Source of the DNA: Ostreococcus lucimarinus
Lineage: Eukaryota
Length of the DNA: 64,000 nucleotides
Assembly: GCA_000092065.1 (NCBI GenBank)
Contig: CP000591.1
Reading direction: 5' to 3' (one strand)
The notes under the pieces were generated by a model that did not search any database, had not been told where the DNA came from, and saw nothing but the letters and a program-made list of their open reading frames with translations. How positions within the stretch are numbered: the first letter of the stretch is position 1; every line of letters starts with the position of its first letter. Of this stretch, positions 1 to 64,000 are shown piece by piece. A program made the translations under genes and the position numbers.

Positions 1-7
1 AAGCGTC

Positions 8-241
8 ATGGAACTCGACCCACTTCTGGACGAGCTGATGCACACGAACGCTCGCGCCGAGATCAGCGCGCACGAACTCGCCGACGGTGTTCGCATCCTC
101 GCTCGGATGTGCCCCGAGTGGTGCACCATCGTTCACGCGCGGCACGGGGACGAAGAACTCTTTCGAATCGTCTCTCGCGACCCGGCGACGGCTCGCGTCG
201 CGCGCGCCAAACTCGCCAAGCTCTGCCGTGACGCCGCGTGA
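8..241 (+). CDS. Short ORF, possibly the C-terminal end of a gene that starts upstream of the window
   Basis: 77-codon ORF with GC3-rich codon usage ending 265 bp before the CDC73 start. No recognisable domain. Confidence 0.25.
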   Translation: MELDPLLDELMHTNARAEISAHELADGVRILARMCPEWCTIVHARHGDEELFRIVSRDPATARVARAKLAKLCRDAA

Positions 242-505
242 GCGTCGCGACGCAATATAGATTTTCACGCGTACAAATATTTCAGATATAGAATTTTTCA
301 TCGACGTCCACTTTCCACGCGCTGCCCGTCGCCGTCGTCTCCCGCCCGCGAGCCGTCGGCGCGCCGCCCTAATTCAATCAACTTCACTTCACCGCGCACG
401 GACGCGAGTGCGGTCGCGGGTCTAACTCGCTCCAGAGGTTGAAACGCGCGCGCACCGCGTCCTCGATCGCACGTCGCGCGCTATAACGCCTCACGCGCCG
501 CGAAC

Positions 506-1953
506 ATGGACCCTTTGCGTTTGATTAGAGATCATACCATCGCCGGTATAATCGCCGAGTGCGTCCTCGACGCGCCGCCGCTCACGCGCTCACGCGCCGC
601 GCGCCGCGCGGAAACGGTTCGAACGCGCGCGACTGACGATGGGCGCTCGAAACGGGACGTAGGTCGACGCACGACGATGAAAGGATTCACCTGAAGGATG
701 TCGACGTCGAGCTCCGGCGGACGACGGAGACGAATTACAGATCCAAGGCTGGGAACAAGCTGCTGAAGGTGGAGGCGATATGGTATTTCATCAAGTATCA
801 CGTTGCGAACCCCGACGCGGCGCACACGGCTTACATGAAGGCGGCGATCGCGGCGGGGTTCTCGACGCTGTCTATGTTGGATCGGAAAGATTTGATCGCG
901 TACTTGACGGGGGAGCGAGCTACGAGCGATCGAATCGATATCACCGTGCCGGTGATCGTGGATGAGGAGGGTGTGTCGACGGTTGACGCGAAACGCGCGC
1001 GCGAGGAAGACGAGGCGGAAGGCGTGCCGCGAGAGCGCGTGTTAAGAGATAGGAACTCAGTGCTTCGCGCGCCGAAGGATATGACGAGCGTGTTGGATTT
1101 CTTCGCGGCGCCGGAGGAGGAGAAGGAACGTTTAGAAGAGGAGAAGCAGCAGGCGGCTGATTTAGCCAAGGGGATTAAAAACCAGAGATATCGCGACGTG
1201 AAGGAGCAGGTGTTTTGGAGAGAGCACGTCGGGAGCGACTTTGATATGATGAATTTGGACACCAATGCGTCCTTCTTGAGTGGGCCCAAGCCACCCGTAG
1301 ACGACGGCACCGACATGTTGATGACGGACGCACGCGCGATGGAAAAACAGCCGACCGCACCGAGCGGTCCGTCGACTGCGAGTCGTGGAGGACCCGCTGC
1401 GGCCGCCAAGGCTCCGCGCAAGACATCAGGCAAACCGGGCGGCGTCCCGATCATCATCGTCCCCGCCGGGTTCAATCAAAAGGTCGTTCTCAACATGTTC
1501 AACGCCAAGGAGTTCTTGCAGGACGGCAAGTTTACGCAGTGGGATGTGGTGCAAAAAGGCGGCGCTAAAAAGTCAAGCTCCGTGTACATTTCGCGCACGT
1601 ACAAGCGCGACGGCGCCAAGGTCAAGTACGAAGTCACCGAAAAAGCCCCTCACAAACGTTCCGAAGACTGGGCCCGCGTCGCCGCGGTCTTCGTCCTCGG
1701 TGCTAAGTGGCAATTCAAAGACTGGCCCTTCCGCGGCGTCGAAGACGGTGATCTCGTCGAAACCTTCACCAAGATTCGCGGCTTTCACGCCCGCTTTGAC
1801 GGCGATCCCGAAGTCGACGTCGTCAAGACCTGGAACGTCAAGCCCATCACCATCAGTCGCACCAAGCGTCACGGCGATCGCGCCGCGTTCGAGTTCTTCT
1901 GGGACGAGCTCGATCGTCACCTCGCCCTTCGTAGCAGCGCCTTGAAGTATTAA
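506..1953 (+). CDS. CDC73: CDC73/parafibromin (Paf1 complex subunit), spliced. Exon 1 starts at ATG 506 (MDPLRLIRDHTIAG...). An intron of about 546/559-683 follows. Exon 2 runs to the stop at 1953.
   Basis: Exon 1 MDPL[RS].LRD.TI.G matches the plant CDC73 N-terminus. Exon 2 frame reads ...TETNYRSKAGNKLLKVEAIWYFIKYHV...LDRKDLIAYLTGERATS... and the C-terminal Ras-like domain PIIIVPAG...LNMFNAKEFLQDGKF...WDVV...DWARVAAVFVLGAKWQFKDWPF...FHARFDGD...KRHGDRAAFEFFWDELDRHL, as in parafibromin. The frame shift between the ORFs at 506 and 769 requires an intron; GT donors lie at 546 and 559 and an AG acceptor at 682-683. Confidence 0.8.
546..683 (+). other. Intron 1 of CDC73 (approximate boundaries)
   Basis: Frame change between the conserved N-terminal exon and the downstream exon. 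Candidate donors are GTATAA at 546 and GTGCGT at 559; the acceptor AG is at 682-683. The exact donor is not resolved. Confidence 0.5.
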
Positions 1954-2435
1954 TCGCCGCGTCCGCGGACGCGGACGCTTCCAAACGAAAACCCATCCCA
2001 AGTCGCTCACCTCGCGTCGCCGCGCGCGCGTGGTGACGTCGCGCCCCCGACGTCGACATCGCGCACACCGCGTCGCGCGCGACCGTCCGTCGCGCGTCGT
2101 CCGCTCGCAAACCGACGCGAGTTTTTCTCACCGTCCACCGCTCGCGCGCCCGCGCGCGAACGACGCGCGCGCGCCCGCACGGACGCGCGAACGCGACGCG
2201 CGCGCCGGGCGGCGACGAGGGCATCGCGTGACGACGCGCATCGCGACGGTTTTCGCGCGACACGCGCGCGTCGAGCGCGTGCGAAGGCGCGAACGCGCGC
2301 GAGCAGGCGCGCGCGAAGGAACCGCGAGAGTCGGCGCGCGCGGAGAGGCGAGAACCGGCGCGCGCGGGCGAGGAAGGCGCGGTGAAGACGCGGTGAAGGT
2401 TGATCGAATCAAAAAGCGCTCGAACGGGACGCGCG

Positions 2436-4301
2436 ATGGCGACGAAACCGGGCGCGTTGTATGACTTCCCGTGGGCGGAGTGGGGATCGATGAAGTATGC
2501 GGTGTTTTTGCCGTTCGTGGCGACGGTAGCGCTCGGAAAAGACGATGGGGATTCGTTTTGTTGGCACTTGTTGGCGATCGCGGCGCTGCGGTACGCGAGC
2601 GCGCAACTTTGGATAAGCTTGTCGCGAGTGCACGCGTGGACGAGGAAAACGCGGATACAAGCCAGAGGGATCGACTTTAAACAGGTCGATAGGGAGGATA
2701 ATTGGGATGATTACATATTGCTCCAAACGCTGGTGATCGCGCTCGTGCATTGGATGCCGGGATTGGGGTTTAATAATTTCCCGGCGACGAATGAAAAGAC
2801 GGCGGTGCAGCTGTTGTTGTTGCACGCGGGGCCGACTGAGTTCATTTATTATTGGCTGCATCGCGCGTTGCATCATCACAAATTGTACAGTGCGTATCAC
2901 TCGCATCATCACGCGAGCTTTGTCACCGAACCGATCACCGGGAGCGTGCATCCGTTCATGGAGCACTTGATGTACACCGCGAACTTCGCCATTCCGCTCA
3001 TCGGGACGTGGGCGCTCGGCGGCGGCTCCATCGCGATGTTTTACATGTACTTGCTCGGCTTTGACATGCTCAACGCCATCGGGCACTGTAACTTTGAGTT
3101 CATCCCGCGTTGGTTCATGAGACTGCCGCTGATGAAGTACTTGATTTACACGCCGAGCTATCATTCGTTGCACCACTCGCGCGTGCACACAAATTTTTGC
3201 TTGTTCATGCCGCTGTACGACCACGTGTACGGCACAGCGGATGTAACGAGCGACGAGTTGTACGAGAAGGCGATCAATGGGCGGGCGGTACCGGTCACGG
3301 CGCCTGATGTGGTGTTTATGGCCCACGGAACTGAGTTATTGAGCGTGTTCCACTTGCCTTTCATGTTGCGCAGCTTTTCGTCTCGCCCGTTTGTCTCGCA
3401 GTGGTGGCTGAAACCGTTTTGGCCGCTGTGCGTGCCTTTTGTGCTTGTGTTGCGAATGTTCGGCAAATCTTTCGTAGCCGATCGACACCGGCTCAAGACG
3501 TTGAACTGTGAGACGTGGGTGACGCCCGCGTGGGGGTTTCAATTCTTCATCAAGAGTGAATTTAATCACATCAACAGGAAGATTGAGGAGGCGATTTTGG
3601 ACGCCGATCGCGCCGGAGTGAAAGTCGTCGGCTTGGGAGCGCTGAATAAGAACGAGGCGCTAAACGGGGGAGGCGCACTGTTCGTCAACAAGCATGGGAA
3701 GTCTCTGAAGACGAGAGTCGTGCACGGGAACACGCTCACGGCGGCGGCGATTTTACAGAAAATCCCGAGCGAGTGCAAGGAAATTTTCCTCACGGGGGCG
3801 ACGTCCAAACTTGGACGAGCGATCGCTCTTTATTGCGTGGAGAGAGGCATGCGTGTGGTGATGTACACAACGAGCGAAGAGAGGTTCGAAAAGATCAGAA
3901 ATGAAGCGGCGAAGAAGGATCAGCATCTCCTCGTGCAATCTACGTCCCTGAGCGACGGGGCAAAGATAAAGGACTGGGTCATCGGCAAGCACTGCCCGGA
4001 GAAGGATCAAAATATGGCGCCGAGGGGCGCGATATTCCACCAGTTTGTCGTGCCGCCAATCCCCGAAACGCGAAAGGATTGCGTGTACACCGACCTGCCC
4101 GCGTTCAAGCTTCCTAAAGAGGCAAAAGACTTCCGGTCATGCGAGATGACGATGAAGCGTGGTCACATTCACGCGTGCCACGCGGGCGCCCTCGTGCACT
4201 CGCTAGAAGGCTGGGATCACCACGAAGTCGGTGCCATCGACCACACGCGCATAGATACTACTTGGGAAGCGGCGCTGAAGCACGGATTCGCCTTGGCTTA
4301 A
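2436..4301 (+). CDS. CER1/CER3 (WAX2)-like protein: fatty acid hydroxylase superfamily domain plus WAX2 C-terminal domain (putative very-long-chain aldehyde decarbonylase)
   Basis: His-box motifs HRALHHHKLYSAYHSHHHAS, HSLHHS and HVYGT lie in an N-terminal polytopic domain. The C-terminal region VVGLGALNKNEALNGGGALFVNKHGKSLKTRVVHGNTLTAAAIL is typical of the CER1/CER3 WAX2 domain. ATG at 2436 (MATKPGALYDFPW). Confidence 0.75.
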   Translation: MATKPGALYDFPWAEWGSMKYAVFLPFVATVALGKDDGDSFCWHLLAIAALRYASAQLWISLSRVHAWTRKTRIQARGIDFKQVDREDNWDDYILLQTLVIALVHWMPGLGFNNFPATNEKTAVQLLLLHAGPTEFIYYWLHRALHHHKLYSAYHSHHHASFVTEPITGSVHPFMEHLMYTANFAIPLIGTWALGGGSIAMFYMYLLGFDMLNAIGHCNFEFIPRWFMRLPLMKYLIYTPSYHSLHHSRVHTNFCLFMPLYDHVYGTADVTSDELYEKAINGRAVPVTAPDVVFMAHGTELLSVFHLPFMLRSFSSRPFVSQWWLKPFWPLCVPFVLVLRMFGKSFVADRHRLKTLNCETWVTPAWGFQFFIKSEFNHINRKIEEAILDADRAGVKVVGLGALNKNEALNGGGALFVNKHGKSLKTRVVHGNTLTAAAILQKIPSECKEIFLTGATSKLGRAIALYCVERGMRVVMYTTSEERFEKIRNEAAKKDQHLLVQSTSLSDGAKIKDWVIGKHCPEKDQNMAPRGAIFHQFVVPPIPETRKDCVYTDLPAFKLPKEAKDFRSCEMTMKRGHIHACHAGALVHSLEGWDHHEVGAIDHTRIDTTWEAALKHGFALA

Positions 4302-4460
4302 GCTTTCACGCTCTTGCATAATTTTTAGGATGACTTCGCCGAGGCTCTCGACATTACAGAGCCGATTCGGGGTTGTCCAGTCGCTCGCTTCACGCGATTT
4401 TGTAGCCATAGGGGCCTGCCCCGCAACTCATTGAAATTTCAACGCTAATGTTAATTCGCG

Positions 4461-4484
4461 AACGAACGAACGAACGACGGACGG
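4461..4484. repeat. (AACG)n microsatellite in the convergent 3' UTR region
   Basis: aacgaacgaacgaacgacggacgg. Confidence 0.6.
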
Positions 4485-4643
4485 GTCGAAATGCGCGTTT
4501 GCGCGACGCGCCCGCTACGTCGAAAACCTCAGGCGAGGGCTTTACTTTACTGGCCTGCGTTTGTGACTGAATGAATGATTTTATTTAAACAAAGTCCAAA
4601 GAGCTATACTTTACTTTATCTCAAGCTACTAGAGGCGGCAAAG

Positions 4644-5223
4644 CTAGTTGGCGAGCACTTCGCCCGTTTTCTTCAACACGCGAACCTTCTTGCCTCCCTC
4701 TTCCTTCGTGCCGATGCGCGACCGGACGGACTTCGCCTCGCTGTAGTGCATCACGTTGGAGTGATGAATCGGGAACTCACGCTGAATAATTTGTCCCGTC
4801 TCGCCTTCGCCGCGCGGCTTGACGTGCTTCGTCTTCACGTTAACATCCTTGCAGAGCACCTCCCCGGTCTTGGTGAAGACTTCCACCACGTTCGTCACCT
4901 TGCCTTTATCCGCCCCCGCGATGACGACGACCTTGTCGTTCGTCTTCACGTGCATCGGGATGCGCACCGGAAGTCCACGCGGCGTGAGCGCTTGCTTTTC
5001 CCACTTCTTCTTCGCCACGATTTCCATGCCGCTTCGGCGCGCCGCGGGCACCGGGCTCGAGACCTACGTCGTTCGCGTCGTGCGCGTCTGTCAGTCGTCG
5101 CTCGGGGGTGCTGATTCTAGCCTCAATCGCTTTTCCACCCTTCTCACGTCTCGCACGCGTCCCGCGCGCCACCGCACTGGACGCGTCGACGCGATTAATA
5201 CGCATCCACCGCGTACTCGTCAC
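4644..5223 (-). CDS. RPL24: Chloroplast-type 50S ribosomal protein L24 (uL24c). The mature part is 4644-5009. A putative transit-peptide exon at 5068-5223 would be joined through a 58-nt intron at 5010-5067.
   Basis: KKWEKQALTPRGLPVRIPMHVKTNDKVVVIAGADKGKVTNVVEV...KTKHVKPRGEGETGQII...IHHSNVMHYS...GKKVRVLKKTGEVL matches the plastid L24 KOW protein. The upstream ORF in another frame ends ...DAHDAND followed by GTAGGT, and the AG before AAGAAGTGG restores the frame. Alternatively the protein is unspliced from an internal ATG (MEIVAKKKW). Confidence 0.75.
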
Positions 5224-5612
5224 GGCGTCATCATAGCGCGTCGCGCGTCGTCGTCGTCGTCGCTGACGCTTCGCGCGCGCGTAAACCTAGGGCTTCGCGG
5301 TCGTCGCGATGCGTCGGCTCTATCGTCGCGCGCGACGCGCGCGGCAGCTCATCGACGACGCACCTTGTTAGAAGAAATAGCATTCGCGTTGAACGCGGCG
5401 TGGCGCGCCGAGAGGGCGTGAGAAGCCAACATGTCGACGCGGTGTTCAATGCGGCGTGACGTGGCGACGGCGGAGGGGTGTCGAAGGGCTGTAATCCGTG
5501 TTTTAAGTGGGATGCGCGCGAGACTGGACGCGTCGACGACGCGCAGACGACGCGGGCGCGGTTCGAGGGCTAGATTGCTATGAAAGACAATGTTTCTAGG
5601 ACGTCGCGTCGC

Positions 5613-6530
5613 TCAGGTGACGCGAACGATGAAATCGCACAGCGGGGCGAGTTGATTTTTCATCGCGCTGACGCGGTCGCACACGACGCCCGGGCGTCTC
5701 GAGGCTTTGGTAAAGGCGTCGAACGTGAACGTTTCCCCGGGTCTTTGACAGAGCGTACGGTACTTGTCGCGCTTTTTCTTTGCCACGGCGTTCGCGCGGC
5801 GCTGAGCGGCGGTGATTGCCATTTCGGGGAGGGAGCCGGCGTCGGCGGCGCGCGCCGCGTCGATTTCTCGTTCCAGACGTTTTCGAATGAAATCCGGTGG
5901 GTGCGCCGTGAGCTTCTCGCACTTGTTGCACGCGATCATGAGTGGGATCTTGCGCGTTTGAAACGATTCGTCGCTCAGGATGTCGAACAGGAACTTGGCG
6001 ACTTCCTTGCGTTCGCTCGCGAAGGACACGCTGTCCACGACGAAGACGACGGCGCGCGCCCGCGCCAACTCTCGCAGCGCTTCCTTGCGCAGCTTGGCGT
6101 GTCCTGGAACGTCCACGACGCGCACGTGCGACTTTGTCACCTCTCGCCCTCGGCTATTCTTCCCGACGACGACCGCGTCGCCGCACTCGTTCGCCTCGAC
6201 GCTCGTCGTCGTCCTGAAACGCTGCTCTCCGTACTTCAACCCCTGCCACAGCGCCGTCTTCCCGCAACCTTTACCGCCGAGCAGCAACACCGCGGGTTTA
6301 TACGTCTTCGAACGCGAGCCCGGACCGCTCGCGAGGGCGGCGAAGGCGCCACCGACGCCGAAAACGACGCGGAAAGCGACGACGATGGCCAGGAGCGTGA
6401 CGATCGCGACGAGCGCGTGCGCGGCGTTGGCGTCGTCGACGGCCAAACGGTGCGAGAGGACATCTCGCGCAAACGTGTGTGAGGTGTTGTACGCGTCGAC
6501 GGCGCGCGCGGTGAGGGCGGCGACGTCCAT
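5613..6530 (-). CDS. SRPRB: Signal recognition particle receptor beta subunit (Arf-like GTPase with an N-terminal transmembrane anchor)
   Basis: N-terminal hydrophobic segment ALVAIVTLLAIVVAF, then a P-loop LLLGGKGCGKTAL, DVPGH, NKCE. ATG at 6530. Confidence 0.75.
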   Translation of the reverse strand: MDVAALTARAVDAYNTSHTFARDVLSHRLAVDDANAAHALVAIVTLLAIVVAFRVVFGVGGAFAALASGPGSRSKTYKPAVLLLGGKGCGKTALWQGLKYGEQRFRTTTSVEANECGDAVVVGKNSRGREVTKSHVRVVDVPGHAKLRKEALRELARARAVVFVVDSVSFASERKEVAKFLFDILSDESFQTRKIPLMIACNKCEKLTAHPPDFIRKRLEREIDAARAADAGSLPEMAITAAQRRANAVAKKKRDKYRTLCQRPGETFTFDAFTKASRRPGVVCDRVSAMKNQLAPLCDFIVRVT

Positions 6531-6617
6531 GGGGCGTTGTGCGGGACGAAGCGCGAGACGACTGGCGACGGGCGAAACCGAACCGGCGAGCTAGCGGTGG
6601 GTACTAATACAACGCGC

Positions 6618-8825
6618 TCAGGACGCGTTCAGGATGGACTGTCGAAGTTGCGAAATCACCTGCGCGGGATTGGCGGCGCCGAAGACGGCGCTGCCGGCGA
6701 CGAGGACGTTGGCGCCGGCGCGCGCGCAGAGCTCGGCGGTGCTCGGATTGACGCCGCCGTCCATTTGAATGTCCAAGTCTGGATACCTCGCGCGGAGGGC
6801 GGAGACTTTGTCACACACCGCGGGGTTGAACTTTTGACCACCGAACCCGGGTTCGACGGACAAGCACAGGACCATGTCGACGAGACCGGCGTCGACGAGC
6901 TCGTACACGCCGCCGTCTTCGTCGCACGGCGTGGACGGTTTGCACGCCACGGCGGCGCGCATGCCGAGCGATCGAATGGTTTTGCAGAGCTCCTCTGCGG
7001 CGGTACCGCTGACAACTTCGATATGGAACGTCACGCTCGACGCACCGGCGGCGGCGAGCGCGGGAACGAGCGTCGCAGGATTGCTCACGCTCAAGTGACA
7101 ATCGAAGAACGCGTCGCGCGGGCCGACGCGTTTCGCCAAATCCGCCACCACGGGAGGACCGATGGTCAAATTAGGGACGAAATGTCCGTCCATGATGTCG
7201 ACGTGCAACCAATCAGCGCCTTCGTCGAGCATGCGGTTGACTTCGGAGGCTAAAGCGCCTTGGTCGGCCGCCAACAGTGACGGGCAAACGATGGCGCGTT
7301 TGGTCGTCGAAACCGCGGGCGCTCGGCGCGCGCCCCACGTCTCGCGGAATGACGGATATAGTCGTAGGTACGCGGCGTACACGTCGGCATACGCTGCGTG
7401 TGCCTCTGGGTTCGGACTGATGACGCGCGATTTGCGAACCATCGCCGCGACGGCTTCGCGCACGCTTCCAAACAACCCCGCGCCGAAGGCGGCGAGTATT
7501 GCGCAACCGAGCGCGGGGGCGTCCGAACACTCGGTGACGACATGCGGCACTCCCGTGACGTCGGCGTGAATCTGTAACCAAAGTTCGCTTCGCGTCGCCC
7601 CGCCGGCGATGACGACTTCCTTCGGTTCGTACCCTCCGCGGGTCATGGTTTCAAAAATCAATCGCGTACCGCAACACACGCCCTCCAAAATCGCACGGAA
7701 CACGTGCGCTTTCGAGTGCTTGAGCGTGAGACCGGAGATCACTCCGCGGCTGAGTGCGTCCACGTGCGGGGTTCGGTTGCCTTGAAAGTGGTCGAGCGCG
7801 ACGACGCCTTCGCATCCAGGCGGGATCGCGCTCGCTTCGCGGTTCATGTCGTCGTAAAACGAATCGCCGCCGCCGCATAAATTCTTAAACCAATTCACCA
7901 CGGACCCCGTGCTCGTCTGACCACCCTCGACGACGAACGGCGCGCTCTCCACGAGCGCGTTTCTATACGTCCCGAAGATACCCTTCGCGTGAAATTCCTC
8001 CTCCGCGACGCCCAAGTGCAGGTGCGACGAGCCCGTGATCAGCGCTAACTGCCCCGGTTCGATGACTCCCAGCCCGACCATTCCCACGAACGCGTCCGCG
8101 CCTCCCTGAATCACCTTCGTGCCCTCGAGCAACCCGCACGCCGCCGCCGCTCGTGCCGTCATCCCGCCCACCGCCGCGCCCATCGGTAATATCTCCTTCG
8201 GCCACTTTTCCACCAACTCCGCGCACCCAAGCTTTTCTAACATCGTCATCGGCGGTCTCCCGTCGCCGTCGAAGTGCCACCGCACGCCGACGTTGTTCAT
8301 CGACCCGCAGTACCGTCCCGTGAGCCACAGGTTTACGTAATCCTGATACTCGCAAATCATCGTCGCTCTGTCGTACCGCTCCCGGTCGTTTCGCTTCAGC
8401 CACAGCGCCTTGGGCACCATCCACTCCGCGCTCACCGGTCCCGCGCCCGCGCAGTTGACGCGAAGCGCGTCGTCTTCCGTCTCGACGCACGCCGTCGCCT
8501 CGTCGCTCGCGCGGACGTCCATCCACAGCACGCTGTTCCCGATCGCGTCGCCGCGCGCGTCGAGCGCGACGACCGAGCAGCACGTCGTGTCGACGCACAC
8601 GGCCGCGACGTCGCGCGCGTCGACGCCGCACAGGCGCCGCGCCTCGGCGATGGCGGTCGCGAGCCCGTCGAGCCACGACGCGGGGACTTGCTCGGCGCGA
8701 CCGGGCGCGGGGTGCGAGGTGGCGTACGGGACGTCGGCGAACGCGAGCGGGACGCCGGTGAGGGTGAAGACACCGGCGCGGATGCCGGTGGTGCCGCCGT
8801 CGACGCCGACGACGACGGGAGGCAT
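6618..8825 (-). CDS. Bifunctional protein: N-terminal FGGY-family pentulose (ribulo/xylulo) kinase fused to C-terminal ribulose-phosphate 3-epimerase
   Basis: N-terminal FGGY signatures VGVDGGTTGIRAGVF, LWMDVRA and GGQTSTGS...NWF. The C-terminal 220 aa, IVCPSLLAAD...HVDIMDGHFVPNLTIGP...FHIE...LSVEPGFGGQKF...DIQMDGGVN...GANVLVAGSAVF, is a complete RPE. One uninterrupted ORF of 735 codons with ATG at 8825. Confidence 0.8.
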   Translation of the reverse strand: MPPVVVGVDGGTTGIRAGVFTLTGVPLAFADVPYATSHPAPGRAEQVPASWLDGLATAIAEARRLCGVDARDVAAVCVDTTCCSVVALDARGDAIGNSVLWMDVRASDEATACVETEDDALRVNCAGAGPVSAEWMVPKALWLKRNDRERYDRATMICEYQDYVNLWLTGRYCGSMNNVGVRWHFDGDGRPPMTMLEKLGCAELVEKWPKEILPMGAAVGGMTARAAAACGLLEGTKVIQGGADAFVGMVGLGVIEPGQLALITGSSHLHLGVAEEEFHAKGIFGTYRNALVESAPFVVEGGQTSTGSVVNWFKNLCGGGDSFYDDMNREASAIPPGCEGVVALDHFQGNRTPHVDALSRGVISGLTLKHSKAHVFRAILEGVCCGTRLIFETMTRGGYEPKEVVIAGGATRSELWLQIHADVTGVPHVVTECSDAPALGCAILAAFGAGLFGSVREAVAAMVRKSRVISPNPEAHAAYADVYAAYLRLYPSFRETWGARRAPAVSTTKRAIVCPSLLAADQGALASEVNRMLDEGADWLHVDIMDGHFVPNLTIGPPVVADLAKRVGPRDAFFDCHLSVSNPATLVPALAAAGASSVTFHIEVVSGTAAEELCKTIRSLGMRAAVACKPSTPCDEDGGVYELVDAGLVDMVLCLSVEPGFGGQKFNPAVCDKVSALRARYPDLDIQMDGGVNPSTAELCARAGANVLVAGSAVFGAANPAQVISQLRQSILNAS

Positions 8826-8889
8826 GACGAGGGGGAGGCGCGCGAGGCGCGTTGAGCGGCGAGCGGCGAACGGCGACGACGCCGCGAAG

Positions 8890-11292
8890 TTACAAATCGT
8901 CGTCGGAATCGATCCAAGGCGGACGCGGGACGACGAGGGGATTGGGTTCGGGCGCGGCGTTCGGTTTGGCGGTGACGTGGACGTATCGGGAGAGTAAAGC
9001 GCCGCGGAGGATGTCGTCGTCGGCGACGGCGGCGGCGGCGGCGGCGCTCGGCGGTTCGGGGGCGTCGGCGAGGTCTGCGCGCGACGTCGGGTCGAACGAG
9101 CGTTCGGAGTCCGTCATCGCGATGATACTCGGCGGTATGGGAGCGTTTGTGAGGTCCTCGCTCGAGGCGGCGGCGGCGGCGGCGAGCCGACGCGCGCGAA
9201 GCGTCGCGGAGCCCAAGCGTCGATGGGACCTTTCCGACGCGGTTTCGCTCGTCGTGTCGCTCGTCGTCTTGAACTTTCGCCTAGGTTTCACGGACACGGC
9301 CTCAGAGGCTTCGGAATCGGAGTCGCCGCGCGTTGGTGACGGTGGATTCTTCGCGCGCGGCGCGGAAGCGCGAAGTCGCGGATTCTCGTTCGCCCGTCGC
9401 CACGCGTCTTCGAGTTCTTTTTGTTTGTCAGCCAGATCCATCAAGTCCAGGTTCAGCGTTCGGCTGATCTCTCGGATCTCCGTCGAGAGCGTATCCATGC
9501 GCTTCAGCAGGTCGTCGTCTGCGCCACTCGTCGTCGCGATGATGGATGCAATTTCTCTTCTCACCGCCTCTCTCGTCGCCGCCTCTTTCGTCGCCGCGTG
9601 CTCGATGTCTTCCTCCCATTTTTGCTCACGAACGTCGATAGCGAACTGGAGCTTGGCGAACTGTGCGTTCACTGACGCCATCTCACCTTTCGCTGCATCT
9701 AAGAGCTGCTGCGCCTCCTCGCACGTGATGGCGGTGTCGAGTTTTGCAAGGTGCGCGTCCGCGTCTACGGCGGCGGCGCGGTCGGCTTTCAGCTGTTCAA
9801 TTTCTTTCTCGAGCGCGACGACGTGCGCATCGTACGCACGCTTACTCGACTCCATGTGCTCGTTCAATCGATCCATCTCTTCGATCGCCTTCGACTCTAC
9901 GAACCGCACGCGCTCCGACGCCTTAGTGGCGAGCGACGCGTACTCTTCGCCGAATTTGTTCAACGCCTGTTCCATGCGCTCGATGACTTTACTCTTTTTT
10001 CGCCCGCTCGAACGTTCGGCTTCGAGCGCTTTTACGACTAACCGTAAATGTCTCGGCGCAGCATCGCGCTCGTGCGCGCGTAGCTCCGTCTCCGCGCCGA
10101 CTTCTAGACAGCCGAATGCGGCGAACGCGCACGGCTTGCTCGCCCCGACGCAAAAGAATTCTTGGTGGGCGTCAAACGCTCTCGTACGCACCATGGCGCG
10201 GCATCGAGGACAAGGCCGTCTAGACTCTTCACACTTCACCGCGTGTATCGATGCGTGCATTGCGTTAACCACGGCATCGCAGCTCGGACAGTGCCACGGG
10301 CGAAAGTCGCAATCTGTCCTGTGTGAGTCGATGGCGTCACGCTCGCATCCGTACAAGCAGCCGTTGCCGTCCTCGTGCTGCAAGTTAATAAATCCACACT
10401 TGATGTACTCCCGAGGGCAGATCTCACGGTGTTCGGCGAGCTCACGTCGTTTACCATCCCACTCGCACTCGTTCGGGCATTTCACGAGCGCGCTCGGGCA
10501 CGTCAACGCGTGCTGCGTCATCTTACAAAACGGCACAACGTCTTCGCAACCCTTGACGTCGCACTTCACCGACCGCCACGCGCATTCACTCACGTGACTC
10601 ACGTAGGCAATCTTCGTCACGATCGCGCCGCAGTAATCCCTCCCCTTTCGCGCCTCGTTCGCCTCGCACTCCACGCGCGAGTCGTACGGATACCAACATC
10701 GTCTCGGCACGAAGGCGCACTCGCGATCGTGCACGTCTCGTAAACGCAACCGAATACCGCTCTCACCGCACCCATCCGCCTTCCAGCACCACTCACTCGC
10801 GCCCTGCGCGTTTCGCTTCAACACCATCGCGCGTCTGCACAGCACGGGCAACGACTGAATCGCATCCTCGACCTCGGCGTCCTCCGCGAGCGCGTCCTCC
10901 GCGTCCTCCCTCGGCGCGCACTTCGCGCAATACGTCGTCCCGTTCTCCGCCACCACGGGCGACAGCATCACGTCTCGACACTGCGGACACACCAAGCTCG
11001 CGTGCGGAAACCCCACGAAAACCGTCGGCGCGTGTTCGAGCGCGTCGTCCTCCGCGGCTTCCTCCGCGTCGTCGCCGCGCGTCGCCGCCGTCGAATCCTC
11101 GCCCGCGGTCTCCATCCTCCCCGACGTCATCGCCGCCCCTCCGCGCGCGTCGACGCCATCCAGCGTCGCGCCCGCGTCGCGCCGCGCCCGTCCGAGCGCG
11201 CCGCGCGCCGTCCACGGCGTCGCGCGGTTCGTTGACATCCAAAAATCCGTTCCATTGCCTCGCGCGTCCCGAAGCCTCACGAGCCCGCCCAT
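8890..11292 (-). CDS. TRAF-type zinc-finger protein with a long coiled-coil and an S/R/A-rich C-terminus
   Basis: Cys/His clusters CPQCRDVMLSPVV..YCAKC, CPNECEWDGKRRELAEHREICPREYIKC and HRTDCDFRPWHCPSCDAVVNAMHASIHAVKCEE. Then a heptad-rich region (LEKEIEQLKADRAAAVDADAHLAKLD...). ATG at 11292. Confidence 0.6.
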   Translation of the reverse strand: MGGLVRLRDARGNGTDFWMSTNRATPWTARGALGRARRDAGATLDGVDARGGAAMTSGRMETAGEDSTAATRGDDAEEAAEDDALEHAPTVFVGFPHASLVCPQCRDVMLSPVVAENGTTYCAKCAPREDAEDALAEDAEVEDAIQSLPVLCRRAMVLKRNAQGASEWCWKADGCGESGIRLRLRDVHDRECAFVPRRCWYPYDSRVECEANEARKGRDYCGAIVTKIAYVSHVSECAWRSVKCDVKGCEDVVPFCKMTQHALTCPSALVKCPNECEWDGKRRELAEHREICPREYIKCGFINLQHEDGNGCLYGCERDAIDSHRTDCDFRPWHCPSCDAVVNAMHASIHAVKCEESRRPCPRCRAMVRTRAFDAHQEFFCVGASKPCAFAAFGCLEVGAETELRAHERDAAPRHLRLVVKALEAERSSGRKKSKVIERMEQALNKFGEEYASLATKASERVRFVESKAIEEMDRLNEHMESSKRAYDAHVVALEKEIEQLKADRAAAVDADAHLAKLDTAITCEEAQQLLDAAKGEMASVNAQFAKLQFAIDVREQKWEEDIEHAATKEAATREAVRREIASIIATTSGADDDLLKRMDTLSTEIREISRTLNLDLMDLADKQKELEDAWRRANENPRLRASAPRAKNPPSPTRGDSDSEASEAVSVKPRRKFKTTSDTTSETASERSHRRLGSATLRARRLAAAAAASSEDLTNAPIPPSIIAMTDSERSFDPTSRADLADAPEPPSAAAAAAVADDDILRGALLSRYVHVTAKPNAAPEPNPLVVPRPPWIDSDDDL

Positions 11293-11753
11293 GGCGCGCG
11301 CGCCGCGTCGCGCGTCGCGCTCGCGCGCGCTCGCGCGGTCCGTCGCGACGTCGCGGTTCGCGCGACGCCCGCGCGACGCGCGCGCGTCTGACGGTCGCGC
11401 GCCGGCGCACCGGCCTCGAGTCCCCCCGTTCTCGAATCAAGACTCGTCAAATGATGGGCGTTTCGAGTTTGATGGGCGTTTCGAGCGCGCAATACGTGGA
11501 GCGAGGCGCGCGCGCGCGGACGGCGCGAAGTCTCGCCTCAGTGCGCGTCGCGACGCCATCGCGCCGCCGACACGCCGCCGCGCGACGCGTCGATTTCCAC
11601 GCCACCGCGAGACGGCGCCGCGCGACCGCGAACGCCCTCGAGCGACGCGCATTCGAACGAATTCTCGAACCCTATTGATCCCCGCGATCGACCGCGCATT
11701 CCGTGGAATCGCATTCGCGACGCGTTCACCGACGAAACGCGCGATTCGGCGTC

Positions 11754-13492
11754 ATGTCGCTCACGAGCGATGAGATGAATTATTTGGTGTATCGATATTT
11801 GCTCGAAAGTGGGTTCACGCACGCGGCGTTCGCGCTCGGGAACGAGAGCTACGTCGATGGGCGAAAGTTGACCGACGGCCAACGCGAGGTTCCCCCGGGG
11901 GCGTTGATCTCGTTCGTGCAGAAGGGGTTGCAGTACTGCGAGCTCGAGGCGAATCTGAATGAGGTGCGTGAAGTGATGACGCGCGCGCGCGACGCGGGAG
12001 GCGGGCGGAACGGGGCGCGCGGGACGACGCGGGCGCGCGACGCGTCGACGCGCGCGAGCGAGGAAATGTTAAAAATTAAACGCGGACGAACGCGCGGCGA
12101 CGGTGCGCGGATGACTGACGGTGTCGGTGACGGTTTTATTTCGTTATGTAGGATGGTACGGATGTTGACGCCGATTTTAGCGTGCTGAGCGCTAAGGATT
12201 TGCTGTCGCTGAGCGTGGACGAGTTGAAGGAACTCGTCTCCGCGCGGAGAAATATGACAGAGGAGGAGCGCAAGGCATTGAGGGAGGAGGAAGAGAAGGA
12301 GGCGCGCGCCAAGGCGGAGGCGAATGGGATCAAGATCGAGAGTGATATTGAGCGAGAGATCAAGTCGGAGGAAGTGACGGTGTTGGATGGACACACGAGC
12401 GAGGTTTTCATATGCGCGTGGAACCCGACGAAGCAAATGCTGGCGAGCGGTAGCGGAGACAGCACGGCGCGGGTGTGGACCGTGCCGGCTGGGCCGTCCG
12501 GGCGCGAGGCACAGACGAAGTTGGCGAAGCCGAAGGTGCTGGATCACAAAGCGAGCGGTGATGGCGTCGAGGCGATGGATACAGACGAGAAGAGCGCGGC
12601 GCCCGACGGCAAGTCGATGCAAGGCGACGTCACCACGCTCGACTGGAACGCGGACGGTACTCTGCTCGCGACTGGCTCGTACGATGGCCAGGCACGCATT
12701 TGGGATACGAATGGCAAGCTAAAAATGAGCTTGAAGCATCACAAGGGCCCGATTTTCTCCCTCAAGTGGAACAAGACGGGCGACTGCTTGCTCAGCGGTT
12801 CCGTGGACAAGACGGCTATCGTGTGGGACGCGAAGACGGGCGACATGAAGCAGCAGTTCGCGTTCCACTCCGCGCCCACACTTGATGTGGACTGGCGAAG
12901 CCCCACGGAGTTCGCCACGTCTTCCATGGATCACTCCATCTACGTGTGCAAACTTGGGGACGACAAGCCCATCAAGGCGTTCAACGGGCACACTGACGAG
13001 GTGAACGCCATCAAGTGGGATCCGAGCGGAACGCTCCTCGCGTCTTGCTCGGACGACTTCACGGCAAAAGTGTGGAGCTTGAAGAAGGATACGTGCGTGC
13101 ACGACTTCAACGAGCACGAGAAGGAAATATATACCATCAAATGGAGCCCCACGGGCCCCGGCACGGAGAATCCCGACCTCCCGCTCCTTCTCGCCACCGC
13201 GTCGTACGACGCCACCATCAAGCTTTGGGACGTGGAGTCCGGTAAGTGTTTGCACACGTTGGAAGGTCACACTGACCCGGTGTACTCCGTCGCCTTTAGT
13301 CCCGACGGCAAGTACCTCGCGAGCGGTTCTTTCGATAAGCACTTGCACATTTGGAACGTAAAGGATGGGAGCTTGATGCGAACGTATCAAGGAGAGGGTG
13401 GTATTTTCGAGGTTTGCTGGAACAAGGAAGGGACCAAAGTCGCCGCTTGCTTTTCGAATAATAGGGTGTCTGTCCTGGATTTCGAGAATTAG
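11754..13492 (+). CDS. TBL1/TBLR1-like transducin-beta-like protein (LisH + WD40). Two exons, 11754-11963 and 12152-13492.
   Basis: Exon 1 [34 protein letters not shown]...[19 protein letters not shown] (LisH). Exon 2 [20 protein letters not shown]...[13 protein letters not shown]...[13 protein letters not shown] plus WD40 repeats to the stop. The junction ...CELEANLNE|DGTDV... reproduces the conserved TBL1 sequence. Confidence 0.85.
11964..12151 (+). other. Intron of the TBL1-like gene (188 nt, phase 0, GTGCGT...TGTAG)
   Basis: Donor GTGCGT at 11964 and acceptor AG at 12150-12151 join two ORFs in different frames into a contiguous conserved protein. Confidence 0.8.
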
Positions 13493-13568
13493 CGCGAGTT
13501 AGCGGAGAGAGAAGTTTTTTTAATTCGAATGGTCGATTCCAGAAAATTTCATTCCATTATTCATCGCA

Positions 13569-15401
13569 TCACGGCCGAGGCGTCGAATACACGTCCCACA
13601 GCGCGTGCGCGTCGTCGAGCGATTCCTGCGGTACCGCGCACACGTCCTTGATGAACGCTATCTTTCCATCATCGCATTTCCACTCCTCGAAACGCTCACG
13701 CAAGATGTGCCCCGTCATTTTCGTCCGCCGCGTGTCGTCTCTCAAGTGTTGCGAGACGAAGACGGCCCACTCGCACCGTCCTCGCTCAGGCATACCAAGA
13801 AGCTGCGTCGCGAAGGCGACGGTGATTTCGTCCGCCAACGCGTCCATGCCCTCGCCCTCTAGCACACCGATCGCGTTTAAGACGCCGAATAGGTGCCAAG
13901 CAAGCGACGCGTTCAAGACGTCATCCGAGTACGTGAGCGGGTGAAACGCCACGCGCACCTCCGCCGTGCTCGGCGACCCGCCTTCGTCCTCGGTGGACGC
14001 GGCGAGGGCGAGAATGTTGAACGCCACGTCGCGCAAGTGTGTCGCTTGGTTCGCGTCGAGTGCTTCGTAAGTCGCAACCGGCGGCAGCGGGTTCGCCGCG
14101 CGCTGTTGCGCGACGGCGTCGAGGTAGTTCTTCACCACGTCGCGCAGCGGCGACGTCGGTCCGGCGGCGAGCCACATGTGTAAGCCTAAGTTTTGATACC
14201 AACCCATCCCGTCATCGTCGCGCTCGACCTCACCGGCGAGAAGCTTGAATGCTTGCTCGCTGAACTCGTCGATGTACTTGCCCACCGACCCCGCGCGCCA
14301 GCGCGTGAGCTGTTGCTTGGCGTAGAACGCCACGTTTTTGCCGGCGCCGATTTGCGCCAAACACGTCGCCAAACGCGGATCTCCGTGCGCTGCCGCAGCG
14401 CGTGCAGCGCTCACGGTTCGACCACCGGCGACGTGCGTTAACGCCGCACGTCTACCGAACAGCTCTTCCTCGCAAGGCGCAGCGCGCGCGACTTGTTCTC
14501 GCAACCAAGCGCTCACGCCGGCGCGTCTTCGGTGCACCTCCGCCGCGGTGCCTCGAGACGCCCCGAGCTTGTCCTCGGCGAACAACTCACTCACGAGCGC
14601 CCACGCGCTGACTTCCGCCGCCGCGCGATCGCGCGCGACGACGTCGTCGCCATTACTATTCGCTAACGCCTCAACCACGGCCTCCAACTGTCGCAAGCAC
14701 GTCGCGGCGATGCCATACGGTTTCGATTCCGTCGACTCGCGCGAGCACGCCTGACGCAATCCCCCACTCGCGCGTCGCACCGACTGATCCAGGGCCACCT
14801 CCAGCGCACCCACGACGCCCGCAAACGTCATCTTCGTCCGAACCGCGCACGCGACGACGCCGTCGTCTCCGATCGCCGGCGTCGCCAACGCGCCGCGCGC
14901 GCCGAACGCGGCGCCGCGAGACCCCGCGAGCGCGCCGTACGCGTCCACCCCTCCCACCGACGCCTCCCGCGTCGCCGGCGCCGCGCGCGTCGACGCATAC
15001 CGCATCGACGCCGTCGCTCGCATCGCGTGTCCGAGCGCTCTCGCCATGGGCGGCGGCCGAGGCCTCGCGACCGCGTCGCCGCGCGCTTCGTTTGAATCCG
15101 TCTCCAACGCGCGCGCCTCATTTTCACCGTCATCCACGGATAAGAACGCCCCGAACGCGTCCGCGGTGGAGGTCTGACGCGCGCGCAACGCTTCGAGCGC
15201 GTCCTCGTGCGCGCGCAGCGCTTCCGCGGTGGCGCGCGAGTCGTAAAGGTCTACGATCGCATCGTCGCGCGCGTCTTCATCCATGAAATCGTCGCCGTCG
15301 ACGCGCTTCGCGAGACGACGCGCGCCGACGACGCCGAGCGGGACGTCGTCATCGTCCGAGACGTCGCTGTCGGCGTCGAGGAGACCGACGCGCGTGGCCA
15401 T
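13569..15401 (-). CDS. Conserved hypothetical protein (possibly a nucleoporin Nup96-like alpha-helical domain; identity not established)
   Basis: 610-codon ORF with an acidic N-terminus and a C-terminal helical region (ATCLAQIGAGKNVAFYAKQQLTRW...LAWHLFGVLNAIGVLEGEGMDALADEITVAFATQLLG). The nucleoporin assignment is only an impression. Confidence 0.45.
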   Translation of the reverse strand: MATRVGLLDADSDVSDDDDVPLGVVGARRLAKRVDGDDFMDEDARDDAIVDLYDSRATAEALRAHEDALEALRARQTSTADAFGAFLSVDDGENEARALETDSNEARGDAVARPRPPPMARALGHAMRATASMRYASTRAAPATREASVGGVDAYGALAGSRGAAFGARGALATPAIGDDGVVACAVRTKMTFAGVVGALEVALDQSVRRASGGLRQACSRESTESKPYGIAATCLRQLEAVVEALANSNGDDVVARDRAAAEVSAWALVSELFAEDKLGASRGTAAEVHRRRAGVSAWLREQVARAAPCEEELFGRRAALTHVAGGRTVSAARAAAAHGDPRLATCLAQIGAGKNVAFYAKQQLTRWRAGSVGKYIDEFSEQAFKLLAGEVERDDDGMGWYQNLGLHMWLAAGPTSPLRDVVKNYLDAVAQQRAANPLPPVATYEALDANQATHLRDVAFNILALAASTEDEGGSPSTAEVRVAFHPLTYSDDVLNASLAWHLFGVLNAIGVLEGEGMDALADEITVAFATQLLGMPERGRCEWAVFVSQHLRDDTRRTKMTGHILRERFEEWKCDDGKIAFIKDVCAVPQESLDDAHALWDVYSTPRP

Positions 15402-15528
15402 GGCGCGACGGCGTCTGCGGGGGACGACGCGCGACGCGGCGGTTCGGTCGCGGTTTCAAACGGTGGCGTCGCGCGGCGCGTGCGGTGCGTGTTTCCGCGG
15501 TGTCTGCGTTTGCTTGAATGAAATCACA

Positions 15529-18500
15529 TCACGGAGCGATGGTGTCTAAAGCCATGTAGGTATCGCACCAGGCGGTGTGCAGGGCGCTCGGTTCCGTCGC
15601 GTCGCGAATCGGCGGTACGCCGCGGCCGCGATACGCCGCGCGCGTGAGCTTTTCCACTTCCTCCGGCGGTCGTTCGTTCGCTAAGTTATCCCAATCGATG
15701 TCGCAGAGCAGCGCGGATCGCTTGACTAATGTGGCGTCGTGCATGCGGTCTTTTGGGTTGACCACGAGAAGCGCGCGAGCCAAGGCGACGGCTTTGGGAT
15801 CGGCGTCGCCGCGGAAGATCGTGGATAAATCGCACCGACAAATTGACTCGTACGTCTTGTGCGTGACTTTCATCCCGAACGGTGGCGTCCCGTTGAGTAA
15901 GTGCACGATGAACGTCCCGAGCGAAAACCAGTCCGCGCGTTCGTCGTGGCCGACGCCGCGAACGACTTCGGGCGCCATGTACGCCGCGGCGCCGCACGCC
16001 GTAAACGTCTTTCCGGGCGTGTCGTCCGTCACCGCGAGATGTTTAGCGAAGCGGAAGTCAGTCAACCGCAGCGCGCCGTGCTGATCGATCGTCATCGTCT
16101 CCGGGTCCATTCCTCGGAATACGATGTCCATGGCGTGGACGTACTCGAACACGAGCGTAAACGCGGCGACGTAGTACTTGACGACTTCGGGCTTGGAGCC
16201 GCCGCCGCACGCGATGACAGCTTCGAGCGCACATCTCGGCGCGAATGGGTACGGAATGGAGATGAAACTCGAGTCTTTCGATGGGATGGCGGGTATGGGA
16301 ATGAATGCCGGCGGCTTGGCTGAGCCCGCCGTGAGCATTGTGATGATGGCGCGCTCGCGCAACACGCCCTCGACTCGCGCGAGCGATTCTGTTCTCGCGA
16401 GCGAGATCTGCACCGTCGCCTCCTTAGACGCCCCCTTCGTTTCGCGCAAGTGACCGAGCAACGTCATGTACAGCGCCTCACGCGAGGCTCGCTCGTCGTC
16501 CCCGAAACTTAATCGCCGCTCGTGCGGATCTAAAGCGCGCTGGGGCGATCGGATGCGTTCCATCGACGACGATCGCTCGAGAGTGGCGCTCGACGTCCGC
16601 ACGATCGCCTCGGTTCCGGTGACGTTTGTTATATCGGTCAGCTTAACGCGCCATACCTCAACGTCGTCGCTGATGGCTTGAATATTAGTCGCACACGGCG
16701 CGCCACTTCTCGAGAGAAGCGCGCGTTCACCAAAATATTGCCCACTCGTCAACTTGAGCACCACCCTCGGCGTCTCGCTCTCGTCGCGCGCATTCGCACG
16801 CACGGTGCACGACACATCCCCCCTACTGATGATGTACATAGCATTTATCTGCTGTCCCTGACGCGCGATGAGCTCGCTTGTTTGAGCCTTTACGAGAGAT
16901 TTCCCGCGCTTATCGACGATGTTCGTGGCGATTCGGCGCAAGTCGCTGATGCTCACGGCTTTCAGCGCGTCCACGCCGCGCAGCGCGCTCGTGAGCGTGT
17001 TTACGCTCGGCTCGTCGTCCTCGCGCATGAGACGCGTGTAAGTGGCGAAGTCAAGCACCCAGAGGACCACGTCACTGTTCGCGGTGACGGTCTCGTGCGG
17101 ATTTTGGGCGTGCGCCATGCACTGTTCGTTGAAGCACATTCTGTCGCCGCCTTTGCCATACGTTCGCACCTTGACGGCTTCCTTCTTCTCCGCATTCTCG
17201 TCTCCCTCGTTCTCGACCCACGCGACGTTGTCGCGCCCCGTGAGAGTGCCACTCTGTACGGCATAAAGCGCACGCAGCGAATACTTGTCGTTTTGCGTCA
17301 CGACGACATCGCCGTCGTACACTCTTTTCCTGTACATCGCCTCCGCGACTTCGTTCAAAATCGCATCCGAGACGCCGATAAATAAGAATGATTGCTTGAG
17401 AATCGATAATAACGCCGATTTGTCCTCCGCGGTGGCGATGGACAGATCTCCCATCTGCTCTTCCAGTGAACCTCTCGTGTTGAACGAGATATCGGACGGT
17501 AAACCGTAAGGGTGCACCACGCGATAACTGCGGCGCGTTTGCATGGTGAACGACGGCACGACGCGACGTCGAGGTCTCGCCGACGTTGGGAACGGCGACG
17601 AGAGCTGGTTCGCGCGATCGGGAAAGTTGAACAGCGCACTGACGCTCACGGACTTTCTCGGCGTGACGGGATCGGGATCGGGATGGGTTTCGTCCGGGAA
17701 GTCTTCAATCAAGATGACGATGACGGTGATGTCGTCCGTGCGCGTCTCGTATTGAAGCCAGAGCTTGTACGATTCCACCACGAGCGCGATTGCGCTCTGC
17801 TGTGGATCGCTCGTCGCCATCGCGGCTTTGATCACGCTTGTGGACGGAATGAATTCGAAAACTCCATCTGAAGCGATCACGATCGCCTTCGTGTCTTTGT
17901 TCAAGCGCACGCGCTCGATTTCCGGCGTCGCGACGACGCCGATGCGCTCGGCGACGGCGTCGCCTATGGAACGAGTAAACGCCGTGCCAGGATACATCCC
18001 ATTCTTCGCCCACAGTCGCGGGGGATCGCCATCGTCGTCTTGCTCCGTCCCCCAACACTGCACGGTGGGATCTTTGAACCCCTCGAGCTGATCGAGCGTC
18101 ATCACGCGCGCGCCCGCCTTCTTCACCCGCTCGCACTCATCCGCGCGAAACGGCGTCTGATCCGAACTCAAATCCACCGTCTCCACCACAACCTCTCCCT
18201 TATCGTCCGCCTTCTCTATCCCCATCGTCGCCCGCGAGTCCCCCACGTTTATCACGTACAAATCCCTCCCCTTCACGTGCGCGATGATCCCCGTCGTCCC
18301 GCTCAACGAATCGTCCACCTCGCTCCTTCGCAGCGCCTCGTTCGTCGTTCGAAACGCCTCCTCGTACCCTTTCGCGTCCCCAAACTCTCGCTTCGCCATC
18401 TCCATCGGCACTCTCATCGCCGCGAACCTCGCGCACTCCGTTCCAAACTCCCCGTGTCCGTCGAAGACGCCGAAGACGCACTCGTCGTCGCGATCTCCAA

Positions 18501-18885
18501 ATCTCGCCTCGCTCACGTGCGCGTCCTGGTTCGCCTTGCTCAGCGCCTCTGGGTAGTACCCTCGCTGCGAGCACGCCGCGTATCGCATCGCGTACGACTG
18601 CGCGCGACCGCGTTCGTCCGTGAACGCCACTCGGACCGTCTTCGCGCCCTTGACGCCGGCGAGACGGGCGTTGTATTGCTCCTGCGTCAGCGGGCCGCCG
18701 CGCAGGCGCACTTGGTACCGCACGGGGGCGTCGTCCGTCGGATCGACGCATTCGTCGTCGTCGCGCGCGCGCGCGCGATCGGCGACGGGACGAACGGGGC
18801 GCGCGCGCGATGGAGACGCGGGCGCGCGAGGCGCCGCGTCGCGCGCGGCGCTCGCGGCGTCCGCGGCGGAGGACGCGCATCCCAT
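15529..18885 (-). CDS. Protein phosphatase 2C, two cyclic-nucleotide-binding-like domains and a protein-kinase-like (probably pseudokinase) domain, with an N-terminal MGC acylation motif
   Basis: PP2C motifs FGVFDGHGEFG, VGDSRA, ASDGVFE and DDITVIV. Two CNB-like domains (..YGKGGDRMCFNEQCM.., ..GQYFGERALLS..). The C-terminal kinase fold has YMAPE and DWFSLG, but FRGMDPET replaces HRDLKPEN, DFR replaces DFG and no VAIK lysine is evident. N-terminus MGCASS. Confidence 0.8.
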   Translation of the reverse strand: MGCASSAADAASAARDAAPRAPASPSRARPVRPVADRARARDDDECVDPTDDAPVRYQVRLRGGPLTQEQYNARLAGVKGAKTVRVAFTDERGRAQSYAMRYAACSQRGYYPEALSKANQDAHVSEARFGDRDDECVFGVFDGHGEFGTECARFAAMRVPMEMAKREFGDAKGYEEAFRTTNEALRRSEVDDSLSGTTGIIAHVKGRDLYVINVGDSRATMGIEKADDKGEVVVETVDLSSDQTPFRADECERVKKAGARVMTLDQLEGFKDPTVQCWGTEQDDDGDPPRLWAKNGMYPGTAFTRSIGDAVAERIGVVATPEIERVRLNKDTKAIVIASDGVFEFIPSTSVIKAAMATSDPQQSAIALVVESYKLWLQYETRTDDITVIVILIEDFPDETHPDPDPVTPRKSVSVSALFNFPDRANQLSSPFPTSARPRRRVVPSFTMQTRRSYRVVHPYGLPSDISFNTRGSLEEQMGDLSIATAEDKSALLSILKQSFLFIGVSDAILNEVAEAMYRKRVYDGDVVVTQNDKYSLRALYAVQSGTLTGRDNVAWVENEGDENAEKKEAVKVRTYGKGGDRMCFNEQCMAHAQNPHETVTANSDVVLWVLDFATYTRLMREDDEPSVNTLTSALRGVDALKAVSISDLRRIATNIVDKRGKSLVKAQTSELIARQGQQINAMYIISRGDVSCTVRANARDESETPRVVLKLTSGQYFGERALLSRSGAPCATNIQAISDDVEVWRVKLTDITNVTGTEAIVRTSSATLERSSSMERIRSPQRALDPHERRLSFGDDERASREALYMTLLGHLRETKGASKEATVQISLARTESLARVEGVLRERAIITMLTAGSAKPPAFIPIPAIPSKDSSFISIPYPFAPRCALEAVIACGGGSKPEVVKYYVAAFTLVFEYVHAMDIVFRGMDPETMTIDQHGALRLTDFRFAKHLAVTDDTPGKTFTACGAAAYMAPEVVRGVGHDERADWFSLGTFIVHLLNGTPPFGMKVTHKTYESICRCDLSTIFRGDADPKAVALARALLVVNPKDRMHDATLVKRSALLCDIDWDNLANERPPEEVEKLTRAAYRGRGVPPIRDATEPSALHTAWCDTYMALDTIAP

Positions 18886-19086
18886 GCGCGCGGCGAAGAG
18901 TGCGGCAACGGTTTGGATTTGGAGGCGAGCGGGACGGGACGCGCGAGACGAGACGCGATTCGAATGGATCGAGAGAACCGCGAGGGACGCGCGACGAAAA
19001 GCGCGGATAAGGTGATACTAAGGATGCTACGCGCGCGCGTTCGCGCGAGGGACGAGGGGCGTCGCGACGGCGGTGGACGGGACGAG

Positions 19087-22068
19087 CTAGAGCGCGTCGC
19101 GCAAGACGCCGTCGGCGCGGTACTTGTCCTTCTCGGCCTGCCGCGCTCGCGCCCTGTCGGGGTCGACGCGACGAATGCCTTGGATGCCCACGGTCGGGGG
19201 ACGACGCTCGCGTTCCCAAACTTCTTCTTCGTTGTCGATGTGGGTGGTGACGGAGAGCTTCGTGCCGCGTTTGGCGGCTTGTTCAATCTTTTCGCGAATG
19301 GCGTCGGATTGTAACGCGCTGAACGGGGCGGCGTCTTTTCCGCCGCCGGCGCCGCCGCTTTGGGAGCCGGACTTTCTAAAATCAAATACTTGTTTACCGC
19401 CGCCGCCGCCGCCGCCGTGCCACCCGCCAGCCTCCATGCTCAGACCGTTCGAGGCGATTTGTTGCAGCGACTGGTACACCGCCTCCACGTTCAACTCCAT
19501 GTTCAGTTGTTTCTCTTCAATCGTGTCGTTGCTGATGATGATGTGTGACACGTTCGACGCGGTGTCTTGGCCAACAACTTGCACTTCCTTGACAGCGATC
19601 ATGACTTGCGCGATTTGCTCTGAAATATTTACTATGTCGGCGTGCATTTGTTGCATCGCGAGCTTGATGGCGCCCATCGTCGCCCCGGGCGCCGCTCCCG
19701 AGACTGGTACATTCGTATCCTTGAATCCACCCGCTGTGACCGTTCCGATTGCACCAGCTTGCTCCCTCGCACGTCTTTTCGTATCCTCTTGGGCGCGTTC
19801 CTGCTGCAGCAACTCGCGCCAATTCGAGCACACGTTGCGCGTTGTTTCTTCTAAAAATCTTCGCATGTCGCACTCGCTCAACGCGATGCGCGCCATCTTT
19901 GGTTTGTTCAGCGCTTGTAGCGCGTGCAAAAACTCATCCTCGAAGTTACGCAATAGAGTCGGTTGATGTTGCGCGCAAATATCATAAAACACCGCGTGGT
20001 CCATGACGAGCGCCTCGACGTGTTTGTCAAACGGCATGGCGCACAACATGCCTTTATAGAACCCGGAAAGTAAACCGGGGTTGAGCACTGTGCCCGGGCC
20101 GCGGAGCAAACCTTTTTCTTCCGCGAGTTCGATTTGCTGTTCTCGCAATCGCTTGCGCTTGATTTTCTGTACGTGGGAGTGGTGGAATCCGGACGCCTCG
20201 TCGGGGGAATACGAAACTCTCCCGTTGAGCGTGATGATGAACTTATCCGCAAGTTCGTACGGATAGCATATACGTGCGCCTCGCGCGTACATGTGCGTAT
20301 CCATGGTACGACAGAGGATCTCTATCACAATCCCGTCGGGCTGCACCGTGCCATTGGCCTTTAAACCTATGGACAGCGCTTTACCGTAAATGTAAAAGTT
20401 GACGTCGGCGCGAATCGCCTCGGGGAGCGGTTGGATGATATCTCGGTTCACCAGTTTTTGAGGTTTCGCGGAAGCCTTGTAGTGCGACCGGACGCGCGAT
20501 TTCAATCCGTTTGGCATCTTGTGCTCGGACAAAAGTTCGCGTACGTGGTTCATGAGCACCGCGAAGCGATTCCCGGGCGAGTCTTCATCCATGGACATGT
20601 TCACGCCGGAGATGATGGCGGAAAATACAAAGCCCCCGGTGATCATCACGAGGATGGCTATGACGCGTTCATCGACAGTGGTCGGAACGACGTTACCGTA
20701 GCCTACCGTCGTGAGTGTTTGCACCGACCAAAACAACGCGGCAACGTACATTTCACTCTTGTGCGACTCTACACCGCTCGCGTCTTCGCGTTGAAAGTCG
20801 TACACGTAGGCGTACGCACACGCCATCCAGTGAGAAAGGAGCACTAAAAGCGCGAGCAAGCGCCCGAGAGTCACCATTTTATACACGCGCATAAGATTCT
20901 CTTGATAACGTTCCAAGATTCTACCCGTGCGCATCACGCGAAGTAGGCGCAGCATTTTGAACAAACGCAGCACCTCGGGCACTTGTGAATTCTCAGCCGC
21001 GGCGCCACACGCCGCCTCAGACTCCCACGAACACGTCAACGTGCCATCGATGCTGCGAGAAACGTAATCCACGGGGATTAGCGATATGGCGTCCGGAATG
21101 AACCAGCCTTTCAAGTAATGCTTTTGAATCTTCCACAAATTCGTCACGTAGTGAAAGTCGTCGTCATCGGCGCTCGTCTCCCAGTACGCCGTGAAGAAGT
21201 TGAAAAACATGTCAATGTAGAAATAAATATCGACCAGAAAATCCGCGACGTACCACAATCCGTACGACGGCTCGCTGAACCCGATGCGATAGGGCACGGA
21301 AATCGCGATGTACAGCAACAGGAAAATTTGTAGAAAATCCCAATACTGCCGCAGCTTCGTCGTCGGGTGCATGACGAATAACGATCTCGCCTCGTCGTCA
21401 TCGCCGTATTTCGCGATCGCCGAGGCTTCATCTTCGTCCTCATCGCTGTCCGCCGCGTTCCAATCGGCCTCGGACTCGTCGCCGTGATCCAAGAAATTTT
21501 CCAACCGGGTGGTATCAAACATCTTTTGCTTGTGCTTCTCCGACGCCGCCGCCGTCATCGCCGCCCTCGCCATCTTATTCTCATCTAACCGCCGCCTCGT
21601 GTCGCCCTCCTCCTTTTCGCGCAGCGCCTTCGCGCTCGTCGCCAACCCATGCTTCGCTCTCGCCGCGCTTCCCCGCGGCACGTTGACGATGCCCGCCTTC
21701 GCCGCCTCCTTCGCCCTTCGAATCGCATCCTTCACCTTCTCCGCCCGCGTCATCGCTCGCGTCCCGTTCGCCGCGTCGAGCTTTCCATCGCCATCCCCGC
21801 GCGCGCCCTCGTCGCTTCCCGCGCTGTCGTGCGCGCTCGCCGTCGTCGCGTCGCGCGCGTCGCTCGCGTTTGGTGTTGCGCCCGCGCCGAAGAATTCGTC
21901 GTCGGAATCGCCGTCGCGCGTCGCGCGCGTCGCGCGATCGCGCGTCTTCGCGCGCGCGCGCTCGGCGGCGGCCATCGCGCGCCTGCGCGGCGACGCGACG
22001 TCGCGACGACGCGGTGTGCGACGCGTCGCGCCGCGACCGACCGACCGACGCGCGCGTCCGTGCGCCAC
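19087..22068 (-). CDS. Voltage-gated K+ channel with a C-terminal cyclic-nucleotide-binding domain (EAG/KAT/AKT-like)
   Basis: Pore signature TTVGYGNVVP (GYG filter). S4-like segment LFKMLRLLRVMRTGRILERY. Six-transmembrane-helix topology. CNBD after the pore (RTMDTHMYARGARICYPYELADKFIITLNGRV). Long acidic and coiled-coil tail. Confidence 0.8.
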   Translation of the reverse strand: MAHGRARRSVGRGATRRTPRRRDVASPRRRAMAAAERARAKTRDRATRATRDGDSDDEFFGAGATPNASDARDATTASAHDSAGSDEGARGDGDGKLDAANGTRAMTRAEKVKDAIRRAKEAAKAGIVNVPRGSAARAKHGLATSAKALREKEEGDTRRRLDENKMARAAMTAAASEKHKQKMFDTTRLENFLDHGDESEADWNAADSDEDEDEASAIAKYGDDDEARSLFVMHPTTKLRQYWDFLQIFLLLYIAISVPYRIGFSEPSYGLWYVADFLVDIYFYIDMFFNFFTAYWETSADDDDFHYVTNLWKIQKHYLKGWFIPDAISLIPVDYVSRSIDGTLTCSWESEAACGAAAENSQVPEVLRLFKMLRLLRVMRTGRILERYQENLMRVYKMVTLGRLLALLVLLSHWMACAYAYVYDFQREDASGVESHKSEMYVAALFWSVQTLTTVGYGNVVPTTVDERVIAILVMITGGFVFSAIISGVNMSMDEDSPGNRFAVLMNHVRELLSEHKMPNGLKSRVRSHYKASAKPQKLVNRDIIQPLPEAIRADVNFYIYGKALSIGLKANGTVQPDGIVIEILCRTMDTHMYARGARICYPYELADKFIITLNGRVSYSPDEASGFHHSHVQKIKRKRLREQQIELAEEKGLLRGPGTVLNPGLLSGFYKGMLCAMPFDKHVEALVMDHAVFYDICAQHQPTLLRNFEDEFLHALQALNKPKMARIALSECDMRRFLEETTRNVCSNWRELLQQERAQEDTKRRAREQAGAIGTVTAGGFKDTNVPVSGAAPGATMGAIKLAMQQMHADIVNISEQIAQVMIAVKEVQVVGQDTASNVSHIIISNDTIEEKQLNMELNVEAVYQSLQQIASNGLSMEAGGWHGGGGGGGKQVFDFRKSGSQSGGAGGGKDAAPFSALQSDAIREKIEQAAKRGTKLSVTTHIDNEEEVWERERRPPTVGIQGIRRVDPDRARARQAEKDKYRADGVLRDAL

Positions 22069-22070
22069 AT

Positions 22071-22087
22071 CGTATGGGCAAACAGTA
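22071..22087 (-). promoter_or_regulatory. Fifth copy (reverse orientation) of the ACTGTTTGCCCATACG motif, in the K+ channel / IscA bidirectional promoter
   Basis: Plus strand reads cgtatgggcaaacagta; its reverse complement is tactgtttgcccatacg. Confidence 0.45.
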
Positions 22088-22159
22088 TAACGTTAATATA
22101 AACCATCGCCCCGACGCCGCGCCGTCGACGCGCGCGGCGCCGCGCACGCGCGCGCGCCG

Positions 22160-22594
22160 ATGTTCGCGCCCGCGACGCGCCGCGCGCTGACGCGCGCCGC
22201 GCGACGCGCGATGTGCGGCGCGCGCGCGTCCGTCGACGACGGACTGACGCTCACCGACGCGTGCGCGACGCGCCTGCGCGCCATCGCCGACGAAGACGGA
22301 AGCGCGCCCGCGCGCCTGCGGCTCGCCGTCGAGGGCGGCGGGTGCTCGGGGTTCAAGTACGAGTTCACCCTCGAGCGCGACGCGGCGACGGCGCGCGATA
22401 AGACGTTTCGAGCGGCGAACGGGGCGGAGGTGGTGGTGGATGCGATTTCGTACGAATTCGTCAAGGGGGCGACGATCGATTACGCGGAGGAGATGATCAA
22501 GAGCTCGTTCGAGGTGGTGAAGAATCCGCAGGCGGAGACGTCGTGCGGGTGCGGGGCGTCGTTCGGGGCGAAGGACGGCGCGTTCGGGGGGTGA
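22160..22594 (+). CDS. Iron-sulfur cluster assembly protein, IscA/HesB family
   Basis: LRLAVEGGGCSGFKYEFTLE ... SYEFVKGATIDYAEEM ... ETSCGCGASF with an R-rich presequence. ATG at 22160. Confidence 0.85.
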   Translation: MFAPATRRALTRAARRAMCGARASVDDGLTLTDACATRLRAIADEDGSAPARLRLAVEGGGCSGFKYEFTLERDAATARDKTFRAANGAEVVVDAISYEFVKGATIDYAEEMIKSSFEVVKNPQAETSCGCGASFGAKDGAFGG

Positions 22595-22778
22595 CGAGGA
22601 CGACGGAACGCGTCGGCGAACCGAAGACGGAAGCGCGGGAGGGGGCGCGGGGGGTAATTTTTTCTGTACCGCGCGGCGCACGGCGCGAGATTTAGGATAG
22701 GACTGCGATTGCAACACGACGATGGCTACGTTTACGAGACGACGACGGAGGGCTCGAGAGGGCTTCGATCGCGCGCGT

Positions 22779-23498
22779 CTACGCGGTCGCCGCGTCGATT
22801 TCCGCCGATACGCGCGCGGCGTCGCCCGCGGCGACGACGCGCGGCGTTCCCGCGGGAGGATCGCGACACATCTCCGGCCCAATCGTGGAATCGTCCACCA
22901 TGGTGAAGCACGGCACGTCCTTGAACTTGCCGTCGGCGTATTCGTGAATCTTTTTGACGCCGTCCAAAAACGGCAAGCTCACCATCGCCGCGAACTCGTG
23001 CACGCGCGCGCCGAGCTGATCGACGAGATTGAACCCCGCCAACGCCGTCCCACCCGTGGCGATCAAATCATCGATCAGAACCACGCGATCGCCCGCTTTG
23101 ACGCTCCCCAGGCGCATCACCGTCTCGTCCGTCGAATACTCGGTGACGTACGTCCCGCTCGACACCAGCACCCCCGGCAGCTTCCCAGCCTTGCGAATCA
23201 TCACGAACGGCACGTTCAGCGCCATCGCGATCGGCGGTCCGAACAGGAACCCTCGCGCGTCGAATCCCGCGATGTGCGTCGGTCCCGCCTCGCCCTGCGC
23301 GCGATACCTCGCGACGAACAGCTCCGTCACCGCGCGAAACACCTCGGGATTCTCCGTGATCCCGCTCACGTCGTAAAACGACGGCACGTCGTGCGGCGAG
23401 TACTCGGGTCCGTACCACGGCAGCGCCGCCGCGATCGCGCGCACCGCCGCGTCGTTTTGGTCCAAGCAAAAGTGATTTTCCCTGTCGCGCGCGCGCAT
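22779..23498 (-). CDS. APT: Adenine phosphoribosyltransferase
   Basis: IAGFDARGFLFGPPIAMALNVPFVMIRKAGKLPG...VLIDDLIATGGTALA is the PRTase type I signature. Confidence 0.85.
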   Translation of the reverse strand: MRARDRENHFCLDQNDAAVRAIAAALPWYGPEYSPHDVPSFYDVSGITENPEVFRAVTELFVARYRAQGEAGPTHIAGFDARGFLFGPPIAMALNVPFVMIRKAGKLPGVLVSSGTYVTEYSTDETVMRLGSVKAGDRVVLIDDLIATGGTALAGFNLVDQLGARVHEFAAMVSLPFLDGVKKIHEYADGKFKDVPCFTMVDDSTIGPEMCRDPPAGTPRVVAAGDAARVSAEIDAATA

Positions 23499-23724
23499 CC
23501 ATCCCGAACCGTCGTCAGCGCGTCGTTCGCGCGCGCGCGTCGTCGCGTCGCCGCGCGTCGATCGAGCGCGCGTTCGCGCTCGCGCGTCGCGCGCACCCGA
23601 GCGTTTTCACCGCGGGCGTCGCCATCGCGCGTGCGTCGTCGCGCGCGCGCGCGTCGAGGTGTGCCGACCGACGGCGTCGCCGCACGTCGCGACGCGCGTC
23701 GGACGCGCGCCGGACGCGCGCGCG

Positions 23725-24882
23725 ATGGCGTCGCGCGTCGCGTCGAGCGCGCGCGCGTCGTCGTCGCGCGTCGCGCGCGGCGAAGACGGCGCGAGGCGCG
23801 CGCGCGCGTCGGCGGTTTCGAGACGGCGCGCGGGCGCGGTCGGCGACGCGCGCGTGTGCGTCGAGACGGCGCTGCGCGACGACGACGAGACGTCGGGAGT
23901 CGCGGACGGGCCGGGGTGCTTCGCGCTCGAGGACGCGGCGGGCGCGGTGGTGTTCGTGGGGGGCGGGCGGCGCGCGCGGGACGCGCTGCGGGCGTACGCG
24001 GCGACGACGACGAGAGACGTCCGGAACGAGGTGTTCGTCGGCGCGGTCGAGACGCTGCCGAAGCGATCGAGATCGAGCGCGGTGCGAAACGCGATGAAGG
24101 CGATGCTCGAGGGGTTGGAGTACGCGCCGGAAGATAACGCGGCGGCGACGACGGCGGCGACGGCGGAAACCGTCGGATACGCGTTCTCGAGCGATCACCT
24201 GCGCGCGCTCGAGCGCGATGGGTACGTCGTCGTGGATGATTTGATATCGCAAGACGTCGCGCGGGCCGCCGCGGCGTCGGCGCGGGCGATGTACGATCGC
24301 GGGGTGATGCAGAATTTGCGACAAGAGGGCAGGGACGACGACGTCGCCGTGTTGGCGACGTCGAGCCTTCCGGCCGGGGACGAGTTCGCCGGCCTGCGGC
24401 CTTGCGTCGAGGCGTTGCTGCGCGTTCCGGACGATCTTCGACGCGTCGTCGCGCGCGTCGACGACGACGCGCTCGGTGCGGACGTCGTATCAAAAGTTCG
24501 CGCGTGTCGAGCCCCCGACCGCCTGATGCTCGCTCGATACGGCTCCGAGAGCTGTCGATACGTCCCGCATCTCGACAACGACCCCTCCGACGACGCGAAC
24601 GACGCCGGATCGCCCGGTTTACGACCATCGGACAGAGTGTTCACCCTGATCGCGTATTTGAACCCCGATTGGGACGCGACGCGCGGCGGTCGCTTTCGAG
24701 CCTATCGCCCCGGCGTCGCCGCCGACGCCGCCTCGCCGTCTGATTTCGTCGACATCGACCCGATTCTCGGCCGCGTCGTCGTCTTCGACGCCGCCAAGCT
24801 CTTGCACGAGGTTCGTCCGAGTTTTCACGACCGTTACGCCGTCACCGTGTGGACGCGCGGCGCAGAGCTTTTGCCCGCGTAG
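23725..24882 (+). CDS. EGL-9/PHD-type prolyl 4-hydroxylase (2OG-Fe(II) oxygenase; PhyA/HIF-P4H-like)
   Basis: C-terminal CRYVPHLDNDP...RVFTLIAYLNPDWDATRGGRFR...RVVVFDAAKLLHEVRPSFHDRYAVTVWT parallels the EGLN/PhyA catalytic core (HxD...H...R). First ATG at 23725 (the ORF-track start at 23659 is GTG). Confidence 0.7.
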   Translation: MASRVASSARASSSRVARGEDGARRARASAVSRRRAGAVGDARVCVETALRDDDETSGVADGPGCFALEDAAGAVVFVGGGRRARDALRAYAATTTRDVRNEVFVGAVETLPKRSRSSAVRNAMKAMLEGLEYAPEDNAAATTAATAETVGYAFSSDHLRALERDGYVVVDDLISQDVARAAAASARAMYDRGVMQNLRQEGRDDDVAVLATSSLPAGDEFAGLRPCVEALLRVPDDLRRVVARVDDDALGADVVSKVRACRAPDRLMLARYGSESCRYVPHLDNDPSDDANDAGSPGLRPSDRVFTLIAYLNPDWDATRGGRFRAYRPGVAADAASPSDFVDIDPILGRVVVFDAAKLLHEVRPSFHDRYAVTVWTRGAELLPA

Positions 24883-25019
24883 CTCCGGAGCCAGCCTTCC
24901 CGCCATATCCGATTGTCACGCGAGACTGCATTATTCGTCATCGCACGGCTCGACGCACCGCGCGCGCGCGCGCCGACGACCGCCCGAGCGAGACATCGCC
25001 CGCGCGCGCGTCGTCGCCG

Positions 25020-27506
25020 ATGTCGCGCGCCGACGCCGCGTCAGCGACGCCCGCGGCGCCGATTCCCGGTGACGAATTAATCGACGACGCGCCGTCGCCG
25101 ATCGACGCGACCGCGACCGCGACCGCGACCGCGACGGGACGCGCGCGCGACGCGGTCGCGAATGATGACTCGAGACCGACGACGAGCGCGTCGAGCGAGG
25201 ACTCGAACGCGACGATGGAGGACGTGAAAGCGTCGGACGTGGTCGAGAAGAAGATGTCGCTAAACGCGAGGCGGGTGGACCGCGGACGAACGGCGAACGG
25301 CGCGAACGCGACGGGCGCCGAACGAGGATCGAGACGACAACATGAGTCGAATAAGTTTTTGCCGTGGTTACCGGAGAGAGCGACGCTCGAGGGGACGCTC
25401 GAGAAGAAGGCGGAGGAGACGAGTTGGTTCGCGAGCGTCTTCGGCGGCGCGACGGATACTTGGAATTTGAGACACTTCATGCTGTACGAGGCGCACTTGT
25501 TTTGGGGGAAAGGATTCAGCACGATGCACGGGTACGGGACGATTTTGAGTGCGAAAGAGGCACCCGAACACGGACCTGCGGCGTTCGTGATCGAGATGAT
25601 GGCGGTGCCGAAGCGGTCGCTGCGTAGAAGTCTTCAGGAAAACGCCGACTTTATGGATCTCCTCTCGGGATTGTGCTGCAAGCCCGCGGGGTTCAAGACG
25701 ATGACTTTGCGCGCTGGAAGTCCGACGGATCGCGCGCGATGGATCGACGCGCTGCAACTGGGAATGACGAGCTCGCCGCTTTCGGCAAGAATGCCGCTTG
25801 AGTGCTCGGACGAGATCCCGCCGAGCCCGCGCGTTTCCACGGATAGCGATCGGTCCTCGCTTGATTTCAGTTTCGGGAACAAACACAAAAAGTACGAAGA
25901 ACCGCCGCCGCCGATGTCACCAGGTGCGGCGCCCGGGCGACTGTCTCAAAACGCTGCTCCGATCGACGATGAAGATGTTGGAAAATACGCCTTCAATTTG
26001 AGCGAGAACACAGGCGTCTCGAGCGGATTGCCGCCGCTGCCGAAGAAGGTGCTCGATCGTATCCCTTCGGCGCTCAAGAAGGGTTCGAGTTTTTCCACGT
26101 CGATAAACGTCAGGCGTAACTCTAGCGATGGAAACTCTAAGTCGGTGACGTTCAACGAGCACGTAGAGACGCAAGTGATCGCCAAGTCGCCGAGTAAACA
26201 CGGCCTCGCCGCGGCAGAGGAGACTGATAAAGAGTTCAGAACGCGCACGCGTCTTCTCCAAGCCGCGGGGAAGTTTAAGATCGCGGAGGAAGAGTTATCC
26301 ATAGGTGCTAAACTCGGTGTTGGGTCTTTTGGTGTCGTGCATCGCGCGAAGTGGAACGACACCGACGTCGCCTACAAAACCATGATTGCCGACAAAATGA
26401 ACGACGACACCATCAATGCCTTTGCGGAGGAGATTCGCATGATGCGCGCGTTGCGTCATCCAAACATCGTACTGTTCCTCGGTGCGGTGATTCAGCGGGG
26501 TCGAATGGGAATCGTTTCCGAGCTCATGAAGCGCGGAAACTTGGAGCAACTGTTGCACGGCAACGGTAAGTGGAGCGAGTCGCTTCGTAGCAATGGGATG
26601 CTTCGCAGACAAATGGCGGCGGATTGCGCGCGCGGGATGTTGTATTTACACTCCCTCGCCCACCCTGTTGTACATCACGACTTGAAACCGGCAAACTTGC
26701 TGGTCGATGCAAATTGGACACTGAAAGTGAGTGATTTTGGGATGAGCGAGTTGAAGAGCTACACGTACGGATCGAATTGCAAAGCTCCCGGGGGAACGCC
26801 CGAATGGATGGCGCCCGAGGCGCTTCGCGGCGACGACGTCAACGAGCTCTCCGACGTGTTTTCGTTCGGTGTCATTCTGTGGGAGCTCATCACCCTGAAT
26901 TTCCCGTGGGCCGATCTCTCGTCACCCGTGCAAATCGTCGCTCAAGTCGCGTTTTTGCACCGACGGTTGAAAATTCCGAGCTGGGTCGAGGACCCGATGG
27001 AGCAACTATTGCACGATTGCTGGACGCGTGAGACGGAGGCGCGACCAACGTTTGCGAGCATCGTCGAACGCCTCGTGGGCGATTACCCAGCCGCGTGGTC
27101 GCAAGGTAAAGAGTCGAAATCCGCCGAGCAAGAAGCGGCCGACATTCTCGCCCTGATGTCCAAAGACGACGGTTCCCCGACGTCGGCGATCGAAGACGAC
27201 GAATTCGTCGACGCTAGCGACGACATCGACGTCTCCGTCATCTCTGCCTTCGCCCCTCGCGGATTGGCCCCGATTCGCACCCCGACGCCCGTCCACGACG
27301 CCACCGCGTCCAGGACTCTCGGTTCCGAGGACGATTCCGCGGAGGAATCCAACTCGCTCGATTCCTCCGCCGAAGTCTCCGTCGCGAATTCCCCTCGTAA
27401 GCCCCCTCTCACCGCCAGCGTCGCCGCCAACGTCGGCGCTTTCCGCCCGAAGATCCTCTCGCCCCTCAAAACCCCTCGCGCGCGCGCCGGCGTCGCCGAG
27501 CCTTAG
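25020..27506 (+). CDS. Ser/Thr protein kinase (TKL/Raf-MLK-like) with an N-terminal PH-like region
   Basis: Kinase motifs GVGSFGVVHRAKW, VAYK, HHDLKPANLL, DFGMS and GTPEWMAPE. The N-terminal WNLRHFMLYEAHLFWGKG...DRARWIDALQLG is PH-like. ATG at 25020. Confidence 0.75.
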   Translation: MSRADAASATPAAPIPGDELIDDAPSPIDATATATATATGRARDAVANDDSRPTTSASSEDSNATMEDVKASDVVEKKMSLNARRVDRGRTANGANATGAERGSRRQHESNKFLPWLPERATLEGTLEKKAEETSWFASVFGGATDTWNLRHFMLYEAHLFWGKGFSTMHGYGTILSAKEAPEHGPAAFVIEMMAVPKRSLRRSLQENADFMDLLSGLCCKPAGFKTMTLRAGSPTDRARWIDALQLGMTSSPLSARMPLECSDEIPPSPRVSTDSDRSSLDFSFGNKHKKYEEPPPPMSPGAAPGRLSQNAAPIDDEDVGKYAFNLSENTGVSSGLPPLPKKVLDRIPSALKKGSSFSTSINVRRNSSDGNSKSVTFNEHVETQVIAKSPSKHGLAAAEETDKEFRTRTRLLQAAGKFKIAEEELSIGAKLGVGSFGVVHRAKWNDTDVAYKTMIADKMNDDTINAFAEEIRMMRALRHPNIVLFLGAVIQRGRMGIVSELMKRGNLEQLLHGNGKWSESLRSNGMLRRQMAADCARGMLYLHSLAHPVVHHDLKPANLLVDANWTLKVSDFGMSELKSYTYGSNCKAPGGTPEWMAPEALRGDDVNELSDVFSFGVILWELITLNFPWADLSSPVQIVAQVAFLHRRLKIPSWVEDPMEQLLHDCWTRETEARPTFASIVERLVGDYPAAWSQGKESKSAEQEAADILALMSKDDGSPTSAIEDDEFVDASDDIDVSVISAFAPRGLAPIRTPTPVHDATASRTLGSEDDSAEESNSLDSSAEVSVANSPRKPPLTASVAANVGAFRPKILSPLKTPRARAGVAEP

Positions 27507-27852
27507 CCGCCAGCCCTTTGTAAAGTTATAATTCGACTCGACGCCGCGACGCCGTCCCGTCCCGCCCAGTCCCACGCTCCCATCTTCACTCGACGCGTCA
27601 CAACGCCTCGGCCCGCGACGCGCCTCGCGCCGCCGCCGCACCGCGCGCGATGGACCCCTCGATGTTCACGCCCGAGATGATCGTGCGTCGCGACGCGCGA
27701 GCGCCGCGCCGCGACGCGAACGCGCGCGCGATGACGACCGCGACGCTTCGAAAGATCGCGCGACGCCGCGAACGCGCGCGCGACGCGAGCGAACGACTGA
27801 CGGAACGACGGATCGCGCGACTTGAACGCGAACGCAGGCGCAAGCGCAACAG

Positions 27853-29241
27853 ATGATGTCGAACATGACGCCCGAACAGATGGCGCAGATGCAACGCATG
27901 GCGGGGTCGATGGGCCTCGGCGCGCCGCCGGGCGCGGCGGAGGCGATGAAAAATATGACGGCGGAGGACATGCGACGAGCGGCGCAAGAGATGGGGAACA
28001 TGACGCCGGAACAGTTGAAGACGCAGTACGAACAGGCGCAGGGACACGCGAAAGCGAGCGCGGATTATCGATACGCGGGGAGCGAGACGCTGAAGAAGGA
28101 GGGGAATAAACTCGTGGGAGAGGGGAAACACGCGGATGCGGTGGAGAAGTACGCGCGAGTGAAGGAAAACTTGAAGGATGATGTGAACGCGGCGGCGAAG
28201 ACGCTGCGGTTGTCGTGCATGTTGAACATGGCGCTTTGTTTTAACAAGATTGGGAAGCACGACGGGGCGATTAGCGAGTGCACCGAGGCGCTCGAGCTCG
28301 AACCGCGGAGCTTGAAGGCGTACTATCGACGCGGACAAGCGTACGTGGCGAAGGGTGAGCTCGAACAAGGTGTGAATGATTTGATGCGGGCGAATAAGCT
28401 CAGTCCTGGAGATGAGACAGTGGCGGGAGAGCTCGAAGCAGCCGTCAAGCGCATGGAATCGCAAGGATTAGCCGTGCCGGCCGCCGCGCCGGAATTCGAC
28501 CATCCCGAGGCGGCGCCCACGACGAGCGCCGGCTCGAGCGGTAGTGCGATGCCGGGGATGCCTGGGATGCCGACGCTCACGCCTGATGTTCAAGCACAGG
28601 TGAGCGCGATGATGAGCGACCCGAACGCCATGGAGCAAATGTCGTCGATGATGGGCAACTTGTCCGACGATCAAATCGAGCAGATGGCGGCGACGAATCC
28701 CATGATGGCGGGCATGGACCCGGATCACGTGAAAAAGGCAGCGGGCATGATGAAGAACATGAAGCCGGAGACTATGCAAAGCATGATGAAGATGGCGCAG
28801 AGCATGGGCACGGAGGGCGGGAAAGGCTTCGACCCGAACGACCCCGAAATGATGTCCAAGATGCAAAAGGAGTTGAACAACCCGGAGATGCGCGAGGCCA
28901 TGGTTGAAATGATCCAGGGTATGGATTCGGAGTCTTTGAAGGAGATGTCCAAGAGCATGGGCATGACGATGGACGACGCGCAAGCTGAGCAAGCGGTCAA
29001 CGCTCTCAAGAACATTTCGCCAAAGACCATGGAACGGATGCTCTCAATGGCTTCCGTCGCGGGCGGGATCTACAGTCGATTCAAGCGACCGATCGATTGG
29101 GCTATGCGCAACAAGCGCACGGCGCTCAGCATCTTTGTCGTGTTCACGGCCATGGGGACGACGTACGTGCTGCGATGGTGGCGTCGCCGCGGAGGAGCCG
29201 TGGAAGCGGCTGACAACCAAACCTCGACCTCAACGTTTTAA
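27853..29241 (+). CDS. Tail-anchored TPR protein with Met-rich flanking repeats (OEP61/TPR7- or Sgt2/Tom-receptor-like co-chaperone)
   Basis: Three TPR motifs (LKKEGNKLVGEGKHADAVEKY...AYYRRGQAYVAKGELEQGVNDLMRANKLSP). Extremely Met-rich N- and C-flanks (MTPEQMAQMQRMAGSMG..., MMSDPNAMEQMSSMMGNL...MMKNMKPETMQSMMKMAQSMG). A single C-terminal transmembrane segment TALSIFVVFTAMGTTYVL followed by RWWRRRGG. Confidence 0.65.
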   Translation: MMSNMTPEQMAQMQRMAGSMGLGAPPGAAEAMKNMTAEDMRRAAQEMGNMTPEQLKTQYEQAQGHAKASADYRYAGSETLKKEGNKLVGEGKHADAVEKYARVKENLKDDVNAAAKTLRLSCMLNMALCFNKIGKHDGAISECTEALELEPRSLKAYYRRGQAYVAKGELEQGVNDLMRANKLSPGDETVAGELEAAVKRMESQGLAVPAAAPEFDHPEAAPTTSAGSSGSAMPGMPGMPTLTPDVQAQVSAMMSDPNAMEQMSSMMGNLSDDQIEQMAATNPMMAGMDPDHVKKAAGMMKNMKPETMQSMMKMAQSMGTEGGKGFDPNDPEMMSKMQKELNNPEMREAMVEMIQGMDSESLKEMSKSMGMTMDDAQAEQAVNALKNISPKTMERMLSMASVAGGIYSRFKRPIDWAMRNKRTALSIFVVFTAMGTTYVLRWWRRRGGAVEAADNQTSTSTF

Positions 29242-29270
29242 TGCTATCCTTCGTGTCAACAATTACATTC

Positions 29271-32214
29271 CTAATCGCTCGTGTGGACGATGCACTGACG
29301 GGCAGCGTCGTACGAGAAGTGCGAGTTTCTGAAGGCTGAACTGCCGTAAAACGGCGCCAAATCCTCGATGCCGTACGCTCTCGCCTTGCTCTCGAGATCG
29401 CGGCAACGCACTGTCGTCGTCTGACCCGCGGTATCCGCTTGACTGTTCGGCTTGGCGCCGACATTTTCCCAGCGCATCGTTTCCCGAAGTAGTCCGCGAA
29501 GAATTTCGAGGAGCAAAGCGTCGTAGTCGCGATGGAAGTGCGTGTATCGCGCAAACTTCTTCTGCAGGGTCTTTTGCACGGATTGCTTTTGAGTGCCGAT
29601 GAAAGACTGCAGCATGCATCCAATCGCAGCGTCGATGTCATCAGCCGATACTTGCTGGCTAAGTCGCATCGCCGCTCGAGCTTCACTCATTCGGATGATG
29701 GACTCGATGTGACGCACGGCGACGGGCATGCCTTCACGCGTCACAGACTCCTTTCGCAATTCGGCGTAGACTCGTTGAATCTTCGGCAAGTCTTGCTGAT
29801 TTAGCTTTGGGCGACATTCTTTTTTCGCGTACGAAATATACTTGCGCAACAATTTTTGATCAATCGGCTCGATGTCGTCGTCGTCATTTTCCCCAAATGG
29901 ATTCTGCAACGGCGCTTCCGGATCGTCTTCAAATCTCGGATGGCACTTGACGTGGGAGTGTACCACGAACTTAGCGAGCCTTTCATCTAAGACAGGGTCA
30001 ATAACGTCGCGAACGACGCAAAGAATATCGAAGCGGGAAAGGATTGGATCCGTCAGTTCAACGTTGTCGCTGAACGTCTTGGACGAATCGTATCGACCGC
30101 CGATGGGGTTCGCTGCGGCGATGACCGAGCATCTCGCTTGTAAAGAAGTCACAATACCAGCCTTGGAGATAGATATGGATTGCTGCTCCATTGCCTCGTG
30201 AATGGAGACGCGATCTTGCTCGTTCATCTTATCGAATTCGTCAATGAGGCACACACCGCGATCGGCGAGCACGAGGGCGCCGCCTTCCAGCACAAACTCG
30301 CGAGTCACCGGATCTTTGTGCACGGCAGCTGTTAAACCGACCGCAGACGCGCCTTTACCAGTGGTGTACACGGCGCGACCCGCGGTGGCTTGTGTGTACT
30401 TCAAAAACTGTGATTTCGCAACACCGGGATCCCCGAGCAACAACATGTTGATGTCGCCGCGCAATCGCGTCTTGCCCTTGACGAACTTTTCTTGACCGCC
30501 AAACAGCGCAAATGCGATACCCATCTTGATATCTTCGTGCCCGTGAATGGACGGCGCGATAGACTTCATGATGCGTCGAACGATTTTGGGATCACGGCTG
30601 AGCTTTCTGATGTCCTCGCGATCTTCATCCGTGAGATTGCCCGACGAGTACAAATCTCCTTTTCGTTTGACGTAATTCGCCTCGATGTACGTCGTGAATA
30701 CGGGAAATCCCTGCTGACGCGTGTTCAGCGACGCTTCGAAGTTATTTGTGTACACCCCGGTGACTTCAATCTCGTCACCCGGTTTCGCCATGTCAATCAA
30801 GTCGTTCAACACGATAACCTCTTTACTTCGCGGAATGCGGCCAGCCGGAACGCTTCCCGGAGATTCCTGCAACGTCAACTTCTGGTAGTTGCGATACACC
30901 GTCTTTGCGGAGTTAATCTGCCATCTACCTTTTTGATGGCACTCCGGGCAGGCATTCGGGCGCTCCTCTTCTCTGCTACTATTTTGGAAGATTGGACCGA
31001 CGTTGTACGAACACACCATGCACGTGTACGTCACATTTTTCAGTTGCGGAAACACACCCGTGCGTCGCGTCACGACACCGCTGACGCGAATCAATGAGTT
31101 TAAGTGCGATTGGCGAATATCACGAATAGCGTCCTCGACGGGCAAATCCACGATTCGCACGAACACGTCGGGATGAATGTCGCCGTACGACGGGTAAAGC
31201 TTCAACACTTCGGTGAGCGCGACTTCGTCGAATAGATCGAGCATGTCCTTCGGCGCGTCCGCGACCCAAACCGCGATCAGAGACTCACTCTTCGCCAGGT
31301 GCATGTAACTGATTTCCAAACTCTGCAAGTTGTTGTTGCACATCTCGCGAATCTTTTTGTGATAAAGCGACCGCCCGGCTTCGTCGACTTGTCCTTTGCG
31401 CAAAAACCGACTCAAACGCTTGCGAATCTCCACCTTCGTGCGATCCTTCGTGATCCACTCGCGAAGAGGGCAATCGTACACGTCAATGTTCACGTCGAAT
31501 TCCTCGTCATCGTCTTCCATGTCCCCATCTGCGGCGCGATCCGCGGCCCTTCGCCTTCGCGCCTGCCGCAACCATTCGTCCTCGCCCTCCTCGAGCGCCC
31601 GCGGCCGCACCCGACCCGCGCGTCGTCCACCACGATCTTCATAAATATCCCGCTGTTCCATCAACTCTTCCGCGCGCAATCGCGCCTCGAGTTCGGCCTC
31701 CGCATCGTACTCTTCGTCCTCCTGCGCCAGTCCCGCCTCTTCGTACTGGTCCAAGTGCGGCATCACTTGGTAATCCCTACGCCGTACGAAAATAACGCGT
31801 TCCTCACGTTCGTCAGTCGCGCGATCCGACGCTCACTCCATCCCCACCGTCGCGTCTCGCCCCGCGCGCCGCCCTTGGCGCGTCTTCCCCGCTCTCGCGT
31901 CGTCCGCGCGCGAGCGACAGCTCGAAATTCAAATATTCAAACCCGCGTCCCGTCCCCGTTCTCGCCCTCGCGCGTCGCGCGTCGCTCGCGTCGCTCCCGC
32001 ACCGTTCCATGTCGTTCATCAAATCCTCTCCATCGCTCTCGTCGTCGCTCCCGCGCGAGTCCTCGCTCGCGTCGCCGTCGCTCGCCCCGACGTCGTCGCG
32101 CTGATCGTGATGCGGCACGAACGGATCGTCCGCGCCCGCGCGCTCGAACGCGTCCCGCGCGTCGTCGTACGCGTCCGAGGCGTCGTCGCGGTCATCGCTA
32201 TCGCTCGTCGCCAT
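29271..32214 (-). CDS. MCM2: DNA replication licensing factor MCM2. Two exons, 32214-32003 and 31776-29271 (minus strand), about 905 aa.
   Basis: Exon 2 carries the MCM box (Walker A GDPGVAKSQ, IDEFDKM, arginine finger SRFD) and a Zn finger. Exon 1 (ATG 32214, MATSDSDDRDD...GEDLMNDME) is the acidic Ser-rich N-terminus. The splice ...DMER|DYQVMPHLDQYEEAGL reproduces the conserved MCM2 N-terminal motif. Confidence 0.9.
31777..32002 (-). other. Intron 1 of MCM2 (226 nt, phase 2, GTGCGG...CGTAG on the minus strand)
   Basis: Needed to join the two conserved MCM2 segments, which lie in different frames. It contains TTTGAATATTTGAATTTCGAG. Confidence 0.8.
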
Positions 32215-32454
32215 CGCGGCGCGCGCGCGTCGTCGCGTCGCGTCGCGTCGCGCGTCGTCGAGTGTCGCGCGCGCGTTTGAATTCGCATCACAGCTCGACG
32301 CGCGCGCGACGCGCCGGCGACGCGCCTTCGGCGAGCGCGCGCGCGGCGAGCGCGAGCGAGCGACGTCGCGCGCGCGCGCGCCGCGCGAGGACGAAACCGC
32401 GCGCGAGGACGACGAGGCGCGCGATCGCGGATCGCGAATCGCGACGCGCGGGCG

Positions 32455-33147
32455 ATGGAAACGAAACGCGTCGTCTTCGTGTCGCTGAAACCGTCGTCGA
32501 CGGCGAGCGATGATCAACACGCGTCGAGGAACGCGCGACGGAAGCGCGCGCTCGGGATCGAGGAGAGGGCGACGTGGGAGGAGTTTGTGAGCGCGGCGTG
32601 CGCGCGGTTGCAAATCGCGGGCGCGCGGGCGGTGTATCACGCGAGCACGGGCGAACGCGTGCACGGGATAGAGGACGTGCAAGACATTGAAGATTTAATC
32701 GTCGAGGAGGATGAGAGCGCGCGGATGATGACGAGCGGCGCGACGCCGGGGGTGAGCCCGTTGCGAACGCCGAACGGACGCGCGAACGGGGCGACCGCGC
32801 GCGGAACGCCGGGAAGGGATTACGACGGTGATTACGACGACGACGATGGAAAGAGTAAACCGCGAAGGATGTCGGTGCTGTTGTCGAGCCTCGTACCGGG
32901 ACTCGGCAGCGCGGTGGGCGACGGGGCGTTGAGGAAACTGGACAGCGCGTTGGACGCGGCGGAGCGCGGCGACGACGACGGCCGATCGAAGAATCATCGC
33001 GTGCCGACGCGCAAGCCCGTGGGCGCGCGAAAGACGTTGAAGCGAAAGAAGCGCTTGAATAGGCGCGCGGCGGCGTTGTTGCTGATCGTGTTCGTCGGTA
33101 CGTTGGTGTACGTCTTCGGTCGACGCTTTGAAGACGCGCCGTTCTAA
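32455..33147 (+). CDS. Hypothetical tail-anchored protein (N-terminal ubiquitin-like/PB1-like fold?)
   Basis: 230-codon ORF from ATG 32455 with a C-terminal hydrophobic anchor AAALLLIVFVGTLVYVFG. It is divergent from MCM2. Confidence 0.5.
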   Translation: METKRVVFVSLKPSSTASDDQHASRNARRKRALGIEERATWEEFVSAACARLQIAGARAVYHASTGERVHGIEDVQDIEDLIVEEDESARMMTSGATPGVSPLRTPNGRANGATARGTPGRDYDGDYDDDDGKSKPRRMSVLLSSLVPGLGSAVGDGALRKLDSALDAAERGDDDGRSKNHRVPTRKPVGARKTLKRKKRLNRRAAALLLIVFVGTLVYVFGRRFEDAPF

Positions 33148-33245
33148 TAGTCTAGTTGTAAAACAGTCGTCATTGCGTCGCGTTCGCGACTTTGTCTCGG
33201 CGCCTCCGCGCGGTGCGCATCGCGCGAACGCGTAGCGCGCGACGC

Positions 33246-34175
33246 ATGCGCTCGTTCGGCGCGCCGTCGACGTCGGCGGCTCGTCCAACGCACGTCAGGA
33301 CGAAAAGTGCACCCAGACACAAATCCCGCTCGCGCGCCGCGCCGCGCGCCGCGGACGACCCGCAGGCGTGGGAACGGTTTTATCTCACGCACAGTAAAGA
33401 CGGCGCCAAAGGACACGACGTCGGGGCGTTCAAAGATCGGCATTACCTCCGGAAAGCGTTCGGGGAACTGGTGGACGAAGAAGCGCGCGCGGCGCCGGAG
33501 ACTTTTCGCCCGGCGCTTCGCCCGAGCGAGCTCCCAGACGTGGACGAAACGCGCAAAATCGATGTTTTGGAGCTCGGGTGTGGGGTCGGGAACTCGGTGT
33601 TTCCGCTTTTGAGGGCGAATTTAAACATGCGAGTCGTGGCGGTGGACTGTTCGCCGACGGCGATTGCGGCGGTTCGCGCGAACCCGGAGTTCGATGCGCG
33701 ACGACTTCGCACGCACGTCGTCGATGCGAGCGCGCGTCGTTCGATGGAGAGTTGCGTTGACGACGCATCGGTCGACGCCGTGACCGCGGTGTTCTTTCTT
33801 TCCGCGCTCACGGCGAACGGGTTGCGAAACGCCGCTGAGGAAATTCGGCGCGTGCTACGTCCGAATGGTGTACTTTTATTTCGAGATTACGCGAGAGGGG
33901 ACGTTAAGAACGCAGATGCGTCGTCGCAGTTTGTGCCGGGCGAACGCATCGATGAGAATGCGTCTTTGTCGTCGACGTCGAACGAGCAAACGTACCGCCG
34001 TTCCGACGGCACGCTCGCCGTCTTCTTCGACGAAGACGAGTTAAACGACGTGTTTGCATCCGTCGGGTTGGTGGGCGAGTGCGAAATAGTCACGCACTCA
34101 ATCACGAACCGCAAGCTAGGAGTGACGATGGATCGAAAGTTTGTGCAAGGGCGGTTCGTGAGGCTCGCAGGGTGA
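33246..34175 (+). CDS. METTL2/METTL6-like S-adenosylmethionine-dependent methyltransferase
   Basis: WERFY...KDRHYL then SAM motif I VLELGCGVGNSVFPLL, then VLLFRDYARGD. First ATG at 33246. Confidence 0.75.
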   Translation: MRSFGAPSTSAARPTHVRTKSAPRHKSRSRAAPRAADDPQAWERFYLTHSKDGAKGHDVGAFKDRHYLRKAFGELVDEEARAAPETFRPALRPSELPDVDETRKIDVLELGCGVGNSVFPLLRANLNMRVVAVDCSPTAIAAVRANPEFDARRLRTHVVDASARRSMESCVDDASVDAVTAVFFLSALTANGLRNAAEEIRRVLRPNGVLLFRDYARGDVKNADASSQFVPGERIDENASLSSTSNEQTYRRSDGTLAVFFDEDELNDVFASVGLVGECEIVTHSITNRKLGVTMDRKFVQGRFVRLAG

Positions 34176-34222
34176 GTCGTTTGAATATAGATTTGTCATT
34201 TACATCTGTAGCGATCCCTATC

Positions 34223-35764
34223 TCACGCCGCAACCGATTGAGCGTTCGCGTCGCCGAGCACCGCCTCGCTCGCAGTCGGCGGGGCGAGGATCTTCCTGCT
34301 CTCGTGGAAGTATTGATGCGGCGTGTGCACGCCCGCCTCGATTTCGACGCCGTCGTGAATCGCCGCAAACGTCATACCGCACGCGATTTGGTAGTGCATA
34401 TTCGTCGCCTTCTCGACAATCGCGTGCGACTTAGCACCAGAGATTTTCAACGTACCGAGCAACTCGTGCAAACGTGCGCCGTTATCCTTGACGCCAGACG
34501 TGAGCGTCTTGAACGGACAACCGTGCGCGTCCTTCACGCCCGGATCCGCTGCGATGCACTGACCGCACGCGTGCGGGGTGTAGTTGACGCGCTTCCCTTC
34601 CTTACCGTACGCGTGTCTGATACCATACGCGTAATCTTTTTCAAACTTCTCCGCGGAGCATTTCGGGTGCTTTGTGAACTCTGTCTTCCAAAACACGAGC
34701 GCCTGGTCCAGAGGCAAGCCGATGCCCTTCAAATACAGTTGCAGTTGTCGTCGACCGCCGTGCGTCAGGTGATGATCTTTCTTGAGCGCCTTGTAAAGCT
34801 GGCGCATGCACAGCGGGAAAGACTCTTGCGTGGCTTCGATGCCGGCGATCGACATCGTGCCGTCTTCGCCTTGGAAATCGTACCCGCTTCCCGATCGACG
34901 GTTGTGCACAGATTTCAAAAGCGGCGTCAAACGGTGAGCCTCCTTCTTTTCAAACTTGTTGAAGAGCGTGATGGCTTCGGCGACCATCTTGTTCAGCATC
35001 GTCTTAAACCGACCGAACACGAGTTGATCGAGGGTTTCTTTACGAATCCACGCGTTTCCGCCGATCAAGTACGCCCGTCTCGACTTGACGAGCGGGCACA
35101 CCTCTTCGAAACCGACGACGAACCAACGCGACGCCTCGCTCGCCGCTTCCTCGCACATCCTCTGGTACTCCATCGTCCCGAGCTTACCATCTTTACTGAG
35201 ACTTCGACGCATCTGCCTATACTCGTGGTCCGCCATCAAGACGTCCCGCAAATCGTCCCGTCTCTCCCGCACTTCCTTCTCGCTCGCCCGCGCGTAATCG
35301 TTAAACCCATTCGTCCGCATAAACTCCATCTTCGCGTCCAAACTCAGCTCACCGTACCGATACTTGAACAACTCCAACTCGTTCTCCCGAAACCATCGCC
35401 TGTGTTCTTCGCTTCGACAGCTCGCCAACCTCAACAAAAAATGACTCGTCGCGTCTCTCGCCGCGCCCTCCGCGTCAAACGTCCCCCCCGTCGTCCGTCG
35501 CATGTTATATTCCTCCTCCGCGCTCGCGATCGCCCGTTTCAATTCCTCATCCTTCTTCCCACCGCTTCGCGCGTCGTCGATCGCCCGCAAGACGCCGTAC
35601 CGATCCATCGCCGCGCGCTCCAGGTACTCGATGGAGCGTTCGTCATCCGGCGCGGTGTTGTACGCGTCCAACCGCGCCGCGTTTCCGCCGTACTTTCGCT
35701 CGAGCGCGGTCTTGGCGCGCGCTTCCGCTTTCTCTCGATTCGTGCGCAGCGCGCCGAAGACCAT
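34223..35764 (-). CDS. PRIM2: DNA primase large subunit (PriL/PRIM2)
   Basis: PLCMRQLYKALKKDHHLTHGGRRQLQLYLKGIGLPLDQALVFW...HACGQCIAADPGVKDAHGCPFK is the Fe-S cluster domain of the eukaryotic primase large subunit. ATG at 35764. Confidence 0.85.
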   Translation of the reverse strand: MVFGALRTNREKAEARAKTALERKYGGNAARLDAYNTAPDDERSIEYLERAAMDRYGVLRAIDDARSGGKKDEELKRAIASAEEEYNMRRTTGGTFDAEGAARDATSHFLLRLASCRSEEHRRWFRENELELFKYRYGELSLDAKMEFMRTNGFNDYARASEKEVRERRDDLRDVLMADHEYRQMRRSLSKDGKLGTMEYQRMCEEAASEASRWFVVGFEEVCPLVKSRRAYLIGGNAWIRKETLDQLVFGRFKTMLNKMVAEAITLFNKFEKKEAHRLTPLLKSVHNRRSGSGYDFQGEDGTMSIAGIEATQESFPLCMRQLYKALKKDHHLTHGGRRQLQLYLKGIGLPLDQALVFWKTEFTKHPKCSAEKFEKDYAYGIRHAYGKEGKRVNYTPHACGQCIAADPGVKDAHGCPFKTLTSGVKDNGARLHELLGTLKISGAKSHAIVEKATNMHYQIACGMTFAAIHDGVEIEAGVHTPHQYFHESRKILAPPTASEAVLGDANAQSVAA

Positions 35765-35824
35765 GGCGGCGTCGCCGCCGTCGTCGCGCGTCGCCGTGTC
35801 GCGCGATCGTCGAGCTGTCGCCGC

Positions 35825-36039
35825 GTCGCGATTTCAAATTTCGTGGCGTCGGCGCCGCGCGCGGTGCGATTTCGAGGGTCGGCCTCGCGCACCGCGCACT
35901 GTTTACCCATACGCGCGTCGCGATTTCAAATTTCGTGGCGTCGGCGCCGCGCGCGGTGCGATTTCGAGGCGTCGGCGCCGCGCGCGGTGCGATTTCGAGG
36001 GTCGGACCTCGCGCACCGCGCACTGTTTACCCATACGCG
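35825..36039. repeat. Tandem duplication (about 92 bp unit x2, the second copy carrying an internal 31-bp re-duplication) in the primase/36129-gene bidirectional promoter
   Basis: Unit gtcgcgatttcaaatttcgtggcgtcggcgccgcgcgcggtgcgatttcgagggtcgg[c/a]cctcgcgcaccgcgcactgtttacccatacgcg at 35825-35916 and 35917-36039. Each copy carries TTTCAAATTTCG and CACTGTTTACCCATACGCG. Confidence 0.85.
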
Positions 36040-36128
36040 TCAACGCGCGGACGCGGCGCGACGCGCGACGCGCGCGCGCACGTCGCGACGCGCGCGCGAC
36101 CGCGACCGCGACCGCGCGGCGACGCGCC

Positions 36129-37364
36129 ATGTCCGCGGCGCTGGCGGAGACGATCGCGCGCGACGCCGCGGACGGACGCGCGGGCGAGTACGACCTCGCG
36201 GGATTCGGCGAGGCGTGGGTCGACGCGCTCGTCGAGGCGGCGTTCGCGACGCCGACGCGCGCGAAAGGAGGGTTTTACGCGTCGTGCAAGTTCATCGTCG
36301 GCGGCGGGAAGAAGACGCGGGCGAAGTACGACGATGAGGTGGTGAAACACTTGACGGCGGCGCTGCGCGCGAGGGGGTTCGAGGACGACAGAGGCGCGAG
36401 CGCGTGCGAGGCGTGCCAAGGGACGTATAAGTACCAGCACGACACGGATAAGGATTTAAAATACTTGCACGTGTTTCCGAGGGTGACGCACGAGGCGGAG
36501 GGGGGGGAGGCGGCGGCGGCGGCGGGCGGGACGCAGTCGCCCGAGTATCGCGCGTGCGCGTGCGATTTGGAGGAGTTCGAGCGATTGGTGGAGATGTATT
36601 GTCCGAGCTTTTCGCAAAAGCGCGCGCTGTTGCGCAGGATGAAGGTGATGGAGCACGCGCTCGGGGCGCTGGAACAAAAGGTGATCGCGATGGAGAGCTT
36701 GAATGATCGCGAGCAGACGATGTACGACTCGATGGTTGAAGTCGCGGCGAAGATTGAGTTCTTACAACAGGCGCTGGACGACATGATCAAGAAGGGTCGA
36801 TTGACGAAAGGCGAACAAGGAGAAATCGTCGAAGATTTGGAGCTCAAGCTCGAAGATTTGAACCTGATGGTGAACGAGGCGAACGAGGAGGGGAAGCCGA
36901 AGCGCGCGGAGATGCTCGAGAGCAAGAAGGAAATCGTCGTCAAGAAGATTGACTCGGTGCGCGCGAAACCTCCAATCGTGTACACGGTGCCGCACGAACG
37001 CGAACTTTTGGACTTGAAGAAGGAGCTGAACTCGCTGAAAAAAATTGCCGCACAATCGAAAGGAAAGTTGATGAGCGGTGCGGACGCGGCGAAGTGCGCG
37101 AATATTCCCAAGCTCGAAGAGCGCATAGCGAATTTGGAAAACTCCGAGGAAAAAGGATGGTACGAGGACGAATGCCGAGCGCTTCTCTTTCCACCGGTCG
37201 CCGAAAAGAAAGCACCGGCGAAGGCCAAGGCGAGTGGCGCCAAAACCAATTCGGGATGGCTCACCAAGGCGGCAAAGGGCGGATCGCGCGGCGGAGGTGG
37301 ATCCGCGAAAGCTTCGTCGACTCGTGGTCCTTCCAACCCGTTCGCGATGCTCGGCGACGATTAG
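36129..37364 (+). CDS. Hypothetical coiled-coil protein
   Basis: ATG at 36129 (MSAALAETIARDAADG...). Heptad-rich central region (LEQKVIAMESLNDREQTMYDSMVEVAAKIEFLQQALDDMIKKG...). The upstream part of ORF 35502 is antisense to the primase gene and is not coding. Confidence 0.6.
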   Translation: MSAALAETIARDAADGRAGEYDLAGFGEAWVDALVEAAFATPTRAKGGFYASCKFIVGGGKKTRAKYDDEVVKHLTAALRARGFEDDRGASACEACQGTYKYQHDTDKDLKYLHVFPRVTHEAEGGEAAAAAGGTQSPEYRACACDLEEFERLVEMYCPSFSQKRALLRRMKVMEHALGALEQKVIAMESLNDREQTMYDSMVEVAAKIEFLQQALDDMIKKGRLTKGEQGEIVEDLELKLEDLNLMVNEANEEGKPKRAEMLESKKEIVVKKIDSVRAKPPIVYTVPHERELLDLKKELNSLKKIAAQSKGKLMSGADAAKCANIPKLEERIANLENSEEKGWYEDECRALLFPPVAEKKAPAKAKASGAKTNSGWLTKAAKGGSRGGGGSAKASSTRGPSNPFAMLGDD

Positions 37365-37411
37365 CATATAGCGGGTGTTTATATATCACAACATTCATCA
37401 AAATGTGCGTA

Positions 37412-40400
37412 TCAACGTTCACTGTGGTGTCTGGGCGGTCGAAACGGCAAAGGTTCGACGTTCCAAATCTTCGCCGCGTACTCCCGAATCGTGCGATCGG
37501 ATGAAAACATCCACATCGAACACGCAGCTTCGATGCACTTTGCGGTCCACTTCTCTTCGTACTGATACGCCGCATCGGCTTCTGCAATCGCCCCTAGATA
37601 CGACGGAAAATCATGCGCGGTGAGGTAGACGTCTTTCCTCGGATCGATGGCGTCCAAGAGCTGGTTGTACGCTCCGTCGTCCGGCTTGCCGAAGATGCCG
37701 GCGCGAATCATTCCCATGGCGCGGTGAAGACGAGGATCAATTTTTGGTGGGTCGTGCGCCATCTTGCGTCGAATCGCCGCGACTTGATCCGCCTTCGCGC
37801 CAAACGTGAACATGTTATGCTCGCCAATCGCTTGTTCTATCTCGATGTTCGCCCCGTCCATTGTACCCACGATCAATCCGCCGTTCATGACGAACTTCAT
37901 GTTCCCGGTGCCGCTCGCCTCCATACCCGCAGTGGAGATGTGTTGCGAGATATCACTCGCGGGAATGAGAATCTCCGCTAGAGACACGTTGAAGTTGGGA
38001 ACGAACACCACCTTGAGTAAGTCACGACACGCCGCGTCGGAGTTCACGACTTCAGACACGGCGCATACGAGCATGACAAGATTTTTCGCCATGACGTATC
38101 CGGGCGCAGCTTTGCCGGCGATGATGTGCACGCGCGGCACCATTGTTTTGCGCTGTTCGGGCGTAGCCTGCGTGATTTCGGCGTAGCGGTGCACGATTCC
38201 AAGGACATTCAACAACTGGCGCTTGTATTCGTGTATGCGTTTGATTTGCATGTCGAACAAGGCGTTGGGATCGACGCGGATATTCATCGAACGGTACAGC
38301 CATTCCGCAAGCGCTTGCTTGTTCGTTTGCTTGGCCGCGCGCCAACGCTGTCGAAATTGCGGATCTTGCGCCATCGTCTTGATCGGCTCGAGTCGCTTGA
38401 GATCGTTTACCCACCCAGGGCCGACCATGCCCGTGTAAATGCTCGCGAGCGCTGGATTCGCTTGCAACAGCCATCGTCGCGGCGTGACACCATTCGTCAC
38501 GTTGATGAACTTTTCTGGCCACATCAACAAAAAGTCGGGGAATAGCAAAGACTTCAAAAGCTTGGTGTGGATCATCGCCACCCCGTTTACGGTGTGCGAC
38601 CCGATGACGGCTAAGTTGGACATGCGTACCATCTTGGGTGATGACTCTTCGATGATACTCATCGACGACATGCGCGCGGTGTCGTTTGGCCACATCTTTT
38701 GAACCTCAAGCAAAAACCGGTGGTTGATTTCGTAAATGATTTGCATGTGTCGCGGCAAGAGCTCGGTGATCATCGGCACCGGCCACTTCTCCAGTGCCTC
38801 CGGGAGAATGGTGTGGTTGGTGTACGCGAAGACTTTTCTCGTTATTTCCCACGCCTCGTCCCAAGGTAGACGCTCGATGTCGAGGAGCAAACGCATGAGT
38901 TCGGGAATAGCAATCGCCGGGTGCGTGTCGTTGAGCTGTATCGCCACCTTGTCCGGCATATTCTTCATCGTCGTAGACCCACGACCGACGTTCTTCTTGA
39001 AACGTCTATAGATGTCTTGTAAAGTCGCGCTGACGAAGAAGTATTGTTGCTTCAATCGCAAACGCTTACCTTCTTCCGTGGCGTCGTTCGGGTACAGCAC
39101 TGACGTGATACTCTCGCAACGTTCCTTCGCCTCGACCGCGCCGTAGTAATTACCGGCGTTAAACGAGGCGAGATTGAATTCGTGCGATGGCTTGCTACTC
39201 CACAGTCGCATATTGTTGGTGTTGTACGTACCGTAGCCTGGAATCGGGGTATCGTACGCCTGCGCCATGACGACTTCGCCGCCCTCCCACGCGTACAACG
39301 TGTTCCCGTCCGGATCTTGAAACTCTCGAACGTGGCCGAATAAACGAACCGGGTACTGCACGTCTAATCGTTCAACTTCCCACGGGTTCCCATCGGTAAG
39401 CCAATAATCTGGAAACTCCACTTGTTTACCATTCACGATTCTTTGCTCAAACATTCCGTACTTGTAGCGAATGCCGTACCCCCACGCGGGATAATTTTGC
39501 GTCGCGAGCGTGTCCAAGAAACAAGACGCCAAGCGCCCCAGACCCCCGTTCCCGAGCGCTGGCTCTTTTTCCTCTGACATGATATCTTCCAAATCGTATC
39601 CAATCTGCCGCAAAGCCTCGGCGTAGGCGCCTCGTAACCCGAGATTTGAGACGGCATTGCCGAGCGAGCGGCCGATTAAAAATTCGAGCGACAGATAGTA
39701 CACTTTCTTCGCCCCTTTCTTGGCCGAATACTGCTGCGTGTCCGTCCATCGCTCGATCAATCGATCTCGCACCGAGTGCGCGGTGGCTTGATAAAACGAG
39801 CTCGTATCGAGCTTGTACCTCCTTCGCGCGAGCGTATACTCCACGTGCCGCACCAACGATCGCTGCAAACTCGCCACGTCGTTTGGCAAGTACGTGCTCG
39901 ATAGCTTCCACAACAACTCCTTGTGCGCCAAGTGATCGACGCCCATCTCTGCATCGTCGACGTACTGACGCGGGCGATCGAGGATCGTCGTCGCGCTCTC
40001 CAAGAACGATGACTCGGTCACGTCCGCGCGATCGCTTTCCATATCCACGCTAAACGAATCCAGCTGCCCGAGCGAGTCTTTCCTCCGATGCTGCAACAAA
40101 GACGCTCCGCTCGACCGTGGACTGTGCAAGCTCACCGGCGGTCGCCCTCGATGATGATTCTGATGTTGTTGGTACTGATATCCACCCCTGTCGACGCCCA
40201 CGATCACGGGCATACCCGTCTCGTCGTCCCCTCGCGCGTACGATCCCGCGCCGCTCCTCGCCATCCGACCGCCGTACGCGCTCGACGTCGACGAGTCGTT
40301 CTCCTGCGCCAGATTCGCCCGCAAGCTCTGTTCGAGCCACGCGTCCACGCGCGTGTTTTGCCCGCTCGCCACGGACGAGCCCGGCTTCCGCCTCGCGCTC

Positions 40401-40792
40401 GTCGTCGTCGTCGTCGTCGCGTCTGGCTGTCGCGCCGCCAACCGCAGGCGCGTCATCAGCGTCAGCTCTTCGCTCGACCCCACGTCGCGCGTTCGCCCTC
40501 CCGCGAACGCCCCGCGCGCGAACGACGTATCCGCGGCGTCGTGCGCCGCGCCTTCGTCGTCGCCCGTCGCGTCGCGCCCCGTCGTCGTCGTCCCGTCGCG
40601 ATGCCGATGCGTCGGCGTCAACCTCTCCGGCGCGCTCCTCGCGAACGCCGCGTCCCAGAACGTCTTCGCGTCGCGCGGGCGCGCGTCGTCGTCGTCGAAC
40701 GCGACGTCATCGCGCGGCATCGCGTCGCGCGCGCGCGCGCCGTCGTCGCGCGCAGATCTCTGAAGAATTTGGATGACGGTAACCGTCGCCAT
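37412..40792 (-). CDS. Alpha-1,4-glucan (starch/glycogen) phosphorylase with an N-terminal extension of about 280 aa
   Basis: About 830 aa of GT35 phosphorylase homology (LSLEFLIGR, NGGLGRLA, pyridoxal-phosphate region MKFVMNGGLIVGTMDGANIEI, C-terminal TIREYA..IW). ATG at 40792. Confidence 0.9.
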   Translation of the reverse strand: MATVTVIQILQRSARDDGARARDAMPRDDVAFDDDDARPRDAKTFWDAAFARSAPERLTPTHRHRDGTTTTGRDATGDDEGAAHDAADTSFARGAFAGGRTRDVGSSEELTLMTRLRLAARQPDATTTTTTSARRKPGSSVASGQNTRVDAWLEQSLRANLAQENDSSTSSAYGGRMARSGAGSYARGDDETGMPVIVGVDRGGYQYQQHQNHHRGRPPVSLHSPRSSGASLLQHRRKDSLGQLDSFSVDMESDRADVTESSFLESATTILDRPRQYVDDAEMGVDHLAHKELLWKLSSTYLPNDVASLQRSLVRHVEYTLARRRYKLDTSSFYQATAHSVRDRLIERWTDTQQYSAKKGAKKVYYLSLEFLIGRSLGNAVSNLGLRGAYAEALRQIGYDLEDIMSEEKEPALGNGGLGRLASCFLDTLATQNYPAWGYGIRYKYGMFEQRIVNGKQVEFPDYWLTDGNPWEVERLDVQYPVRLFGHVREFQDPDGNTLYAWEGGEVVMAQAYDTPIPGYGTYNTNNMRLWSSKPSHEFNLASFNAGNYYGAVEAKERCESITSVLYPNDATEEGKRLRLKQQYFFVSATLQDIYRRFKKNVGRGSTTMKNMPDKVAIQLNDTHPAIAIPELMRLLLDIERLPWDEAWEITRKVFAYTNHTILPEALEKWPVPMITELLPRHMQIIYEINHRFLLEVQKMWPNDTARMSSMSIIEESSPKMVRMSNLAVIGSHTVNGVAMIHTKLLKSLLFPDFLLMWPEKFINVTNGVTPRRWLLQANPALASIYTGMVGPGWVNDLKRLEPIKTMAQDPQFRQRWRAAKQTNKQALAEWLYRSMNIRVDPNALFDMQIKRIHEYKRQLLNVLGIVHRYAEITQATPEQRKTMVPRVHIIAGKAAPGYVMAKNLVMLVCAVSEVVNSDAACRDLLKVVFVPNFNVSLAEILIPASDISQHISTAGMEASGTGNMKFVMNGGLIVGTMDGANIEIEQAIGEHNMFTFGAKADQVAAIRRKMAHDPPKIDPRLHRAMGMIRAGIFGKPDDGAYNQLLDAIDPRKDVYLTAHDFPSYLGAIAEADAAYQYEEKWTAKCIEAACSMWMFSSDRTIREYAAKIWNVEPLPFRPPRHHSER

Positions 40793-41366
40793 CTCGCGGC
40801 GCGATGTCGACGCGCGCGCCCGCGTTCGTCGCCGTCGTCGGCGCGGAGAGCGCGCCGGTGTTCGTCGCGTCGCTCGGCGCGCGCGAGGGCGCGAACGAAG
40901 CGTGCGTGACGCGCGCGAGCGCGGGATTTCGTCTCGACCGCGCGCGCGACGAGACGACGAGACGACGAGACGACGTCGACTGACGGCGAACTCGCGCGTT
41001 TCGTCGCGCAGCGCGCACGCGTCGCGCGCGCACGCCGCGCTGGACGCGATCGACGCGAAACTCGGCGCGATGACGACGGAGAGCGCGACGAGGTACTTGG
41101 GGGAGTGTCACCGCGCGCACGACGGCGTGTGCTACGGGTACGCGACGCGGTCGAGGGCGAGGATGGTGCTCGCGTACGAGGAAGACGCGAGCGAGGAGAC
41201 GGTGAGGAAGGATTTTGATTATTTAGCGACGGCGTACGCGGAGGCGGCGTGCGATGCGTTCGGGGAGATTGGGGGGAGGACGACGAGCGAGCGGTTTCGC
41301 GAGCGATGCGAAGCGTTGGGATCGGACGCGCGGCGGCGCGAGGAGGGGACGGGCGGTGGTGGGTGA
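40773..41366 (+). CDS. Possible small hypothetical protein (low confidence)
   Basis: 197-codon ORF with an R-rich N-terminus and a more complex C-terminal 80 aa (MTTESATRYLGECHRAHDGVCYGY...FDYLATAYAEAACDAFGEI...). It fills the 770-bp gap between the phosphorylase and LysRS genes. It could be a composition artefact. Confidence 0.25.
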   Translation: MTVTVAISRRDVDARARVRRRRRRGERAGVRRVARRARGRERSVRDARERGISSRPRARRDDETTRRRRLTANSRVSSRSAHASRAHAALDAIDAKLGAMTTESATRYLGECHRAHDGVCYGYATRSRARMVLAYEEDASEETVRKDFDYLATAYAEAACDAFGEIGGRTTSERFRERCEALGSDARRREEGTGGGG

Positions 41367-41567
41367 GCGTCGGCGCGACGCGCGTGGATTTCGCGTGATT
41401 TCGCGAATGGAGTGGTTTAGGAGTCAGCATGAAGACGGGGTTAGCGATTGTTTGACGCATGAGACCAGAGTTTAGTTTTGCGCAAGGGACGTTTTAGTGA
41501 GAAACCAAAGTTTAAAATGATTACATGTCGTAGCGCCGCTAAGAATATATATACTCTCGCGTATGAC

Positions 41568-43421
41568 TTACGAGTCTTGCTTCTTAAGAAGCGGGAACGC
41601 GATGACGTCGCGAATCGACGGCGAATTCGTGAGAAGCATGACGAGACGATCGACGCCGAGACCCATACCCGCGGTCGGGGGCATGCCGTACTCGAGCGCG
41701 GCGACGAAATCTTCATCCATTTCGACGTCGTACGCCTCGTCTTCGAGCGCTTTGAGTTCGTCTTTACCACTCGCCGCCGCCGCTTCGCGCTGCGCCGCGC
41801 TCGTTTTCGCGTGCGTCACCATCTGCGCCTCGAGGCGTTTACGTTGATCGATGGGATCGGTCAACTCGCTGAACGAGTTCGCGAGCTCGCGACCGACGAC
41901 GAAGAGCTCGAACCGTTCGGTGACTCCCGGTTTACTACGGTGCGGTTTCGCGAGAGGAGAAATCTCGAGCGGGTGGTCGAGAACGAACGTGGGCTGAATC
42001 AAATCGCTTTCGCACGCGGCTTCAAACATTTCGTTCAGCACGTGACCGACGCTCGCCGCCAACTTGACACCTTTGATGCCTTCCCCAGCTTTCTTAGAGT
42101 GCGCCTTGAGCGCGGGAATTGCCGCTGCCTTGGCTCCTTCCAAGTCATCCCCGAACGCCATGACGTCTACGCCCGTGGCTTCCTTGACTAGATCGTTCAT
42201 CGGCGCCCGGCGCCACGGGCGTTGGCTCAAATCAATCGTCACGTCGCCGTAAGGAATCGTCAGCGTCCCGCACGCCTTCATCGCGCATCGACAAATCATC
42301 TCTTCCGTGAGCTCCAACATGTCCGTGACGTCGGCGTACGCCTGATACACTTCTATGGACGTAAACTCCGGGTTGTGTCGCGTGCTCAAGCCTTCGTTGC
42401 GAAACACGCGTCCGAGCTCGTACACGCGTTCGAAACCGCCGACGACGAGTCGCTTGAGATGCAACTCGGTGGCGATACGAAGCGTGAGCTGCATGCCGAG
42501 CGCGTTGTGGAAGGTGTTGAAGGGCTTCGCGTCCGCGCCGCCCGCTTGCGTGTGCAGCACGGGCGTCTCCATCTCCAAAAACCCGTCGTCGTCGAGCATT
42601 CGACGAATGGTGGAGATGATGTTCGAGCGCGCCTTGAACGTGTTTCGCACCTCGGGCGACACGATCAAGTCCACGTATCGCTGCCGGTATCGCTTCTCCA
42701 CGTCCTGCAATCCGTGCCACTTATCCGGCAACGGCAGCAGCGCCTTTGTCAACATTTGCACCTTGGCCGGCACGATGGACAGCTCCCCCTTATCGCTCCT
42801 TTTCACGCTCCCGTGCACGCCGATGATGTCCCCGACGTCCACGAGTTCCGTGATCATCTCAAACGCCCCCGGGCTCGTCTCATCCAACCGTTTCTTATCG
42901 CAAAACAACTGCACGCTTCCCCGTTCGTCCACCAGCGACAAAAACGCCAACTTCCCGAACGACCGCTTCGCCATCACCCTTCCGCACACCGCCTCGCTCG
43001 AGCCCTCGATCTCGACCCCGTTCTCCAATCCTTCGTGTTCCCTCTGCAGCGCATCGCAATATTTCGTGCGATCGAACCGGTAATCGAATCCCCGCTGTCC
43101 GAGCGCGCCGAGCGCGTCCAGCTTTTGCGCGCGCAGCGCCTTGACCTCCTCGGGCGAGCTCGTCACCCCGCTCGCGTCTCGTCCGCCGCCCTCGCCGCGC
43201 TTTCGATTCCCCGCGCCGCCGTCGCGCTTTTTATTCGTTCCCGCGTCGCTCGCGCGCGCGCGCGTCCTCGTCGTCGCGCCTCGTCGTCGCGTCGTCGCCG
43301 CCGTCGCCGTCGCGCGCGCGCTCTCGCGCTCGCTCGCGCGCGTCGACGCCCGCGGGCGCGCCGCGAGCGACGCGCGCGGCGTCGAGACCGTCCTTCGCGC
43401 GAACGCGCGCGCGAGCAGCAT
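41568..43421 (-). CDS. KARS: Class II lysyl-tRNA synthetase with an N-terminal organellar-type presequence
   Basis: [10 protein letters not shown]...[23 protein letters not shown] and motif 3 [13 protein letters not shown]. An anticodon-binding OB fold is upstream. The R/A/S/T-rich N-terminal 90 aa resembles a transit peptide. Confidence 0.85.
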
Positions 43422-43551
43422 GCTCCGCGTCGCGCTCTGCGCGCGGCGCCGCGACGGATTCGCGCGCGCTCGACTCGAGGTTTTCGGTGCGACGAATCGT
43501 CACACCGCGACGCGCGCGCGTCGCGAAAGCGCGCGCGAATCCGTCGAAACG

Positions 43552-44199
43552 ATGGCGCTCGTCACGCTGTCGGTGTACGACATCAAGCACGCGGAGAACG
43601 CGCGGATATCGAGCGCGGTGACGTCGCTGAACACGCTGACGAGAAACGCGCTCAACGTCGGTGGCATCTTCCACGGCGGCGTCGAGGTGTTCGGCGACGA
43701 GTGGAGCTTTGGGTACTGCCCGGAGGGCTCGGGCGTGTATCGATGCAACCCGCGGATGAATCCGATGTACGAATACCGCGAGTCGGTGCCGCTGGGGGTG
43801 ACGTCGCTGTCGCCGGCGCGCGCGAGCGCGGCGGTGGCGGCGCTGCGCGCGCAATGGCGAGGGAGCGATTACGAGGTGCTGGAGAGGAATTGTAATCACT
43901 TTTGTGAGGCGCTGTGCGAGGCGCTCGGGTGCGAGGGACCGCCGGAGTGGCTGAACGCGTTCGCGAATAACGCGAACAAGGCGCGAGGGGCGTACCAGAG
44001 CGCGGTGAGCGGGGTGGAGAGCGCGTACGAGAGCGCGGTGAGCGGCGTCGCGGGCGCGTGGGCGTGGCTCGCGAGCGGCGGGGGGACGTCGGCGTCGAGT
44101 TACGCGAGCGCGTTGGAGAGCGAGGGCGAGCGCGAGGGCGGCGTGGTGGACGGGCCGCGCGCGGACGACGACGACGCGCGGCGCGGCGCGCGAGAGTAG
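43552..44199 (+). CDS. PPPDE/DeSI-family (DUF862) cysteine peptidase (deSUMOylating isopeptidase-like)
   Basis: HGGVEVFGDEWSFGY...GVYRC...NCNHFCEALCEALG shows the His and Cys catalytic dyad context. ATG at 43552. Confidence 0.75.
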   Translation: MALVTLSVYDIKHAENARISSAVTSLNTLTRNALNVGGIFHGGVEVFGDEWSFGYCPEGSGVYRCNPRMNPMYEYRESVPLGVTSLSPARASAAVAALRAQWRGSDYEVLERNCNHFCEALCEALGCEGPPEWLNAFANNANKARGAYQSAVSGVESAYESAVSGVAGAWAWLASGGGTSASSYASALESEGEREGGVVDGPRADDDDARRGARE

Positions 44200-44330
44200 C
44201 GCGTCGCGGTCGTCGTCGATGCGTTCGAGCGCGTTCGAGCGCGACGCGGATGAAACATCGCGGTGGATGTATTTCTTGGTCGTCTCTTTCGCTCGCGCGT
44301 CGTCGGCAGTAGTCAGGGTTGAAGCGCTGT

Positions 44331-44345
44331 TATAGATAGATTTGG
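44331..44345 (+). promoter_or_regulatory. Tandem GATA motif (TATAGATAGATTTGG) about 35 bp upstream of the LHC start codon
   Basis: GATA/I-box-like elements are typical of light-regulated LHC promoters. This is a sequence observation only. Confidence 0.25.
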
Positions 44346-44378
44346 TAGTTCGGCGTCCCGCACAACGCGCCTCGCGTC

Positions 44379-45476
44379 ATGCTTTCGCGCGGTCTCGTCT
44401 CGACGTCTCGAGCGTCTGTCGCCCGCGCGCGCGCGCCTGCGAGACAACAGCGCGCGACGACGTCGCGCCGCGCGTCGATCGTCCGTCGAACCGCCGCGCG
44501 CGCGACGAACGACGACGATAAAGCGTCGTCTTCTCAAGATGTCCCGGACGACGAACCGACGCCCGCGGTCGGCGACACGGACGTCAACAGCGCGCTAGGC
44601 GACGTCATCAGCTCGCCGTTGTTTTACGTCACGTTCGGCGTCGCCGGCGGCGTCGGACTGGTGCGCGCGCTCGGGGAGAACGCGAGCTTTCTGCTGAGCG
44701 CGGCGCCGGTGGTCTTGCTCACGGTGATTTCGAAGACGTCGTTCGGCGAGTCGCTGATGAAGAATATCGACGACCAACGACCGGCGTTGGTGGCGGAGAA
44801 GGCGCGAAGGGAAAACGAACGCGCGCGAGCGCGGGAGAGAAGTTCGCTGTACGGCGCGCGGCGAGTGAAATTTTTGGGAGACGCGGAGTACGAGTATCCG
44901 GCGCACTTGGACGGCTCGCTGTGCGGCGACGCGGGATTCGATCCGCTCGGGCTCGGGAAAGATGATTTGCCGCGCATGCGCGAATTAGAACTCTTGCACG
45001 CGCGTTGGGCGATGTTGGGAATCGTTGGTGTGGCGGTGCCAGAGCTTTTAGAGCGCTACGGCGTGGCAGATTTGGGCGAGCCGGTGTGGTGGAAAGTCGG
45101 CGCGGCGAAGATGAATAGCGACGTCTCGCTCGATTACTTTGGCTTGCAAGGTTTTCATATCGCCGGCGGATCGGGGATAGCCATCATCGCGGCGTGCCAG
45201 GTTGTGTTGATGGGCGGTCCAGAGTACGCGCGGTACGTCGGGATCGACTCGCTCGAGCCGGTGGGCGTTTACCTCCCGGGCGACAAAGATTATCCTGGCG
45301 GCGCGCCGTTTGATCCGTTCAAGATTTCCGACGACGCCGACGAGTTCGAAAAACAAAAGGTCATGGAGATTAAGCACGGACGCTTAGCCATGATCGCCAT
45401 GCTCGGAGTCGCCGCGCAAGCATTCGTCACGCGCGCGGGGCCGATCGAAAACTTAGCGAGTGTGTTTAGCGGTTGA
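44379..45476 (+). CDS. Light-harvesting complex (chlorophyll a/b-binding, LHC superfamily) protein with a 130-aa N-terminal extension
   Basis: LHC helix motifs ELELLHARWAMLGIVG and EIKHGRLAMIAMLGVAAQAFV. GFDPLGL. ATG at 44379. Confidence 0.85.
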   Translation: MLSRGLVSTSRASVARARAPARQQRATTSRRASIVRRTAARATNDDDKASSSQDVPDDEPTPAVGDTDVNSALGDVISSPLFYVTFGVAGGVGLVRALGENASFLLSAAPVVLLTVISKTSFGESLMKNIDDQRPALVAEKARRENERARARERSSLYGARRVKFLGDAEYEYPAHLDGSLCGDAGFDPLGLGKDDLPRMRELELLHARWAMLGIVGVAVPELLERYGVADLGEPVWWKVGAAKMNSDVSLDYFGLQGFHIAGGSGIAIIAACQVVLMGGPEYARYVGIDSLEPVGVYLPGDKDYPGGAPFDPFKISDDADEFEKQKVMEIKHGRLAMIAMLGVAAQAFVTRAGPIENLASVFSG

Positions 45477-45517
45477 AAATTGATTCTTGATTAAAAAGAC
45501 GAGAACGCGCGTTTCGG

Positions 45518-47146
45518 TTACACGCTCTCGACACCGAACGGCTCGTTCGCATCCGGTGCGGGGGGCTCATCGAACGCCGGCACCTCGGGCATCGCTTCGG
45601 GCGCCGGTATTTCTTCATCGGGCTCGTCCGCCTTGACTTTGACGTCCTCGTAACCCAAGTCAATCTTGCTGAACATGCCTCCGAAAATCTTCGCGTCCTT
45701 CTTCGCCTGATGCGCCTCGAGCGCTTTCAAGCGCGTCAACATTCGCGTGGCCTCGGCGTGCGATTCATCTGCTTCCAATATTTTCTTCAACGAACGACGT
45801 GATTCGTCGTACTCTTGTAACTCCATCGCCGCTTGCGCGAAGCGATAGAGCGCTTTTTCGTTCGACCCTTCAATCGCGAGCGCCTTTTCGCTTGACTTGC
45901 GAGCGCTCATCCACGACTTGGTTTTGATGGCCACCGCCGCGGAGTTCAAATTCAAGCTGAGCTTGAGCTTCTTGCTCGCTTGCTTCTCCTCATCAGAGAA
46001 CGACTCGTCCATTTCGACGAACTTCAACGCCGCGTCGTACTTCTTCGTAGCGCGCGCAAACTTACCACCCTTGTACGCGTCGTTCCCGCTCGTCTTGTAT
46101 TTTTCCGCCGCCTCAATCTTTTCCGCGTTGTTCATCGACCATTGCTCCTTGGCGCGCTCGAGTTTGGTCATTTTGACCGTGTACTCGGTCCCATCCGCCA
46201 GCTTCACCAGCGCCTTTTCGTTCAGCTTCATCATCGCGATCGCGCTCTCGAGCTCATCCGGGACGTGCTCGTCGCCGACGACGATTTCGTGCGCCGGCTT
46301 GGTCTCCGTCGTCGCGCCGCCGACGCGCTTTTCGTACTCAATCTCGCACTTCGCCCCATCGTTCGGCGTCTCGTACCCTTCACCTTCCTCCAAAATCTTT
46401 TTCGTCGCCCCCTCGACGCCGTTCACGGCGACCACCGCGTGAATCGCGTCGAGCATCAACTCCACCACCGCGCCGTCCTTCGCCGTCGTCAACCCCTCGG
46501 CGTACGCTTCGCTCAGCGTCACCCGCGCCGTCTCCCCCCGCTTCATCTTCAGCAGCGCCGCGCGCACGCCCTCGCACGGCGCGTCTCCATTCGCCGCCAA
46601 CGAAAACGTCCGCGTCGTCTTCGCCACGAGCGTCTCGTCTCCCGTCCTCGTCTTCGCCTCCATCGTCGCCGTCGCCTCGTCCTCCGCGCTCGGGCTCGCG
46701 TATCCCTCGCCCTCTCTCACCGTCTCCTTCATCACCCCCCCATCGCCGCACAGATCCCTGTGCGACTTGAACGACAGCAATTCCACGTCAAATATCAGCG
46801 TCGCGCCGCCGGGAATCTTCGGCGGCGCCCCTCGATCGCCGTACGCGTACTCCGGCGCGCACGTCAGCGTCGCCCGTTCGCCGACGCGCATCGTCGCCAC
46901 GCCGACGTCCCACGCGTCGATCACCTCGTGTTTTCCCAGCGTGAACGTGAACGCCTCGTCGCGCTCGCGCGAGGAATCGAACGTCTCGCCCGTCGCGAGC
47001 GAGCCGACGTAGTGCACGGTGACGGCGTCGCCCTTTTCGGGCGCGCGCGCGTCGGGCGGCGCGGGCGTCGCGATGCGTTTCGTGACGCCGCCGTCGCCGA
47101 CGGGCGAGACGTCGACGGCGTCGACGGCGTCGTCGGCGGTCGTCAT
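45518..47146 (-). CDS. Large FKBP-type peptidyl-prolyl isomerase with three FKBP domains and a TPR domain (FKBP62/ROF1-like)
   Basis: Three FKBP repeats (GDAVTVHYVGSL..GETFDSS, ..MRVGERATLTCAPEYAYGDRGAPPKIPGGATLIFDVELL..). TPR repeats (AAEKYKTSGNDAYKGGKFARATKKYDAALKF...). A charged C-terminal tail. Confidence 0.85.
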   Translation of the reverse strand: MTTADDAVDAVDVSPVGDGGVTKRIATPAPPDARAPEKGDAVTVHYVGSLATGETFDSSRERDEAFTFTLGKHEVIDAWDVGVATMRVGERATLTCAPEYAYGDRGAPPKIPGGATLIFDVELLSFKSHRDLCGDGGVMKETVREGEGYASPSAEDEATATMEAKTRTGDETLVAKTTRTFSLAANGDAPCEGVRAALLKMKRGETARVTLSEAYAEGLTTAKDGAVVELMLDAIHAVVAVNGVEGATKKILEEGEGYETPNDGAKCEIEYEKRVGGATTETKPAHEIVVGDEHVPDELESAIAMMKLNEKALVKLADGTEYTVKMTKLERAKEQWSMNNAEKIEAAEKYKTSGNDAYKGGKFARATKKYDAALKFVEMDESFSDEEKQASKKLKLSLNLNSAAVAIKTKSWMSARKSSEKALAIEGSNEKALYRFAQAAMELQEYDESRRSLKKILEADESHAEATRMLTRLKALEAHQAKKDAKIFGGMFSKIDLGYEDVKVKADEPDEEIPAPEAMPEVPAFDEPPAPDANEPFGVESV

Positions 47147-47243
47147 GTCGCGCGGCGTCGCGCGTTCGATCGAGTCGCGGGCGCGGGCGGGCGCGATCGC
47201 GCGTCGCGGTGTGCGGGGACGCGCGTCGGTCGATGTGATTAAT

Positions 47244-47275
47244 CTTCTAGAAACATCCGCCGCGTCGGCGCGGCG
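47244..47275. promoter_or_regulatory. Heat-shock-element-like inverted GAA repeat (TTCTAGAA) followed by a perfect 8-bp-stem hairpin (CCGCCGCG-TCGG-CGCGGCGG), about 100-130 bp upstream of the FKBP gene
   Basis: gattaatcTTCTAGAAacatCCGCCGCGtcggCGCGGCGGattaatt lies between the FKBP start codon (47146) and the upstream gene's stop (47278). Confidence 0.35.
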
Positions 47276-47277
47276 GA

Positions 47278-49095
47278 TTAATTCGGGTCGTCGTCGTCGG
47301 CGGAGGGCGGTGATTCGGCGCGCGCGAGCTCGATGGCGTCCATGTCTTCGCTGACTCGGCGCAGGGCGGCGCGCATGCGCTCGGCGTAGGAGACGCCGGA
47401 ATCGTCGTCGGCGGCGTCGTCGTCGGCGGCGTCGTCGGCGGCGAAATCGTTCACGGCGAGCAAGACCTCGTCCACGGCGGTGGATTCGTCGATGTCTTTC
47501 ACGCGCTTGACCTTTCGAACGACGTCTTGGAATAAGACGTTGACGTCGCGCGATATCGATGGGTCGCGCCGCATGGCGTCGACGACGTCGCGACCCATGC
47601 GTCGCTTTTTCCTCGCCAACATGTTTTTAAACGCGGCGGCTTGCGCCCTGCGAACGGTGTCCGGATCGGGCGGGCCGGCGCCGCGCGCGGGCGCGGCGTC
47701 GCCGAGCGCGCGCTCGATGAAACGCGTCATCGTGTTCCGTTGATGGATGATGTACATGGCGTCCGCGACGTAGCCGCCGACGATCGGGGCGAACACGCCT
47801 CCGGTGACGACGAAGGCGAGCGATTGCGAGACGAAGAGCAATCGACTGCGGCTGCCGTCCAAAAAATCTTTCACGCTCTTTCCGCGCAGGATGTTTTCGA
47901 ACGCGCGCGTCTCCGCGACGTTCGGCGCTTCGTTTGCGGACAGCGGCGACGACGACTCGTCGTCCGCGGCGGCGTCGGGCTTCTTCTCCCAAAACTTGAG
48001 CGACGGTTTCTTCGTCTTTTCGGCGCTCGCCTTGATGTCGTCCTCGCTCACCGGCACCAACTTTTGTTTGCCCGTCACCTTGTTCCGCTCCACTCTGAAC
48101 GCCTGCACGCGCGTTTGTCTCTGCACGCGTCGCAAACGCGCCTCGAGGACGAGGTACACGCCGAACGCCGCCGCCGCCTTGGCCGGGGCGTCGACTTCGT
48201 ACGGCTCGAACCCCGCCTCGACGGCGCGGTCGGCGAGCCACTTGGCGAGCAAACCCAAAACCACTCCGCGCTCGAGCATCTCGTCCGCGACTCGCGCGGT
48301 GAGCGCGACGGACGCGTCCATCCAAAACGGCATGCTTCTGCACGGATTATTCAGCGTCTCCTCTTCCTGATACCTCGACAGCGGCTCAAAGTACCGCTCG
48401 AGCGCCGACGCCTCGCGAACCTCCCCCGACGCCTCCTCGCGCGCCTCGTTCGTCGCCTCCGCGCGCGCGGTCCAATCGACCCCCATCACCAACGCGTCGT
48501 AAATCGCCGTCGGCGCCGCGAACGCCAATCCGATCGACGCCGCGCGCGCGAAATCCATCGCCTCGCCCCCCGTCCCGGCGCCGAAATCGCCAAACGCGCT
48601 CGCGCCCGCGGCGTACGCCAAGCACACCGCCAGCGTCCCTTTCACCCCTCCCACGGCCACCAACAGCGACAGATACTCTCGCATCATCGCCTTCTCCGGC
48701 GTTTCCGACGACGACGCGTCCGCGCCGTCGGCATCCGATTCGCGCGGCGTCTCGCCGCGTCCCGACGCCGCCGTCGAATCCCCGCGCGCGCGCGTCGTCG
48801 ACCTTCGCGCCGCCGACGCCCGGTCCATCGCCTCGGTCGCGCCCGCGCTCGACGCGCGCGCGTCCTCGTCGCCCTCCGTCGCGTCGTCGTCGTCCAGCGA
48901 CTCGCCGAGGACGCTGCGCAGCGCGTCGAACGTCCCGCTCGGCGACGCCGACGCGAGCGACTCGTCCTCGTCGTCCTCGCGCGTCGCGCGCGCGCGCCGG
49001 TTCGCGACGCCGCGCGCGCGGCGCGCTCGACGCCGGCGCGCGCTCGGGCGTCGCGCGAGCGCGCGCGCGGGCGCGCGCGTCGCGCGCGGCGCCAT
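47278..49095 (-). CDS. Hypothetical membrane protein with an R/A-rich presequence (organelle-targeted?)
   Basis: ATG at 49095 (MAPRATRAPARALARR...). Hydrophobic segments (EYLSLLVAVGGVKGTLAVCLAYAAGASAF..., LLFVSQSLAFVVTGGVFAPIVGGYV). The far upstream part of ORF 47278-50004 is antisense to the SH3BP5-like gene and was discarded. Confidence 0.55.
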   Translation of the reverse strand: MAPRATRAPARALARRPSARRRRARRARGVANRRARATREDDEDESLASASPSGTFDALRSVLGESLDDDDATEGDEDARASSAGATEAMDRASAARRSTTRARGDSTAASGRGETPRESDADGADASSSETPEKAMMREYLSLLVAVGGVKGTLAVCLAYAAGASAFGDFGAGTGGEAMDFARAASIGLAFAAPTAIYDALVMGVDWTARAEATNEAREEASGEVREASALERYFEPLSRYQEEETLNNPCRSMPFWMDASVALTARVADEMLERGVVLGLLAKWLADRAVEAGFEPYEVDAPAKAAAAFGVYLVLEARLRRVQRQTRVQAFRVERNKVTGKQKLVPVSEDDIKASAEKTKKPSLKFWEKKPDAAADDESSSPLSANEAPNVAETRAFENILRGKSVKDFLDGSRSRLLFVSQSLAFVVTGGVFAPIVGGYVADAMYIIHQRNTMTRFIERALGDAAPARGAGPPDPDTVRRAQAAAFKNMLARKKRRMGRDVVDAMRRDPSISRDVNVLFQDVVRKVKRVKDIDESTAVDEVLLAVNDFAADDAADDDAADDDSGVSYAERMRAALRRVSEDMDAIELARAESPPSADDDDPN

Positions 49096-49119
49096 GATGT
49101 GACACCGCGACGCGGCAGC

Positions 49120-50328
49120 ATGGCGCCGACGCCGCGCGCGGGCGAGCGCGACGGCGCCGACGCGGCGCGCGACGACACCGCGCGCGCGCCGGCGCGCGAG
49201 AGGGAGACGGCGAAGCCGGCGCCGCGCGAGGAGGGCGCGAACGATGGCGTCGGTGCGATGCGCGAATTCAACGACGACGACGAGGACGCGACGACGACGG
49301 CGACGGCGGCGACGCGCGACGCGATCGAGCGCGAAACGACGGCGTCGACGACGCCGGTGACGCCGGAGACGCGCCTGCTGGGCGAACGCCTGGACGCGCT
49401 GGACGAAGAGGCGGAGCTGACGGTGGAGTCGTTTCTGAGGGCGAAGTTCGACGCGGCGACGACGACGACGACGGATTTCGAGAGCGCGTCCGGACGGTCG
49501 GAGAGCGATGCGGGCGGAAGAGGCGAACGCGTGGACGACGCGGAGACGCTGTACGCGCGAGATACGGATTTGGAGGAGGCGGAGGAGGTGGACCCGCGCG
49601 TGGGCGACGCGCTGGACGAGTTGAACGATTCCATGACGGAGTGCAACGGGTTGGAAAACGCGCTGCAAGAGGCGAGGAAGGCGCGCTCGAGGACGCAAAC
49701 GGTGGCGAGAAAGAGACTGGATTCGGTGGCGGCGAGGTTGTCGTCGAGCGTCATGACGGCGGTGCCTGTGTTTCACAAGCGAGCGTTGGCGCAGCTGTAT
49801 CAGGTGCGAAGCATCGAGGCGCTGCGGGCGTACGAGAGCGCGCACGACGCGCACGAACGCGCGAAGAAGCGGAACGATGAGCTCGAGCGCGAGCTCGTGG
49901 CGAGTAGCGGTAAAGTAGACATCGAGCTCATGGAGGTGTGCGCGGAGGCCATGCGCGAGGTTTCTGAGACGACGGCGGTGAAGCTCCGAGCGACCGAGGT
50001 GCACGAGCGCAACACGCGACGCGCCGTCGAGGCCACCGCCGAAGCGGCCGGTCTCGAGCGCGAGCGCACGAGCGCGGTGAAAAAGGCTCTCCCGTGGTTC
50101 AACGCTAAAGCTTTGGGCGAGGCGGAGTGCGCGCAGGCGGACGAACGCGTGAGCGAATTAAAACTCGCCGTTCGCCAAGCCAAGGCGAGATACGAAGCCG
50201 CGCTCCGCGCGTTGAACGAAATCAGCGAGGAAGTGCACGCCCGTCGCGAGGCGCGCAAGCTCGCGCGCGAGGCTTCAGCTCTAGATATCAGCGCCGTTCC
50301 CGAGATCGAACGGGAGGAAGGCGTGTAA
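49120..50328 (+). CDS. SH3BP5-like coiled-coil protein (Rab11 GEF family)
   Basis: EEVDPRVGDALDELNDSMTECNGLENALQEARKARSRTQTVARKRLDSVAARL ... AKARYEAALRALNEISEEVHARREARKL parallels SH3BP5 (EEVDPRIQGELEKLNQ..., LNEISEEIHERR...). The upstream part of ORF 47641 is antisense to the preceding gene. Confidence 0.7.
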   Translation: MAPTPRAGERDGADAARDDTARAPARERETAKPAPREEGANDGVGAMREFNDDDEDATTTATAATRDAIERETTASTTPVTPETRLLGERLDALDEEAELTVESFLRAKFDAATTTTTDFESASGRSESDAGGRGERVDDAETLYARDTDLEEAEEVDPRVGDALDELNDSMTECNGLENALQEARKARSRTQTVARKRLDSVAARLSSSVMTAVPVFHKRALAQLYQVRSIEALRAYESAHDAHERAKKRNDELERELVASSGKVDIELMEVCAEAMREVSETTAVKLRATEVHERNTRRAVEATAEAAGLERERTSAVKKALPWFNAKALGEAECAQADERVSELKLAVRQAKARYEAALRALNEISEEVHARREARKLAREASALDISAVPEIEREEGV

Positions 50329-50481
50329 ATTATTGTAGATAATCGTAGTTGCGAGTTGCGCGCCGAAAACCGTCGCGGAAAACCTGCTCGAGGTCAATGC
50401 GGCGATTTCCCGCACACGTCGTCGGCGCACGCGCGCGCGCGTCCGACACCGCTCGGACGCACGCCGGGCGTTCGAGCAAAC

Positions 50482-52440
50482 ATGCTCGCGCTTCCGCGCG
50501 CGAGCGTCATCGACGCGCGCGTCGCGCGGCGCGCGAACGCGCGGCGCGCGAACGCGCGGCGCAAACTTTCGGCGGCCCGCGGAGGAAACGCTGGGCCGTT
50601 ATCCGCGTCCCGCGACGCGCGCTCGACGCGCGCTCGAGGCGACGCGCGATGCGGCGACGCGCGCGCGAGCTTCTCGACGGCGTCGACGCCCGAAGCGGCG
50701 ATGCGCGGCGCGATGACGCGAGTGAGAGGCGATTTCGTCCTCGCGCGGGCGGAGAGCCGAGGCGTCCGCGGCGCGCCCGGCGGGTCGACGCACCAATCCG
50801 AGCGCTCGGCGCAAGGAAAAACGCAGAAAGAGACGAGAGTTGCCGTGAGGGTGGCCGCGCTCGTGTTTGGCGCGGTCGTGACGTCGGTGGCGTTCGCGGC
50901 TCGAGCGAGCGGAGCGTTGGCCAAGGTTGGCGCGCAGGTGGCGGCGGCGAACAAACAAGTCGGATCCATGGTGCTCACCGCGGGCGTGCTTTTGGTCATG
51001 TCGGCGTTTTTTTCGTTAGCGGAAACGTCCATCACGACGTTGTACCCTTGGAAAGTGCGAGAGTTGGCGGATCAGGAAGGTTCGACGGGCGGGGTGTTTC
51101 AGATTATGCGCAAGGACGTGACGAGATTTCTCACGACGATTTTGATAGGGACGACATTTTCTGGGATCATGGCCACCGCGCTCATTACGGAGGCTGCATT
51201 GATACTATATGGCGATGGTGCGACGACCGCGGTGACGGTGGCGCTGACGATCGTGATGCTGGTGTTTACAGAAATCGCTCCGAAGAGCGTGGCGGTGCAG
51301 CACGCCACGGTGATTGCACGCGTCATCGCGAAACCCATTTACTTGCTCTCCTTCGTCGTCTACCCGCTCGGTCGAACGTGTCAAATCGTTGTGAACGCCA
51401 TGTTTGCCCTTTTCGGTCTCAAAACTTCCGCTGAGCCGTTTGTGAGTGAAGAAGAGTTGAAACTCGTCCTCGCCGGGGCGACGAAGAGCGGCGAAGTGGA
51501 GAGCGCGGAGAAGGATATGATTCAAAATGTGTTGGATCTCGAAGAGACGGTCGTGAGAGATGTGATGACACCGCTCGTGCAAGTGCACGGCGTGCGAAGC
51601 GATGCCACATTGGCTGAATTTCGTACGGAATGGATCGAGCACAAGTACTCTCGCGTGCCGGCGTGGGAGGATCGCGTGGACAACATCGTGGGCATTGTTC
51701 GAGCGAATCAAATCATGCAGCTCGGAATAGAAAGAGATCTTCGCCCGGAGCAAAGTAAGGAACTCGAAGACGTCCTCGTCCAGGATGTCATGCTTCGTGA
51801 CACTTATTTTGTTCCCGAAAGCATGTCCGTGAGTAAACTCCTTCGCGAGCTCATGCAGCGCAAGTCTCACATGTGCGTCGTGGTGAATGAATTTGGCGGC
51901 ACTGTAGGTATCGCCACACTTGAGGATTGCGTGGAGGAGATCGTCGGTGAAATCTATGACGAAGAGGATAGTCAAAAGGCAAACGCGGATGAGGATGAGC
52001 AAGATGCGACGCCGTTCATTCGCGAGGTGGGACAGGGGGCGTATCTCGTAGACACTCGCGCGGCGCTATGGAAATTGGCGGATGAGTTGTCGCTGGACAT
52101 TCCCGAGTCGCCTCTGTACGAAACTGTGGGTGGTTTCGTGTGTGATTTATTCGGATCTATTCCCGACGTCGGGGCGTCGATCACGACAACGTTTGAGCAC
52201 GTCGAGGACGAGGACGCTAGTTCGGATGACGAGAGCGACGGCGAGACTGATGGGCTCGAATTCGACGGCATCACGCAGCGAGAAGTCGTGGTGACGGTCA
52301 CGGACGCGGATACGAGACGAGTTAATGAAATTCGTGTGCAAATAAAACGCTCTGGAAATTCTATACCCCCGGAAGATTCGGACGACGAAGAGTCGGGATG
52401 GGGCGATAGAAAACCAAAGTTCGCATCCCAGGCTGCGTAA
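50482..52440 (+). CDS. DUF21-CBS-CorC/HlyC transporter-associated protein (CNNM/CorC family, plastid CBSDUFCH-like)
   Basis: DUF21 transmembrane domain (LLVMSAFFSLAETSITTL..., ...VFTEIAPKSVAV). CBS pair (VRDVMTPLVQVHGV...; VQDVMLRD...). CorC_HlyC C-terminus (AYLVDTRAALWKLADELSLDIPESPLYETVGGFVCDLFGSIP). ATG at 50482. Confidence 0.8.
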   Translation: MLALPRASVIDARVARRANARRANARRKLSAARGGNAGPLSASRDARSTRARGDARCGDARASFSTASTPEAAMRGAMTRVRGDFVLARAESRGVRGAPGGSTHQSERSAQGKTQKETRVAVRVAALVFGAVVTSVAFAARASGALAKVGAQVAAANKQVGSMVLTAGVLLVMSAFFSLAETSITTLYPWKVRELADQEGSTGGVFQIMRKDVTRFLTTILIGTTFSGIMATALITEAALILYGDGATTAVTVALTIVMLVFTEIAPKSVAVQHATVIARVIAKPIYLLSFVVYPLGRTCQIVVNAMFALFGLKTSAEPFVSEEELKLVLAGATKSGEVESAEKDMIQNVLDLEETVVRDVMTPLVQVHGVRSDATLAEFRTEWIEHKYSRVPAWEDRVDNIVGIVRANQIMQLGIERDLRPEQSKELEDVLVQDVMLRDTYFVPESMSVSKLLRELMQRKSHMCVVVNEFGGTVGIATLEDCVEEIVGEIYDEEDSQKANADEDEQDATPFIREVGQGAYLVDTRAALWKLADELSLDIPESPLYETVGGFVCDLFGSIPDVGASITTTFEHVEDEDASSDDESDGETDGLEFDGITQREVVVTVTDADTRRVNEIRVQIKRSGNSIPPEDSDDEESGWGDRKPKFASQAA

Positions 52441-52505
52441 GCTCGACGAGCGTTCGCATTGTATAAGCGCTTTGTTGTAAAACCAAACAGGCGGCAGTAA
52501 AATCA

Positions 52506-53606
52506 TCAATCCAAGTCGTTCAACCACGTGACGACGTCGTAAAAAAGCGCTTCCGATGTCTCACGCTCGATGAAATGATCGACTCCGTTCAACTTCCATT
52601 GCTCGACATCGACGTTGTTCTCGCATCGGTCGTACTTCGCCTTGGCGACGCGCACTTCGACGCTGTTGCCATCCGCGGGCAGGGTGTCCATGCTCTTGGC
52701 GACGACGTTCGAGCAATCCATGGCCTTACCCAGCGTGCTGAACGAATCGTCCGCCGATGGAAACGGTATGCCTCGAGCGTTCACACCTCCATCGATAGGT
52801 ACAGTGTGATCGTCGGTGCCGTGCACGAGGAGCACGTTTGTTTCGCCGCTCTTTGGACGACATCTGGACGCATCAGAAAACGTACCACCCGCGAGAGACA
52901 CGACGCCGCGGAAGAGTTCGGGCTTTTCGCACGCCAAGCGGCTCGCCATGAAACCTCCAGTAGCGATTCCAACGACGTAAATGCGCTTTTCATCGACGTT
53001 GAATTCCTTCTTCGCGGCGGCGACGACTTCTAGAATGTACTTTACGTCGAGGTCGTCCGTCGCCGAGATCTCTGGCAGCGCTACGGCGTCACTTCCATCC
53101 CACGCGCGGCACTCAAACTCTGGACTGTCTCGTGCGAGGATTCCCGTGATCCACGATCCGAACAGTCTGTCTTGCGAATTCGGTGAACTTTCCTGAAGGT
53201 TACACAGTACACACTCGCGCGTCGTGCGGGGAGCTCGCGGCGCCAAGTAAATCCAATTACGGTCGAGCGCGGCTTCTCGTAGCCCGCTTTGGACGAGCGT
53301 TTGCTGCCGGCGACGGGCGATACCCAATCGGTTACGCACGGCTGGCACGTTTCGCATGGACTCGAGCTTGAGCGTTTGCTGCGCGTCGTCGGACAAGCAA
53401 TATCCGTGAAGGAAGACCAGCAAAGGCCTTGCTTCTGAGCCATCGTACCTCGAAGACGTCAACGCACGCACGTCCACGGTGGTGCTCAGTTGAGCCTTGA
53501 AGTCGGCGTCTCCCGCACGGCAGCTCGCGCACAGAGTGAGCAGTAAAGTGAGAATGAGAAACATTTGGAGGAGCGAACGTCGAAGAATGAAGTCCATCAC
53601 TATCAC
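52506..53606 (-). CDS. Secreted alpha/beta-hydrolase esterase (PHB-depolymerase-type esterase family)
   Basis: Signal peptide MDFILRRSLLQMFLILTLLLTLCASCRA. LVFLHGYCLSDD. Nucleophile-elbow position reads VGIATGGFMA, with Thr (codon ACT) where Ser is expected. Downstream LVHGTDDHTVP. Confidence 0.6.
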   Translation of the reverse strand: MIVMDFILRRSLLQMFLILTLLLTLCASCRAGDADFKAQLSTTVDVRALTSSRYDGSEARPLLVFLHGYCLSDDAQQTLKLESMRNVPAVRNRLGIARRRQQTLVQSGLREAALDRNWIYLAPRAPRTTRECVLCNLQESSPNSQDRLFGSWITGILARDSPEFECRAWDGSDAVALPEISATDDLDVKYILEVVAAAKKEFNVDEKRIYVVGIATGGFMASRLACEKPELFRGVVSLAGGTFSDASRCRPKSGETNVLLVHGTDDHTVPIDGGVNARGIPFPSADDSFSTLGKAMDCSNVVAKSMDTLPADGNSVEVRVAKAKYDRCENNVDVEQWKLNGVDHFIERETSEALFYDVVTWLNDLD

Positions 53607-53726
53607 GAGCCGTCTCTTTCGTCGTCTCGAACAACCTCGTCCTCACGAACGCACTTGTTCTTTGGTAGTATTCCAACCCGCTAAAATCCCGCTAATTATT
53701 CGTGCATGTAATGACGCTCACTAAAA

Positions 53727-54686
53727 TCAATTCGAAGACGCGCACGGCGACTCGTCGCTCTCCAACGCGTTCCCGCACTCGGCGTCGCGCAGAGTCTCGC
53801 TCACCCCGCATTGACGAAAGCAAGGCGACGCAAACGCCGGATCAGCCTCCACCGAAGGCGGTGTCGCGCCGTACGTAAACTGGCATTCAAATGTCTCGTA
53901 ATTTGGTGTCAACGTCACCGGCAAGCCAATCTCTTCCGTAAAAAACTTTTGCGTCGGATGCTTGCAAACGTTCGCGCAAACCGCGGCGCACCCGGTTTCC
54001 TCGAGAACGCGACATCGTTTCAACAAAACGCCCTGCTTATACCCCGCCCGCACTTTCGGCGCACCGATCATCGCCGCGAAAACACTCGTCGACACGTCAT
54101 CGCTCACGTCTAGCGCGACATCCTCCGGCGCGTCGTTCACCTCCGCCTCGCCGACGAGCCACGGCAACAACATCGGAGTCACCGCCGCGGCGTGCCGAGC
54201 CGCGAACCATTTCGGGAACAACCGCAGAAATCCCCCGAACGCACCCGCAAAGCCGGGCGGCGCGCAATTTCGTATGATCATCAACCCCTTCGCTCGCGTC
54301 TCGCGCGCGCCCGAGCTCTCGCGCACTAATCGCAGGCACGCGTCCCGCACGTCCGCGAAGTCGTCGCCGTCGTCGCCGCGTGCTTTTCGTCCCGGCGTCA
54401 ACTCGCGCTCCATGACCGACGCGAACGCCCTGAGAAACGCCCTGTCGACGAACGAAGTCTTGTAGTCGGGTTTCGGCGTGCTCGGACCGGCGCGTTCGCG
54501 TCGAAGGTCTCTGGGCGTCGTCTCCGGGCCTCGGTCGGTAGATGACGCAGCCGGTGACGTCCGCGACGTTCGGCGACTATTTTCGGCGCGCGCGCGCGGG
54601 CTCGCGCGCGTGCGGCGACGCGAACGCGCGCATGCGTGACCGCCCGGCGCGGACGAGGACGCGGCGCGCGAGGACGCCGCGCGCAT
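53727..54686 (-). CDS. D27-like beta-carotene isomerase (DUF4033) with an R-rich transit peptide
   Basis: FLRLFPKWFAARHAAAVTPMLLPWLVGEAEV...VLLKRCRVLEETGCAAVCANVCKHPTQKFFTEEIGLPVTLTPNYETFECQFTYG matches the DWARF27/DUF4033 Cys pattern. Confidence 0.65.
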   Translation of the reverse strand: MRAASSRAASSSAPGGHACARSRRRTRASPRARAENSRRTSRTSPAASSTDRGPETTPRDLRRERAGPSTPKPDYKTSFVDRAFLRAFASVMERELTPGRKARGDDGDDFADVRDACLRLVRESSGARETRAKGLMIIRNCAPPGFAGAFGGFLRLFPKWFAARHAAAVTPMLLPWLVGEAEVNDAPEDVALDVSDDVSTSVFAAMIGAPKVRAGYKQGVLLKRCRVLEETGCAAVCANVCKHPTQKFFTEEIGLPVTLTPNYETFECQFTYGATPPSVEADPAFASPCFRQCGVSETLRDAECGNALESDESPCASSN

Positions 54687-54761
54687 GGTGACGGTCGCGC
54701 GCGGGAATGTGAGGCGCCGTCCGCCCGTCTACAACGCTAAAGAGCCTAAAGAGCTATGTGT

Positions 54762-56594
54762 CTACTTACGGTCGTACGCAGTGCGCTCGAACTTGTTGCC
54801 GAGGACGGCGTACGCTTTTTGAGCGAGTTGAAACCGCTCGGCGGCGCGCTTCTTGGCCGAGGCGTCGCCGGCGACCTTGTCGGGATGCGTCTCGAGCGCG
54901 ACGAGCCGAAACGCGGCTTTAATTTCTTCCTCCGTCGCGTGCCCGAGCTTGGCGTCGAGGCGAAGGGTCTTGTAGAAGCCGTGGATGTCGCGAGAGAAAC
55001 CGGGATGGCGTCCGCTGGGGGCGCCGTGCGCGTCGTCGCCGCGCGAACGCTTCCAGTTGGCGCCGTACTTGCGCTCCATCTCCGCCTCGCGTCTCGCGGC
55101 TTCGTCCGCGAGGTGCGCGCGCTCTTCCATCTCGTGTCGCATCTCTTGACGCTCGCGGAATCGGAATATTTGTGTCTCTAGAATGCTGTACGCCCACGCG
55201 CGACGTTTATCCGGATCCCAGCGCATCTTGTCCGTCTCTCGCCATCGTCGCCATTCGGCGTCGTCGCGTCGTCGCTGGACGCTCTCGTCCATCCACTCGC
55301 TGTTCCCTACTGATCGCATCGCACGCGCAAACGCGCGTTCCTCGTCGTGCACGCGCACGGCGTCAATTTTATCTTGACGCATCTTCGGCACCTGACGCGC
55401 GAGCACCGCCGCGCCCGCCGCCGCGACGGCGGACGCCAACGCGCCTTGGCCGAGAAAAAAATACGCGCTCTCGGGCCACACGTACGCGGCGATACTGGCG
55501 GGAATCGCGACCGCGCTGAACGCGAGGGCGCGCGCCTTGTGGTCACAAATCAAATCATCGCTCACGACGAGGCCCGTGACGCCGCACACGACGGCTTCGC
55601 GCGGCTGTTGAATAATCTTGTTTGCGTTTTCGTCGACGACGTACCCGTGCTCGAAGGACACGTACCACACCGGATGATAGACCGCGTACACGTCTCTCGA
55701 CAGCGTCGTGAACTCGACGCATATGTCTCGCGTCGACGTCGCGCCCTTGTGTTTCTTCATCAGCTCCTCCGAGGCCTCCGCGCGCGCCACATCTCGCATG
55801 CGCGCCGCGGCGAGCGACAACGCCATGCTTCGCCTCATCTCAAACGGCTCGACCACCGTCCCTTCCGGCGCCTTCGCGCGCGCGCGCGCCCAATCCATCG
55901 CGTCGAAATCGTTCGGATCAAAGCTCACGCACGCCCCGGGCAGCAAACGATCCACGAAATCCCTCCTGTGCGCGAAACTCGCGCATATTTGACTCGCCCT
56001 CGTCGTCGCGTCGAACCGCGTCGTCTTCGCCGCCGTCCCGCTTCGCACCCAACTCCCCCCCACCTCCACCGATCCCGCGCACGACGTCTCCGCCGTGACG
56101 TCGAACACCCAATACGGCGCGTACGCCGCCCGAAACGTCGGTTCGCGCGCGCCGTCCCGGCCGCGAACGCGCCGCGGCCGCGCGCCTCGACTTCGCAACC
56201 ACCGCCGCAGGGCGTCCCGCGCGTCGCGCTCGTCGCGCTCGAACGCGCGCCCTCGCGCGCCGCGCGGTCCCGACGCGCGTCCCGCGCGCGCGTCGCGCGT
56301 CGCCGCCGTCGTCGAGTCGCGCGAGTCGTCGCGCGTCGCGCGGCCGCGCCGCGCGTCGAATCCCCATCGCGTCGCCGTCGTCGCGCGTTCGCGCGCGAGC
56401 GCGCGCGTCGCGGCGGCGGCGACGCGACGCGCGCGCGCCCGCATCGCGCGCCGTCGCCTGGCGCCGTCGCCGCGCCGCGCCGGCCGTCGCGCCGCGCGCG
56501 CGTCGCGCGCGGGCGTCGCGCGCGTCGGCACCGCCAACCCTCGCGTCACTACATACCGCGAAACACACGCTAAACACGCGCGCGCGACGCGCAT
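54762..56594 (-). CDS. DnaJ (J-domain) protein with a C-terminal J domain and an R-rich presequence
   Basis: C-terminal DIHGFYKTLRLDAKLGHATEEEIKAAFRLVALETHPDKV...AAERFQLAQKAYAVLGNKFERTAYD (HPD motif). First ATG at 56594; the ORF-track start at 56636 is GTG. Confidence 0.7.
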   Translation of the reverse strand: MRVARACLACVSRYVVTRGLAVPTRATPARDARAARRPARRGDGARRRRAMRARARRVAAAATRALARERATTATRWGFDARRGRATRDDSRDSTTAATRDARAGRASGPRGARGRAFERDERDARDALRRWLRSRGARPRRVRGRDGAREPTFRAAYAPYWVFDVTAETSCAGSVEVGGSWVRSGTAAKTTRFDATTRASQICASFAHRRDFVDRLLPGACVSFDPNDFDAMDWARARAKAPEGTVVEPFEMRRSMALSLAAARMRDVARAEASEELMKKHKGATSTRDICVEFTTLSRDVYAVYHPVWYVSFEHGYVVDENANKIIQQPREAVVCGVTGLVVSDDLICDHKARALAFSAVAIPASIAAYVWPESAYFFLGQGALASAVAAAGAAVLARQVPKMRQDKIDAVRVHDEERAFARAMRSVGNSEWMDESVQRRRDDAEWRRWRETDKMRWDPDKRRAWAYSILETQIFRFRERQEMRHEMEERAHLADEAARREAEMERKYGANWKRSRGDDAHGAPSGRHPGFSRDIHGFYKTLRLDAKLGHATEEEIKAAFRLVALETHPDKVAGDASAKKRAAERFQLAQKAYAVLGNKFERTAYDRK

Positions 56595-56671
56595 AAATCC
56601 AGTCCGACCGCGGTGATTCGTGACGCTCGACAACACCCTCGCGATTCCGCGACGCGACGCGGTTCGCCGAG

Positions 56672-58312
56672 ATGGCGCGACGACGCGGACCGCGACGCCG
56701 CGGGGACGGCGACGACGACGAGTCGACCCCGCTCGTCGCTCGCGGGCGCGGGTCGACGACGCCGGCGACGGTGACGCGGGTGACGCTTTTAGTGTTGGTC
56801 GCGATGGGCGTCGTCGGCGCGTCGACCGCGCCGCGTCGACGATTCTCGGCGCGAGTCGGCGTTTTCAAGAAGGGATTGAAAACGGTGACGAGCGCGGCGA
56901 GCGGGGTGGCGAGCGCGTGGTCGAAGACGGGCGACGCCGCGTGGACCAGGGCGGAAAATCTCTCTAAAAACGCGCGTAAAAAGGTTGGCGCCGAGTTGAC
57001 GGCGGCCATGCAATCCGGGCACCAAGAGATTTTTAAGCAATACGACGAGGCGTCGGGGTGGTCCCAGCAAGCGGCGAATCAAGTTGCGGGAGAGGCGACA
57101 GAACTCGGGGACGACGTCGAGAAGACGGCGAAGATGATTGCCGAGTTCCTCGACGGTTATAAATGCGACATCGGCGTCAAAGACTTGAAGAAGACCGTTG
57201 ACGATATTAAAAACGCGGTCGGCTCAAACTCTTTGAAATCCATGTACGACAAGGTGACGGGATCTCCGAATAGGTATTTCAAGAACATGGACGACTTGGC
57301 TTGCCAGATGATGTGGGATACGTCTGGATTCGCGCAAGCTGCATCCGTGATGGAGGCTTTCATCGAGTTGGCCAAGGATAAGTGTCCGCTCGTCGTCAAG
57401 GGTTCGAGTAAGCCCGCTTTCACCTATGGTTTCTCCGTCTCGGGTGACATTGTCGGCGTCGTACTCAGCGCCGGTCGCTCTGGCGAAGTCGGTCTCGGCA
57501 TCGACTTGTCTGGCCAAAAGTTTTGCTACGCTGGCCATTGCGTCTACTCGGGCTTCACCTTGGATGTACCTCAAGTGGGTGTGGACTTCAACGTCGTTGT
57601 CTCCGGTTGGAAGTCGATGTCAGACGTGTCTGGTCGGTCGAACATGATGGCTTTCGGCTTGAGTGGCGAGTTACCAGACTCCGCCATCCCAGATTTTGAC
57701 GTTGATCTCACGCTCGTCACCGGCGGCGCCAAGATGAGCAACATATTGGGCGTCTCCAAGGCGTTAGGCGTCGGTCAAGACGCGTCTGAGCTGCCGGTGA
57801 CGGGCAGCTTCGCCAAGGGTACGTGTATAACTCCTTGGTGCGTCACGTATGAAGGAGGTTCGTGCGCCGGTGATCCGGGAGAAGGGCGCGATTTCAAGTG
57901 CTATATCTCCAGACATTCGTCGTTCCGGCTTCCTGCTCCCTTTGCGGGTCAAACCGTTCAAGACCGATGGGATTACTACAATCGCAAATCGGAATCGGGC
58001 AAAAAGATGCGCAAAGAAATCGAATCGAATAATGACAAGTATCCGATTTACGAAGGGTGCGAGTTCGGCGACGCCGAGATGGAGTGTTACTACGACAAGT
58101 TCTACGCCAAGGCTCATCCAAAGGATTACGACGACATCGAGAAAAAAGTGAACAAAGAATCTTGCAACGGCTTCTCCTCTGACTCTGAATGCTCCAAGAA
58201 TCGCCGCGAGAGGATCATCGAGAAGAAGGTGAGCCGCGCCAAGGCTGATTTCTTCAAAGATAAGGGTGGCTGGAAAAACGAACCGACTTCTTACGCGAAG
58301 TGCGGCATTTAA
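56672..58312 (+). CDS. Hypothetical type II membrane / secreted Cys-rich protein
   Basis: ATG at 56672. N-terminal charged segment, then TM VTLLVLVAMGVVGAS. Many Cys in the ectodomain (CDIGVKDL, CQMMWD, CYAGHCVYSGF, CITPWCVTYEGGSCAGDPGEGRDFKCY...). Confidence 0.55.
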   Translation: MARRRGPRRRGDGDDDESTPLVARGRGSTTPATVTRVTLLVLVAMGVVGASTAPRRRFSARVGVFKKGLKTVTSAASGVASAWSKTGDAAWTRAENLSKNARKKVGAELTAAMQSGHQEIFKQYDEASGWSQQAANQVAGEATELGDDVEKTAKMIAEFLDGYKCDIGVKDLKKTVDDIKNAVGSNSLKSMYDKVTGSPNRYFKNMDDLACQMMWDTSGFAQAASVMEAFIELAKDKCPLVVKGSSKPAFTYGFSVSGDIVGVVLSAGRSGEVGLGIDLSGQKFCYAGHCVYSGFTLDVPQVGVDFNVVVSGWKSMSDVSGRSNMMAFGLSGELPDSAIPDFDVDLTLVTGGAKMSNILGVSKALGVGQDASELPVTGSFAKGTCITPWCVTYEGGSCAGDPGEGRDFKCYISRHSSFRLPAPFAGQTVQDRWDYYNRKSESGKKMRKEIESNNDKYPIYEGCEFGDAEMECYYDKFYAKAHPKDYDDIEKKVNKESCNGFSSDSECSKNRRERIIEKKVSRAKADFFKDKGGWKNEPTSYAKCGI

Positions 58313-58777
58313 GACGCGCGTTCCACCGCGGGCGCGCGCGCCGCACGATTTTGCCGACGACGCTGTAAATAATATTGAAATCATCGCTCGCGTCCGCGCC
58401 CCCGTCGTCGTCGTCGTCGCCTTTCCCCGCGTCCGTCCGCGTCCATCCTTCGTCGCGGCGCGCCTGCATTCACAATAAATTCGTCATGATGCCGTTACGC
58501 ACAGTCAGAATACGCCATTTGACGCGTATAACGCGCATGTCCGCACATGGCGCAAACGCCGAGGCGATTAGGGCACGCGCGATCGACGCGAATTATGCGC
58601 ACCGCACATTCCCGCGCCGCGCGCGACGAACGCGCGGATTCGCGCGACGACGCCGTCGACGCGCGCGTTCGTGGGAGACGCCTCGCGGCCGGGCACCGTT
58701 CGAAACGATCGCGAACGCGCGACGCGAAAAACGGACGTCGATCGCGTTCGCGACGGCGGAATCATAAGAGTCGTTTG

Positions 58778-58799
58778 TTTGAATTTCGGATTCGAATCC
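58778..58799. promoter_or_regulatory. TTTGAATTTCG element abutting a perfect 12-bp palindrome GGATTCGAATCC, about 290 bp upstream of the chromatin-protein gene
   Basis: tcgtttgTTTGAATTTCGGATTCGAATCCgagcg. The same 11-mer occurs in MCM2 intron 1 and, as TTTCAAATTTCG, twice in the primase promoter. Confidence 0.4.
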
Positions 58800-59078
58800 G
58801 AGCGACGCGAGCGCGCGCTCTCGGCGAGCGGGAGCGGCGGGCGAGCGAGAGCGAATGGCGAGGAGTGCGTGGACGCGGCGAGGCGATGCGAGGCGCGCGA
58901 GAGCGAGGACGAGGGCGCGGGGGGGGAAGGACGGGGCGCGCGCGACGACGCGCGTCGCGCGCGACGCGCGCGAAGAAAGACGACGACGACGCGACGACGA
59001 CGACGCGACGACGACGACGATCGCGGGACTGACGAGGGCGTTGATGTGCGCGCGCGCGCAGGCGTCGGGAGCGGCGCG

Positions 59079-60023
59079 ATGCCGGCTTCGGCGGAAGATT
59101 CCATCGGGTGGTACCTGAGCTTGTACTGGCCGGCGATGAATAAGGAGTTCAAGGGCGTGGTGCAAAAGTACGATCACGATTCCAAGCATCACACGGTGAA
59201 GTGGGATAACGCGCCGAAAGGGAGCGATGGCGTGACCGAGGTTGATTTGACCGAGGGCGAGTTGACGTGGTTGAAGGCGCCGGAGAAGCCCGTGAAGAAG
59301 GCCGCGAAGGGCAAGCCGGCGGCGGCGAAAGCGAAACCCAAAGCGTACAAGGAGTACGATGCCTTGGAGACCATGGATGATTTGGAAGCGCGATTCACGG
59401 GCAAAACGACCAAGGCGGTGGCGTTTCAAGTGTTGAAGAACAGCGGCGTAAACGGGATGACGCTTCAAGAAATAGTCGACGAGTCGCAAAAGCTTGGGCT
59501 TCGGGACTGGACGCAGTGCAAACAGCCAAAGACGACCATCAACGTGTGCGTGAGTCAAGATTCGGCGTTTGTGAAGATTTCTCCCGGACGCGTGGGTTTG
59601 CGCATCAACGGCGCGCAAACGAGAGACGCTTCGCAAGAACCCAAGCACGTGAAGGCGTCGGGCGCTTCGAAAAAGCGTGGGCGTCCGCCGAAGACGGGCG
59701 AGGCCAAGCCGAAAAAAGTGCAACGTCAAGAACCGCAACACTGGGAGCGCAAGCCTCCGATTGATTTGTCGATTGAGGTGTACACGAGCAACAACACGCA
59801 CGTGACCAACGCGCCAATCTCAGTTGCGTACAACGTTACCATTAAGGCTTTGAAAAAGGCCATCTCGAATAACACCAAGGGCATGCTCAAGCCGCACTAT
59901 CAGCAACTTTACCACGATAACCGAAACATCGGTATGGATGAGGATGCGTTTTTGGTGCACGCGGTTCGCCCGCACAAATTTGAGCGCACGCTCGATTTGA
60001 AGCTCGTCATCAGCGATCAGTAG
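59079..60023 (+). CDS. Chromatin-associated protein: Tudor-like domain + HARE-HTH domain + AT-hook + C-terminal ubiquitin-like region
   Basis: IGWYLSLYWPAMNKEFKGVVQKYDHDSKHHTVKWDNAPKG...VTEVDL (Tudor-like). AVAFQVLKNSGVNGMTLQEIVDESQKLGLRDWTQCKQPKTTINVCVSQDSAFVKISPGRVGLR (HARE-HTH). KKRGRPPKTG (AT-hook). ATG at 59079; the upstream part of ORF 58671 is not coding-like. Confidence 0.65.
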   Translation: MPASAEDSIGWYLSLYWPAMNKEFKGVVQKYDHDSKHHTVKWDNAPKGSDGVTEVDLTEGELTWLKAPEKPVKKAAKGKPAAAKAKPKAYKEYDALETMDDLEARFTGKTTKAVAFQVLKNSGVNGMTLQEIVDESQKLGLRDWTQCKQPKTTINVCVSQDSAFVKISPGRVGLRINGAQTRDASQEPKHVKASGASKKRGRPPKTGEAKPKKVQRQEPQHWERKPPIDLSIEVYTSNNTHVTNAPISVAYNVTIKALKKAISNNTKGMLKPHYQQLYHDNRNIGMDEDAFLVHAVRPHKFERTLDLKLVISDQ

Positions 60024-60166
60024 ACACTACAACAGTGACAGCGGTAACAGGCACATCATAGCCCGCGCGACAACACCAGGCGGAAATCTAATCATCGATC
60101 ATGTGTCGCGCGCGTTGTAAATCGAATATTCCATAAACGACTTCGTCTCGAGTTGAATTACAACGT

Positions 60167-61570
60167 CTACGCCGCGACAGCCATCATGCCGCGCAAAACG
60201 AGCTCGCGAAGCGCCCAAGTGGGCTTGGTGTACTTTCGCCCGTCTTTGGTGGTATACTCCTTATCCACCAACTGCATGGCCCAAAGGTAGTGGACGGATT
60301 GAATGTCGTCCTCGGCGCCCTCGACGACGGCGCCGGATTTGTCGCGAACGCAGTTGATTTGTTGGCAACTAAAAGTCAGCACGACGAGGGGCTCGTTTTC
60401 CATCAAACGAACTTCCATGAGCTCGACTTCACTTAAATCTAAGATCCTCGGATCCACGTGCTGTCCTTCGTGCTTCCAAAGGTTCATCTGCCCGGATAAC
60501 CGCTCGAGCATTTCGCTCGAAATATTCGTTTGCTTCAACGCCTCGACGTCGCCCTTGAGGTAGGCGCCGAGAACTTTGGGAATATCTCTGCGCACTTCGG
60601 CGATAAAATCGTTAATGTTAAACATCGGATCTCGCTGACGAATCATGCGATACGCCTCGCCTTGCTCGGTCTCGCTGAACAGGTTATCCTGAAAGTCTTG
60701 AATGCGGTGCACCACGGGCGAGTCGCTCGTCTCCCATCGTTCGCGCATATCCTCCGCCAGCTCCGCCCCCTTGGCGTACGGCGCGGTCTTCTTCAACCCC
60801 TCGAGCTTATCGAACGCGCTCGCGATCCCGAGCTTGGACTTCACCCCTCCCCACAACTTTCCGAACGCGCTCGGTTTCGGCGCCGCCGTCGTCGCCACCG
60901 CCGTCGTCCCGTCGTACGGTTCAAACATCGCCTCATCGTACCCCGCCGCCTTCCTTCGCTCCGCCGCCGCGTCCCCCGGATCCATCATCGCCAACCGATA
61001 CTCCTCCTTCACCGCATCGATCGCCATCGCCGCGAATCCGCTCGGCGTCGTCCACGACTTTTTCCCCCCCGCCCTCGCGTCGCCCGTCGCCGCCGCCGCC
61101 GCCCGTCGTCCCGCCTTCCGCGCCGCCTCGCCCGCCTCCCTCGCCGCGTCGTCCACCGCGTCGACGTCGATGCCCGACGCTCTCGCGCGCGCCCGCATCT
61201 CCGCCGCCGCCTCCGCCGCGTACGTCGTCGCCCGCGCGCGTAAATCATCGAATCCCCGCGCGTCCGATCGCGTCGACGTCTTCCCCGTCGCCTCGCTCGC
61301 CGCGTCGCGCGGCGCGCGCGAGCGGCGCGTCGCGTCGCCGTCGTCGCGCGTCGCGTCGCGCGCGCGCGCGTCGTCGCGCTTGAGCGCGCGCGCGGACGCG
61401 CGAAGCGACGACATCGCGCGCGCGCGCGTCGCGTCGGCGCGCGTCGTCGCGCTCGAACGCGGCGCGACGCGCGCGAGCGCGCTCGAGCGCGACGCGACGC
61501 GCGCGAGCGACGCGTCGCCGAGCGCGCGCGCGCTCAGGCGCGCGAGCGCGCGTCGCGCGCGCGTCGCCAT
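60167..61570 (-). CDS. TIM44: Mitochondrial import inner-membrane translocase subunit TIM44
   Basis: C-terminal Tim44 domain (FIAEVRRDIPKVLGAYLKGDVEALK...HEGQHVDPRILDLSEVELMEVRLMENEPLVVLTFSCQQINCVRDKSG...VHYLWAMQ). R/A-rich presequence from ATG 61570 (MATRARRALARLSARALG). Confidence 0.8.
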   Translation of the reverse strand: MATRARRALARLSARALGDASLARVASRSSALARVAPRSSATTRADATRARAMSSLRASARALKRDDARARDATRDDGDATRRSRAPRDAASEATGKTSTRSDARGFDDLRARATTYAAEAAAEMRARARASGIDVDAVDDAAREAGEAARKAGRRAAAAATGDARAGGKKSWTTPSGFAAMAIDAVKEEYRLAMMDPGDAAAERRKAAGYDEAMFEPYDGTTAVATTAAPKPSAFGKLWGGVKSKLGIASAFDKLEGLKKTAPYAKGAELAEDMRERWETSDSPVVHRIQDFQDNLFSETEQGEAYRMIRQRDPMFNINDFIAEVRRDIPKVLGAYLKGDVEALKQTNISSEMLERLSGQMNLWKHEGQHVDPRILDLSEVELMEVRLMENEPLVVLTFSCQQINCVRDKSGAVVEGAEDDIQSVHYLWAMQLVDKEYTTKDGRKYTKPTWALRELVLRGMMAVAA

Positions 61571-61609
61571 GGCGGCTCGAAGTGACGCGGCGACGCGGCG
61601 CGCACTTCG

Positions 61610-63157
61610 ATGCGCGCGCGCGCCGTCGCGCGATGCGCGCGGCGCGTCGTCGGCGCGGACGCGCGACCGGACGCGCGACCGCGACCGCGCGCGGCGTCGC
61701 GTCCGCGCGCTCAAGCGCGACGACGACGCGACGAGGACGCGCATCGCGCGACGGCGCGCGGCGGCGACGCGCGCGCGCTCGGCGCGCTCATGCGCTGGCT
61801 GCGCGCGCGCGGCGTCGAAGCGTCGCGCAAGACGCAGTTCGCGCGCGGACGCATGGGCGTCGGCGGCGTCGCGATCGAGGACATGGCGCAGGGGGAGGTG
61901 ATTTTCTCGCTGCGAATGCGAGACGACGACGACGCGCCGATCGCGCTGACGACGACGGAGGTCGAGAACGAGCGCGGACCGCTGCGAACGCTGGCGAAGA
62001 TGGTGAACGCGACGAGGCTGACGAGTAGGTACGCTGGGGTGATCGAGGACGAGTGGGGATTTCCGTTGGATTCGACGCGCGCGGCGACGCTGGCGCTGGC
62101 GCTGGCGCGGGAAGTCGAGCTGGGGGACGACGCGTACTGGCGCGCGTACGTCGATTTGTTGCCTCGAGAGGTGGATAGCTTGCAGATGTGGGACGATGAC
62201 GAGCTCGAGGCGCTGCAGGGGTCGAGATTGATCGAAAGGGCGCGGCGAAGACGCGCGCTGGTGCGACGGGAATACGAAGCGACGCGCGAGGCGTTGGGGG
62301 CGACGGCGCCGTCGTACGAGTCGTTTCGATGGGCGTACGCCACCGTGCTCGCGCGCGCGTTCGTGCTTCCAGATTTGAACTGCATGGCGCTGTTGCCGGG
62401 ATTAGATTTGTACAATTCCGCGCGCGACGCGGAAAAGTGTACGGTGGAGCGACTCGGGCACGTCGAAGACGACGACGACGAAGACGACGACGAGGACGTC
62501 GCGTTCGCGAACGAGGGCGAAGCGCAAGTCACGCTTCGCGTCGGTATCGGTGGCGCGGCGGCGGGAACGCAGCTGTTTCACGATTACGCCGACCACACCT
62601 CGGGCGGGGCGTTGCTCGAATTCGGTTTCGTGTACCACGGCGAACGCGAGCGAGGCTCGGGCGTGGACGCCGTCGAGACGAGTCTTGTGCGCGCGTACGA
62701 CGCACTCGACGCGCGTTCGCGCGCGTTTCTCGCCGAACGCGTGTTCGGTGCGTTCAACGTGCGCACCAGCCTGACGTTTGAGCTCTCGAACGTGGGTGGC
62801 GTGTACAAACCCGCCCTTCGCGGCGCCGCGTGCGTTCCGCTCGAAATGTGGCGCGCCGCGAGGGCGTTGGCGCTCTCGCCCGAGCGCGCGCTCCCGGCGT
62901 CGTTAGACGACGTCTTGGACGAAGACACCGAAATTCGAGCGCGTCGCATCATCCTCGACGCTCTCAAAGCCGAGCGCGCGCGCTACGCCGCGACGTCGAT
63001 CGAGGAAGACGTCCGCGCGCTTCGCCTCGCGCTCGACGCCGGCGCCGCCGCGCGTCGAACCGCCGCCGCGCTCGACGTGCGCGTCGGCGAGAAATCCCTC
63101 CTCGACGACGTCATCACCGATTTAGAAACGAACGCGCGACGCGCACGGCGCGGATAG
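61610..63157 (+). CDS. SET-domain protein-lysine methyltransferase (Rubisco LSMT / SETD3-SETD6-like) with an R-rich transit peptide
   Basis: ALMRWLRARGVEASRKTQFARGRMGVGGVAIEDMAQGEVIFSL...AYWRAYVDLLPREVDSLQMWDDDELEALQGSRL...FRWAYATVLARAF...LLPGLDLYN parallels LSMT (FWKWLQEEGV...TEGLGLVA...). ATG at 61610. Confidence 0.75.
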   Translation: MRARAVARCARRVVGADARPDARPRPRAASRPRAQARRRRDEDAHRATARGGDARALGALMRWLRARGVEASRKTQFARGRMGVGGVAIEDMAQGEVIFSLRMRDDDDAPIALTTTEVENERGPLRTLAKMVNATRLTSRYAGVIEDEWGFPLDSTRAATLALALAREVELGDDAYWRAYVDLLPREVDSLQMWDDDELEALQGSRLIERARRRRALVRREYEATREALGATAPSYESFRWAYATVLARAFVLPDLNCMALLPGLDLYNSARDAEKCTVERLGHVEDDDDEDDDEDVAFANEGEAQVTLRVGIGGAAAGTQLFHDYADHTSGGALLEFGFVYHGERERGSGVDAVETSLVRAYDALDARSRAFLAERVFGAFNVRTSLTFELSNVGGVYKPALRGAACVPLEMWRAARALALSPERALPASLDDVLDEDTEIRARRIILDALKAERARYAATSIEEDVRALRLALDAGAAARRTAAALDVRVGEKSLLDDVITDLETNARRARRG

Positions 63158-63213
63158 CTCTCGACGTGGTAAACTAGTAAACATATTTATTCGTACATCG
63201 CTCGACGGCGTCG

Positions 63214-63549
63214 TCACGCGCGCGCGTCGTCGTCGTCGTCGTCCTTCGCCTCCCCCCTCCCCTCCTCCGGCTCGTACTCCACGCGCAGCAGCGCCTCCAG
63301 GCTCTCTCGCTTATACATCAGCGCGTCCCGTTCCTTATCGATGTCCCACGCCTCGCTCGGGTCGTCCGTCCGTCGCCATCGCTTATTCTCCTCGACCCGT
63401 CGTCGCTCATCCTCATCCCAGATCTCATCGTCGTCTTTCTTCGACCACGCGCGCGCGATCGTCGACGTCCCGGTCCCGCGCGCGCGCGCGATCCATCGCG
63501 GCGCGCGCGCGACGACGCGGCACCGCGGCTTCGTCGTCGTCGGCGGCAT
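63214..63549 (-). CDS. Small hypothetical protein (R-rich presequence, acidic C-terminus)
   Basis: 111 codons, ATG at 63549. No recognisable domain. Its promoter region carries E2F-like sites. Confidence 0.4.
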   Translation of the reverse strand: MPPTTTKPRCRVVARAPRWIARARGTGTSTIARAWSKKDDDEIWDEDERRRVEENKRWRRTDDPSEAWDIDKERDALMYKRESLEALLRVEYEPEEGRGEAKDDDDDDARA

Positions 63550-63634
63550 CGACGAGTGCGGCGGCGTCGACGCGCGCGCGGATCGCGCGGCGCGCGTCGA
63601 AAATCGGTCGCGTACTGTTTGCCCACACGCGACG

Positions 63635-63647
63635 TTTTCGCGCCAAA
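63635..63647. promoter_or_regulatory. Canonical E2F-type site TTTTCGCGCCAAA (copy 1)
   Basis: Matches TTTSGCGC and the DHFR-type TTTCGCGCCAAA element. It lies between two divergent genes. Confidence 0.5.
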
Positions 63648-63702
63648 TTCATTGACATGTCGCCTCGCACATCGGTCGCGGACTGTTTGCCCATACGCGA
63701 CG

Positions 63703-63715
63703 TTTTCGCGCCAAA
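63703..63715. promoter_or_regulatory. Canonical E2F-type site TTTTCGCGCCAAA (copy 2)
   Basis: Identical 13-mer in the second repeat copy, 12 bp upstream of the ATG at 63727. Confidence 0.5.
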
Positions 63716-63726
63716 TTCATTGACAA

Positions 63727-64000
63727 ATGTCGCCTCGACGACGCGGACGCGCGACGACGACGCCGGCGCCGACGCGAGAGCGCGTCGCGACGACGGACGC
63801 GACGGCGCGACGGGAGGCGGCGATGACGGCGCGCGCGACGCGCGAGCGCGACGACGGCGCGCGGGCGACGACGGACGAGGGCGGCGCGCGGGCGACGACG
63901 GACGAGGATCGCGCGCGGCTGACAAAGTATTGGTTGCGACGACGGTGCTCGACGGGATCGCACGCGAGCGAGGCGACGGAGGTGGGGATGCTGACGGGAG
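63727..64000 (+). CDS. 5' end of a gene continuing beyond the window (unknown product)
   Basis: ATG at 63727, open to the window end (MSPRRRGRATTTPAPTRERVATTD...RARLTKYWLRRRCSTGSHASEATEVGMLTG). It lies immediately downstream of the E2F-containing direct repeat. Confidence 0.4.
   Translation, partial: MSPRRRGRATTTPAPTRERVATTDATARREAAMTARATRERDDGARATTDEGGARATTDEDRARLTKYWLRRRCSTGSHASEATEVGMLTG

Follow-up and report, generated by a model that had tools for sequence, protein, structure and literature searches.

A recent tandem duplication in the spacer between the DNA primase gene PriL and its divergent neighbour in Ostreococcus lucimarinus, and a dispersed 16-bp motif within it

Does a segment repeated between two divergent genes tune their expression, or is it an ordinary length variant? 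The question is raised by the spacer that separates the gene for the DNA primase large subunit (PriL) from its neighbour in Ostreococcus lucimarinus CCE9901, studied here within a window of 64,000 nucleotides (the whole stretch of DNA analysed), a 64-kb sequence that is eukaryotic, of high GC and high CpG content, and densely packed with genes. A sequence-only reading had seen in this spacer a duplicated regulatory module of an S-phase gene and had proposed dosage tuning of cell-cycle transcription. We consider it fairly probable, instead, that a 92-bp unit forms the core of a bidirectional promoter and that its duplication is a young, private or rare, near-neutral length polymorphism. The genes and the spacer are as follows.

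34223..35764, minus strand: PriL (DNA primase large subunit) coding sequence, an intronless ORF of 513 aa
36129..37364, plus strand: divergent neighbour, an uncharacterised coiled-coil protein of 411 aa, exact match to XP_001420271.1 (O. lucimarinus CCE9901)
35765..36128, no strand: bidirectional spacer between PriL and the coiled-coil gene, 364 bp (240 bp in wild single-copy alleles)

The gene identities given earlier hold, PriL by the domains PF26466 and PF04104 of its homologues (identity to O. tauri PriL is 69%) and the neighbour by its exact database match; Pfam and PDB searches with the latter gave no match. The two genes are divergent in five lineages and, with a spacer of 240-364 bp, form what is usually classed as a bidirectional promoter. 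Phosphorylase, coiled-coil gene, PriL, methyltransferase and MCM2 follow one another in the same order in O. tauri and in three further lineages.

The anatomy of the repeat is plain from exact repeats of 56 nt (35822-35877 = 35914-35969) and 33 nt (35883-35915 = 36007-36039) and from TRF, which reports a period of 123 and 2.0 copies at the spacer with a score of 338, the top score of the 64-kb window, and a nested array of period 31 at 35930-36005 with 95% matches. Both the duplicated unit of about 92 bp and the internal 31-bp duplication of its second copy, as first noticed, are thereby confirmed.

35822..35913, plus strand: copy 1 of the unit, 92 bp, identical to the one unit carried by L004, an environmental haplotype
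35914..36037, plus strand: copy 2, 124 bp, made up of the 92 bp, a 31-bp duplicate and an extra A at 36006
35939-35969 and 35970-36000, plus strand: two 31-bp repeats CGTCGGCGCCGCGCGCGGTGCGATTTCGAGG (TRF period 31, 95% matches)
35866..35877, 35958-35969 and 35989-36000, plus strand: sub-repeat GCGATTTCGAGG, three copies in the spacer
Sequence spanning the copy junction: CCCATACGCGCGTCGCGATTTC

The copies stand head-to-tail and directly adjacent, at a period of 92 with nothing between them and zero substitutions, and together they account for 216 bp of the 364 bp that separate the PriL ATG (35764, minus strand) from that of the neighbour (36129). Homology between the junction and the flank is limited to CG, and neither terminal inverted repeats nor a target-site duplication are present, which argues for a local duplication rather than an insertion of foreign DNA. 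At no other place in the window, nor elsewhere in the loci retrieved, does the 92-bp unit occur. With 6 occurrences in the window and 3.3 expected, GCGATTTCGAGG is no more frequent than chance allows, and the same holds for GCGATTTCGWGG.

Look-ups with the PriL protein led to ten conspecific environmental contigs that differ in sample and assembler. A single unit is present in nine of the nine that can be read at the spacer, which is about 240 bp long there, and PriL is 99-100% identical; each of the nine has exactly one TTTCAAA/TTTGAAA box, one GCGATTTCGAGG and one copy of a 16-mer, elements that are described below, and the tenth (L005, a JGI scaffold) has an N gap at the spacer. The nine single-copy contigs are unequal in weight, as tandem repeats can collapse in short-read metagenome assemblers: they include MEGAHIT k119/k141 contigs, one contig of 550 kb, and some that are apparently long-read assemblies, judging by names and indel errors. 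Haplotype L004 and CCE9901 agree in every base over the initial 151 nt and the final 122 nt of the spacer, and the net difference between them is exactly a 124-bp insertion in CCE9901. Among JGI gene calls running through the spacer, P0141, P0146 and P0147 encode the single-copy sequence, and P0140 (two contigs) represents a wild allele that has the 31-bp sub-duplication yet one 92-bp unit. The 31-bp repeat thus varies in nature and segregates as a polymorphism of its own; two slippage events, or two alleles combined, may underlie the arrangement in CCE9901. The O. tauri spacer is 125 bp long and those of three other lineages 242-404 bp; none is duplicated, the unit being single-copy or absent in these four other Ostreococcus lineages. 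Since one wild haplotype equals CCE9901 minus the 124-bp insertion and the relatives are single-copy, the duplication is recent; it is private to CCE9901 or rare, not conserved or common. The comparison of orthologous promoters proposed with the sequence-only reading has therefore a divided outcome: copy number does vary within the species (two units in CCE9901, one in nine wild contigs, the sub-duplication only in P0140), but no other lineage has the duplication.

Two elements lie in each copy of the unit. The first is the TTTCAAA/TTTGAAA box, which is listed here together with its partner motif and its counterparts in MCM2.

35830..35843, plus strand: CPP/CHR-like box, copy 1 (GATTTCAAATTTCG), at a distance of 66-79 bp from the PriL start codon, with TTTGAA on the PriL-sense strand
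35922..35935, plus strand: CPP/CHR-like box, copy 2 (GATTTCAAATTTCG)
35811..35819, plus strand: partner motif CGAGCTGTC, single copy, just beyond the duplicated unit
31914..31941, minus strand: MCM2 intron composite TTTGAATATTTGAATTTCGAGCTGTCGC, inside intron 1 (31777-32002)
32274..32299, minus strand: MCM2 promoter box GTCGAGCTGTGATGCGAATTCAAAC; counterpart in the O. tauri MCM2 promoter, AGAATTCAAAAAC

Exactly two matches to GATTTCAAATTTCG occur in the window, both in the PriL spacer, and the chance expectation for TTTSAAAWTTYS is 0.09. The TTTCAAA heptamers at 35832 and 35924, which are TTTGAAA when read in the sense of PriL, agree with the TTYGAA/TTYRAA core, so that the TTYGAA-type hexamer attributed to the unit is borne out, and it proves to be a phylogenetic footprint in five lineages: TTTSAAA is found in 5/5 orthologous PriL spacers of five Ostreococcus lineages, 43-161 bp from the ATG, the chance of this heptamer being 0.0005-0.0115 per spacer (spacers of 56-77% GC) and the product about 2e-12. 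MAFFT missed the conserved box in the five spacers, the lengths of which are too unequal, and anchored motif positions were used. The box context reads GAGCTGTCGCCGCGTCGCGATTTCAAATTTCG in O. lucimarinus, AGCTGTCGGTTTTCAAAAATTTAAAC in O. tauri, GACAGCTCG...TTTTGAAAATTTTCAAAC in L013 and L014, and GACAGCCACGGGATTTGAAAATTCAAAC in L015, and GACAGCTC/GAGCTGTC adjoins TTTSAAA in the PriL spacers of O. tauri, L013, L014 and L015 and in the MCM2 intron. Non-coding TTTSAAA is confined in the window to the PriL spacer and one site upstream of Nup96. The latter, at 15454-15474 and 53 bp upstream of this nucleoporin gene, reads TTTCAAACGGTGGCGTCGC, like the PriL box context TTTCAAATTTCGTGGCGTCGG.

A likeness to MCM2 had been noticed as well, and it stands in part: the composite does recur, but the element in question (TTTGAATTTCG, 31923-31933, minus strand) lies in the first intron of MCM2 and not in its promoter. 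Intron 1 is 226 nt long (31777-32002, minus strand), has GT...AG ends and the branch point GACTGACG, and its removal yields an open MCM2 frame of 905 aa with the junction MER/DYQ, an upstream ORF of 133 aa being the first exon. The intronic composite of TTTGAA/TTTCAAA and GAGCTGTC is kept in all five Ostreococcus lineages, which suggests a putative intronic regulatory element or internal promoter. Expression of DNA-replication genes in O. tauri is highest at ZT12 in long days and at ZT8 in short days; the CPP (CXC) motif is enriched in the corresponding clusters, and two CPP factor genes have their maxima at those times (PMC12216367). The preferred reading of the box is a putative CPP/CHR-like element of replication genes, an assignment based on motif shape and on enrichment published for another species (O. 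tauri). The replication genes examined were PriL and MCM2, these two only, and both are box-positive; a tblastn search with MCM2 and PriL over the fetched metagenome loci gave no further replication-gene promoters. The box could also lie within the PriL 5′ UTR. As for the composite regulatory module postulated in the promoter of PriL, the conserved box and its recurrence in MCM2 speak for it, but the spacer serves two divergent genes and the module is therefore not assignable to PriL alone. A search of the CCE9901 PriL spacer for the E2F site TTTSSCGC gave no match, TTTCGTGG missing the consensus. Position 35844, beside the box, is polymorphic (T/C), with TTTCGTGG in CCE9901 and some wild haplotypes and TTTCGCGG in four wild haplotypes; the wild C allele, TTTCGCGG, matches only the loose plant E2F pattern WTTSSCSS.

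The second element is the 16-mer ACTGTTTRCCCAYACG, which recurs at two other places in the window.

35898..35913, plus strand: 16-mer ACTGTTTACCCATACG, copy 1, PriL spacer
36022..36037, plus strand: 16-mer ACTGTTTACCCATACG, copy 2, ending 91 bp short of the ATG of the coiled-coil gene
22071..22086, minus strand: third locus of the 16-mer, here ACTGTTTGCCCATACG, in the spacer that separates genes for a K+ channel and an IscA-type protein
63603..63737, plus strand: promoter module of 68 bp x 2 with the 16-mer and the E2F-type site TTTTCGCGCCAAA (TRF 240, second-best in the window)

In all, the window holds five sites of the 16-mer at three loci against 0.13 expected; for ACTGTTTACCCATACGCG, two sites lie in the PriL spacer and near-identical ones at 22069-22086 (minus strand), 63614 and 63682, five against 0.01 expected. 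All three loci are divergent spacers, namely that of the K+-channel and IscA genes at 22 kb, that of PriL and the coiled-coil gene, and one between two unknown genes at 63.6 kb, and their likeness is confined to the 16 bases. Every site in the window is in sense orientation to an ATG 30-125 nt downstream. The site at 22071-22086 comes directly after a TATA-like TTTATATTAACGTTAT within a K+-channel/IscA spacer of 184 bp, and TTTAT or TATA also precedes the 16-mer in many metagenome contigs.

Beyond the window, a metagenome scan matched the 16-mer in at least 120 contigs, and 99 of those listed have a GC of at least 0.54; among the matches listed, contigs of that GC have a median CpG observed/expected ratio of 1.48, against 1.70 for the window. 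A scan of a viral collection, which serves as a baseline only, gave 51 chance-like matches with a median GC of 0.43, 6/51 at a GC of at least 0.54. In the high-GC contigs among the matches listed, the 16-mer is non-coding at 106 of 112 sites. Where the spacer could be classified on contigs without introner-like repeats, again among the matches listed, 14 spacers are divergent, 9 tandem and none convergent, and in 7/9 of the tandem ones listed the 16-mer is sense to the downstream gene, a split that is not significant. Intraspecies SNPs near the PriL-spacer 16-mer hit degenerate positions of the wider consensus. A k-mer enrichment around the 16-mer yielded no partner motif, ATTTCGAG being recurrent by eye yet not enriched, and a full-text literature search for the 16-mer returned unrelated primer matches only and no description. 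As a motif specific to S-phase genes, ACTGTTTACCCATACG cannot be upheld, for it is also present in the K+-channel/IscA spacer and across Mamiellales-like DNA. Judged by its distribution, the 16-mer is a dispersed, promoter-associated motif of Mamiellales that is not S-phase-specific, and it behaves like a promoter-associated, putative protein-binding site. In four contigs (L047, L055, L064, L075), lineage-specific short tandem repeats (e.g. GTACCAGCTC) flank an arrangement of TTAAT, the 16-mer and ATTGGCGCGTTCGGACATTCGG together with the palindrome GTACGTACCAGGAAATTCCTGGTAC; this four-contig architecture has no Rfam match.

The module at 63603-63737, which also contains ATTGAC and whose TTTTCGCGCCAAA is a canonical E2F-type site, is a second tandem duplication on the 16-mer and lies upstream of a gene that extends beyond the window and encodes a 223-aa protein of unknown function; neither this protein nor a 111-aa protein has a Pfam or PDB match. 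The module is single copy in the relatives L188-L191, in which the spacer is strongly diverged, yet ACTGTTTAGCCATACG (15/16 of the 16-mer), the E2F-type site and ATTGAC are kept in order. By simple counting, with about 33 spacers in all and three of them bearing the motif, the chance that two duplications fall on motif-bearing ones is about 0.006, and the two could reflect selection for extra sites or a motif-linked tendency to duplicate. One of the relatives, L188, is the same contig as L010 of the PriL survey (contig_19581 of ERZ10646630), and its divergence from CCE9901 is very uneven: the PriL spacer, insertion aside, differs at 1/152 positions compared, and about 28 kb away a 515-aa SET-like protein is 90% identical to that of CCE9901 and the spacer downstream is heavily diverged. 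The pattern suggests a possible mosaic ancestry or recombination.

The unit, in the account that we favour, would be the core of a compact bidirectional promoter common to PriL and the coiled-coil gene. On the PriL side, the TTTCAAA/TTTGAAA box and GAGCTGTC would make up a putative CPP (tesmin/TSO1 CXC, CHR-like) site, to which the late-day, S-phase expression usual for replication genes would probably be due, and on the other side the 16-mer is probably the site of a sequence-specific factor used in many Mamiellales promoters. The unit was recently copied head-to-tail in CCE9901 with a net gain of 124 bp, likely by replication slippage or unequal exchange, and a second slippage, between 31-bp-spaced ATTTCG(T/A)GG repeats, would be either a later event or inherited from the wild allele. 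As head-to-tail copying leaves each gene its native proximal arrangement, a box remains at -66 relative to the PriL start codon and a 16-mer at -91 relative to that of the neighbour, with an extra box and an extra 16-mer between them. The effect on expression would probably be little or only modest.

The doubled sites might alternatively be adaptive, raising or sharpening cell-cycle transcription of PriL, of the neighbour or of both, and such dosage tuning would fit the doubling of both elements with the proximal layout of each gene preserved, the variation of the 31-bp sub-repeat in the wild, and the second module with 16-mer and E2F-type site that is duplicated in CCE9901 and single copy in relatives. 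We nevertheless regard it as unlikely. All nine readable wild haplotypes carry one unit, no other species has the duplication, and undiverged copies within flanks identical to those of a wild haplotype indicate a very young allele with no sign of spread; moreover, exact look-up of eight versions of the ORFs running through the doubled spacer, and of the neighbour protein, in a collection of 15 billion proteins gave no other gene call through a duplicated spacer. Dosage tuning by the duplication, as put forward on the sequence alone, is thus unsupported.

The 16-mer has a second context. As ACTGTTTGCCCATAC(A/G), it is the core of very abundant repeated introns of 78-146 nt in Micromonas-like polar metagenome contigs (L025, L027, L034, L035, L038, L039, L044, L054, L061 and others), which have the form AG/GTACGTATTGGGC..TTTCCCAAATCCAGGCAC-ACTGTTTGCCCATAC(A/G)-AGACTGACAC...AG, the slash marking the exon boundary, as many as 16 sites occurring within 12 kb. 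The 16-mer is always sense in these introner-like introns and stands directly 5′ of the CTGAC branch point, and excising GT...CTGAC...AG opens the reading frame in 34/41 cases, against 9/41 when unspliced. At the 16-mer sites of the window, splice sites, a branch point and the GT...CTGAC...AG signals are all absent. The repeated introns are probably the polar E2-IE introner families (PMC4540971), an assignment made by habitat, length and architecture only. We tentatively propose, as a possibility that falls well short of being probable, that the 16-mer is the recognition site of one Mamiellales-wide factor that marks unrelated Ostreococcus promoters and is carried by polar-Micromonas introners. 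If true, promoter architecture and intron-generating elements would be linked by one protein (a general regulatory factor or a transposase relative), and a tightly bound factor could explain, through fork stalling and template switching, why the two cleanest duplications of the window lie on the 16-mer.

The intron context also lends some credit to an action at the RNA level, in which the segment would be transcribed as 5′ UTR or promoter-associated RNA and the 16-mer would be an RNA signal; its constant sense orientation 5′ of the branch point, the 7/9 tandem-spacer sites sense to the downstream gene among the matches listed, and the sense orientation of all window sites to a nearby ATG could be taken in this way. 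We doubt it, however, because a site between divergent genes is sense to one of them whichever way it points, the 7-versus-2 split is not significant, and splice signals are lacking around the window sites, while no Rfam match at an E-value of 1 or less was obtained over 35300-36600 or at nine motif-bearing loci and the unit folds no better than shuffled sequence (z = -0.46). Two introner variants likewise fold no better than shuffles; in the folding of one variant, the 5′ splice site pairs with the 3′ half of the 16-mer.

That the extra sequence is a mobile-element insertion or an introner/MITE relic, as the abundance of the repeated-intron family in Micromonas-like contigs might suggest, is very improbable, as the 124 bp are a head-to-tail copy of adjacent sequence with neither inverted repeats nor a target-site duplication, and the three window loci resemble each other in the 16-mer only, with no splice sites or branch point. 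An assembly artefact in the reference genome, which was Sanger-finished, is just as improbable: every readable metagenome contig has one copy and L005 an N gap, but copy 2 has private changes (the 31-bp duplicate, the extra A) that assemblers do not invent, and independent reads with exact CCE9901 proteins break a contig where the repeat predicts. The sequence common to both copies starts at 35822, so that the last unique 31-mer is 35821-35851, and with the unit present twice a k=31 graph, as used for the Logan assemblies, must break at 35851; the Logan contig of run SRR1179203, which encodes exactly the CCE9901 PriL, ends at window position 35851. The duplication is thus probably not an artefact. 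No mention of SRR1179203 was found in the searchable literature.

The duplication, an ordinary young length variant and not a conserved regulatory design, offers a natural experiment of one unit against two on a minimal bidirectional promoter, and reporter assays are feasible in the species group. More useful is the short dictionary of candidate cis-elements that emerges for a very compact eukaryotic genome, comprising the CPP/CHR-like box with GAGCTGTC in PriL and MCM2 and the 16-bp motif shared with Micromonas introner-like introns. If confirmed, the 16-mer would open a way to a general promoter factor and perhaps to the biology of introners, and its link with introner-like introns is the part worth following, more than the duplication, which is of modest interest.

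Unstable tandem repeats (VNTRs) and small tandem duplications are known in yeast promoters. The present case resembles them as a head-to-tail promoter segment that holds putative factor sites, attributable to slippage or unequal exchange, with an intraspecies copy number of one or two units and of one or two 31-bp sub-repeats; it differs in that the unit of 92 bp is complex, not a micro- or minisatellite, and in that two states are seen. Micromonas introners (E2-IEt1 and E2-IEt2 of the polar clade E2, PMC4540971) are comparable through the 16-mer found 5′ of CTGAC in metagenome introns, and the 'branch-point companion motif' of the Micromonas introner IE-A (PMC3879977) belongs to a related system, whereas the 16-mers of the window are isolated in promoters, without splice signals or flank similarity. 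With the CHR sites of animals (LIN54/DREAM) and the CPP/TCX sites of plants, the box shares a TTTGAA/TTTCAAA core, which commonly occurs in pairs or as a palindrome (in two lineages, TTTGAAAATTTTCAAA), a location near the start codon of cell-cycle genes, and conservation across species. The animal CHR marks G2/M genes and has a CDE partner, whereas the box here is paired with GAGCTGTC/GACAGCTC at S-phase genes, in MCM2 also inside an intron, and its binding is predicted. In yeast, general regulatory factors recognise sites such as TTACCCG (Reb1) and ACACCCATACA (Rap1). The organism is a different one, but like these sites the 16-mer is long and of high information content, contains TTACCCA/ACCCATAC, and occurs at unrelated genes, at about one locus per 20 kb, with enrichment in divergent spacers.

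Follow-up and report, generated by a model that had tools for sequence, protein, structure and literature searches.

Closely spaced head-to-head gene pairs in Ostreococcus lucimarinus: their start codons and the probable placement of their transcription starts

Three divergent gene pairs and their spacers

The window, a stretch of 64,000 nt, was found to be nuclear DNA of O. lucimarinus CCE9901; the product of one of its genes, called 56672 here, exactly matches XP_001420276.1. Three pairs of genes in the window lie head to head, with the coding regions and spacers given below.

47278..49095, minus strand: pair A minus gene, 605 aa, with hydrophobic segments and an R-rich N-terminus; start at 49095
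49096..49119: pair A spacer, 24 nt, non-coding; 25 nt or 38 nt in close strains
49120..50328, plus strand: pair A plus gene, SH3BP5-like, 402 aa; start at 49120, alternative Met47 at 49258
54762..56594, minus strand: pair C minus gene, DnaJ-domain protein, 610 aa from the first ATG; N-terminus uncertain
56595..56671: pair C spacer, 77 nt, with AT-rich ATAAAT adjoining the DnaJ ATG
56672..58312, plus strand: pair C plus gene 56672, predicted, 546 aa; same as XP_001420276.1
60167..61570, minus strand: pair B minus gene, TIM44, 467 aa; start at 61570, context GCCGCCATGG
61571..61609: pair B spacer, 39 nt
61610..63157, plus strand: pair B plus gene, putative Rubisco-LSMT/SETD3-like methyltransferase, 515 aa, with an R-rich N-terminal extension; start at 61610

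In pair A (the membrane-protein gene and the SH3BP5-like gene), the sequence reads CAT at 49093-49095, giving an ATG at 49095 on the minus strand, and ATG at 49120-49122 on the plus strand, with 24 nt (49096-49119) in between. Pair B (TIM44 and SET) has CAT at 61568-61570 (minus-strand ATG at 61570) and a plus-strand ATG at 61610, separated by 39 nt, and pair C (DnaJ and gene 56672) has CAT at 56592-56594 and a plus-strand ATG at 56672, separated by 77 nt. The start codons and gaps that an initial annotation had given for pairs A and B (49095/49120 with 24 nt and 61570/61610 with 39 nt) were borne out by the sequence. For pair C its spacing of 78 bp was a coordinate difference and the true gap is 77 nt. 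The divergent, opposite-strand orientation of all three pairs was confirmed from reading frames, Pfam domains and orientation.

The identities proposed earlier for SH3BP5, TIM44 and DnaJ agreed with the domain matches. The SH3BP5 family (PF05276) matched aa 155-382 with 156.4 bits against a curated cutoff of 25 (E=1e-45), the Tim44 family (PF04280) matched with 107.1 bits against a curated cutoff of 29.6 (E=1e-30), and the DnaJ domain sits at the C-terminus of the pair C minus product. The product that had been called a SET protein is probably a relative of Rubisco-LSMT and SETD3, as judged from its matches to PDB sequences (pea LSMT 1mlv_A, E=1.1e-9; SETD3, 6e-5), though it had no Pfam SET match and its match to Pfam Rubis-subs-bind (21.2 bits) fell marginally below the cutoff of 21.6. 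No Pfam family matched the pair A minus product. An exact look-up of the first-ATG models returned an NCBI protein for gene 56672 only, and the others were metagenome or Logan gene calls. Elsewhere in the window, the first-ATG rule over-calls at 43420, where Met44 is the likelier start of a PPPDE gene and would agree with the 217 aa in O. tauri.

Nine head-to-head junctions are present in the window, with first-ATG spacers of ~24, 39, 77, 127, 184, 226, 240, 343 and 461 nt; pairs A and B (24-39 nt) are at the short end compared to the median of ~180 nt. Rfam and tRNA scans of the window gave no match, so no RNA gene was found inside the spacers. The spacers of pairs A and B contain no TATA-like element and their junctions are GC/CpG-rich. 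A motif shared by the pair A and pair B spacers, GTGACNCNGCGACGCGGC (16/18 positions alike), was rejected as a promoter element: it was defined post hoc, those two were its only matches in the window while at least two matches occurred in 12% of shuffles, and it is not kept in the pair B spacer of the related locus L003. Also rejected was an initiator-like TCACATC beside the pair A minus ATG, which fits YYANWYY but at roughly the frequency expected by chance.

Conservation of the pairs and evidence for their start codons

Pair A was head to head in every Ostreococcus locus in which both flanking genes were located (18 loci plus the window), and pair B was head to head in L003 and L032-L035. 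The initial annotation had proposed comparing orthologous loci, and by that comparison both pairs are divergent in every Ostreococcus lineage examined. Judging from its conservation and from how common it is in the window, the close spacing is not a chance artefact. In O. tauri (GCA_000214015.2, contig CAID01000011.2), a 605-aa protein and "SH3-binding 5" are likewise divergent, and their annotated starts are 31 bp from each other, with a 30-nt spacer that is not alignable with that of the window; an additional in-frame ATG precedes the annotated SH3BP5 start by 24 nt. In Bathycoccus, TIM44 and SET are not paired. Gene 56672 worked as an anchor for fetching all three pairs in L003 only, and in L004 and L005 it lies in another neighbourhood. 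The Logan contig L002 was considered as a transcript, but it does not differ from the genome and is broken at GC-rich repeats and was, therefore, uninformative on RNA ends.

In this GC-rich genome, both pair A reading frames run open for ~900 codons across each other and, thus, ORF length alone says nothing about the starts. Codon usage was calibrated on coding windows, which average +8.3, and intergenic windows, which average -9.2; scores of ~0 to -5 are in the zone where the two overlap. The SH3BP5 segment from M1 to M47 scored +10.7 in frame compared to -4.5 or lower in the five other frames, and only 0.7% of intergenic windows reach 10.7. The same segment of L015 scored +6.9. The ATG at 49120 is kept in all close strains, with a net indel of +9 nt from M1 to M47. 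Compared to L015, this segment has ~25% divergence per site without third-position bias, and its codon changes are 20 nonsynonymous to 2 synonymous. Its amino acids are, by these counts, evolving near-neutrally, and non-coding DNA would look alike. The downstream SH3BP5 start suggested as an alternative in the initial annotation (MREFNDDDED, 49258) is disfavoured by the codon usage of M1-M47.

The pair A minus gene needs M1, since its next Met, M90, comes after a conserved block (DAL.SVLGES.DDD, aa 54-68) and does not occur in L015. The block at aa 39-89 has an in-frame codon score of +15.3, and no further in-frame ATG was found up to 50157. The length of the pair A spacer varies among close strains, from 24 nt in the window to 25 nt (+1 G) in L003 and L009-L013 and 38 nt (+14 nt) in L015, and the two ATGs are conserved together with the sequence around them. 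Among the close strains, indels with a length not divisible by three occur in this spacer only, which marks it as non-coding.

For pair B, L003, with a regional identity of ~85%, has kept the TIM44 ATG at 61570 together with 18 flanking nt, and the N-terminal pattern MxxRxxRAxAR is common to the window and the L032 and L033 orthologs. The initial annotation took 61570 to be the first ATG of TIM44, but an earlier in-frame ATG exists at 61744. Since this ATG falls within the SET coding region and L003 lacks it, 61570 stays the best TIM44 start. The SET gene needs its M1, since an in-frame stop at 61584-61586 lies in the pair B spacer (the frame is open from 61587 on), L003 lacks Met61, and in the LSMT alignment the fold begins near aa 60-80. 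Its net indels relative to L003 are multiples of three. The pair B spacer has an equal length in L003 (39 nt), with conserved ends and a diverged center.

Codon usage was ambiguous in the three genes with an R-rich N-terminus (pair A minus gene, TIM44 and SET), where this part scored ~0 to -5. TIM44 and SET were said to begin with plausible R-rich presequences; the R-rich N-termini are there, but their codon scores of ~0 are in the range where coding and non-coding windows overlap. The SET N-terminal frame is nevertheless the best of six, with a score near zero, and TIM44 M1-M53 scored ~0 but has a GC3 of 0.96. Third-position substitution bias was uninformative as a test of the R-rich parts, which had too few changes or excess divergence. 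For DnaJ of pair C, aa 1-130 scored ~-5.6 and ortholog gene calls span 397-610 aa (475 aa in O. tauri).

These scores could mean that the starts were over-called, that is, that the R/A-rich "presequences" are GC-rich non-coding DNA and the true starts are Met47 of SH3BP5 (49258), Met53 of TIM44 (61414) and Met61 or Met82 of SET, which would place the start codons ~160-400 bp apart, average for the genome. We consider this unlikely. The R-rich segments do score no higher than the 5th percentile of coding windows, SH3BP5 M1-M47 is without protein-level constraint, and metagenome callers gave a 359-aa (Met47-type) SH3BP5 and a 415-aa (Met53-type) TIM44. The same first-ATG rule errs at 43420, and the first ATGs of SH3BP5 orthologs elsewhere are in segments without coding signal (L021, -3.7; L024, 0.0). 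However, the in-frame coding signature of SH3BP5 M1-M47 is clear in two diverged strains, M90 of the pair A minus gene is missing in L015 and has a conserved, coding-like block upstream of it, Met61 of SET is missing in L003 and the fold needs residues from ~aa 60, each of the four M1 codons is conserved with its nearest neighbouring bases amid diverging surroundings, and frame-breaking indels occur in the spacer only. Also, TIM44 and LSMT have homologs that work in organelles and need N-terminal targeting peptides.

Another explanation is that a 5' exon or intron was missed, so that the visible ATGs would be internal ones and the true 5' ends would lie apart from each other. Ostreococcus has some introns (PMC4378021), but nothing positive was seen at these genes. 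The curated, RNA-seq-informed annotation of O. tauri has both pair A genes uninterrupted at the 31-bp spacing, and the DNA upstream on each side is fully taken by the coding sequence of the partner, which makes this explanation very improbable. The start codons called initially are in all likelihood the real ones for pairs A and B.

Upstream ATGs and the placement of transcription starts

Palindromes at the start codons of pairs A and B create ATGs upstream of the partner genes, as listed below.

49094..49102, plus strand: ATGATGTGA, from the CATG palindrome at the pair A minus start; 2-codon mini-uORF, 17 nt before the SH3BP5 ATG
49119..49121, minus strand: ATG within the CATG of the SH3BP5 start codon, 26 nt before the minus start; 145-codon out-of-frame ORF
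61569..61571, plus strand: ATG from the CCATGG palindrome at the TIM44 start, in the strong context GCCATGG, 41 nt upstream of the SET start

The ATG at 61569 opens an out-of-frame ORF of 110 codons and is kept in L003 with 115 codons. For three of the four genes of pairs A and B, a leader reaching past the start codon of the partner would gain an upstream ATG. In L003-type strains, the ATGs of 49094..49102 become an in-frame extension of SH3BP5, and those of L015 begin an overlapping out-of-frame ORF of 57 codons. Since the effect of these partner-crossing AUGs flips between strains, it is suggested that they are absent from the mRNAs.

The initial annotation stated that the divergent transcripts must initiate in each other's 5' regions or overlap antisense. 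Promoter sharing follows from the geometry, since only 24-39 nt separate the coding regions and the promoter of each gene would be in the 5' region of its partner. There is, however, a third option, in which both transcription start sites (TSSs) are in the spacer and the leaders are very short. Pairs A and B are conserved, genuine divergent protein-coding pairs, and we think it probable that they are of this kind, with starts located in the spacer, short leaders and the promoter in the 5' codons of the partner. The spacer of 24-39 nt is the sole non-coding DNA between the partners, and transcription of both would begin inside the spacer or at its edges, a placement favoured since partner-crossing leaders would gain an upstream AUG. 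Leaders would not exceed ~25 nt in pair A or ~40 nt at the SET gene, with an antisense leader overlap of a couple dozen bases at most. Each promoter would be inside the first codons of the partner, which are GC-/CpG-rich and fast-evolving and encode low-complexity N-terminal extensions. These extensions are arginine-/alanine-rich in three genes and acidic in the SH3BP5-like gene. We infer these TSS positions from the DNA sequence, along with pre-initiation complexes that would share or compete for the same DNA.

Base composition and published methylation data are consistent with such a placement. Across 29 genes of the window, GC is 0.70-0.73 from -300 to +200 compared to ~0.60 past +600, and the 5' coding ends, thus, look like promoter DNA. 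In O. tauri, a 6mA peak and a 5mC dip are exactly at the ATG (bioRxiv 10.64898/2026.07.10.737489), which fits TSSs near the start codons.

A different possibility is that the divergent transcripts overlap antisense, with each TSS tens to hundreds of bases within the coding region of the partner and complementary 5' UTRs, in which the start palindrome of the partner would be an upstream AUG tolerated by leaky scanning or reinitiation. The GC/CpG-rich, promoter-like composition reaches ~200-300 nt into the coding regions, and the 2-codon uORF of SH3BP5 in the reference strain would permit reinitiation. There is no ATG for 174 nt upstream of TIM44 and none within 200 nt on either strand at pair C, but these absences weigh little because ATG is rare in DNA of 75-78% GC. 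The O. tauri report of overlapping UTRs (PMC4378021) is no less compatible with longer, overlapping leaders than with short ones, although it does not distinguish 5'-5' from 3'-3' overlap, and the documented Micromonas overlaps are convergent 3' ones (PMC4815162). Against longer leaders, the upstream AUGs of the pair A minus gene and SET are in good context (GCCATGC and GCCATGG) and open ORFs of 110-145 codons, out of frame over the real start. Moreover, the relation between the pair A AUGs and the main ORF shifts among strains that are >90% identical, which would be unexpected for translated leader elements. On balance, extensive antisense overlap seems possible but doubtful, and we favor starts in the spacer.

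A more specific version of starts in the spacer, which we put forward tentatively, is a single composite core promoter 24-39 bp wide that would hold both TSSs, give capped leaders of ~5-25 nt and have its recruiting sequences within the codons of the partner. The partners might fire alternately, since two pre-initiation complexes could not fit together on the site. If this were true, the same DNA would be coding sequence and promoter, and the promoter would co-evolve with the fast-evolving N-terminal codons of the partner.

Gene compaction in Ostreococcus and in other systems

In the bidirectional promoters of animal CpG islands and the shared nucleosome-free regions of yeast divergent genes, non-coding DNA typically separates the two TSSs by ~100-200 bp. 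Pairs A and B are like these in being divergent, with a GC/CpG-rich junction lacking a TATA-like element, but differ in that the whole non-coding interval is 24-39 nt. Bidirectional pairs are usually recognized by 5' ends <1 kb apart; the values found here are 24, 39 and 77 nt, measured between start codons and not between TSSs.

TISU-type mRNAs are a precedent for accurate initiation on very short leaders, since their 5' UTRs are roughly 5-30 nt long, with a median of 12 nt for the capped leaders, and the element also acts in transcription. The start contexts of the six pair genes are AGCATGGCGCC, ATCATGGCGCC, GCCATGGCGAC, TCGATGCGC, GAGATGGCGCG and TTTATGCGC. Four of the six starts read ATGGCG, which is TISU-like, but this is also the commonest start in the window (7/29 genes). 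The upstream AAG of the TISU element (AAG-ATG-GCGGC type) is absent from all six contexts, and the nearest match is GAGATGGCGCG at 56672. The resemblance is, therefore, a lead and not a match.

In microsporidia and nucleomorphs, which have overlapping or multigene transcription, compaction places regulatory elements of a gene within the adjacent one, as proposed here, and the extremely reduced intergenic spacers that characterize overlapping transcription in such compacted genomes were found in our pairs. It has been suggested that compaction of this type holds gene order in place (Williams et al. 2005, cited and discussed in PMC2099475), and the gene order of pairs A and B is conserved across Ostreococcus. 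The systems differ in that overlap in microsporidia and nucleomorphs was shown by transcripts whereas the Ostreococcus pairs are described here from DNA, and in that Ostreococcus is a free-living, GC-rich alga, unlike reduced parasite and endosymbiont genomes.

Very short intergenic distances have been reported for bidirectional pairs of Mamiellales, as in the pairs of the window, and those of Micromonas are 167-211 nt (PMC4815162). The initial annotation described the arrangement as an extreme case of bidirectional promoter sharing. This is overstated, given the 31-bp spacing of pair A in O. tauri, the ~2,288 bidirectional transcript pairs of that species (PMC4035068) and its overlapping UTRs, which prevented RNA-seq assembly (PMC4378021). 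In the literature library that was searched, no published 5'-end mapping was found that explains how such pairs are transcribed. An arrangement of this kind is what the genome compaction already described for Ostreococcus ordinarily produces.

These pairs are a checked example of how far a free-living eukaryote compresses its gene starts, and not a new phenomenon. For annotation, indel patterns among close strains together with codon scores can validate first-ATG models in a GC-rich genome or, as at 43420, reject them. Ostreococcus is transformable, and the pairs are natural test cases for RNA polymerase II and scanning ribosomes that face ~24 nt of non-coding DNA between genes.

Spacing and gene identities of the head-to-head pairs

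Three divergent gene pairs were examined, and the start codons and spacing in the initial annotation were confirmed in the sequence.

Pair A: CAT at 49093-49095 (minus; ATG at 49095), gene for a 605-aa protein; ATG at 49120-49122 (plus), SH3BP5-like gene; 24 nt between triplets
Pair B: CAT at 61568-61570 (minus), TIM44 gene; ATG at 61610 (plus), SET/Rubisco-LSMT-like gene; 39 nt between triplets
Pair C: CAT at 56592-56594 (minus), DnaJ gene; ATG at 56672 (plus), gene 56672; 77 nt between triplets

The proposed identities were also upheld by Pfam profile matches for SH3BP5 (PF05276, 156 bits), Tim44 (PF04280, 107 bits), and DnaJ. The SET protein is a relative of Rubisco LSMT and SETD3, matching pea LSMT in a PDB search (E=1e-9) and scoring slightly below the cutoff for Pfam Rubis-subs-bind. 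No Pfam family was found for the 605-aa protein. The product of ORF 56672..58312 (plus) is identical at every residue to XP_001420276.1 / A4S4J6 from O. lucimarinus CCE9901, which places the window in the nuclear genome of this picoplanktonic green alga. Rfam and ARAGORN found no RNA genes in the whole window.

The pairs qualify operationally as bidirectional gene pairs, and the initial annotation had suggested that they would be an extreme case of promoter sharing. This is not borne out by the nine head-to-head junctions in a self-trained gene map of the window, where first-ATG spacers were approximately 24, 39, 77, 127, 184, 226, 240, 343, and 461 nt. The value of 127 is corrected from an apparent overlap of -2 at 43421/43420, where a single CATG supplies the first ATG both of a minus gene (41568..43421) and of a plus PPPDE/Peptidase_C97 gene (43420..). 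Met44 (43549) is the more likely start of the PPPDE gene and gives a match to the 217-aa O. tauri protein; this over-call shows that first-ATG calls can err. The unusually long spacer of ~343 nt (35765-36108) contains a direct repeat, with ...RRRRARCDFEG... repeated in one frame. Compact intergenic regions have been published for O. tauri, as have ~2,288 bidirectional transcript pairs involving 3,884 transcripts (PMC4035068). In Micromonas, the mean intergenic distance is 167-211 nt and total UTR is only ~145 nt per transcript (PMC4815162). Tight spacing is thus not very unusual for Ostreococcus.

Start codons of pairs A and B

The extent of the reading frames is no guide to the starts in pair A, since both ORFs are stop-free across one another for ~900 codons each. 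They remain open because the frames are codon-aligned in antisense and stop codons are rare; the codon-aligned register requires the 24-nt spacer and is shifted by the 25-nt spacer of other strains. The opposite-strand ORFs 47278..50004 (minus) and 47641..50328 (plus) overlap almost entirely within 47278-50328.

The comparison of orthologous loci that had been proposed was carried out for pair A with the annotated O. tauri genome, several metagenomic Ostreococcus lineages, and 23 JGI contigs. The two genes were head-to-head in all loci that allowed both flanking genes to be placed. According to the O. tauri GenBank record, the end of the 605-aa gene is at 5970 and the start of "SH3-binding 5" at 6001, a spacer of 30 nt. 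Among close strains, the two ATGs are invariant, as is the sequence directly flanking them, and the spacer varies in length.

Pair A spacer length in the window and in close strains
Window (reference): 24 nt
L003 and L009-L013: 25 nt, one extra G
L015: 38 nt, 14-nt insertion

Frame-breaking indels in close strains are confined to this spacer, and it is therefore non-coding, with the ATGs as its edges. Unless an intron is present, the minus gene of pair A needs M1 at 49095, because a conserved block (DAL.SVLGES.DDD, aa 54-68) precedes the next methionine, M90, which is missing from L015; the block at aa 39-89 has a codon-usage score of +15.3; and there is no further in-frame ATG upstream of 49095.

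The conservation of the SH3BP5 protein begins only at about aa 82, so Met47 (49258), the alternative raised in the initial annotation, was a live candidate. With a codon-usage model trained on the window itself, M1-M47 scored +10.7 in frame and -4.5 or less in the other five frames, and the diverged L015 version scored +6.9. In calibration on 46-codon windows, coding sequence had a mean of +8.3 (sd 4.7) and intergenic sequence a mean of -9.2; only 0.7% of intergenic windows score as high as 10.7. These scores favor translation from 49120 over 49258, although Met47 may be used additionally. As a caveat, M1-M47 is a freely evolving acidic tail, differing from L015 at ~25% of sites and showing no third-position bias.

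Pair B was compared with L003, a metagenome contig that is ~85% identical to the window in this region. Conservation covers both M1 codons together with ~18-25 nt on the coding side of each, and the two spacers have the same length, 39 nt; divergence is seen in the spacer center and in the R-rich N-terminal coding parts. In this comparison, M1 at 61610 is the sole conserved start candidate for SET, because its frame is interrupted by a stop at 61584-61586, L003 has another residue in place of Met61, and alignment to pea LSMT places the start of the fold at about aa 60-80. For TIM44, an additional in-frame ATG upstream of 61570, at 61744, is missing from L003, and the N-terminus MATRARRALAR is similar to those of two orthologs in other Ostreococcus lineages (MTSRVARAIAR in L032 and MRARATRAIAR in L033). 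Met53 (61414), likewise conserved, may be an alternative start. Codon scores of the R-rich segments were ~0 to -5, a range that is uninformative according to the calibration; the annotated SET frame was the top of six, and the TIM44 frame tied with one antisense frame. GC3 of TIM44 M1-M53 was 0.96. An imperfect ~30-nt tandem duplication lies in the TIM44 N-terminal coding region (61450-61510, minus), encoding LARVASRSSA / LARVAPRSSA.

The pair B genes still face each other in other Ostreococcus lineages, but 83-229 nt apart. The Bathycoccus TIM44 gene has a diacylglycerol kinase gene opposite it, at 863 bp, in place of the SET gene. The SET/LSMT ortholog is called as two ORFs in three Ostreococcus lineages (L032-L034; e.g., 390 + 182 aa); in these lineages the gene may contain an intron or a frameshift, or its N-terminal part may be non-coding. 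Overall, the start codons of the pairs are probably right, and the head-to-head arrangement is conserved within the genus.

Pair C is a weaker case than pairs A and B. DnaJ gene models vary from 397 to 610 aa, leaving the N-terminus unsettled. The O. lucimarinus lineage alone has gene 56672 between DnaJ and a HARE-HTH gene; in the other lineages of Ostreococcus, DnaJ directly faces the HARE-HTH gene and the 56672 ortholog lies elsewhere, adjoining SNO/FMN_dh genes (loci L004, L005, and L032-L035). The juxtaposition seen in pair C is therefore specific to the O. lucimarinus lineage. The identity of L003 to the window is 98-100% from 46.6 to ~56.15 kb and falls abruptly to 66-97% beyond; the break (56155 on) coincides with the DnaJ/56672 junction. 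A recombination or haplotype boundary between strains could account for it, as could a chimeric metagenome contig.

Promoter DNA and leader length

With only 24-39 nt between starts, each promoter falls in the 5' end of the partner gene. Among 29 genes of the window, GC was 0.70-0.73 with 22-24 CpG per 100 nt between positions -300 and +200 relative to the ATG, and ~0.60 with 13-14 CpG per 100 nt past +600. The first couple hundred coding bases therefore resemble CpG-island promoter DNA. These 5' coding ends also evolve faster than any other part of the genes, with 80-85% identity to L003 versus 94-97% in gene bodies. GC of the window is ~62%, and its local peaks of 70-78% coincide with head-to-head junctions. 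Spacer segments 49099-49116 and 61582-61599 have GTGACNCNGCGACGCGGC in common (16/18 positions identical). It has no further copies in the window, is not conserved in the L003 pair B spacer, and is probably a chance match in CG-rich DNA.

Both pair A starts lie within CATG and the TIM44 start within CCATGG, palindromes that put an ATG on the other strand as well. A SET leader reaching past 61569 would carry GCCATGG, opening a 110-codon out-of-frame ORF (115 codons in L003), and a leader of the pair A minus gene past 49121 would carry GCCATGC with a 145-codon out-of-frame ORF. An SH3BP5 leader past 49094 would carry ATGATG; the result would be a 2-codon uORF in the reference strain, an extension of the main frame in L003-type strains, and in L015 an out-of-frame ORF of 57 codons. 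Because their effect varies so freely between near-identical strains, these palindrome-derived AUGs are probably outside the mRNAs. If so, transcription would begin within the spacers, with leaders no longer than ~25 nt for either gene of pair A and ~40 nt for SET, and any antisense overlap would be restricted to the spacer. A 6mA peak and 5mC dip at the ATG itself in O. tauri (bioRxiv 10.64898/2026.07.10.737489) are consistent with such starts. TIM44 and pair C carry no such upstream-ATG constraint on their leaders, and ATG is in any case scarce in such GC-rich DNA.

Another possible explanation, the one pictured in the initial annotation, is that the leaders overlap in antisense. A remark on overlapping UTRs in O. 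tauri (PMC4378021) fits this equally well, but the upstream-AUG variation suggests that the leaders stay within the spacers. Accurate initiation on leaders as short as these would have a precedent in mammalian TISU, which permits it on ~12-nt leaders (PMC2518114); the TISU element is absent from the start codons of these pairs, and ATGGCG is merely the commonest start in the window. In microsporidia and nucleomorphs, control elements lie within neighboring genes and may keep gene order (PMC2099475). The Ostreococcus pairs resemble this compaction and may also share the transcript overlap that defines it. The close pairs are an ordinary case of a known property of the Ostreococcus genome, not a new kind of system, and their modest interest lies in whether a composite promoter of 24-39 bp gives them ultra-short leaders or their leaders overlap in antisense.

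Follow-up and report, generated by a model that had tools for sequence, protein, structure and literature searches.

We wanted to establish what kind of element is represented by ACTGTTTRCCCAYACG, a 16-nt word that recurs in the window analysed here, a 64-kb stretch of the genome of Ostreococcus lucimarinus CCE9901. The Mamiellophyceae (Ostreococcus, Micromonas, Bathycoccus) serve as model picoeukaryotes. Their promoters are very compact, their intergenic spacers measure about 200 bp, and to our knowledge almost no cis elements have been mapped in this group. The motif was not described in the literature on Ostreococcus and Micromonas promoters, introners and genomes covered by our full-text search; subscription papers lay partly outside this search, and a prior description is possible.

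We observed five exact matches of the word in the window, while the chance expectation was 0 (0 matches in 100 dinucleotide-preserving shuffles). This agrees with a preliminary description of the DNA, which regarded the motif as far above chance. Fourteen of the 16 positions are fixed, and the remaining two are the degenerate R and Y. No copies were added in the window when up to 3 mismatches were allowed, and neither half of the motif, searched singly in the window, was enriched above chance. Therefore, in this sequence the word is all-or-none.

The matches lie at the three places from which the motif had been reported, all of them divergent promoters. Site 1 is a solitary copy (ACTGTTTGCCCATACG) on the minus strand at 22071..22086, situated 95 nt from the ATG of an Ion_trans K+ channel gene (minus strand, ATG at 21975) and 73 nt from the ATG of a Fe-S_biosyn, IscA-like gene (plus strand, ATG at 22160). 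The K+ channel protein is identical to XP_001420439.1, and the FKBP protein of the window is identical to XP_001420445.1. Site 2 holds two copies on the plus strand, at 35898..35913 (ACTGTTTACCCATACG) and at 36022..36037, between the gene of the DNA primase large subunit (minus strand) and an unannotated 411-aa gene (plus strand). The second copy is the product of a local duplication, and the ATG at 36129 is 91 nt downstream of it. Site 3 also holds two plus-strand copies, one in each unit of a 68-nt repeat. The copy in unit 1 (ACTGTTTGCCCACACG, 63614..63629) is 64 nt from the ATG (63549) of a 111-aa gene on the minus strand, and the copy in unit 2 (ACTGTTTGCCCATACG, 63682..63697) is 125 nt upstream of the ATG at 63823 of a 212-aa gene on the plus strand. 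Both genes are unannotated and gave no match to Pfam; both were also called in the near-identical strain L001.

The site 2 duplication spans 35838..36079 with a period of approximately 123-124 nt, and has a further repeat of 31 nt inside it. Besides the motif it contains a TTTCAAATTTCG element, and the two motif copies are found inside a 33-nt exact repeat. The duplication at site 3 (63593..63725) consists of two 68-nt units that are 92-94% identical, each containing the motif, an E2F-like site and TTCATTGACA. With scores of 338 and 240 these are by far the best and second best tandem repeats of the window; the others scored 145 or less and are GC-rich and of low complexity. In nine environmental O. 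lucimarinus-type haplotypes site 2 has one unit with one motif (9/9), and in strain L001 site 3 has one 68-nt unit. Both duplications are missing from every environmental haplotype compared and occur, among these sequences, in the strain of the window alone. They are therefore very young. Since the flanks are shared within site 2 and within site 3, the five copies of the preliminary description are indeed five exact matches, but they represent three independent loci, the rest being tandem duplicates. We also considered the contig ends of L002 and L003 as transcript starts and rejected this, as the tandem repeat itself breaks assemblies.

Further, we scanned metagenomes for the exact motif and obtained at least 120 stretches. 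Approximately 100 of the matches listed were CpG-rich contigs of 50-75% GC. One locus had an exact O. lucimarinus protein match and another fell in a 90% cluster with an O. tauri protein; the remaining contigs appear Mamiellophyceae-like, as judged by composition and gene content. A few high-GC matches lacking such features are likely bacterial chance matches. In viral contigs 51 single matches were found, which we took as the chance level. The motif is thus widespread in Mamiellophyceae-like contigs, and its exactness among the metagenome matches is partly built in, because the scan retrieved exact matches alone.

We compared the flanks (±120 nt) of 134 instances and observed no in-register similarity for 107 of them, which remained singletons. 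In a logo of 68 non-redundant solitary sites the information is confined to the 16-mer, with weak preferences for T-4, C-3, A-2 and A+1. Flank clustering also placed L068 and L132 with site 1, but this orthology proved to be a low-complexity artefact. The partner-motif search in the flanks returned only poly(A/T) tracts, along with E2F octamers and telo-boxes that were weakly over-represented; flanks rich in poly(A/T) are as in promoters.

The location of the motif was assessed in 487 kb of non-redundant loci, of which 73% is coding by gene calls from a crude codon-usage model trained on the window. Only 10 of 68 matches fell in called ORFs, a strong depletion against this coding share, so the motif is not equally frequent in coding regions; equal frequency there would have spoken against the cis-regulatory reading of the preliminary description. 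The motif-bearing intergenic regions were divergent in 15 cases, tandem in 12 and convergent in none, while the background comprised 56 divergent, 79 tandem and 59 convergent regions (25.4, 28.0 and 15.3 kb, respectively). The probability of 0/27 convergent regions under length-proportional placement is approximately 0.001. The motif is therefore tied to the 5' sides of genes. No bias of orientation was observed in tandem gene pairs (6 same, 6 opposite), and the distance to the start codon varied from about 30 to 650 nt. The genes beside solitary copies include those for a tRNA synthetase, tryptophan synthase, asparagine synthase, UPF1, an organellar DNA polymerase, a ribosomal protein and a histidine-kinase rhodopsin; we saw no common function among the genes beside motif sites. 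Non-randomness, unrelated flanks, avoidance of coding sequence, placement at 5' sides and the lack of orientation bias fit a cis element acting at the DNA level.

We wanted to see how far individual sites are conserved. In a diverged haplotype (L178), in which the K+ channel is 87% identical although the primase encoded on the same contig is 99% identical, the site 1 motif is exact and in the same orientation, while the adjacent AT-rich stretch and other flanking bases differ. In the primase promoter of nine haplotypes the sole variation within the motif is at the degenerate Y position. We found no empty-site alleles among the haplotypes compared. The motif is absent from the site 1 orthologues L179, L180 and L181. 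Three to four other Ostreococcus clades lack it in their orthologues of the primase and K+ channel promoters, and it is missing altogether from the approximately 113 kb of sequence sampled from them. These clades, which include O. tauri and lineages at 59-70% protein identity, nevertheless retain synteny. Therefore its density is lineage-specific and individual sites turn over. The sites are not deeply conserved; neutral relics would not be either. What is conserved across clades in the primase promoter is a different pair, a AAATTTGAAA-type palindrome and CGACAGCTCG.

The motif was also found in mobile DNA. Contig L161 (6,092 bp) is a complete Mutator-like element with perfect terminal inverted repeats of 166 nt, in each of which the motif is present twice. 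Encoded on the element are a 1,053-aa MULE/SWIM transposase (PF10551, PF21056) and an OTU protease. The transposases of L192 and L193 are only 36% identical to that of L161, but an element end shares with it a module of approximately 40 nt, ATCTCCAGARCRCACCTCG...-ACTGTTTGC[C/T]CATACG, which is also present in fragment L168. The motif is the 3' part of this conserved module of Mutator-like terminal inverted repeats. The copies in L161 thus belong to terminal repeats and the same module occurs in L192 and L193, whereas the window copies are not of this kind, and solitary promoter copies are without the upstream half of the module. No transposase copies were found in the other loci compared. In another repeated element (L117, L097, L106, L089) the motif lies between short tandem repeats specific to that family, and in a further case a PIF/Harbinger transposase ORF follows the motif at a distance of 74 nt. 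Loci L138 and L161 also have the motif in local arrays.

Sites for the transposase, as well as promoters, are known from the long inverted ends of Mutator elements (PMC3310237), which is the position that the module occupies here. The MURA-binding site of maize Mu ends is similar to the module found here, being a module of tens of bases in long inverted ends that is retained across diverged elements (PMC3310237). The difference is that here the 3' 16 nt also stand alone at many sites adjacent to host genes, and that the motif also accompanies the unrelated Harbinger transposase.

A further context is provided by Micromonas-like contigs of 56-60% GC, in which the motif forms the centre of many repeated introns of approximately 75 nt (71-84 nt). 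Some of these contigs came from TARA Oceans samples. The introns have the structure GTA[AC]GTATTTCCCA..AATCC..-motif-AGACTGACACTTTC..CAG, with the motif invariably in sense and 1-2 nt ahead of the branch site. [quoted passage not shown] Longer versions of the intron contain two motif copies, and variants with 1-2 mismatches are numerous. The E2-IEt1 introners of polar Micromonas are 74-75 nt long (Simmons et al. 2015, PMC4540971) and resemble these introns in length and signals (GTA[AC]G 5' end, GACTGAC branch site, CAG 3' end). This match rests on length and splice signals, as the published consensus is given in figures only (PMC4540971), and the paper mentions neither this core nor a counterpart in promoters or transposons. 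The window copies differ in that they are not introns: we found no splice signals and no such repeated intron unit around them, and rejected their reading as introns of 5'UTRs for this reason.

The preliminary description had taken the motif for a cis-regulatory site and not a dispersed repeat, and this holds in part. The flanks are unrelated in 107 of 134 instances, as noted above, but the motif is also present in Mutator-like ends, upstream of the Harbinger ORF, in another repeated element and in the introns of approximately 75 nt. Only copies in the Mutator-like ends, in the repeated introns and in one further element family have extended flanks in common. The window copies, like most of the remaining instances, have none, the logo being flat outside the core.

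These results suggest, with a probability that we put slightly above even, that the motif is a transposon-seeded, selectively maintained and putatively protein-binding element of gene 5' regions. ACTGTTTRCCCAYACG would be the core of a discrete, non-palindromic element of approximately 17-21 bp that is characteristic of Mamiellophyceae genomes, and most probably the place where a sequence-specific DNA-binding protein with a long footprint docks. The putative protein would act at gene 5' sides in any orientation and at variable distance (the observed range from the ATG), in a role closer to that of a general promoter, boundary or open-chromatin factor than to that of a pathway-specific activator. 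Mobile DNA (Mutator-like ends, repeated short introns) would seed new copies, and after insertion selection would retain the bound core alone. The window would then contain three such sites, two of which were doubled very recently, by the tandem duplications of 124 and 68 bp. We infer that a protein binds the motif, that transposons seed it and that selection acts on its core, and the function is inferred as well; several features of the motif bear on these points. Fourteen fixed positions are implausible as a result of repeated point mutation, and since the sites are lineage-specific, a copy-and-paste origin seems indicated. In approximately 490 kb of loci outside the intron family, copies with 1 mismatch are rare except in transposon and tandem arrays, and copies with 2 mismatches are few. 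As flanks are lost while the core stays exact, and degenerate copies are few outside transposon and intron arrays, the core appears to be maintained. That the copies have no preferred orientation, vary in distance, keep to the 5' sides of genes and have diverse neighbours fits a general factor better than a pathway-specific site, and the occurrence in three unrelated mobile contexts favours a shared host factor.

Binding sites of yeast general regulatory factors, namely Rap1 (ACACCCATACA), Reb1 (TTACCCG) and Abf1, offer a parallel. Like the motif, they are of high information content, independent of orientation, and found in many unrelated promoters in DNA rich in poly(A/T). The ACCCATAC core of the motif is identical to the Rap1 core, which we regard as a resemblance only. 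The yeast factors belong to another lineage.

It is unlikely that the solitary copies are inert remnants of Mutator-like ends or their small derivatives, placed at gene 5' sides by insertion preference and having no function in the host. The motif is indeed part of a transposon-end module and of repeated introns, its sites are lineage-specific, other clades lack them in the orthologous promoters, and site 2 weakly resembles the upstream half of the module (GCGCACCGCGC vs GCGCACCTCG). Mu-type elements are also known to favour the 5' ends of genes, so that placement by itself would be in keeping with this reading. However, the 16-mer is exact while the flanks are fully unrelated. There is no tail of copies with 1-3 mismatches in the window, and only few in other non-intron loci. 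Between diverged haplotypes the motif is exact although adjacent bases have changed. The intron copies, by contrast, include many decayed variants, as would be expected without selection on each copy. These observations argue that the core is maintained, as in the explanation that we prefer.

A more specific version of that explanation is that the motif is bound by a Mutator-type transposase or by a transposase-derived host protein, similar to FHY3/FAR1, and that the solitary copies are the regulatory targets of this protein. In Arabidopsis, FHY3/FAR1 binding sites (FBS; 7 nt, CACGCGC) are promoter sites of transcription factors derived from Mutator-like transposases, and they set a precedent. 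Both FBS and the motif are words common to Mutator-like elements and host promoters, independent of orientation and located upstream of genes. The module of approximately 40 nt is conserved in spite of the low identity of the transposases, and L161 itself encodes a transposase with MULE and SWIM domains; both points speak for this version. The difference is that our putative binding word has 16 nt and not 7, and that we found no transposase-derived host gene. When we looked for a domesticated transposase, a word search returned 3 homologues and an exhaustive search 6 at E<=1e-30, with no conserved host gene and no conserved homologue in Mamiellophyceae; among ten proteins examined, the named ones were only from Riccia, Adiantum and Mesostigma. 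The solitary copies are without the upstream half of the module, and the motif also occurs with a Harbinger transposase and in an element with different subterminal repeats, which points to a shared host factor. We therefore consider this version to have rather little chance of being correct in its specific form.

Action at the level of RNA, as a splicing or RNA-protein signal in 5'UTRs or introns, is very improbable. It would account for the constant sense orientation and position of the motif in the repeated introns, and each window copy is in sense for one of the two flanking genes. However, in tandem gene pairs half of the copies lie antisense to the two adjacent genes, the window copies are not surrounded by splice signals, and a search of the window and of L124, L129 and L090 for Rfam families and tRNAs gave no match. 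In these three loci we considered an RNA gene as the explanation of a conserved non-coding block, and discarded it on the same grounds; no conserved ORF was found there either.

We also analysed the E2F-like neighbour of the motif at site 3. An element TTTTCGCGCCAAA starts 5 nt past each of the two motif copies, at 63635..63647 and, as its duplicated copy, at 63703..63715, both on the plus strand. It is a base-for-base match to TTTCGCGCCAAA, which we take to be the DHFR-type E2F site, so the likeness pointed out in the preliminary description is real. Tested against the TTTSSCGC core, the cores TTTCGCGC and TTTGGCGC overlap at 63636-63647 and 63704-63715. Both E2F sites are present, but they are one site duplicated, since the site 3 duplication is young and only one unit is present in L001; counted independently, the 13-mer occurs once in the window. 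It is an element distinct from the motif and limited to one locus, in a CpG-rich genome where the octamer is at chance level (33 found vs 37.7 expected in the window, no enrichment). In motif flanks the octamer reaches 0.81 per kb vs 0.41 per kb in a mostly coding background, a difference of approximately 2-fold. The E2F-like site thus merely adjoins the motif in a single promoter, and a general link of the motif to E2F falls away, as the neighbours of solitary copies are diverse. The suggested forkhead reading is likewise not supported: it relies on a resemblance of 7 nt within an element of 16-21 nt with 14 fixed positions, a TRTTTRY core does not represent the whole specificity, as shorter cores alone are not above chance in the window, and forkhead-box factors are not known in green algae or plants (Viridiplantae). 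A role of the motif as a cell-cycle element that works with E2F, or as a forkhead-type site, is hardly credible. It is true that TTTTCGCGCCAAA follows the motif at site 3, that the primase large subunit gene has site 2 ahead of it, and that TGTTTRC is like a forkhead core. However, the E2F neighbour is confined to one locus where its second copy is a duplication, the octamer is at chance level, neighbours elsewhere are diverse housekeeping genes, the conserved element of the primase promoter is another one, and the information content spans at least 16 nt. Partial resemblances to the RFX X-box, c-Myb, the plant snRNA USE (TCCCACATCG), ZNF143 and forkhead sites were rejected too, as none spans 16 nt.

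Transformation is available for O. tauri. A near-invariant word of 16 nt at the 5' sides of genes would offer an easy way to find the factor that binds it, and could help to study how neighbouring genes are insulated in genomes with spacers of approximately 200 bp. Its presence both in Mutator-like ends and in intron cores is a concrete lead as to the transposons from which Micromonas introners arise. More tentatively, and with only a small likelihood, one protein with a long footprint, possibly of Mutator-transposase ancestry, may recognise the 16-mer across Mamiellophyceae and so tie together promoters, Mutator-like ends and the polar-type Micromonas introns. If this were true, the transposon superfamily behind an introner family would be named, and a transposon-end module would have been reused on a large scale as a promoter or boundary element. 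Tight binding might also explain why the two clearest young tandem duplications sit on motif sites. In the window, recent tandem duplication coincides with these sites, a link that suggests structural instability of the sites themselves.

We analyzed the tandem repeats of the whole window and observed that the two with the highest scores, 35838-36079 (338) and 63603-63737 (240), are exactly the two duplicated sites of the 16-base motif. The remaining tandem repeats scored 145 or less and were of low complexity. The promoter shared by the genes for the primase large subunit and a 411-aa protein (site 2) carried a single unit in all nine environmental haplotypes fetched. There was likewise one unit only at the promoter of the 111-aa and 212-aa genes (site 3) in L001, a near-identical strain. 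Young tandem duplications appear to have hot spots at the motif sites.

The motif was also detected in repeated elements of environmental loci. A whole Mutator-like transposon, assembled as a separate contig (L161, 1-6092), has perfect inverted ends of 166 nt, which are made of tccgaaagtatccgaa repeats and two motif copies. Its coding content comprises a 1,053-aa MULE/SWIM transposase, a 573-aa OTU protease and a 264-aa ORF. In public data the family is scarce, with three homologues only from a word search. Further, repeated introns of 71-84 nt and longer composites crowd L067, L069, L076, L077, L080, L081, L086, L103, L151, L158 and other contigs; L081 8150-8560 (minus strand) is an intron-packed example. 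Such contigs held as many as 8 motif-like copies within 12 kb. The introns fall into several sub-families, which have the motif core in common and differ in sequence elsewhere. The introns of these contigs are probably members of the E2 introner families known from polar Micromonas. Another uncharacterised repeated element is the module found in L117 and also in L097, L106 and L089. Its two direct repeats in L117 (1994-2122 and 4478-4606; 129 nt each, 95% identity) lie 2.5 kb apart. Each contains the motif or a one-mismatch variant, flanked on both sides by cagctcgta(c/t)ca tandem repeats.

We identified a non-coding block of approximately 150 nt that is kept in three diverged genomes (L124 ~100-380, minus strand; L129 ~1-280; L090 ~1-95) and has the 16-mer as its exact end point. 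The block contains CTAAACCCTAGC, TTTGCCCAT and TCAACTGAGGATA, plus a AAAATATTAC box. No conserved ORF was found in it when the three genomes were compared, and no Rfam match was obtained. Possible identities are an unannotated gene for a small RNA and a promoter with multiple sites.

In the primase large-subunit promoter, a AAATTTGAAA / TTTGAAAATTTTCAAAAC palindrome with CGACAGCTCG after it, in either orientation, is kept across Ostreococcus clades (window 35826-35850 and 35918-35942; L004 ~2935-2975; L005 and L006 ~2810-2860). The palindrome shares TTTGAA with the cell-cycle CHR element. This pair, and not the 16-mer, is the deeply conserved portion of the promoter.

At the K+ channel/IscA-like promoter (site 1) of CCE9901, a TATA-like AT-rich stretch (ATAACGTTAATATAAACC, window 22087-22105) immediately adjoins the motif. 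The diverged haplotype L178 retained the motif and lacked this stretch. L178 and L184 belong to one environmental contig (ERZ10646539 contig_9997), which we compared with window 19087-21975 and 34223-35764. The primase protein was 99% identical, while the K+ channel, approximately 13 kb off, was just 87% identical. The degree to which O. lucimarinus-type haplotypes have diverged varies greatly from one part of the chromosome to another.

We also observed that two very long ORFs, of 908 aa (minus strand) and 895 aa (plus strand), overlap almost totally at window 47278-50328, where GC content is 70%. Just one of them can be real, and the codon model preferred the 908-aa ORF.
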